From Gemmatimonadales bacterium (lineage in GTDB: Bacteria > Gemmatimonadota > Gemmatimonadetes > Gemmatimonadales > GWC2-71-9), in contig DASSTY010000343.1 in the NCBI GenBank assembly GCA_035707585.1, forward strand, positions 1 to 27,389: 27,389 nucleotides of DNA. The letters run 5' to 3'. The notes beneath the pieces were generated by a model. It made no database searches. It saw only the letters and a program-made list of their open reading frames with translations, and was not told where the DNA came from. Below are positions 1 to 27,389 of this stretch, piece after piece (the stretch's first letter is position 1; every line of letters starts with the position of its first letter). The translations under genes and the position numbers were made by a program.

Positions 1-26
1 GCAGTCGCCGGCGCCTCAGGTTTGAG

Positions 27-56
27 ATTGTAGGCAAGTCCGATCCGAACTGCCAA
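27..56 (-). promoter_or_regulatory. Sigma70-like promoter pointing out of the left edge of the window
   Basis: Minus strand reads TTGGCA (51-56), 18-nt spacer, TACAAT (27-32), in an AT-richer intergenic stretch; the downstream gene is outside the window. Confidence 0.4.
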
Positions 57-100
57 AGGCGCCCTCTACAAAAAAGGCCGTCTGTGATGACGAGCCGAGC

Positions 101-160
101 AAAAGAATTGTGCGCGCGGGGATAAAGTAAGAAATCGGACCCGCGCGCACAATAGTTTTT
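101..160. terminator. Probable intrinsic terminator downstream of thyX, possibly bidirectional
   Basis: Perfect 14-bp inverted repeat ATTGTGCGCGCGGG (107-120) / CCCGCGCGCACAAT (140-153) with a 19-nt loop, flanked by an A-run on the left and a T-run on the right, about 20 nt past the thyX stop. Confidence 0.6.
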
Positions 161-172
161 TCGAGAACGGAA

Positions 173-925
173 TCAGACTTTGTGGTAAGCCACCCGGCCC
201 GCCTGGGTTCCGTCGGGCAACTGATAGAGTTCGAAATCGCCGAAGAGCGCGGGCGCTTCCTGCCGAAGCACCCCAAGTACCGCCGCCGCCATTCTCCGAA
301 TTTCCAGTTCGGCGCCCTCGCCCAGCCGGAGTTCCAGCATGGTGCGCCAGGCGCGGACGTTGGCGCTCACCACGATTTTTACCTCGGTGGCGTTGGGCAG
401 AACGCTGCGCGCCGCCTCCCGAGCCACCTTCCGGCGGTGCACCTTGTTTTCCATCGAGGCGTAGCGGACCATCAGCCGCTCCACCGCCTCTACGTAGGCG
501 GCCTGGGCCGCGGTCACCTGCGCTTCCCATTCCCGTTCCATTGTCTCGTCGCCCTGAATGGCGGGAGGCATGACGAACGCGGCGTGCGACTCGTCCACAT
601 ACCGCTGGGAAAGCTGCGAGTAGCCGAACCCCGCCCGGTGGCGCACCAGCTCATGGCTGCACGACCGGCTGATTCCCTCCAGCAGCAGCACGTAGGTGCT
701 GTGCTCGAACACCGAGCCGTGCCCCTGCTTGAGGATGTTGCCGAGGTATTCGGCGGTGCTCCGGCTGGCAGGATTGTGCTGGCTCATGTAGCAGAGCCGC
801 CCGGCAAACTCGGCCAGCCGCTCGCCGTCGGTGGACTCTCCCTGCCAGTTGACCGGAAGGTGCGGCGGCGCGACGAACTGCGGCCGGGCGATGAGCGTGA
901 CGCGGGGGGCGCGGATGATTTCCAT
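173..925 (-). CDS. thyX: FAD-dependent thymidylate synthase
   Basis: ThyX signature RHRxxxxxSQxSQRYV (ELVRHRAGFGYSQLSQRYV), GHGSVFEH, AREAARSVLP and N-x-R-x-W motifs. Confidence 0.96.
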   Translation of the reverse strand: MEIIRAPRVTLIARPQFVAPPHLPVNWQGESTDGERLAEFAGRLCYMSQHNPASRSTAEYLGNILKQGHGSVFEHSTYVLLLEGISRSCSHELVRHRAGFGYSQLSQRYVDESHAAFVMPPAIQGDETMEREWEAQVTAAQAAYVEAVERLMVRYASMENKVHRRKVAREAARSVLPNATEVKIVVSANVRAWRTMLELRLGEGAELEIRRMAAAVLGVLRQEAPALFGDFELYQLPDGTQAGRVAYHKV

Positions 926-955
926 GAGACTCGGAGTTCGAAGTAGGAACGATGG

Positions 956-2587
956 TCAGGCCAGCTCCAGCCGGCTGCGGGCGTACCCGCCGGTGCGCTC
1001 GATTTCGCGGAGCCGCCGGGCAATATCATCTGGCAGCGGAACGGCGGCGGAGCCGGCCTTGAGCTGCTGAATCGGATTGGTGCCGGCCGGAAGGATAATG
1101 CCGGGATTGAGAATGCCCAACGGATCGAAGGCGGCCTTGACCCGGCGGAAGAGCGCCACCGTGTCGTGGCCGTAGATCCGCTCCAGCAGGCCGGCCCGGA
1201 GGCGGCCGTCGCCATGCTCGCCGGTGGCGGAGCCGCCGAGCTGAACCACCGCATCGCTCACTTCGTGGAACAGCTCCGCCACCGCTTCTTCCCAGTCGTG
1301 GCGCGACAGCTCGGGGAGGAGATTGACGTGGATGTTGCCGTCGCCGGCGTGTCCGAAGATCACCGCGTCGAGCTGGTGGCGCGCGGCGGCGGCGTGGACC
1401 GCGCGAATGTAGTCGCTGATCCGGTCCACCGGCACAGAGGCGTCTTCGATCACCTGGAGCGAGCGGCGATCGTCGGGGAGTCCGGCCAGAATCGGGCTGG
1501 CGGCGTGGCGCAGAGCCCAGAGCTCCTCCTGCTCGGACTCGCTCTCGGCGATCTGGACCTCGGTAACCCACGCTGCCACCGCCGCTCCTGCGGTTCGCGC
1601 GACGGCGGCCGCGGTGGAGTCGGATTCCCGTTCGAATTCCACCAGCAGCACGGCGGCGGCGCGGTGAACCAGGTCGGTGAGCTCGGGCGCCACAGTTCCC
1701 AGCGCGACTACATCGAGGAAGGTTCGATCGAGCAGCTCCAGCGCCGACGGCGAGAAGGGGAGAAGCTCGGTCACCACCGGTGCCACCGCATCGAGGTTGG
1801 GAAGGATCAGTCGCATGCCGCTCGACCCAGGCGGGATCGGGTCGAGCTGCCACTCCACTTCGGTGATGAAGCCGAGGGTGCCCTCGCTCCCAATCAGGAG
1901 ATCAAGCAGGTCGCCCGACTGGAGCCACGACTCAAGCGCGTAGCCGGAACTGTTCTTTCGCACCCGGGGCCAGTGAGAGTCAATTTCGGCGGCGGCGGCA
2001 CGGATGGCGGGCGCGGCGTTCTGCTCAAAGCGGGCGAGCGCTCGGACGTCGCCGTGGGTGTCTCCCTGCGCTTCTCCCCGAGCGAGGTGGGCGACTTCGC
2101 CATCGGTGGTGACCAGTGTGAGTGCCTGAACCCAGGGCCGCACGCTCCCGTAGCGCACCGAGCGAGCACCGGAAGCGTTGGTGGACACCATTCCGCCGAG
2201 CGTGGCCCACTTTCCGCTCGACGGATCGGGAGGCAGCCGAAGGCCGTGCGGTGCCGCCGCCGATTGCAGTGCGGCCAGTGTTACCGCCGCTCCGGTACGG
2301 GCGCGTCCGGTGGCGGGATCGATTTCCAGCGGTGCTCCCAGGCAGCGCAGATCGACGATCACCCCGCTGCCCACGTTGCCGCCGCCCATGGCGCTCCCGG
2401 CACCGCGCGGAATCAGCGGCACCCGGTGCTCGCCAGCCCATTCGATCAGAGTAATGAGGTCGTCGCGATCGGCCGGCTGCGCTACCGCCTCGGGAATGAT
2501 CCGATAGATGCCGGCGCCTTCGGCGTAAGCCGCTCGGGCCCGGAGATCGGTGCGGTAGATGCCGCGAAGCGATGGCGGGTCGATCAT
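956..2587 (-). CDS. FAD-binding oxidoreductase (GlcD/D-lactate dehydrogenase-like, FAD_binding_4 plus FAD-oxidase C domain)
   Basis: PRGAGSAMGG, PDPSS..ATLGGMVSTNASG, IGSEGTLG, FGHAGDGNIH, GEHGDG and FDPLGILNPG motifs. Start placed at ATG 2587 (MIDPPSLRG), which overlaps the upstream stop as ATGA; the N-terminal part of the 859-aa ORF is a shadow frame. Confidence 0.88.
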   Translation of the reverse strand: MIDPPSLRGIYRTDLRARAAYAEGAGIYRIIPEAVAQPADRDDLITLIEWAGEHRVPLIPRGAGSAMGGGNVGSGVIVDLRCLGAPLEIDPATGRARTGAAVTLAALQSAAAPHGLRLPPDPSSGKWATLGGMVSTNASGARSVRYGSVRPWVQALTLVTTDGEVAHLARGEAQGDTHGDVRALARFEQNAAPAIRAAAAEIDSHWPRVRKNSSGYALESWLQSGDLLDLLIGSEGTLGFITEVEWQLDPIPPGSSGMRLILPNLDAVAPVVTELLPFSPSALELLDRTFLDVVALGTVAPELTDLVHRAAAVLLVEFERESDSTAAAVARTAGAAVAAWVTEVQIAESESEQEELWALRHAASPILAGLPDDRRSLQVIEDASVPVDRISDYIRAVHAAAARHQLDAVIFGHAGDGNIHVNLLPELSRHDWEEAVAELFHEVSDAVVQLGGSATGEHGDGRLRAGLLERIYGHDTVALFRRVKAAFDPLGILNPGIILPAGTNPIQQLKAGSAAVPLPDDIARRLREIERTGGYARSRLELA

Positions 2588-3618
2588 CGCAGCAGCGTCG
2601 GCGCCAGATGGCGGTAGTAGCGGCGAATCAGCCGATTGCTCGGCGCTACCAGGTGCGTCATCGCGACCGAACGGTAGACCTGCCGTCGGGTGATCTTGAC
2701 CGTGTGCCCGGGGTCGAGAAGCTGCGCGTCCTGGGCCGCCAGCTCGAGGGTGCGAATCGCCAGGTAGACCGACGTGAGACAGAAGACCCGGATGCCATAG
2801 GCGCGATGAGGCAGCAGGGTGCAGTAGGTAATGGCGTCGTCGAGATGGGTGCGGGCCCGGTCGATCAGTGTAGTCATCACCTGGCGCCCTTCGGCGCGGC
2901 GCTGCGGATCGCAGAGCTCCTCGGGGCTGATACCCGAAAGCTGGCAGAGATCGCGCGGCACAAAGCTCCACCCGCGGCGGCGGTCGGCTGCCACATCCTT
3001 GATGATGTTGGTGAGTTGCAACCCGAGCCCAAAGCTGGTTGCCAATCCCTCCAGCCGTTCGCCCGCCGGATGACCGGCCGGAAACCGAATCCGGAAGAGC
3101 CGGGTCAGCAGGTGCCCCACGGTGCCGGCAACGTAGTAGCAGTAGCGGTCGAGCGATTCGAGATCGGGCAGTGCACGGAAGCGGCCCGGGCCCGCCGCGG
3201 TACCTTCGGCAAACTGGGCCATGCCGTCGCACATCTCGTGAACCCACGGTGCGATCGCAGCGCGTTCTTCGGCCGGCAGGCGGGTAAAGGCGCGCAGTAC
3301 CGCGTCGGCGTGGGCGGCCAGACGTTCGTCGTCGCTGGCGGAGTGCGCAAAGGCGTCGGTCAGGGCGGCGATGGGTCGTGCCGGATCGTCCACCGCGTCG
3401 CGAAAGACGCCCAGCAGCCGGCGCTTTTCCTCGGGCGGCGGCTCGGCGGCATCTTCGATGGTGTCGGCTACGCGGCAGAGCAGGTAGGCCACCAGCACGC
3501 TCCACTCCAGGTCCGCGGGCAGAAACCGGATGCACAGCGCAAAGGTGCGCGACACCAGCGGCATCATCTCCCGGCAGAAGCGCTCGTCGTCTGCTGGAGA
3601 TGTCGCCCGGTGCGGCAC
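2584..3618 (-). CDS. Squalene/phytoene synthase family protein (head-to-head prenyl diphosphate condensation)
   Basis: SRTFAL, YLLCRVADTIED, LDRYCYYVAGTVG and GLQLTNIIKDV motifs. Start is uncertain: GTG 3618 chosen because it follows the upstream stop at 3635; the ORF is open to 3723. Confidence 0.88.
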   Translation of the reverse strand: MPHRATSPADDERFCREMMPLVSRTFALCIRFLPADLEWSVLVAYLLCRVADTIEDAAEPPPEEKRRLLGVFRDAVDDPARPIAALTDAFAHSASDDERLAAHADAVLRAFTRLPAEERAAIAPWVHEMCDGMAQFAEGTAAGPGRFRALPDLESLDRYCYYVAGTVGHLLTRLFRIRFPAGHPAGERLEGLATSFGLGLQLTNIIKDVAADRRRGWSFVPRDLCQLSGISPEELCDPQRRAEGRQVMTTLIDRARTHLDDAITYCTLLPHRAYGIRVFCLTSVYLAIRTLELAAQDAQLLDPGHTVKITRRQVYRSVAMTHLVAPSNRLIRRYYRHLAPTLLR

Positions 3619-3634
3619 GGCAGCCGGCTCGGCT

Positions 3635-4855
3635 TCAGCCGAGGAGGGAGGGAACGAGCCCACGGAGAGAGAAAACCGCCTGAGGGTTGACTGTTTCGTT
3701 GAGGATGCCGGTAACGCGCTCATGGAGACGGGGGCTGCGCGTCACGCGACGGGCCAGGAGATCGGCCAGCCATCCGCGCGAAAGCCATCGTTCGGCGACC
3801 TCGTAGCCCCGGTACTGCGGGCGGAGTTCCCGGTCGAGCAGCGGAGCGATCGCGTCGAGCGCGGCGTCGTTCCCGTTGAGCGCGGCGGCAATCTGCCGGG
3901 CGCAGATCGCACCGCTCGCCATCGCCTTGCCGATTCCTTCTCCGGTGAAGGGGAAGGTGGTGCCGAGCATCTCGCCGGCGGCAACGATGCAGCGGCTTAC
4001 CCGAGGGGCCACGCCGCGGAGCCCGCAACGAAGCCGGGCGCCACTGAGCGGGCCCGGTGCCTGGCCGGCGGCCCGGAGCAGCTTGGCCGGCGGGAACTCG
4101 TTCCAGAACCGGTCGAGCATCTTCCGGAGATTGACCTCCGGCTGCCGCCGCCGCTGGTAGAACACACCGCAGCCGACGTTGTACTCGCCATCGCCCATCG
4201 GAAAGATCCAGGCGTAGCCCGGAAGAATCGAGCGGTCGAATGAGACCAGCATGTCGGGGAATTCCGCGCTCGAGCGAATATAGGTGCGCACCGCCACCGC
4301 CGCCGGGCGATGCGCCGAGCGGGGCAGCCGGTCGGAAACCAGAGAGAGATCGGCGCCGGTGGCCAACAGTACCAGCCGGGCCCGGAGCGGCTGCTCGGCT
4401 CCACGGAGGCGGACCAGCGCGCCGTCGGAATCGTCCTGTACCGCGGCAGCTTCGGCCGCCAGCAGCGCGGCGCCGCGCGCAACCGCTGCGTTGGCCAGGA
4501 AGGTGTCGAACCGGCTGCGGCGAATCGTGAAAAAATCGCCGGGGAGTTTGAAGTGAATCCGGGAAGGACTGTACACCTGCACCGCCGGCACCGGGTGGGC
4601 CAGCTGGCGCAGGGAGTCACTCAGCTGCATGTCGCTCAGAGCGCGGAGCGTGTCGGCGATCAGCCCGTCGCCGCAGACCTTATCGCGGGGATAGCCGTTG
4701 CGCTCGAGGAGCAGTACGCGGTGGCCGGCGCCGGCCAGATGCCACGCGGCGGTGCACCCGGCGGGCCCACCGCCGACTACGATCACGTCCCAGCGTTCCG
4801 CCGCAGCGGTGTCGGCCGTGTGAGTTGCCGCCGGGGCCTTCGGCTCCGCGATCAT
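3635..4855 (-). CDS. Geranylgeranyl reductase family NAD(P)/FAD-dependent oxidoreductase
   Basis: DVIVVGGGPAG, RDKVCGDGL, GYAWIFPMGDGEYNVG and AGE..G..FPFTGEGIGKAM motifs; ATG 4855 overlaps the upstream TGA (ATGA). Confidence 0.88.
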   Translation of the reverse strand: MIAEPKAPAATHTADTAAAERWDVIVVGGGPAGCTAAWHLAGAGHRVLLLERNGYPRDKVCGDGLIADTLRALSDMQLSDSLRQLAHPVPAVQVYSPSRIHFKLPGDFFTIRRSRFDTFLANAAVARGAALLAAEAAAVQDDSDGALVRLRGAEQPLRARLVLLATGADLSLVSDRLPRSAHRPAAVAVRTYIRSSAEFPDMLVSFDRSILPGYAWIFPMGDGEYNVGCGVFYQRRRQPEVNLRKMLDRFWNEFPPAKLLRAAGQAPGPLSGARLRCGLRGVAPRVSRCIVAAGEMLGTTFPFTGEGIGKAMASGAICARQIAAALNGNDAALDAIAPLLDRELRPQYRGYEVAERWLSRGWLADLLARRVTRSPRLHERVTGILNETVNPQAVFSLRGLVPSLLG

Positions 4856-5916
4856 GGCACTCGTACGACGAACGCGGTGGGCGCGATGGCGGAGCGGATT
4901 CCACCGAGCGCAGCGCTGGCCGCAGCGAAGGTCGGATAGGTTCCGAGCCGGACCTTGTAGAACCGGCCCTCGTGATCGATCTGCGGGCGATAGCCGCGGC
5001 GGATGAGCGAGGCGACGATGTCGTTGGCCTCCGTCTCGGTGCGTGTGGCGGCGATCTGGATTCGATAGACCGGAGCGGCCCGCTGCTCCGCTGGCGCCGG
5101 TGTTGGCGTGACCGGTTTGGGCGCTGGTGTGACCGGTTTCGGCGTTGGCGTTACCGGTTTCTCCGCCGGTTTCTCCGTTACGACGACCGGCGGGCGGGCG
5201 CTGTCGCTCCTGGCACGGTTCATCGAATCCACCCGCGCCGCTGGCTGGCGAAGTTCGGTTGGGCGCGGAGTCGGCAGCGTGTCGGGTTTGGCTGCGGGCG
5301 TCGAGTCGGCGGGAACCGCTTTGTTTGCCGCACCAGTGGTATCGGCCTTCGCGCGTTCTCTGACCCTGCTCGTCACCTTGGCTCGTACCCTGGACGACTG
5401 TCCCGCCGCCACCTGCTGCGCGCCGGGTTCCTGCGGGGCGGTTCCCCCCACCGCATCGGCCAGAGTGCGCATCGCCTGCCGCAGCCGAACGCTTACCGGA
5501 TGATCGGGCGGCAGCGGTCGCTCCAGATCGCGCTCGGCCAGCGCCGGGTCGGCCACGGGGCGATACACCGCTTCGACGACGACGTCGGTATGGCCGGGGC
5601 GCCCGGGCCGAAGCCATGCGCGCACCAGCGCTTCATCCTGGCCGAGCGGCCGTCCCGACGCGATCTGTCCGCTGGTATCGAACCAGGGAGTTGCCAGGTA
5701 GCCATCGCCCGGGCGGATCTGGGTGACGGGAATCCGCGCGTTCAGGAGCGCACCGGCCAGGCGAGTCGTCGCGACGTCGGTGGGCAGGTCGAGTTCACCC
5801 GACGGCGCGCTCGGTCCCGGCTGAAAATCGGGACGGCTGGTGCCGGGCCGGCACCCCGCGAATGCGAGCGCAGCCGCGCCGGCGGCAAGCAGAGCCCTGA
5901 GCCGATCAATCCGCAT
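4852..5916 (-). CDS. SPOR domain-containing lipoprotein with Pro/Thr/Lys linker
   Basis: Lipobox-type signal MRIDRLRALLAAGAAALAFAGC; C-terminal SPOR pattern YRIQIAA...A..L...GY......G.FYKVRLG.Y....A; low-complexity linker between. Confidence 0.85.
   Translation of the reverse strand: MRIDRLRALLAAGAAALAFAGCRPGTSRPDFQPGPSAPSGELDLPTDVATTRLAGALLNARIPVTQIRPGDGYLATPWFDTSGQIASGRPLGQDEALVRAWLRPGRPGHTDVVVEAVYRPVADPALAERDLERPLPPDHPVSVRLRQAMRTLADAVGGTAPQEPGAQQVAAGQSSRVRAKVTSRVRERAKADTTGAANKAVPADSTPAAKPDTLPTPRPTELRQPAARVDSMNRARSDSARPPVVVTEKPAEKPVTPTPKPVTPAPKPVTPTPAPAEQRAAPVYRIQIAATRTETEANDIVASLIRRGYRPQIDHEGRFYKVRLGTYPTFAAASAALGGIRSAIAPTAFVVRVP
5105..5167 (-). repeat. Three imperfect 21-bp tandem repeats encoding (K)PVTPxP units in the SPOR linker
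   Basis: ggcgtgaccggtttgggcgct / ggtgtgaccggtttcggcgtt / ggcgttaccggtttctccgcc. Confidence 0.8.
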
Positions 5917-6463
5917 GATCACCCGCCGGTGCGGTGTGGTCGTGGTCATCATGCTCGTGTTCGTCGTGGTCACCATCGTGATGATGGTGGCCTTCGGCGC
6001 GGCCTTCGATTTCCTGCTGCAGCGCCGGCGTGGGCACACCCGCGGCATGTCGGAACACCATCTCTCCGCCGTGCCAGGCGGTGGCACAGACGAACACCAC
6101 CCCGGCCAGCGAGAGCAGTTCCATCAGGCCGCGCTCACCACGAGCCATCTTTCGCTCGCGCGCTATGCGCCAGATTGATACCGCCGCGAAAATGCCGAGG
6201 GTAATGAATGCCAGCGTCTGGTGTTCGGACATGATTTCGTGGACCGCTTCGCTGTGGGCGATGTGGTCCGCCGCCTGGAGGCCGGAGAGCACCGCCAGCA
6301 CGCCGCCGACCGAGCCCGCCAGGATCATCCAGAAGCCGGCCCAGCGGAGCGACTCGCGGCGGGTCAGCAGGTAGAGAATGTCGAAGAGGAACCCCACCAC
6401 CAGGAGAGCGGTGGGAAGGTCGTTTACGGCGGCGTGGAGACTGGCCCAGGTGTAGCCGAACAT
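5906..6463 (-). CDS. DUF2231-like membrane protein with His/Asp-rich C-terminal tail
   Basis: About four hydrophobic helices; H...P near the N-terminus, SG..A, H and AWHGGEMVF motifs typical of DUF2231; tail HHHHDGDHDEHEHDDHDH. Confidence 0.72.
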   Translation of the reverse strand: MFGYTWASLHAAVNDLPTALLVVGFLFDILYLLTRRESLRWAGFWMILAGSVGGVLAVLSGLQAADHIAHSEAVHEIMSEHQTLAFITLGIFAAVSIWRIARERKMARGERGLMELLSLAGVVFVCATAWHGGEMVFRHAAGVPTPALQQEIEGRAEGHHHHDGDHDEHEHDDHDHTAPAGDHAD

Positions 6464-6470
6464 ATCTCTG

Positions 6471-6499
6471 ATTATAGTCGCGGCCGATCCGCCGGTCGA
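6471..6499 (-). promoter_or_regulatory. Sigma70-like promoter, probably giving a leaderless transcript
   Basis: Minus strand: TCGACC, 17 nt, TATAAT, 7 nt, ATG(6463); no Shine-Dalgarno. Confidence 0.6.
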
Positions 6500-8854
6500 T
6501 CAGGGCTGGATCACCACACTCCGCTGACGGGTGATGGTCCGGTCGGAGCCGATTTCGTCGATGGTGACCATCAGCTCGTACCGCCCCGGCTTGAGCCGGC
6601 TCAGATCGAGGCTCCGCTGGAAGCCCTCGTCGCGGGCGGCGGCGGTTTCGGTAAAGACCAGCTTCAGCCCGCGATGTTCATCCTTGTCCTTTTCCCGGCG
6701 GAGTCCCACCGTGGTTCGATACTGGCCGCCGGGGTTGAGACCACCGAGCTCGTAGTAAAGCTGCAGTTCGCCGCCGGGGCGGAAGACGTTGAGTGGATTG
6801 AGCGGAACGCTGCCGCCGCGCCCGTTGGGCCAGGTGAGCCCCGATCCGCGGCGCCCCAGCACCAGGTCGCTGAGTGCGAGCGCGCCAGCGGCGGGAGCGA
6901 AGGCGATCTCGGGCCGCTCCAGTGAGGCGCCCCGCGCGCCCTGGAACAGCGCCGCCCGCACCGTGTAACTCCCCGCCGGCACCGGCAGCTCCAGATAGCC
7001 GTCGAGCACCTGATCGCCGCGGAGGGTATCGGCGGCGACGAAGGTGCGAACGGTATCGAGTCGCCGGACGATGCCTTGTACCGTATCTACCGCCGTGATT
7101 CTGAAATCGATCTGATACGCCACGCCCGGAGCGCCGTCGGTTCGCGCTGAGGGTTTCAGGTCGGCGCCGCGTACCGCGAACTCCAGGAGGAGCCGGCTGT
7201 CGCCCCGCTCCGGACGGCCCACCGCGAAGGTTTGCACCATGGTAGGCACGACATGCTCAAACATCAGCGTGTAGCTGTCGGTCTGGACCGCGGTGGTGAG
7301 ATCGGCGGTACGCTGGCGCCGGAGCTGCCGCAGGGGAGGAATGCAGCTCAATGGAACCGCGCTGGCCATGAACGAGACCTGATGGGCCAGAAGGAAATGG
7401 GCCACCTTGTTGTAACGGCTGTCGATCTGGGCCAGCGCCCGAAGCGCTGAGTAACTGGCGATCGGCTCCGCGATGATGGTGGTCGGCCCGTCGCTCCCCA
7501 GCATCTGACTCCCCCGGAGCTGGAAGACCCGGGTCTCGCCGGCAAACCAGTAGATCCAGAACTCCAGCGCGCGGGAATCATCGCCCGGGAGCGGATCTCG
7601 CTGGAACGCGGCGGTGATCTGATCGGTGAAGGTTGCCGGCGCCGTGGGCAGCACGGAGAGCGAATCGCCCGGCGCCAGCGAGCGAATCCTCTTCGCCGGT
7701 TCGCCGTGGCGCATGTAGAGAATGGCGCGCTGGTCGAGAAGCTGCTCCCGCGACCGCAGGTCGTCGGTGAGACTGGGATCGTCGAAGTAGGACTGTTTCA
7801 GAGCGTCCGGCTTCGACTCGGTGCATGGCAGCGGAGTGACCCATGTAAACCGCTCGATCTTCCGATGCCGCTCGGGCTGGAATACCCGGAAATGGGCAAA
7901 GACGTAATTCCAGCGGCGGAGGTGCTCCGGAAGCGAGGCGCCGGCGGGTCGAATTGCCTCGGCGTCGCGGAGCGCCCAGAAGCGGCGGGCCCAGCCGGCC
8001 AGCGAATCGGCTGGAAGACTATCGAACTGCGCCAGCTCCCGCGGTGTTGCGATCCAGGCAAAGTCGGACCGGTACATGGCTCGGGCGCTGTCGCTCGGCG
8101 AAGTGAGCCCCGCGCGATAGGCGACTACCGCTTCACTGTCGCGATCGAGCGCGCGGAACTCACGGGCCAATTCCAGTGCGGCGATGCCGGGGTCGCCGCC
8201 GCCGTCGCGGTAGCGGTTGAACCAGATGAGAGCGGAATCGGGCTGCCCGGCCTCCCGAGCGGCGCGTCCGAGAATGAGGGCGACCCGCGGATCGGCTCCG
8301 GGCTGCTGTGCAACGATTCGCAGGAGATCAATGAATTCCTCCGGCTGCTCCCGGTTGCCTTCGGCGGCCAGTGTGTTGATGAGAAAAGCGACCGCTGGGG
8401 GAAAGAGCGAATCGTTCTGAAATGCGTGGAGCAGGTCGCGTTCGAACCCGGCGTAGTATGACATGCCGAGCGGCTGGTGGGGCGCCGGCTTGGCGATAAA
8501 GTCGCGCCGGGTCATCGCCGCTTTGGTAGTGGCCATGGCATACCAGACCCATGGCCAGTCGTCATGGCTGAACGCCGCTTCGCTCAGGTGCATGAGCGCG
8601 TCGTCGAAGCGTCCGCGATCATCGCTGAGCTCGCCCCGGCGCAGCTCGATCAGCCCGCGCCGGAGCTCGGTCATCGCCTTGCCGCGGTCGGGGGTCCAAT
8701 CCATCGAGAAGGCCGAGGCGTCGTCGGTGGATTGCAGGGCCGCAAGTGAATCGGCCAGGTGCCGGAGCGCCGCACGATCGGCGGCCGACTGAGCTGCCAG
8801 CGGCGCGGCGCCGATCCCGAAGAGCAGCATGGCCGCTGCCAGACGAAGCGTCAT
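6500..8854 (-). CDS. Exported TPR-like / GWxTD-like domain protein, paralogue 1 (784 aa)
   Basis: Signal peptide (…PLAAQ), helical N-terminus, FWALRD...EHLRRWNY..AHF and DQRAILYMRHGEP (the GWxTD-family core without the GW residues), beta-rich C-terminus. Confidence 0.7.
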   Translation of the reverse strand: MTLRLAAAMLLFGIGAAPLAAQSAADRAALRHLADSLAALQSTDDASAFSMDWTPDRGKAMTELRRGLIELRRGELSDDRGRFDDALMHLSEAAFSHDDWPWVWYAMATTKAAMTRRDFIAKPAPHQPLGMSYYAGFERDLLHAFQNDSLFPPAVAFLINTLAAEGNREQPEEFIDLLRIVAQQPGADPRVALILGRAAREAGQPDSALIWFNRYRDGGGDPGIAALELAREFRALDRDSEAVVAYRAGLTSPSDSARAMYRSDFAWIATPRELAQFDSLPADSLAGWARRFWALRDAEAIRPAGASLPEHLRRWNYVFAHFRVFQPERHRKIERFTWVTPLPCTESKPDALKQSYFDDPSLTDDLRSREQLLDQRAILYMRHGEPAKRIRSLAPGDSLSVLPTAPATFTDQITAAFQRDPLPGDDSRALEFWIYWFAGETRVFQLRGSQMLGSDGPTTIIAEPIASYSALRALAQIDSRYNKVAHFLLAHQVSFMASAVPLSCIPPLRQLRRQRTADLTTAVQTDSYTLMFEHVVPTMVQTFAVGRPERGDSRLLLEFAVRGADLKPSARTDGAPGVAYQIDFRITAVDTVQGIVRRLDTVRTFVAADTLRGDQVLDGYLELPVPAGSYTVRAALFQGARGASLERPEIAFAPAAGALALSDLVLGRRGSGLTWPNGRGGSVPLNPLNVFRPGGELQLYYELGGLNPGGQYRTTVGLRREKDKDEHRGLKLVFTETAAARDEGFQRSLDLSRLKPGRYELMVTIDEIGSDRTITRQRSVVIQP
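8502..8698. repeat. 197-bp near-identical direct repeat, copy 1 (copy 2 at 10928-11124)
   Basis: Manual alignment gives 8 mismatches in 197 bp and an identical peptide WTPDRGKAM...AAMTRR. Confidence 0.9.
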
Positions 8855-11277
8855 TGCTTACTCACCACAACAGCGCGCTCGCGGGTTGCCGTGCGATCCG
8901 AACCGCTCTCAGCCACCGTGACCACCAGCCGATACCGCCCCGGCCTGAGCTGCCGCAGATCGAGACTTCTCCTGAAATGCTGCCGCTCGGCGGTGGCCCG
9001 CTCGCTGAACACCAGCTTGAGGCCGCGGCGCTCATCCTTGTCTTCTTCACGGCGGAGGCCGACCGTCGTTCGGTACTCCGTACCCGGGTGCAGGCCTGCC
9101 AGCTCGTAGTACAGCTGCAGTTCGCTGCCCGGCGGGAAGTCGTCGAGCGGATTGAGCGGGACCGGCGCACCTTCACCGCTGTTCCACACCAGCCCCGATC
9201 CACGGCGGCCCAGCACCAGGTCGCTCAGCGCAAGCGCACCGGCGGCTGGTGTGAAGGCCATCGCGGGGCGTTCGACCGACACGCCGCGGTCCGACTGGAA
9301 AATCGCCGCGCGCACCACATAGTGGCCGGCAGGCACCGGGAGCTCGAGGTAGCCGTTCAGTGTGGTTCCCGCACCGAGCGTGTCGCGCGTGAGATAGGTG
9401 CGAGTAGTGTCGAGCCGCCGTACGATCCCCTGCACGGTGTCTACCGCGGTAATCCGGAACTGGAGCTGGTAGGCCACTCTGCCGGCTGCCGCCGCCGACG
9501 GTCGCAGGGAATCACCGGCGACGGCGAATTCCACCAGCAACCGGCTGTCGCCCTGCTCGGGGCGGCCCACCGCGAAGGTTTGCACGATGGCTGGCGCCAG
9601 ATGATCGAACAGGAGGGTATAACTGTCGGTCTGAATCGAAACCGCGAGATCCTGCTGCCGGTCGCGGCGAATGGCACGCAGCGGCGGAGCGCACTGGAGC
9701 GGAACCGCCGAGCCGATGTTGGCTCCCTGGCTCAGGAGTACGCGGTGCGCCACCTTGATGTAGCGGGAGTCATATCGCGCGAGGGAGCGCAGTACCGAAT
9801 AGCTCTCCACCGGCTCCGCGGAGATGGTTGTAGGCGCCTGGCAGCCCAGCGCCTGGTTGGGGCCGAACTGATAGATCCGGGTCCGGCCCGCAAACCAGTA
9901 GATCCAGTACTCCAGCGGGGTGATGCCGCCGCAATCGACTACCGAGCCGGGCGCCGGCTGGAATGCCTGGGTGACCTGTCTGGAGAGATCGTCGTCGCTG
10001 CCAGATGAGGCCGCTCCGGTTGCCACTGCGTCTTCGTCACTCGACGCCGCCGCAAGACTCCCGGTATCCGGCGGGAGAATGACCAGCGAATCGGTCGTTG
10101 CCAGGGTGCGGAACCGTACGTCGGGCTCGCCGTGGCGCATGTAGAGGATGGCGCGCTGATCGAGGAGCCGTTCCTTGCTGCGCAAATCATCGGTGCGGGC
10201 GGGGTCATTGTACTCAAAATCGTCGAAGTTGTTTTCGCCGGGATCGAGGCACGGGCCGATAGACGGCCAGGATACCCGGGCGAACTGGGTCTTCCGCTCG
10301 GGGTTTTCGACCCGGAAATGCGCAAAGACATAGTTCCATCGGCGAAGATGTTCCGGCAGACGAGCTCCTGATTCGCGCAGCGCTTCAGCATCGCGAAGAG
10401 TCCAGAATCGGTGGGCCCATCCCGTCAGCGAATCATTCGGGAGGCTGTCGAACTGCGCCAGTTCCCGCGGGCTCGCTATCCAGGCAAAATCGGCGCGATA
10501 CATCGCGCGCCCCCGCTCGGTCGGACTAGCCAGCCCTGCCCAGTACTCGGCGACCGCCTGCTCGGTACGATCGACCGCGCGGAGGGCGCGCGCCAGTTCC
10601 AGCGCGGCGACACCGGGATCGCCGCCGGCGGCCTGATATCGGCGGAAGAGGGCGAGCGCGGAGTCGGGTTCGTTCGCGGTGCGCGCGGCGCGAGCAAGGA
10701 TGAGCAGGACACGGGGATCCGCCGCGGAATCGCCGGCGACCAGTCGCAGCGGTGCCAGCAGCTCATCGGGTTGCTCGCGCTGCCCCTCTTCGGTGAGCGC
10801 GGTCACCAGAAAATCGATCGCGGGTTGGAATCGTGAGTCGAGTTTCAGCGCGCGCGCCATGGCACGCTCGAACCCGGCATAGTACGACATCCCCAGCGGC
10901 TGGTGCGCATTGGGCTTGGGAACGAACTCGCGCCGGGTCATCGCCGCCTTGGTAGTGGCCATGGCATACCAGACCCACGGCCAGTCGTCATGGCTGAACG
11001 CCGCTTCGCTCAGATGCATCAACGCGTCGTCGAACCGCCCGCGATCATCGCTGAGTTCGCCCCGGCGCAGCTCGATCAGCCCGCGCCGGAGCTCGGTCAT
11101 CGCCTTGCCGCGGTCGGGGGTCCACTCGTCGGCCAACGACTGGAGCAGTTGCTCATCAGCGTGCTTCAATGAATCCTGCAGCGCGCTCAGGGCGGCGCGA
11201 TCGGCCGGCGACTGCGCGGCGAGCGGAGCGGCGATGCAGCACGCCGCAACGATCCAGGCCGCCGCGCGCATCATCAC
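8851..11277 (-). CDS. Exported TPR-like / GWxTD-like domain protein, paralogue 2 (~808 aa)
   Basis: Same architecture and motifs as 6500-8854 (FWTLRD, EHLRRWNYVFAHF, LLDQRAILYMRHGEP). Start is GTG 11277 or ATG 11274/11271, overlapping the upstream stop. Confidence 0.7.
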   Translation of the reverse strand: MMMRAAAWIVAACCIAAPLAAQSPADRAALSALQDSLKHADEQLLQSLADEWTPDRGKAMTELRRGLIELRRGELSDDRGRFDDALMHLSEAAFSHDDWPWVWYAMATTKAAMTRREFVPKPNAHQPLGMSYYAGFERAMARALKLDSRFQPAIDFLVTALTEEGQREQPDELLAPLRLVAGDSAADPRVLLILARAARTANEPDSALALFRRYQAAGGDPGVAALELARALRAVDRTEQAVAEYWAGLASPTERGRAMYRADFAWIASPRELAQFDSLPNDSLTGWAHRFWTLRDAEALRESGARLPEHLRRWNYVFAHFRVENPERKTQFARVSWPSIGPCLDPGENNFDDFEYNDPARTDDLRSKERLLDQRAILYMRHGEPDVRFRTLATTDSLVILPPDTGSLAAASSDEDAVATGAASSGSDDDLSRQVTQAFQPAPGSVVDCGGITPLEYWIYWFAGRTRIYQFGPNQALGCQAPTTISAEPVESYSVLRSLARYDSRYIKVAHRVLLSQGANIGSAVPLQCAPPLRAIRRDRQQDLAVSIQTDSYTLLFDHLAPAIVQTFAVGRPEQGDSRLLVEFAVAGDSLRPSAAAAGRVAYQLQFRITAVDTVQGIVRRLDTTRTYLTRDTLGAGTTLNGYLELPVPAGHYVVRAAIFQSDRGVSVERPAMAFTPAAGALALSDLVLGRRGSGLVWNSGEGAPVPLNPLDDFPPGSELQLYYELAGLHPGTEYRTTVGLRREEDKDERRGLKLVFSERATAERQHFRRSLDLRQLRPGRYRLVVTVAESGSDRTATRERAVVVSKQ
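10928..11124. repeat. 197-bp near-identical direct repeat, copy 2
   Basis: See 8502-8698. Confidence 0.9.
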
Positions 11278-12158
11278 AACCCCAGCTCCATCGGCGCCGG
11301 GGGATTCTGGCTGTAATCATAGAATCCCTTGCTGCTCTTTCGCCCCAGGTAGCCGGCCAGCACCATCCGGCGGAGGAGTGGCGGCGGAGCGTAGCGCGCT
11401 TCCCGATATTCATCGAACATGATGTCACCGATCCGAACCGCGGTATCCAGTCCCACGAAATCGAGCAGCGTCAGCGGTCCCATCGGATGGCCGCAGCCGA
11501 GCCGCATGGCGGTGTCGATATCGGCAATTCCCGCCACTCCGTGCTCCAGCGCGCGCACCGCATCCAGCATGTATGGCACCAGCAGCAGGTTGACGATGAA
11601 TCCCGAACTGTCGCGCGCCGCCACCGCTTCCTTGCCAAGACTCCGCGCAAACGCCATTGCCTGATCGAAGGTGTCGGCGCTGGTGGTGACCGTCCGCACG
11701 ACCTCCACCAGCGGCATCAGCGGCACCGGATTGAAGAAATGCATTCCGACGAACCGGTCCGCCCGATTGGTAACGGCGGCCATGGCGCTGATGGTGAGAC
11801 TGGAGGTATTGGAGGCGAAAATTGTCTGCGGTGGGCAGCGCTGATCGAGCTCGCGCCAGAGCTGGTTCTTCAGCTCGAGGTCTTCGGTAATCGCTTCAAT
11901 GACAAGATCGCAGCCGGCCAGCTCGGCGAGGTCGGTGGTAAAATGAAGCCGCTCGAGTGCGGCGGTCCGATCGGCCGCGGTGAGCTTCGCTTTCTCCACC
12001 AGTTTGGCCAATGACTTCTCGATCGCTGCGCGGCCACGATCGAGCGGCGCCTGGGTTGGTTCCCGCGCGATGGTCTGATACCCGGCGGCGGCAACGGCCT
12101 GGGCGATGCCGCTGCCCATGAGTCCGGTGCCCAGCACACCAACCTTGCTAATCGTCAT
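11274..12158 (-). CDS. hbd: 3-hydroxybutyryl-CoA (3-hydroxyacyl-CoA) dehydrogenase
   Basis: GTGLMGSGIA Rossmann motif, EAITE, FASNTSSL, GMHFFNP, GHPMGPLTLLDFVGLD, LGRKS.KGFY; GGAG RBS upstream. Confidence 0.93.
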   Translation of the reverse strand: MTISKVGVLGTGLMGSGIAQAVAAAGYQTIAREPTQAPLDRGRAAIEKSLAKLVEKAKLTAADRTAALERLHFTTDLAELAGCDLVIEAITEDLELKNQLWRELDQRCPPQTIFASNTSSLTISAMAAVTNRADRFVGMHFFNPVPLMPLVEVVRTVTTSADTFDQAMAFARSLGKEAVAARDSSGFIVNLLLVPYMLDAVRALEHGVAGIADIDTAMRLGCGHPMGPLTLLDFVGLDTAVRIGDIMFDEYREARYAPPPLLRRMVLAGYLGRKSSKGFYDYSQNPPAPMELGL

Positions 12159-12200
12159 GACGACTCCGGGAGTGGCACCCGGTCTGGCGGGAGAGAGGTG

Positions 12201-13064
12201 TCAGCGCATTGGCGGGCCGAACCCGCGCCGTACCTCGTCCAGAATGGTGCCGATCAATCCGCCCTTGGGCGGGAGCTGCCGATTGGCGGAGCGGGGTGGA
12301 AGTTCGTGATTGGTTCCGGGGTCGGCCTGTTCGGCGTGGTCCAGTGCACGTTCCAGGCCGAGCTGAATCCGTTCCAGCCGCGGGGAATACTGGCGGGCAA
12401 CTCCGTATGCCACGATGGCGGCGATGGGAATCGGAGCCAGCGCCACGGCGGTAAAGGCGCCGAGCGCCAGGAGCACGCCCGTGGCGGCGATGCCGGTGCC
12501 CGCCGCCGCCGCGCTGCCGCCGATGTAGGCACCGCGGTACTTCCGCACGTCGGCTTCGAGCATCACATGGGTGTAGCCGTCTTCCAGCGGCGTCAGGGTG
12601 GCCGTTACGGTGGTCACTTTGGAGAGCAGGAACGGCATGCGAGTGCCGCCGAATGCGGCCGATGAGCGGCGCACCGCGGCCTGAAAGCCGGTCAGCGGCT
12701 CCCAGGAGATCCGATTGGGCTGCCGCCGCTGGACGCAGAGCAGCTCCTGGCGATCGAGATACTGCACCAGAAAGTCACCCACCGATTCCGGCGTTCCCGT
12801 CACCACCCGCTGCGCGGTGAGCCGCCCGGCACCGAAGGCGTTGTCCCAGATGCCGGAAGGCACCGTGGTGATCCGGCTCCGCTCTTCGTACAGCGCCTGC
12901 TGGAGGTATCGCGCCGGAATCCCGACTTCCTTGCCGAGCGCCAGCACCTCATCGCCGGTGAGCCCCTCGCCGATTTCGCGCTCGGAGGTCTGCAGTTCGG
13001 TGGCGCGCTTGATGATCCGCTCCAGCGCCGCCCGGTCGATCCGATCGGGAAGATTCTCCGCCAT
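12201..13064 (-). CDS. Hypothetical membrane protein (N-terminal helical domain, two C-terminal hydrophobic segments)
   Basis: Starts MAENLPDRIDRAALERIIKRATELQ one nt after the slipin stop; hydrophobic stretch near the C-terminus; no family recognised. Confidence 0.7.
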   Translation of the reverse strand: MAENLPDRIDRAALERIIKRATELQTSEREIGEGLTGDEVLALGKEVGIPARYLQQALYEERSRITTVPSGIWDNAFGAGRLTAQRVVTGTPESVGDFLVQYLDRQELLCVQRRQPNRISWEPLTGFQAAVRRSSAAFGGTRMPFLLSKVTTVTATLTPLEDGYTHVMLEADVRKYRGAYIGGSAAAAGTGIAATGVLLALGAFTAVALAPIPIAAIVAYGVARQYSPRLERIQLGLERALDHAEQADPGTNHELPPRSANRQLPPKGGLIGTILDEVRRGFGPPMR

Positions 13065-13065
13065 G

Positions 13066-13902
13066 CTACTCCGTCTTCTTCCCCGGTTCGGCCGGGGCCG
13101 TGGCGGGCTGATCGAACTTGATCTGCGGCAGCCCTGGCGAGGGGAGCGCACCCTGCTGTGATGGACTGGCCTCGTGGATGAACGGCTTGATCAGGTCGAT
13201 CGGGATCGGGAACAGCGTAGTGGAGTTGTTCTCGGCCGCGATCTCGGTGACCGTCTGGAGGTACCGGAGCTGCATGGCACTGGGCTCCAGCGCCAGCGTG
13301 CGGGCCGCCTGCGCCAGCGTCTCCGATGCCTGCAGCTCGCCCTGTGCCGCGATCACCTTGGCGCGCCGCTCCCGCTCGGCTTCGGCCTGGCGGGCCATGG
13401 CGCGCTTCATGTTTTCGGGGAGATCGACGTCTTTCACCTCGACGGCGGAGACTTCGATGCCCCACTCTTCAGTTCGCTCGTCGATGATCTTCTTGAGCAC
13501 CGCGTTGATCTTTTCGCGGTCGCTCAGCAGCTCATCGAGTTCGACTTCGCCCAGCACCGAACGCAGGGTGGTCTGCGAGAGCTGGCTGGTGGCGTAGAGA
13601 TAGTCTTCGATTTCGATGATCGCCTTGGCGGGATCGGCCACCCGCATGTAGAGCACCGCGTTGACCTTGACCGAGACGTTGTCGCGAGTAATCACGTCCT
13701 GTGGCGGGATGTCGAGCGCCACGATCCGAAGTGACACCCTCCGGATGGCGGCAAACCCGGCCGGCAGGAAGATGACTCCCGGCCCCTTGGTGGCGGTGTA
13801 CTTGCCCAGGAAGAACACCACGCCGCGCTCGTACTGCCGCATGATCCGCAGGCTCATGAAGATGTAGGCCACTACGATGATTAGTCCGACCATCAGACTC
13901 AT
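13066..13902 (-). CDS. SPFH/band-7 slipin (stomatin-like) protein
   Basis: [63 protein letters not shown] and ALQ-like QLRYLQT motifs; GAGGAG RBS. Confidence 0.95.
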
Positions 13903-13911
13903 GACCGCTCC

Positions 13912-15123
13912 TCAGGAAGGAAATGCTTCCACAATGACCGCCGATCCCTGACCGCCGCCGATGCAGGCGCTGCCCAGTCCGTACCGGCCGCCCCGCTGCC
14001 TGAGCGCATGCAGCAGATGGACGGTGATGCGGGCGCCGGTGGCACCCAGCGGATGCCCCAGCGCGATGGCGCCGCCATCTACGTTGGTGCGCGCGGGGTC
14101 GAGCCCCAGTTCCCGCTCTACTGCAAGATACTGGGCTGCGAAGGCTTCGTTCACCTCGATGAGATCCATCTGGTCCTGGGTGAGCCCGGTCCGCTCCAGC
14201 ACCCGCCGCACCGCCGGCACCGGCCCCCAGCCCATGATCTCGGGCGGCACGCCGGCCACCGCCCATCCGATCAGGCGTCCCAGCGGACGAAGCCCGCGCG
14301 CCGAGGCCCAGGCGCCATCGGCGATCACCACGGCGGCGGCGCCGTCGGCAATGCCGGAAGCGTTGCCGGCGGTAACGACGCCGTTGGCCTTGAAGTACGG
14401 CGGCAGCGCGGCCAGCCCTTCGGCGGTGCTGTCGGGACGCATATGCTCATCGGCCGCCCAGTCGCTGGTCTGTCTGGTCTTTCGATTCCTGACCTTGACC
14501 GGCACGATCTCGTCGGCATAGCGCCCAGCGGTCCAGGCATCGCGGGCACGCTGCTGGCTGCGGAGCGCCACCGCGTCTACATCCTGCCGGCTCAGTTCGT
14601 GGCGATTGGCCAGGTTCTCCGCCGTTTCTGCCATCGACAAGCCGCACTGTGAATCGCGGAGCGCTTCCCAGAGGGTGTCTTCCAATGGCGGCGGCGGCCC
14701 CAGCCGCAAACCCCAGCGCGCACCTCGAATCACATGGGGCGCCTGGCTCATCGACTCGGTGCCGCCGGCCAGAACGACGCGCGACTCCCCCAGCCGGATC
14801 TGCCGGGCGCCTTCGATGATCGCTTCGAAGCCGGAGCCACAGAGGCGATTCACGGTGACAGCCGGGGTCTCCACCGGCAGCCCCGCGCGCAGCGCCACAT
14901 GCCGCGCCAGATAGATCGCATCAGCCGAGGTCTGCAGCGCATTGCCGAAGACGACGTGATCGATCTCGGCCGGCTCAACGCCCGATCGCGCCAGCGCATG
15001 TTCCGCCGCGACGGCGCCGAGGTCGGTGGCGGAGTGGTCGCGCAGAGTACCGCCGAAGCTGCCGAACCCGGTGCGCACACCGGAGAGGAAAACGATATCG
15101 ATTGAGTCTGGTGAGCTGCTCAT
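13912..15123 (-). CDS. Acetyl-CoA C-acyltransferase (thiolase)
   Basis: TVNRLCGSG (catalytic Cys), GGTESMSQAP, NASGIADGAA, EVNEAFA, GHPLGATG and SACIGGGQG; ATG 15123 overlaps the upstream TGA. Confidence 0.95.
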   Translation of the reverse strand: MSSSPDSIDIVFLSGVRTGFGSFGGTLRDHSATDLGAVAAEHALARSGVEPAEIDHVVFGNALQTSADAIYLARHVALRAGLPVETPAVTVNRLCGSGFEAIIEGARQIRLGESRVVLAGGTESMSQAPHVIRGARWGLRLGPPPPLEDTLWEALRDSQCGLSMAETAENLANRHELSRQDVDAVALRSQQRARDAWTAGRYADEIVPVKVRNRKTRQTSDWAADEHMRPDSTAEGLAALPPYFKANGVVTAGNASGIADGAAAVVIADGAWASARGLRPLGRLIGWAVAGVPPEIMGWGPVPAVRRVLERTGLTQDQMDLIEVNEAFAAQYLAVERELGLDPARTNVDGGAIALGHPLGATGARITVHLLHALRQRGGRYGLGSACIGGGQGSAVIVEAFPS

Positions 15124-15794
15124 CGTGCTCCCAATCCATGGCCGCAGACAATACAGAACCGCCAGTCCGGATCGGCCGGTTCCCGGCACATCGGGCAGAA
15201 CAGTTCAGTGCGTCCCTGCCCGCAGCGGGGGCAGAAGTTGACGATCCGATCTTCGGGAAACTGGCAGCCGCAGGTTTCACAGCAGCCGGCCGGCTCGCCC
15301 GAGCCAACCGGGGCGGGCTCGATCTGCAGTTCCGTTACTGGCGTCGGCTCTGGTTCGGGCGCGATCTCTGGTTCGGGAGTGACCACTGGCTCGGGCGGTG
15401 GTGCTGCCGCTGCTCGCATCTCGGGCGGGGCATAGGCGAGGTCGGGCGGGGTAGTGAGCGCCAGCGCGACCGGTCCCGGCTGCAAGTGGAGCTCCGCGTC
15501 GGTATACACCCGTAAGATGGAAAGTTCCGGAATGCGGCTCGCCAGTTCGGCCTGGAACGCTTCGCTCGCTTCCAGCGGCTCGCTCCGGGCCAGGCCGTGT
15601 TCGCCGGCTGCGAGGCGCAGCAGCAGCATTTCGTAATCGTCCACCGTCGCGAGGTCGAGCGCGCGGCGGCAGGATCGATACGGCATGATCTTCGTCATCA
15701 CATCATTCAGCATCAGCGGCTGACGGAGCCGCGCCGCATCGGCGGGGCCAAGCCGCGATACCAGTTCCCGGAAAAAGCGTTCGAGATCCATCAT
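15120..15794 (-). CDS. Double zinc-ribbon domain protein
   Basis: Four C-terminal CxxC pairs (CETC, CPRC, CPMC, CIVC) after a Pro/Glu linker; ATG 15794 overlaps the rnhA stop as ATGA. Confidence 0.78.
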   Translation of the reverse strand: MMDLERFFRELVSRLGPADAARLRQPLMLNDVMTKIMPYRSCRRALDLATVDDYEMLLLRLAAGEHGLARSEPLEASEAFQAELASRIPELSILRVYTDAELHLQPGPVALALTTPPDLAYAPPEMRAAAAPPPEPVVTPEPEIAPEPEPTPVTELQIEPAPVGSGEPAGCCETCGCQFPEDRIVNFCPRCGQGRTELFCPMCREPADPDWRFCIVCGHGLGAR

Positions 15795-16390
15795 GCCAGC
15801 TGCGCTTCCGTTTCGGTGAAGCTCTGGTCGGGATCGTAGGTGAGATACTGCCGCTTCTTCCGCTTCGCCTCCAGCCACGCCTCGAAGCCGGAGGGCACCG
15901 CGCCATCGGACCGAGTTTGCAGCCGGGCGGCCTGGACCGCAAGGTGATCGGCGTACTCGTTCTTGGCGTGCCCGAAATGGCCCCGCACCCAGTTCCAGTG
16001 GACGTCGTGCAGCTGGGCGGCGCGCACCAGCCGCTGCCACCGCTCCAGGTTTTCGATGGGGCCCCTCTTCCGGCGCCAGCCGCGGGAGATCCATCCCGGC
16101 ACCCATTCGCAGATTCCGCGGACCAGGTACTCGGAATCGGAAACGACCAGAACCCGGAGCCGGGCGCCGCGGGCGGCCAGGAGCTCGAGCAGAGTGGCGG
16201 CGCCTTCCAGCGCCATCCGGTTGTTGGTAGTGGCGGGATCGGAAATCCAGAAGTCGCGCCGCTGAATTCCCGAAGCGGTGCGGGTCTCGATCAGCCCGCC
16301 GGCGCCGCCACGATTATCGCTGTCCCGGCCATTGCCGAGGCAGCTTTCGTCCAGATGGGCGACGACGATGGGCGCGGATGAACGGGGCAC
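15791..16390 (-). CDS. rnhA: Ribonuclease HI (atypical active-site motifs)
   Basis: D.SCLGN, TTNNRM.L, SDSEY, W...GWR....ENL..W, WVRGH.GH..NE.AD.LA. Confidence 0.9.
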   Translation of the reverse strand: MPRSSAPIVVAHLDESCLGNGRDSDNRGGAGGLIETRTASGIQRRDFWISDPATTNNRMALEGAATLLELLAARGARLRVLVVSDSEYLVRGICEWVPGWISRGWRRKRGPIENLERWQRLVRAAQLHDVHWNWVRGHFGHAKNEYADHLAVQAARLQTRSDGAVPSGFEAWLEAKRKKRQYLTYDPDQSFTETEAQLA

Positions 16391-16396
16391 CCCTGA

Positions 16397-16402
16397 AAAA
16401 TA
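16397..16402 (-). promoter_or_regulatory. -10-like hexamer for a possibly leaderless rnhA
   Basis: TATTTT, 6 nt, GTG(16390); no Shine-Dalgarno. Confidence 0.4.
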
Positions 16403-16405
16403 GTC

Positions 16406-16633
16406 TCAGTCGCCGATCACCTGGAATTCGGCGACGTCGTCGAGGCGAAAGGTGAGTTCCTCGCCGGTCATCGGGAGGTGGCCAACGAAGGCCTCGTGAT
16501 TGTCGCGGTTGGCCAGGCGGACGGGCGTGACGATGTATTCAGTGCCTCGTCGAGTCAGCAACGCCACCCGGAGGCCGCGCCGGATGGCGTTTTCGAGGCG
16601 ATCCATCTCCTGAGGGGTCCAGCGGAAGCTCAT
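16406..16633 (-). CDS. Small hypothetical protein (~75 aa)
   Basis: MSFRWTPQEMDRLENAIRRGLRVALLTRRGTEYIVTP...; helix followed by beta-strands, compact and not low-complexity. Start could alternatively be TTG 16660. Confidence 0.65.
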   Translation of the reverse strand: MSFRWTPQEMDRLENAIRRGLRVALLTRRGTEYIVTPVRLANRDNHEAFVGHLPMTGEELTFRLDDVAEFQVIGD

Positions 16634-16690
16634 CGGCAGTCCGGAAGAGTGAACCTCCAAACTAACCGGAGTCCGCCGGACCCGGGTGGG

Positions 16691-16840
16691 TCAGTGCTGG
16701 TGGCGAACCAGCAGCACCGTTCCCGAGGTGCGCCCGATCGGCCGGTCGCTCCGGGGCGCCACGATCCAGCCGATCAGCCGGCCAGCGGCATCGCGAAGGG
16801 TGGTGTGAGGCACGTTGTTGTCGACGGTGTTGGTGATCAT
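16691..16840 (-). CDS. 49-aa small protein absent from the ORF track
   Basis: MITNTVDNNVPHTTLRDAAGRLIGWIVAPRSDRPIGRTSGTVLLVRHQH*; AGGAG RBS 8 nt upstream; ECF-type promoter further upstream. Confidence 0.6.
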   Translation of the reverse strand: MITNTVDNNVPHTTLRDAAGRLIGWIVAPRSDRPIGRTSGTVLLVRHQH

Positions 16841-16878
16841 CGGAACTTCTCCTGCGCTGAATGCGTCACACTGTACCG

Positions 16879-16909
16879 AGTGAGATGCCGGCAGGGAGAG
16901 AAAGGTTGC
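16879..16909 (-). promoter_or_regulatory. ECF-type promoter driving the 49-aa ORF
   Basis: GCAACC, 16 nt, CATCTCACT on the minus strand; same geometry as the promoter at 17215-17245. Confidence 0.55.
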
Positions 16910-17220
16910 GTGGCCGGCGGAGCCGGCGCCGCCGGCAGTCGGAGCGGCGGGTGGAAGGACGTTTGATTATCCGCCGCTGGTCGGAACGGCGCAGCCGCGC
17001 AGCGGCAGCGCGCCGTTGGTCGGAGCCGCGCCTGGGGGCGCGGCCGGTCGGAACGACGGTTGGACGCTGGTCGGTGCACCCCTCCGACCATCCGGCCCCA
17101 GCAGGGCCGGATCCGACCATGCAGCCGCCGCAGGCGCTGCATCCGACCAGCGACGCGGGCCGCGGAGCGGCCGCGGAGCTCCGACGGGCCGGCTCCGCCG
17201 GCCCCGCCGGCCACGCAACC
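16904..17220. repeat. Nested palindromic array of (TG)GTCGGA motifs separated by hairpins, bounded by a 17-bp perfect inverted repeat (REP-cluster-like)
   Basis: GTCGG(A) at 16938, 16980, 17019, 17047 and 17070; TCCGAC at 17083, 17112, 17142 and 17180; hairpins between most motifs; terminal IR ccgccggccacgcaacc at 16904-16920 / 17204-17220. Confidence 0.8.
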
Positions 17221-17245
17221 CTTTTCCAGCCCCCTGTGTCAGACT
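17215..17245 (+). promoter_or_regulatory. ECF-type (probably autoregulatory) promoter of the sigma operon
   Basis: GCAACC, 16 nt, TGTCAGACT immediately upstream of the ECF sigma gene; matches the general AAC-N16-xGTC geometry of ECF promoters. Confidence 0.6.
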
Positions 17246-17282
17246 GCCAGTGCCGGATGAACCGCAAGCTCCCGGGAGCCGG

Positions 17283-17819
17283 GTGGACGAACAACGGCTG
17301 ATTCAACGAGTCCTCGCCGGCGATCCGGTGGCGGAGCGGGCCTTGTACGACGGGCACGTAGACCGGGTGTACCGGTTGGTCTACCGGATCGTCGGCGAGC
17401 CGGACCGGGCGCAGGACTGCACCCAGGAAACCTTCATCCGCGCCTTTGAGCGGCTGGCGGACTTCCGCGGCGAGTCGGCTCTGGGCACCTGGATCGGCCG
17501 GATCGCCATCACGGTGGCGCTCAACGGACTCCGGCGGATCAAGCGGAACTGGAACCGTGAAGTGGTGCTGGACGATGCGGCGGCGGTGGGCGCTCCGGCT
17601 CACCACGCGGAGCCCGACCTGAAGGAGCGGCTGGCAATGGCAATCGACGATCTGCCGGAAGGATACAGGACGGTTTTCGTGCTGCACGATGTCGAGGGCT
17701 ACACCCACGAGGAGATCGGCGGGCTCCTGGGCGTGCAGCCCGGTACCTCCAAGGCGCAGCTCTCCCGGGCCCGGGCTCGGCTCAGGGTGGCGCTGGCCGA
17801 CTTTGCGCTGGAGCAGTGA
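17283..17819 (+). CDS. ECF (sigma-70 family group 4) RNA polymerase sigma factor
   Basis: Region 2 (AQDCTQETFIRAF..L..FRGES.LGTWI..I) and region 4 (LPEGYRTVFVLHDVEGYTHEEIG..LG...GTSKAQLSRAR). Start GTG 17283 has a GGAG RBS; in-frame GTG 17250 could be a leaderless start. Confidence 0.95.
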   Translation: MDEQRLIQRVLAGDPVAERALYDGHVDRVYRLVYRIVGEPDRAQDCTQETFIRAFERLADFRGESALGTWIGRIAITVALNGLRRIKRNWNREVVLDDAAAVGAPAHHAEPDLKERLAMAIDDLPEGYRTVFVLHDVEGYTHEEIGGLLGVQPGTSKAQLSRARARLRVALADFALEQ

Positions 17820-18643
17820 TGATGGATGACCGATTCGACGACTGGATAGAGGAAGCGGCCCGCGACTACAACGCGCCGCCGGAGCCGCCCCGCGAGGCGA
17901 TGTGGGAGGCGATTGCCGCCGCCCGCACCGGCAGCACTCCAGCGGTGCGGCCGATCAAGCCGGCCCGCCGGGTCCGCCCGATCTGGGCGTTGCCGCTGGC
18001 CGCGGCGGCGCTGCTGCTGATCGGAATCGAAGTGGGGAGGATGAGCCGAGGTGCCAGCGAGCCGGGGGCTACCGGTGCGGTGGCGACGACCGGTTCCGAC
18101 AGCGCACCGGCGCGCCACGATTCCATCGCGCTGCCACCTGAATCCGGGCAGCAGCTGGCCCAGCAGCAACCGGAAAGCGAGCCGGCCAGCGCTGCCACGG
18201 CGCGACTGGCCAACCAGTCAGCCTCGCGTAACACCGGACCGGCGGGTGAGCGGCTCGCGAAGAATGAACTCCGCAGCGAGCGCTCCGACCGCGCCTACCA
18301 GATGGTCATCGCCGACTACCTGACGCAGTCGGAAACGTTTCTCTCGCTGTTCCGCACGGCGGTGACCGAAGGGCGAGACGATCGACTGGCGCCGGCGACG
18401 GCTCGGCAGCTTCTGGCCACCAACCGGCTGCTGCTCGATTCGCCGGCGGCGCACGATCCGGCGATGCGAAATCTGCTGCAGGATCTGGAACTGGTGCTGG
18501 CGCAGATCAGCCAGCTCCCCGCCGACTCGTCGCGCGGCGGCGATGTCAGGATCATCACCGACGGGCTCGATCAGAACGACGTGATGCTGCGCCTCAGGGC
18601 TCAAACCCCGGCGCGAGTGAACACCATCCAAGGAGTGTTGTGA
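17816..18643 (+). CDS. Putative membrane-anchored anti-sigma factor
   Basis: Coupled to the sigma gene (GTGA overlap); short cytoplasmic N-terminus, one TM helix (WALPLAAAALLLIGI), linker and helical C-terminal domain; no ZAS HxxxCxxC motif. Confidence 0.65.
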   Translation: MMMDDRFDDWIEEAARDYNAPPEPPREAMWEAIAAARTGSTPAVRPIKPARRVRPIWALPLAAAALLLIGIEVGRMSRGASEPGATGAVATTGSDSAPARHDSIALPPESGQQLAQQQPESEPASAATARLANQSASRNTGPAGERLAKNELRSERSDRAYQMVIADYLTQSETFLSLFRTAVTEGRDDRLAPATARQLLATNRLLLDSPAAHDPAMRNLLQDLELVLAQISQLPADSSRGGDVRIITDGLDQNDVMLRLRAQTPARVNTIQGVL

Positions 18644-20121
18644 TGCGAGGCATGCAATTGGGCTTCATGTTGGCGGGTCTGATGGGGCTCGGCATCGTTG
18701 GCACCAGCCAGGCACCTGCCGCCAGTCAGGCCGCCGCCGTGCAGAGCGCCGAGGCGTTCAGGACCGTGCCGCGCGCCGCGTGGCTCCACCAGGATCCGGG
18801 CGATTCGCTCTATCGCGCTGCCCGCGAAGCATTGACCCGCGGGCGCTACCAGGAAGCGGCGTCGCTCTTCGGGGAACTGGTGGATCGCTATCCCCAGTCG
18901 GGCTACGTGGCCGACTCGCTCTACTGGCGAGCCTTCGCGCTCTATCGGGTGGGTGGCAGCGACAACCTGCGGCAGAGCCTCGCCCTGCTGGAGCAGCAGC
19001 AGAGCCGGTTCCCCAAGGCGGAGAATCCCGATGCTCCGGCGCTGGCTACCCGGATTCGCGGTGAGCTGGCCCGGTTGGGCGACCCGCAGGCCGCGGCGGT
19101 CGTGGCTGCGGAAGCCCGTTCGGCGGCACCGGTCATGGCTCCGACGCCGCCGACTCCCCCGAATGCAATGGCCGCGCCGGCGCCGGCGAGGCCGGCGGTC
19201 GCGCCTCGCGTCGGGAGAGGCTGGGGGCCGGGCGACGAATGTGCCAATGAAGACGATATGAAACTCGCGGCGCTCAACGCCCTCCTGCAGATGGACTCCG
19301 ATCGCGCGGTGCCGATTCTCCAGAAGGTTCTGGCGCGCCGCGACAGCAGCAGCACCTGCCTGCGGCGCCGGGCGGTGTTCCTCCTGGCACAGAAGGAAAC
19401 CGATCAGACCGGCCGGATGCTGCTCGACGTCGTCCGCAACGATCCTGATCCCGAGGTGCGGGGGCAGGCGGTGTTCTGGCTGTCGCAGGTCCAGGGCGAC
19501 GCGGCCGTTGCGGCACTCGATTCGGTGATTCGCGCCACCAAGGATCCCGAGCTTCAGAAGAAAGCGCTGTTTGCGCTGGGCCAGCAGTCGGGTCCCAAGG
19601 CGGCGGCGGCACTCCGCGCCTTCGCCGAGCGGGACGACGTCCCCGAGGAAACCAGGTCAACCGCCGTCTTCTGGCTCGGTCAGAAGGGGCGGCCGGAGGA
19701 TGCAGCGTTCCTGCGCTCGCTCTACAGCAAGACGAAGAATGAGCAGGTCAAGAAGCGGATTCTCTTCTCCGTGTCGCAGTCGGGCGAAGGCGCCGACAAC
19801 ACCGCCTGGCTGGTCAAGATCGCGCGAGACACCAGCGAGGATCTGGAGCAGCGAAAGCAGGCGCTCTTCTGGGCGGGGCAGAGCGGGGCGTCCACCGCAA
19901 CGATGACCAGTCTCTACGCCACCATGCCGGGCGAAGACATGAAAAAGCAGCTGATCTTCGTGCTCGGTCAGCGGCATGACCCGGCGGCGGTGGACAAGCT
20001 GATCGACATCGCGCGGAACGAGAAGGATCCGGAGCTCAAGCGGAGCGCACTCTTCTGGCTCGGTCAGTCGGATGATCCGCGGGTGACCAAGCTGCTGGAA
20101 GATCTGCTCACTCAGCCCTGA
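18643..20121 (+). CDS. Exported TPR plus HEAT-repeat protein
   Basis: Signal peptide; BamD-like TPR (YRAAREAL.RGRYQEAA..F..LV..YP.S.Y...SLYWRA); about 8 HEAT-like repeats with A(V/L)F(W/A)L(G/S)Q cores. AGGAG RBS; ATG overlaps the upstream TGA. Confidence 0.85.
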   Translation: MRGMQLGFMLAGLMGLGIVGTSQAPAASQAAAVQSAEAFRTVPRAAWLHQDPGDSLYRAAREALTRGRYQEAASLFGELVDRYPQSGYVADSLYWRAFALYRVGGSDNLRQSLALLEQQQSRFPKAENPDAPALATRIRGELARLGDPQAAAVVAAEARSAAPVMAPTPPTPPNAMAAPAPARPAVAPRVGRGWGPGDECANEDDMKLAALNALLQMDSDRAVPILQKVLARRDSSSTCLRRRAVFLLAQKETDQTGRMLLDVVRNDPDPEVRGQAVFWLSQVQGDAAVAALDSVIRATKDPELQKKALFALGQQSGPKAAAALRAFAERDDVPEETRSTAVFWLGQKGRPEDAAFLRSLYSKTKNEQVKKRILFSVSQSGEGADNTAWLVKIARDTSEDLEQRKQALFWAGQSGASTATMTSLYATMPGEDMKKQLIFVLGQRHDPAAVDKLIDIARNEKDPELKRSALFWLGQSDDPRVTKLLEDLLTQP

Positions 20122-20133
20122 CGGAGGTGGACG

Positions 20134-20877
20134 ATGCGAATTCAACTGCTGGCCGCCGCCGCCCTGATCATCCCGACCGGGCTGGCCGCGCAGTCGCTGG
20201 CGGCGCGAGTGGCGAACGCGCCCGACGGGCAGGTGCATTTCAGTTACGCCGCGCGCCCCGGTGTCTGCGGCAATGGCACCAACTCGATCAGCGTGCACGA
20301 CCGGGACGACCAGGACTGGGTGGGCGACTGCGAGAGCGGGCCAGTGCGAGTGGCGCTCACGGTGGCGCACGGACAGGTGGAGCGGCTGCATACGTATGTC
20401 GGCGGGCACTGGCGCCAGGGGAGCGGTACCGATCTGGGGATGGTGCGGGCCGCCGATGCAGCCGATTATCTGCTGGACCTCGGCAGCCGGATTTCACATA
20501 AGGGCGGCGACGCGATCTTTGCCGCCACCCTGGCCGACAGCGTTGAGGTATGGCCCAGACTGGTGAAACTGGCGCAGAACCAGAATGTGCCGAAGGAGAA
20601 CCGGCGCAGCGCCATCTTCTGGCTGGGCCAGGCGGCGGGGGATCGGATCACCGCGTCGCTCGATTCGATTGCCATGGCGCCGGGCGAGCGGGAGATCCGC
20701 GATGCGGCGGTGTTTGCGCTGTCTCAGCGGCCGCACGACGAAGGGGTGCCGGCACTGATCAATGTCGCGCGCACCAATCCCGACCCGCAGACCCGGCGCA
20801 AGGCGCTGTTCTGGCTGGGTCAGTCGGAGGACCCGCGGGCGGTGGCGTTGTTTGAGGAGATCTTGGAAGGGAATTAG
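20134..20877 (+). CDS. Exported HEAT-repeat protein
   Basis: Signal peptide (…LAAQ), beta-rich N-terminus, three HEAT repeats (AIFWLGQ, AVFALSQ, ALFWLGQ); GGAGG RBS. Confidence 0.85.
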   Translation: MRIQLLAAAALIIPTGLAAQSLAARVANAPDGQVHFSYAARPGVCGNGTNSISVHDRDDQDWVGDCESGPVRVALTVAHGQVERLHTYVGGHWRQGSGTDLGMVRAADAADYLLDLGSRISHKGGDAIFAATLADSVEVWPRLVKLAQNQNVPKENRRSAIFWLGQAAGDRITASLDSIAMAPGEREIRDAAVFALSQRPHDEGVPALINVARTNPDPQTRRKALFWLGQSEDPRAVALFEEILEGN

Positions 20878-20927
20878 GGGTGCGGGATAGCGATTATAGC
20901 CCCGGAGGCTGGGTGGGCAGGTAGGGC

Positions 20928-21203
20928 CTAGCGATCTCGAGGGACCATCCCACCAGGGCCACCCTGCGTCAGCATCCGCTCTGCGAAATCGACTCTTTCG
21001 GTTAGCTCCGCGACCTCGCGCCGCAGTTCGATCAATTCGCTGCCGAGGTCCTGAAGCAACTGTCGGCTCGCCTGGTCGTCATGATCATATCGCACCAGGG
21101 CCCGGCGAATGGCAGCGCGGCACACCAAGTAACCGCCCGCCCCCAGCAGGGTGGCGATCACTCCGATGGTCAGTACCAGCGCCACTAATTGTGGAAGCAT
21201 CAT
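20928..21203 (-). CDS. Small single-TM coiled-coil protein (PspB-like architecture)
   Basis: N-terminal TM helix, then heptad coiled coil LIELRREVAELTERVDFAERML. Confidence 0.7.
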   Translation of the reverse strand: MMLPQLVALVLTIGVIATLLGAGGYLVCRAAIRRALVRYDHDDQASRQLLQDLGSELIELRREVAELTERVDFAERMLTQGGPGGMVPRDR

Positions 21204-21255
21204 CCCCTCTTCCGCCGACTACTGCGTGTTGGCCGACGTATGAACTCGCGGGCGG

Positions 21256-22452
21256 CTATGGCTGTGACGTATCCTTCGCAAACCGCAACACAACGACATG
21301 CTGCAGTCCCACCGAATCGGTTGACACGCCAAGCGCACGCGCTCCGGTTGCTGCGCACCTGGTGAGTTCGACGTTGTCCGGCCACGATCTGGTTGCAGTA
21401 AGGTGCCCTGAACTGTCGTAGATGTCGGCATACCGAAATCCCGGCTCGGGCGATGCAAACTGAATCCACAAATTGCTGTCGAGATCCACGCACAAGTTCT
21501 CGATTTGCGGTCTCGCGTCGGGAATCTTGAGCTTCTCGGCCACCTCAGGGTGACGCTTGGCAATCGCGGTCCGGATCGTCGCTGCACGCTGCCGCTGCTC
21601 ATCGGACAATGCGGATGGGGACAGCGATCGCCGTGCCGACCATCGGAGAGCATGCCCAGGACCGTAGACACTCACGTTGTACAAGGTACTTACCGCGCTG
21701 GCGTATCCATCCCCGATGCCAAAGGCCCATAACGCTTGTGGTGCGAACGGCAGTCGGAAGACGCTTATCCCATTGCCTGATCGCGATACCACAGCGCCGA
21801 GGCTGTCGGGAGACGGTTCCTCGAGGGTGTCGATACCGTCCCAGCGTCCCGATGGCGCAAGCATAAACCGAGCGATCAGGAAGCTCCCATCGGATTTCAT
21901 CCCCCCGCCCCCGTTGTGCAGCAGCTTGCCGTTCGCGAATGAAATGCGAGTCGATAATCCGGTTGGGCCATCCGGCATAGCGATCGATTTGACATACCTG
22001 GCTGAGGAGTCACCCAGCACGAACTCGCTGTATCTGCGATTGCCATCCTCTTCCACCCAGAGATGGCCGTCATCCGCCGTACGAATGCAGCAGGGCGATC
22101 GCAAGTCGCCCGGCCCCGCTCCGTCTTGGCCGAAGCCGTACTGCAGGTTGCCGAGCGTATCGAAGACCAGCACGCGGTTGGTGCTGGCGTCGGCGACCAG
22201 GATGTGGCCATCAGCGTCAAAGCCCAGGCCGCGAATGTCAGTAAAGCCGCTCGAGGAATCGTTCGTATCGCCGCTGGGCGTGAGCACCTGCACAATCTTC
22301 GCTGTCTCAGCAATCGCCGGAGAATTCTGCTGTGGTGCGGATGCATGCTCAGCGCACCCGGCAACCAGCGCCACCAGGCATGTCACCGCGGTTACACGGA
22401 ATGGCATGCCACACGCGAGGATGGGTCGTGATGCGACGTGCTGAACCGGCAT
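21256..22452 (-). CDS. 6-bladed beta-propeller (NHL-like) lipoprotein
   Basis: Lipobox LVAGC; blade motif ILVADASTNRVLVFD..G......G..G.GPGDL..P; GGAG RBS 5 nt before ATG 22452. Confidence 0.78.
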   Translation of the reverse strand: MPVQHVASRPILACGMPFRVTAVTCLVALVAGCAEHASAPQQNSPAIAETAKIVQVLTPSGDTNDSSSGFTDIRGLGFDADGHILVADASTNRVLVFDTLGNLQYGFGQDGAGPGDLRSPCCIRTADDGHLWVEEDGNRRYSEFVLGDSSARYVKSIAMPDGPTGLSTRISFANGKLLHNGGGGMKSDGSFLIARFMLAPSGRWDGIDTLEEPSPDSLGAVVSRSGNGISVFRLPFAPQALWAFGIGDGYASAVSTLYNVSVYGPGHALRWSARRSLSPSALSDEQRQRAATIRTAIAKRHPEVAEKLKIPDARPQIENLCVDLDSNLWIQFASPEPGFRYADIYDSSGHLTATRSWPDNVELTRCAATGARALGVSTDSVGLQHVVVLRFAKDTSQP

Positions 22453-22486
22453 CTTCACTCCGGGGTGGATGGCGGGGGCTTCTGCC

Positions 22487-23440
22487 TCACCACAGGCGGT
22501 ACGTGTACACCGCCGGCAGCGGGTCGCTCACCAGCAAACAGAGAAATCCATCGGTTGCCGCGATCGCCTCTGCCTCGAGCGGCACCGTGAATTCGCTCCA
22601 CTGATTCGGTGCTTCCCTGTCGAGCTCGTGAATCGTGGTCGACCCAGCGGTTTCGTGCGACAAGGTAAACACCCTTCGGCGATCGACGGCGGCTGCCCAG
22701 GTATACTCGCTGGCGGATGGGTCGATTCTGGAACTGACGAGCTTGGTGTTCGCAACCTTCTCGCGGACAATTCTCGGAAAATTCCCCGCCGCTTGGCGAA
22801 GCAGCTTCTGCTGCCCGCTCGACGATACTTCGACAACCAGCGGACTCCAGCGAAAGGCGACGATGGCACTGCCCCGCCGGTCTGATGCTGTGGCGGTCTC
22901 GTATACCAGGCTGGCCTCGAGCGGCGTGCGTCGCGAGTCGCCCACGTGCAGCTCGAACTTGCCCGCAATCTTGCCGGTTGGCGCGTAAACCGAAAAGGTC
23001 AGCGGGTCCCTGCCGCTGACGGCGATTTGGCCCCCCGCCAGCGCGACTACCTTCGACGGCGTTTCCGGCAGCGCCACGGTCCGGACCAGCTTCCCGTCAA
23101 TCGCATACCATGTGAGCCGAGAGAGTGCCTCATCGGCCAGCACGATGCTGCCATCGGTGGACCGCACGATTGCAACCGGGTGCTGGAACTCGCCGGGCCC
23201 TGAGCCCTGTCTGCCGATTTTTCGCAGAAGCCGGCCGTCTTGGGTCAGCACCTTCAGTGACAGGTCTCCCTGATCGAACACGATGAGCGTGTCATGCGTT
23301 GCGAGGAGGAGGGTCGGGGAGAGGAGGGTGGTGTCGCCGTGGACCAGTGTGGATGCGACGGGCGCGGGACTGATCGGCCGTTGAGCGACGGCGGCACCGG
23401 CCCAGCCAAACACGAGCGCGCCGATGAGGCAGAGGCGCAT
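22487..23440 (-). CDS. Exported 6-bladed beta-propeller (NHL-like) protein
   Basis: Signal peptide; FDQGD..LKVL..DGRLLRKIGRQGSGPGEFQHP blade motif. Confidence 0.78.
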   Translation of the reverse strand: MRLCLIGALVFGWAGAAVAQRPISPAPVASTLVHGDTTLLSPTLLLATHDTLIVFDQGDLSLKVLTQDGRLLRKIGRQGSGPGEFQHPVAIVRSTDGSIVLADEALSRLTWYAIDGKLVRTVALPETPSKVVALAGGQIAVSGRDPLTFSVYAPTGKIAGKFELHVGDSRRTPLEASLVYETATASDRRGSAIVAFRWSPLVVEVSSSGQQKLLRQAAGNFPRIVREKVANTKLVSSRIDPSASEYTWAAAVDRRRVFTLSHETAGSTTIHELDREAPNQWSEFTVPLEAEAIAATDGFLCLLVSDPLPAVYTYRLW

Positions 23441-23634
23441 CAGGGCGCCCGCTTCTCCAGGATCTCCTGCGCCCGCGGCAAATCCCGGCGATCAGCCAGT
23501 CGCACGGTGAACGGATTGCCAATCACCCCGCTCAGGTACGCGCCGCCAACCGTCGCTTCGATGCCCTCGGCCTCGAGTTCAAAGACGATGGCCAGCGCGT
23601 CGGATTCGGTCCAGGTGCGGCAGAGCTCCACCAT
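23440..23634 (-). CDS. Small DUF2007-like (putative signal-transducing) protein, 64 aa
   Basis: A..I...LEAEGIEA.V......G.......V.V....L.RA.EIL pattern; stop overlaps the next ATG (ATGA). Confidence 0.65.
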   Translation of the reverse strand: MVELCRTWTESDALAIVFELEAEGIEATVGGAYLSGVIGNPFTVRLADRRDLPRAQEILEKRAP

Positions 23635-23641
23635 GCTGCCT

Positions 23642-23670
23642 AACCTGCCGGCCGGTACCGCGCCCGTCAA
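23642..23670 (-). promoter_or_regulatory. Sigma70-like promoter, possibly leaderless, for the DUF2007-like gene
   Basis: TTGACG, 17 nt, CAGGTT, 7 nt, ATG(23634). Confidence 0.4.
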
Positions 23671-23707
23671 GCGTAGGGGCGGGTCTCCGAGCCGACCCTG
23701 AGTGCCG

Positions 23708-23713
23708 TATATT
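23708..23713 (+). promoter_or_regulatory. -10 hexamer for a possibly leaderless transcript
   Basis: TATATT, 6 nt, ATG(23720); no Shine-Dalgarno. Confidence 0.45.
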
Positions 23714-23719
23714 TCCAGA

Positions 23720-24799
23720 ATGCCCTCCCTCTCCCGATTCGCCCTGGTCTGCGCCGTTGCTGCGGCTGCGGGATGCAGCGAACCGCGCCATCCGCCCACC
23801 ATCATGCTGAACCGCCCCGGCGACACGGTCATCACCGCCTTCGTCGAGGTGCCGGAGGCGGCCTGGATCGGCGATCAGCGATGGGCGGTGGTGGCGCCGT
23901 CGGATTCAACAGTGGCGGTGGTGGATTTCAAGACCCGGAAGTTCGCTCCGTTCGCCGCTGCGAAAGCGGCCGAGCTCAGCCGCCCGTTTTCGATCTTTAC
24001 GGTGCGGGGCGATACGGTGTACGTGGGCGACTGGGCCCGCCGCCGGATCACGGTGTGGACCGCCGGAGGTCAACTGGTCGACTCGGTTCCCGCACCAGAC
24101 CTGACCCGCGGTACTCTCCCCGTTGCGCGCGATGCGTCGGGCCGCTGGTACGCCGAGCGGCCGCCGGCTCCTAAGCCGCGGGGTGCGGCGAATCGCGATT
24201 CGACAGTGGTGCTGCGGCTCAGTAACGATCTCCAGCAGGCCGATACCGTCGCCGCGCTGGCCCCGCTCGATGTGGTGTCGGTGCAGGGTGAGCAGGGGAA
24301 TCGGCTGGAGCGCCGAGTCTTCAGCGGCAACGACGTGTGGGGCGCACTGCCTGACGGGACGGTCTGGCTGGCCCGGGTCAATGCCAACCGGGTCCTCTGG
24401 ATCGCACCGGACGGGTCGGTCACCCGAGGCGAAGCGCTTCCCGATCGGGTACTCCAGGTAACGGCGGAGGATCGCGAGCTCTTTGCGCAGCGCTTCCCGC
24501 CGGAACTCCGCAGCAACGCCCAGCAGCTTCCCTTTGCGATTGTGAAGCCGCCGTTCGTGCGCGGATTCACCGATCCGGACGGCAATGTCTGGCTGGAAAA
24601 GAGCCGTTCGATCGTAGACACGGTGCAGTCGTATCAGCAGGTCGACCGCAAGGGCCAGCTGGTCCGCGAACTCCAGCTCCCCGGCTGGGGGAAGATCCTC
24701 GGCGTCGCCAACGGCCGCGCCCTCGTCGCCGAGAATTTCAAGGACGGCGTGCGTCTGCTGCAGGTCTCGATTCCGCCGGTGGATAGCCTGTCGCGATAG
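23720..24799 (+). CDS. Beta-propeller-like lipoprotein
   Basis: Lipobox AAAGC; blade-like segments (DTVYVGDW.RRRITVW...G, WGALPDGTVWLAR, DPDGNVWLE, VDRKGQLV). Confidence 0.72.
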   Translation: MPSLSRFALVCAVAAAAGCSEPRHPPTIMLNRPGDTVITAFVEVPEAAWIGDQRWAVVAPSDSTVAVVDFKTRKFAPFAAAKAAELSRPFSIFTVRGDTVYVGDWARRRITVWTAGGQLVDSVPAPDLTRGTLPVARDASGRWYAERPPAPKPRGAANRDSTVVLRLSNDLQQADTVAALAPLDVVSVQGEQGNRLERRVFSGNDVWGALPDGTVWLARVNANRVLWIAPDGSVTRGEALPDRVLQVTAEDRELFAQRFPPELRSNAQQLPFAIVKPPFVRGFTDPDGNVWLEKSRSIVDTVQSYQQVDRKGQLVRELQLPGWGKILGVANGRALVAENFKDGVRLLQVSIPPVDSLSR

Positions 24800-24811
24800 C
24801 GGCGTGCGCGT

Positions 24812-24855
24812 GTCATTGCGAGGAGGCGGCGGAGCCGCCGACGAAGCAATCCCGT
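24812..24855 (+). repeat. CGTC-type REP palindrome, copy A
   Basis: GTCATTGCGAGGAGGCGGCGGAGCCGCCGACGAAGCAATCCCGT; inner stem GGCGGC/GCCGCC, outer stem ATTGC/GCAAT. Confidence 0.9.
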
Positions 24856-24902
24856 AACGCGTGGTACGGGGCAACATCGCCGGGAAGCTCCGACCGGCGG
24901 CG

Positions 24903-24942
24903 ACGGGATTGCGTCGTCGGCTTTCGGCGTTCTCGCAATAAC
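24903..24942 (-). repeat. CGTC-type REP palindrome, degenerate copy B (inverted relative to A)
   Basis: Reverse complement GTTATTGCGAGAACGCCGAAAGCCGACGACGCAATCCCGT. Confidence 0.85.
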
Positions 24943-25035
24943 AGAGCGCGTTCTTAGGGGATGGCTGGCGGGAATCCGCGCCGGCGCAGGGAAAGTCGAT
25001 GGGCAGATTGCCGGTCCCCTGGCCGGAGTCGCCCA

Positions 25036-25323
25036 ATGCAACAGTACTATGTCTATCTGCTTACCAATCCACGCCACAATGTATTGTACACTGGTGTAAC
25101 TCGGGACCTCGTGCGGCGGGTCTGGCAGCATCGGAATCATGTGCATCCCGGCTTCACCAGCCGATACAACGTCACCAAACTGGTCTGGTTCGAGGTTCAT
25201 ACCGATATCAGGGTAGCGATCGCCCGTGAGAAACAGATCAAGGCGGGGCCGCGGCGAAGGAAGCTGGCACTGATCGCCGGAGCCAATCCTGAGTGGCGGG
25301 ATCTTGCTGAAGACTTGGGGTGA
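25036..25323 (+). CDS. Stand-alone GIY-YIG nuclease (COG2827/YhbQ-like), 95 aa
   Basis: YYVYLL...LYTGVT.DL.RRVWQH, GFT.RY.V.KLVWFE, AIAREKQIK and NPEWRDL; catalytic Tyr/Arg/His/Glu positions present; GGAG RBS 7 nt before ATG 25036. Confidence 0.93.
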   Translation: MQQYYVYLLTNPRHNVLYTGVTRDLVRRVWQHRNHVHPGFTSRYNVTKLVWFEVHTDIRVAIAREKQIKAGPRRRKLALIAGANPEWRDLAEDLG

Positions 25324-25339
25324 TTCCGGCGCATGCGTC

Positions 25340-25383
25340 ACGGGATTGCTTCGTCGGCGGCTCCGCCGCCTCCTCGCAATGAC
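25340..25383 (-). repeat. CGTC-type REP palindrome, copy C (exact reverse complement of A)
   Basis: 44/44 identity to A in inverted orientation, extending to about 52 bp with 2 mismatches; outer end reads CGTCATTGCGAG on the minus strand. Confidence 0.9.
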
Positions 25384-25385
25384 GG

Positions 25386-26087
25386 CTAGGGCGCCGACTC
25401 GGGCGGCTTGCGGTCGGTGGCGCGGCGGTCGCGGCGCTGGCCCGATTCGTACCAGCGGCGGGTGATTTCGCCGGCCAGCTCGCGGTTGCCCAGGCCGAAT
25501 GCCAATCCTACGGCCAGCGCTACGGCGCCGAGTATCAGGGTGAAGGCGGCGGTGACGATTTCTTCGGCGACGCCGAGCTGCTGCAGCGCCATGAAGAGCG
25601 AGATCACCACCACTACCGCCTTGGCGATCTTGGCGACGGTCGGCACACCCGGCACCGTGCCCGCCGATGCCAGGATCAGCCCGCGCACGAATTCGCCCAG
25701 CACGATGCCCAGAATCACGATCAGGATCGCCGCGATGAGCGTCGGGATGAACGCCAGCATGGCGCCGAACATCTGATTGACGCTTTCCAGCCCGAGCGCG
25801 GTGCTGGCCAGCAGGATCACCACCAGCATCACCAGCCAGAAGATCAGTTTGGCGGTAGTGCGTACGGTATCGAGCCGCGAGCCGGTGCGGCCCACCACTT
25901 CATCGAGCCCGCCGGCGGCCGCCATCCGATCCACATGCAGCCGCTTGAGGGTATCGTCCACCCAGCGCTGGACGTAGCGTGCCAGGAAGTAGCCGGTGAT
26001 CAGGATCAGCGCCGCGCCGATCAGGGCGGGGAGAAACGCGCCGATCTCTTCGGCTCCCTGCAGGAGACGATCCCAGAGCTCATTCAC
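25386..26087 (-). CDS. Conserved TM-helix repeat protein (CmpX/MscS N-terminal-like)
   Basis: FLPALIGAALILITGYFLAR and FIPTLIAAILIVILG repeat, LQQLGVAEEIV..AF...LGAVALAVGLAFGLG.RE.A; no obvious MscS beta-domain. Confidence 0.8.
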   Translation of the reverse strand: MNELWDRLLQGAEEIGAFLPALIGAALILITGYFLARYVQRWVDDTLKRLHVDRMAAAGGLDEVVGRTGSRLDTVRTTAKLIFWLVMLVVILLASTALGLESVNQMFGAMLAFIPTLIAAILIVILGIVLGEFVRGLILASAGTVPGVPTVAKIAKAVVVVISLFMALQQLGVAEEIVTAAFTLILGAVALAVGLAFGLGNRELAGEITRRWYESGQRRDRRATDRKPPESAP

Positions 26088-27121
26088 GGCGACACCTCGA
26101 TGACGAGTTTTCCGGTTTGCTCGCCCCGCGCCATCCGCGCGTAGGCGTCAACGCCCCGCTCCAGCGGTACGACCTGGTCTACCACCGGCCACAGCTTGCC
26201 GCGCGCCGCCAGCGAGACGATCTCGGCGAATTCCCGGTGACTGCCCATGGTGGAGCCGAGGATGCTCCACTGATGCCAGAAGAGTTTGCGGGCGTCGAGC
26301 GACACCATCGGCCCGGTGGTGGCGCCGCACACCACCATCCGCCCGCCGCGGCGCAGCAGCCGAAGCGACATCGGCCAGGTCTTCTCTCCTACCGAATCGA
26401 TTATTACATCGGCGCCGCGGCGGCCCAGCACACTCCGCACTTCGGCGACCGGATCACCGGTAGCATGGTTGACGGTGACGTCGGCACCGAGCCGCCGCGC
26501 CACTTCCAGCTTGGAGTCGCTGCTGCTGGTCACGATCACCGATGCACCGGCCAGCTTGGCGACCTGCAGTGACGCCTGCGCCACGCCGCCGCCGATTCCC
26601 CAGATCAGCACCCGTTCGCCGGGACGCAGCGCGGCGCGGGTAATCAGCATTCGCCAGGCGGTGAGCGTCGCCAGCGGGAAAGCTGCCGCGCTGGGCCAGT
26701 CCATTCTCTCGGGTACCAGCGCGACATTGGCTTCAGGAACGACGACGTACTCCGCCAGCGTGCCGGAGCGATGCTCGCCCATGACCTGGAAGGTGTCGCA
26801 AAGCTGGTGTTCGCCGGCGATGCAGCGTTCGCAATGCTCGCAGGAAATGCCGGGGTTGATGAACACTCGATCGCCCGGGTGCACGCTGGCAACCGCGGAG
26901 CCGACCGATTCGACGTCGCCCGCACCATCGGAGCCGACGATGTGGGGGAACTGGTTCTTCATTCCGGGCAGCCCGCCGGTGACGAACAGGTCGATGCGAT
27001 TGAGCGCGCCGGCGCGAATCCGAATCCGCACCTGATCGGGCCGCTCGATCTGCGGCACAGGGACGTCGACCACCGCCAGTTCATCGAGGCCGCCAACGCC
27101 GGTGAGTGCCAGTGCGCGCAT
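26084..27121 (-). CDS. Medium-chain dehydrogenase/reductase (zinc-binding alcohol dehydrogenase / quinone reductase family)
   Basis: GroES-like N-terminus, structural-Zn CxxCxxCxxGxxxxC, PHIVGSDGAG (no GHE catalytic-Zn motif), VLIWGIGGGVA, GKLV C-terminus. Confidence 0.9.
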   Translation of the reverse strand: MRALALTGVGGLDELAVVDVPVPQIERPDQVRIRIRAGALNRIDLFVTGGLPGMKNQFPHIVGSDGAGDVESVGSAVASVHPGDRVFINPGISCEHCERCIAGEHQLCDTFQVMGEHRSGTLAEYVVVPEANVALVPERMDWPSAAAFPLATLTAWRMLITRAALRPGERVLIWGIGGGVAQASLQVAKLAGASVIVTSSSDSKLEVARRLGADVTVNHATGDPVAEVRSVLGRRGADVIIDSVGEKTWPMSLRLLRRGGRMVVCGATTGPMVSLDARKLFWHQWSILGSTMGSHREFAEIVSLAARGKLWPVVDQVVPLERGVDAYARMARGEQTGKLVIEVSP

Positions 27122-27387
27122 CAGAATGCCGGGCCGATGACTCGCTCGTGCGGCTGCAATGGTACGGCCACCGGCGCAGCGCCGGGCGTGGTCGGCTGGA
27201 TCATCATGGCATACTCGATGGTGCCCTTGGCCGCGTCGGTGATCTGGCCGGTGACGTATACCATCGTCTTGCCATCGCGCGAGAGCACGAAGGCGAGCAC
27301 CGGCTGCTGCGTTTCCACCAGGGTTGTGAGGGTTCCGTCGGCCGCTCGGCGCACGATTCGCGATCCGGTTCCGCGCGGGCGCGCCGT
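27121..27387 (-). CDS. 3' end of a gene truncated by the window edge (TolB/PD40-like propeller blade)
   Basis: Frame is open to the window end; FVLSRDGKTMVYVTG blade-like motif; stop overlaps the next ATG. Confidence 0.5.
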   Translation of the reverse strand, partial: TARPRGTGSRIVRRAADGTLTTLVETQQPVLAFVLSRDGKTMVYVTGQITDAAKGTIEYAMMIQPTTPGAAPVAVPLQPHERVIGPAF

Positions 27388-27389
27388 GA

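Follow-up and report, generated by a model that had tools for sequence, protein, structure and literature searches.

An Ssn-like GIY-YIG nuclease gene bracketed by outward-facing CGTC/TGTC-tagged hairpin repeats in a soil Gemmatimonadales genome

Introduction

RAYT enzymes form a covalent intermediate and act on GTAG-headed REPs, whereas GIY-YIG enzymes hydrolyse DNA with no covalent intermediate and cannot rejoin strands. The RAYT/REP systems were reportedly described by Nunvar in 2010 and by Ton-Hoang in 2012. Another class of repeats, the CGTC-tagged REPs, includes dRS3 of Neisseria and RPE-4 and RPE-6 of Rickettsia and frequently occurs as dimers; a dedicated enzyme was not reported for this class in 2013 (Di Nocera, De Gregorio and Rocco, 2013; PMC3733652).

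The closest described nuclease is SsnA from Neisseria meningitidis (NMV_0044/NMB0047), a 94-residue protein with a single GIY-YIG domain (CDD cd10448, GIY-YIG_unchar_3), which binds and cuts single-stranded DNA beside the hairpin repeat NTS (CGTCATTCCCGCG..GCGGGAATC) but leaves the complementary strand, like RNA and duplex DNA, untouched (Chenal et al., 2025; PMC11893778). Cutting is governed by the three nucleotides located 5' of the palindrome and binding by the C located 3' of it (PMC11893778). Ssn homologues, identified by tblastn with an E value below 1e-10, are found across phyla and are bracketed by such repeats in the NTS-ssnA-NTS layout; 29 SRMs were curated, and four homologues cleave their own repeats (PMC11893778). 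The authors likened this layout to insertion sequences and to RAYT/REP, and also raised the hypothesis of mobilisation (PMC11893778). The one role demonstrated in Neisseria is modulation of transformation, not transposition, since SsnA lowers the integration of transforming DNA that bears NTS (PMC11893778).

Here, we analyse a locus for which it had been predicted, from the DNA sequence, that a small GIY-YIG protein is the cognate enzyme of CGTC-tagged hairpins. The original prediction also took this class of REPs to be devoid of a dedicated enzyme. The latter view goes back to the 2013 study (PMC3733652) and was overtaken in 2025, so that the system itself is not new (PMC11893778). The interpretation was largely right, in substance, and had already been published. 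The association of small GIY-YIG proteins with CGTC-type hairpins was an open problem from 2013 until 2025, and the locus described here would only be a further member of the system.

Results

The window is a stretch of 27,389 nucleotides, contig C343 of a soil Gemmatimonadales MAG (2.49 Mb in 451 contigs, 79% complete, 66.5% GC). The named relatives of genes from this MAG point to Gemmatimonadota as the probable phylum. As first noted, an ssn-like gene encoding a 95-residue single-domain GIY-YIG protein (25036-25323 including the stop codon, plus strand) is located between two 44-bp repeat units that are exact reverse complements, unit A on the plus strand (24812-24855) and unit C' on the minus strand (25340-25383). 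The heads of both units point outward. The tag is TGTCATT in the left unit and CGTCATT in the right unit, in which CGTC precedes the repeat on its own strand. The inverted repeat formed by A and C' extends to 52 nt at 96% (24812-24863 and 25332-25383). The plus-strand head is 224 bp upstream and the minus-strand head 60 bp downstream of the nuclease gene, both belonging to exact 44-nt copies. The third, degenerate copy announced upstream of the gene was also found (unit B', 24903-24942, minus strand); its head, GTTATTGCGAG, contains one mismatch. Unit B' is included in a 133-bp segment (24860-24992) that is replaced by GCG in contigs from three other metagenome runs.

The cassette occupies the entire gap between two convergent genes. 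Unit A begins 12 nt past the stop of the upstream gene (23702-24799, plus strand), which encodes an exported beta-propeller-like protein with a weak SGL match, and 2 nt separate unit C' from the stop codon of the downstream gene (25386-26087, minus strand), which encodes a membrane protein with mechanosensitive-channel transmembrane helices. The GC content dips to about 57% over the nuclease gene, as compared to about 66% for the genome. No target-site duplication was found at the ends of the cassette in the window sequence. An Rfam scan of positions 24600-25600 returned only a chance microRNA match (E value of 0.36), and the repeat corresponds to no described RNA family. A reading of the repeats as terminators was dropped because the promoter and terminator scan was empty and a terminator-like T-tract was lacking. 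The defence-system and phage readings were unsupported, the PADLOC and PHROGs searches being without matches.

Read in order, each repeat unit contains GTC followed by a 5-bp ATTGC stem, then an internal loop and an inner hairpin that is GC-rich and 6 bp long, and finally GCAAT with C after it. The predicted fold of a single unit was not better than that of shuffled sequences in this GC-rich context (z about -1). Together, units A and B' form a 131-bp palindromic doublet (24812-24942), the fold of which was considerably better than that of shuffled sequences (z of -4.9). The inner stem covaries across copies: a given paired position can be GC, CG, AT, or TA. It is these compensatory changes, and not the folding energy, that argue for a hairpin. 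The composite pattern read backwards, used as a control, had zero matches in 201 genomes of the phylum, indicating that the repeat is not a chance occurrence.

Counting the repeat genome-wide revealed nine units at four loci of this 79%-complete MAG, namely the cassette and three gene-less doublets of 94-133 bp with outward heads (C117:3118-3213, C200:4744-4837, and C353:944-1076). The unit at C353:944-987 is unit A with 1 mismatch, and the doublet at 24812-24942 is 82% identical to the gene-less doublet spanning C353:943-1077. Contig C200 also contains part of a second GIY-YIG gene, truncated by the end of the contig, with the variant head GTCATCGTGAG following it. Units of the GTCATTGCGAG-type repeat are 26-50 nt long (40-44 nt in the window). 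Classified by stem, the repeat subtypes were ATTGC, ATTCCCGC, ATTCCGG, and ATTCTGAG. A literature search with the repeat string returned unrelated primer lists only, and the string GTCATTGCGAG is absent from the main text of the study of CGTC-tagged REPs (Di Nocera, De Gregorio and Rocco, 2013; PMC3733652).

The sole Pfam family matched by the 95-residue protein was GIY-YIG (residues 3-70, E value of 4.7e-14). All positions at least 99% conserved among 84 homologues are retained (Y7, Y18, G20, T22, R28, H32, F40, E53, R64, E65, K66, R73, K76, and N84), including the catalytic set formed by the Tyr of GIY (Y7), the Tyr of YIG (Y18), the Arg (R28), and the metal-binding Glu (E65). Matches in NCBIfam were sub-threshold and limited to the GIY-YIG part of DEDD-exonuclease fusion proteins. 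Searching the PDB by sequence returned a marginal match to UPF0213 protein BH0048 (PDB 1zg2, E value of 0.06) and no solved Ssn structure.

Similarity to the Ssn family was assessed with NTS-flanked Burkholderiales proteins used as proxies, in place of N. meningitidis SsnA itself. The proxies came from a search of 401 Burkholderiales genomes for canonical NTS, of which 77 were positive; the unpublished genome G517 contributed one NTS match within these 77 of 401 and nothing else. The window protein is 48-54% identical (E values of 1e-25 to 1e-28) to homologues encoded by three NTS-rich Burkholderiales genomes, in which the genes are directly flanked by canonical NTS. One of the canonical NTS loci (L092) displays the same arrangement as the window, plus upstream and minus downstream. 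A Noviherbaspirillum homologue (58% identity) adjoins an NTS, and a Permianibacter homologue is flanked by the variant GTCATTCCGGA. The window protein used as a query detected no homologue in a genome containing 29 Neisseria-type uptake sequences and 43 NTS. In a protein tree based on 96 columns only, with unresolved deep forks, the NTS-flanked proteins formed a supported clade beside type-A proteins of Alphaproteobacteria.

The published SRM pattern, HGTCWYN(0-2)YYVSBRHN(0-5)WNVSBRGN(0-2)RNCYNB, had zero matches in the window; among 80 homologous loci, a single one had a match at most 300 bp from the gene. The canonical NTS of loci L091-L093, used as a positive control, were detected by this regular expression. 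The pattern serves to search for repeats and does not define the family, and the window repeat keeps both the GTC before the palindrome and the C after it. On the basis of its sequence, the locus was filed as a member of the Ssn family with a repeat subtype that is missed by the published pattern. Recognition of the window repeat may differ, since this repeat exceeds NTS in length and includes an internal loop as well as a nested inner hairpin.

To place the locus in a wider context, 225 relatives were collected by scanning species-representative genomes, and the best 80 of the 225 (52-70% identical) were analysed. The latter came from Chloroflexota, Gemmatimonadota, Thermodesulfobacteriota, Patescibacteria, Atribacterota, Planctomycetota, Bacteroidota, Bacillota, Pseudomonadota, and others, amounting to more than ten phyla. 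Of the 80 loci, 72 had the 11-mer head GTCATTGCGAG, with up to 1 mismatch, no more than 300 bp from the gene, and the density of heads was 6.3 per kb near the gene versus 0.32 per kb further away. The bracket (plus upstream and minus downstream) was found in 58 of the 74 type-A loci, with medians of 98 bp for the distance to the upstream plus head, 68 bp for the distance to the downstream minus head, and 442 bp for the cassette (n = 58). Those of the seemingly headless loci that were checked are also flanked by inverted repeats, the heads of which are variants. By comparison, the one example of a UPF0213-type GIY-YIG gene (L094, 34% identity) had no flanking repeats. Repeat types clustered on the 96-column protein tree, with 7 changes versus 10.8 in shuffles (0 of 200 shuffles as low), indicating that the repeat type follows nuclease phylogeny. 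This orientation-specific, cross-phylum association, combined with the biochemistry of homologues (PMC11893778), upholds the proposal that the GIY-YIG protein is the cognate partner of CGTC/GTCATT-tagged hairpins.

These data bear on the trivial explanation that ordinary terminator-like or REP hairpins gather in convergent gaps and that the gene lies among them by chance. The cassette does fill a convergent gap, and gene-less doublets follow genes elsewhere, as in genome G017. However, chance explains neither why 72 of 80 loci, drawn from more than ten phyla, have the same head in a fixed orientation no further than 300 bp from the gene, nor why one of only four repeat loci in a 2.49-Mb genome is the nuclease gene. 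The hairpins also lack a T-tract of the terminator kind, and the repeat type tracks the nuclease tree. The head association, its orientation, and the tracking of the tree effectively refute coincidence, to which we assign a negligible probability.

Co-occurrence was tallied by hand in 201 genomes of the phylum of the window, which are related and hence not independent, a close gene being defined by an E value of up to 1e-12. The repeat was present in 15 and absent from 20 of the 35 genomes harboring a close gene; it was present in 12 and absent from 154 of the 166 genomes with no close gene. Nine of the 12 genomes of the phylum containing at least 10 units have the gene. Repeat-rich genomes with no close gene include G055 (67 units), which has a weak GIY-YIG match only, and G209 (21 units), which has no GIY-YIG match. 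An Allosphingosinicella MAG contains 320 units, mostly in doublets of 26-nt and 32-nt units. The number of gene copies reaches five per genome, and the distribution of the gene is patchy and cross-phylum.

Two related genomes, G001 from the same genus and G003 from the same family, contain orthologues of both flanking genes in convergent orientation, separated by about 76 bp, and the gap between them contains neither the nuclease gene nor a repeat head. In this comparison, divergence of the gap and of the gene ends prevented the insertion point from being placed at the base level. In genome G017, a gene-less 83-bp doublet is located beside the orthologue of the downstream flanking gene. The cassette was inserted into the gap between convergent genes. 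Elsewhere, two Atribacterota MAGs are homologous over just 398 bp including the gene, the homology stopping within 3 nt of the head on either side, and two cassette copies in one Bacteroidota MAG share only 350 bp. Genome G001 harbors ten units plus two 415-bp gene-less palindromic elements that end in these units; no close nuclease gene was found in this genome, and the two elements contain no GIY-YIG remnant. Together, these sequence comparisons give good support to a cassette that moves, or moved until recently, as one unit; it behaves like an element transferred horizontally across phyla.

Allelic variation at the locus was sought in contigs from four metagenome runs. In runs X2, X6, and X7, contigs join position 24859 to position 24993 with GCG between, and depth in X7 is zero over 24888-24961. 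In this short form, about 94 bp separate unit A from the start codon, as is usual for homologous loci. The short form lacking the 133-bp segment is suggestive only, since the joints have short sides of 23-36 nt. No clean empty-site allele or excision product was detected in the contigs of the four runs. Several apparent skips in metagenome contigs proved to be cross-mapping from the other doublets of the host.

In a rival reading, which is that of the original prediction, the GIY-YIG protein is itself the analogue of RAYT: by nicking at hairpins, it would cause both the cassette and gene-less doublets to be copied or transposed, and would be the "transposase" of CGTC-tagged REPs. The architecture of the bracket resembles that of an insertion sequence, and the same site is free of the cassette in a genome of the same genus, although a target-site duplication is absent. 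The homology between genomes stops at the heads, and gene-less doublets of 83-415 bp have the same ends; however, inner stems frequently differ between the two ends, and only 29% of the loci have ends more alike than random pairs. Gene copies reach five per genome with patchy spread across phyla, and nine of the 12 genomes of the phylum with at least 10 units have the gene, although G055 and G209 are rich in repeats with no close gene. A hydrolytic GIY-YIG enzyme cannot rejoin strands, and mobility would need host repair or recombination; in addition, the four metagenome runs show no excision or empty-site alleles. The same hypothesis was raised by the authors of the Ssn study, and the role demonstrated in Neisseria is the modulation of transformation (PMC11893778). 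We regard a RAYT-like activity as a possible but tentative explanation. The original prediction was that the enzyme may disperse REPs or move itself as a REP-bounded cassette. The cassette is indeed both an insertion and a unit of homology, whereas catalysis of the movement by the nuclease is conjectural.

Discussion

Our analysis indicates that the locus is probably an Ssn-type cassette, in which the nuclease gene is bracketed by cognate, outward-facing, NTS/SRM-like hairpins with CGTC or TGTC tags. This assignment draws on the anatomy of the locus, the family membership of the protein by sequence, the cross-genome association, and the status of the cassette as an insertion, all of which were established above. 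Other observations run counter to it. The copy number is low, with nine units at four loci in a 79%-complete MAG. Gene and repeat are uncoupled in 20 gene-positive genomes that are devoid of this repeat type and in 12 repeat-positive genomes with no close gene. The window repeat fails the published SRM pattern, a single-unit hairpin is not energetically exceptional, and metagenome contigs contained neither an empty-site allele nor an excision product.

The cleavage chemistry and specificity of the window protein are expected, by analogy, to be those of its tested homologues. Based on homology with SsnA and three other tested homologues, the protein would bind the repeat only as a single-stranded folded hairpin. 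It would read the GTC located 5' of the ATTGC...GCAAT stem and the C located 3' of the stem, and would cut the GTC-reading strand a few nucleotides upstream of the repeat, sparing double-stranded DNA, RNA, and the complementary strand. With outward heads, one nick is predicted immediately beyond either end of the cassette, and the two would affect opposite strands. The extra unit B' makes the left end a REPIN-like doublet.

A role of the nuclease in spreading the repeats is one that we infer. Hairpin-ssn-hairpin might be a self-contained mobile element of about 360-700 bp, in which nicks introduced outside both ends by the nuclease trigger host-mediated copying of the cassette and of gene-less doublets; we put this forward tentatively, as a conceivable outcome that falls short of being probable. 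The Ssn-type nuclease may alternatively have been domesticated for a host function, cutting repeat-bearing incoming or exposed single-stranded DNA and controlling transformation or recombination, the bracket being an immobile relic. Such a function would be in line with the reduced integration of NTS-bearing transforming DNA in the presence of SsnA (PMC11893778), and the window gene is intact with all invariant residues kept. However, nine units are too few to mark much DNA, and the cassette-free site in the closest relative together with the foreign-looking GC content suggests a recent arrival. We consider domestication to be unlikely.

The GIY-YIG catalytic domain and the presence or absence of the cassette in relatives are also features of homing endonucleases of the I-TevI type, which would cut double-stranded DNA at empty sites and spread by double-strand-break repair. 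The window protein, limited to 95 residues, lacks a DNA-binding domain, and the gene is not in an intron, intein, or phage context, with no PHROG match. In addition, insertion sites vary between genomes, and the tested members of the Ssn family leave duplex DNA uncut (PMC11893778). We view this mode of spread as highly improbable; along with coincidence, it is effectively excluded. An Ssn-type cassette remains the preferred reading of the locus.

Three aspects of the locus extend the published description of the Ssn system. First, the repeat belongs to a very widespread subtype, GTCATTGCGAG...GAAGCAATC, which is present in more than ten phyla and goes undetected by the published search pattern. 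The published number of Ssn genes "without" a cognate repeat is therefore probably an overestimate. Second, the repeat subtype tracks the nuclease tree, thereby providing natural pairs for studying how a 95-residue protein reads a hairpin; these pairs also offer further specificities for single-strand DNA tools. Third, the cassette-free site in the same genus and the homology ending at the heads provide site-level evidence for insertion, which bears on the mobile-element hypothesis. If mobilisation by Ssn proteins were true, they would be the long-missing mobilising enzyme of CGTC-tagged REPs, the cassettes would be among the smallest autonomous mobile elements, and the mechanism would be unlike the strand-transfer chemistry of RAYT or IS200/IS605.

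The locus can be compared to five known systems. With Ssn/NTS, it shares a single-domain GIY-YIG protein of about 94 residues, a bracket of outward-facing hairpins, and the dispersion of the same repeats in the genome. The frame of the repeat (GTCATT, stem, loop, stem, AATC) is also shared, with conservation of the GTC and of the 3' C. The window repeat differs by its ATTGC stem and by the internal loop and variable nested hairpin that come after this stem, and also in length, NTS being about 28 nt long; the host is an uncultured soil bacterium with a low repeat copy number. The features of the CGTC-tagged REPs, a short palindrome with a CGTC or TGTC tag at one end, dispersed and often in dimers, are all found in the window repeat, the difference being that a dedicated enzyme was not reported for them in 2013 (PMC3733652).

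RAYT/REP systems (REPtrons) resemble the locus in having a small nuclease gene between recognised hairpins, doublets (REPINs or BIMEs), and recognition of a single-stranded hairpin. However, RAYT is an HUH Y1 (IS200/IS605-like) transposase, whereas the window protein consists of a hydrolytic GIY-YIG domain only, and REPs have GTAG or GTGG heads, whereas the window heads are TGTC or CGTC followed by ATT. Proteins of the UPF0213/YhbQ type, such as BH0048, are also stand-alone GIY-YIG domains of about 100 residues, but the window protein matches them marginally (E value of 0.06) and the example at L094 is repeat-free. Finally, I-TevI-type homing endonucleases have in common with the window protein the catalytic domain, and with the cassette a selfish-element lifestyle. 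They differ by a separate DNA-binding domain, by the cutting of duplex DNA, and by their location in introns and phage genomes, whereas the window gene is located in a chromosomal gap between convergent genes.

Strain variation and a second nuclease gene in the genome of the window

The cassette, in which the gene for a 95-residue GIY-YIG nuclease lies between two hairpin repeat units, appears to vary in length between strains. In contigs of three other metagenome runs (two from soil and one labelled gill), the 133-bp segment at positions 24860-24992 was replaced by GCG. This short form lacks the degenerate repeat unit B' (24903-24942, minus strand), suggesting a strain-level indel within the cassette that accounts for this additional unit. 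Near-identical DNA for the region 24300-25900 (77-85% of sampled words) was present in soil runs and in four public runs labelled gill metagenome, an odd habitat for a soil-type organism.

The same genome contains a second GIY-YIG gene, located outside the window on contig C200 (8189-8262), which is partial since it runs off the contig end. A repeat head of a different variant, GTCATCGTGAG, is found 14 nucleotides past the stop codon of this gene, which suggests the presence of a second nuclease/repeat pair.

Repeats with and without a nuclease gene in other genomes

The same-genus relative G001 harbors two gene-less elements of 415 bp (C52:2853-3268 and C171:652-1063), in which a search for a GIY-YIG remnant was negative. 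Both are palindromic overall, as they align with each other in both orientations (75-76%), terminate in GTCATTGCGAG units, and contain a second short, GC-rich repeat in their interior. In an uncultured proteobacterium (L006:2360-2960), thirteen plus-strand heads form a regular tandem array (spacing of about 50 bp) directly upstream from the nuclease gene.

The sampled Burkholderiales genome G417 contains 43 copies of the canonical NTS and 29 copies of a Neisseria-type uptake 12-mer. No nuclease homologue was found in this genome with the nuclease of the window as the query; the gene is either missing or too diverged for this query. The Allosphingosinicella MAG G221, the genome of locus L061, harbors 320 repeat copies in 3.6 Mb, nearly all of them doublets comprising one 26-nucleotide and one 32-nucleotide unit and spanning about 85 bp. 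These repeats are a high-copy, REPIN-like population of the repeat subtype of the window, which the published SRM pattern fails to match.
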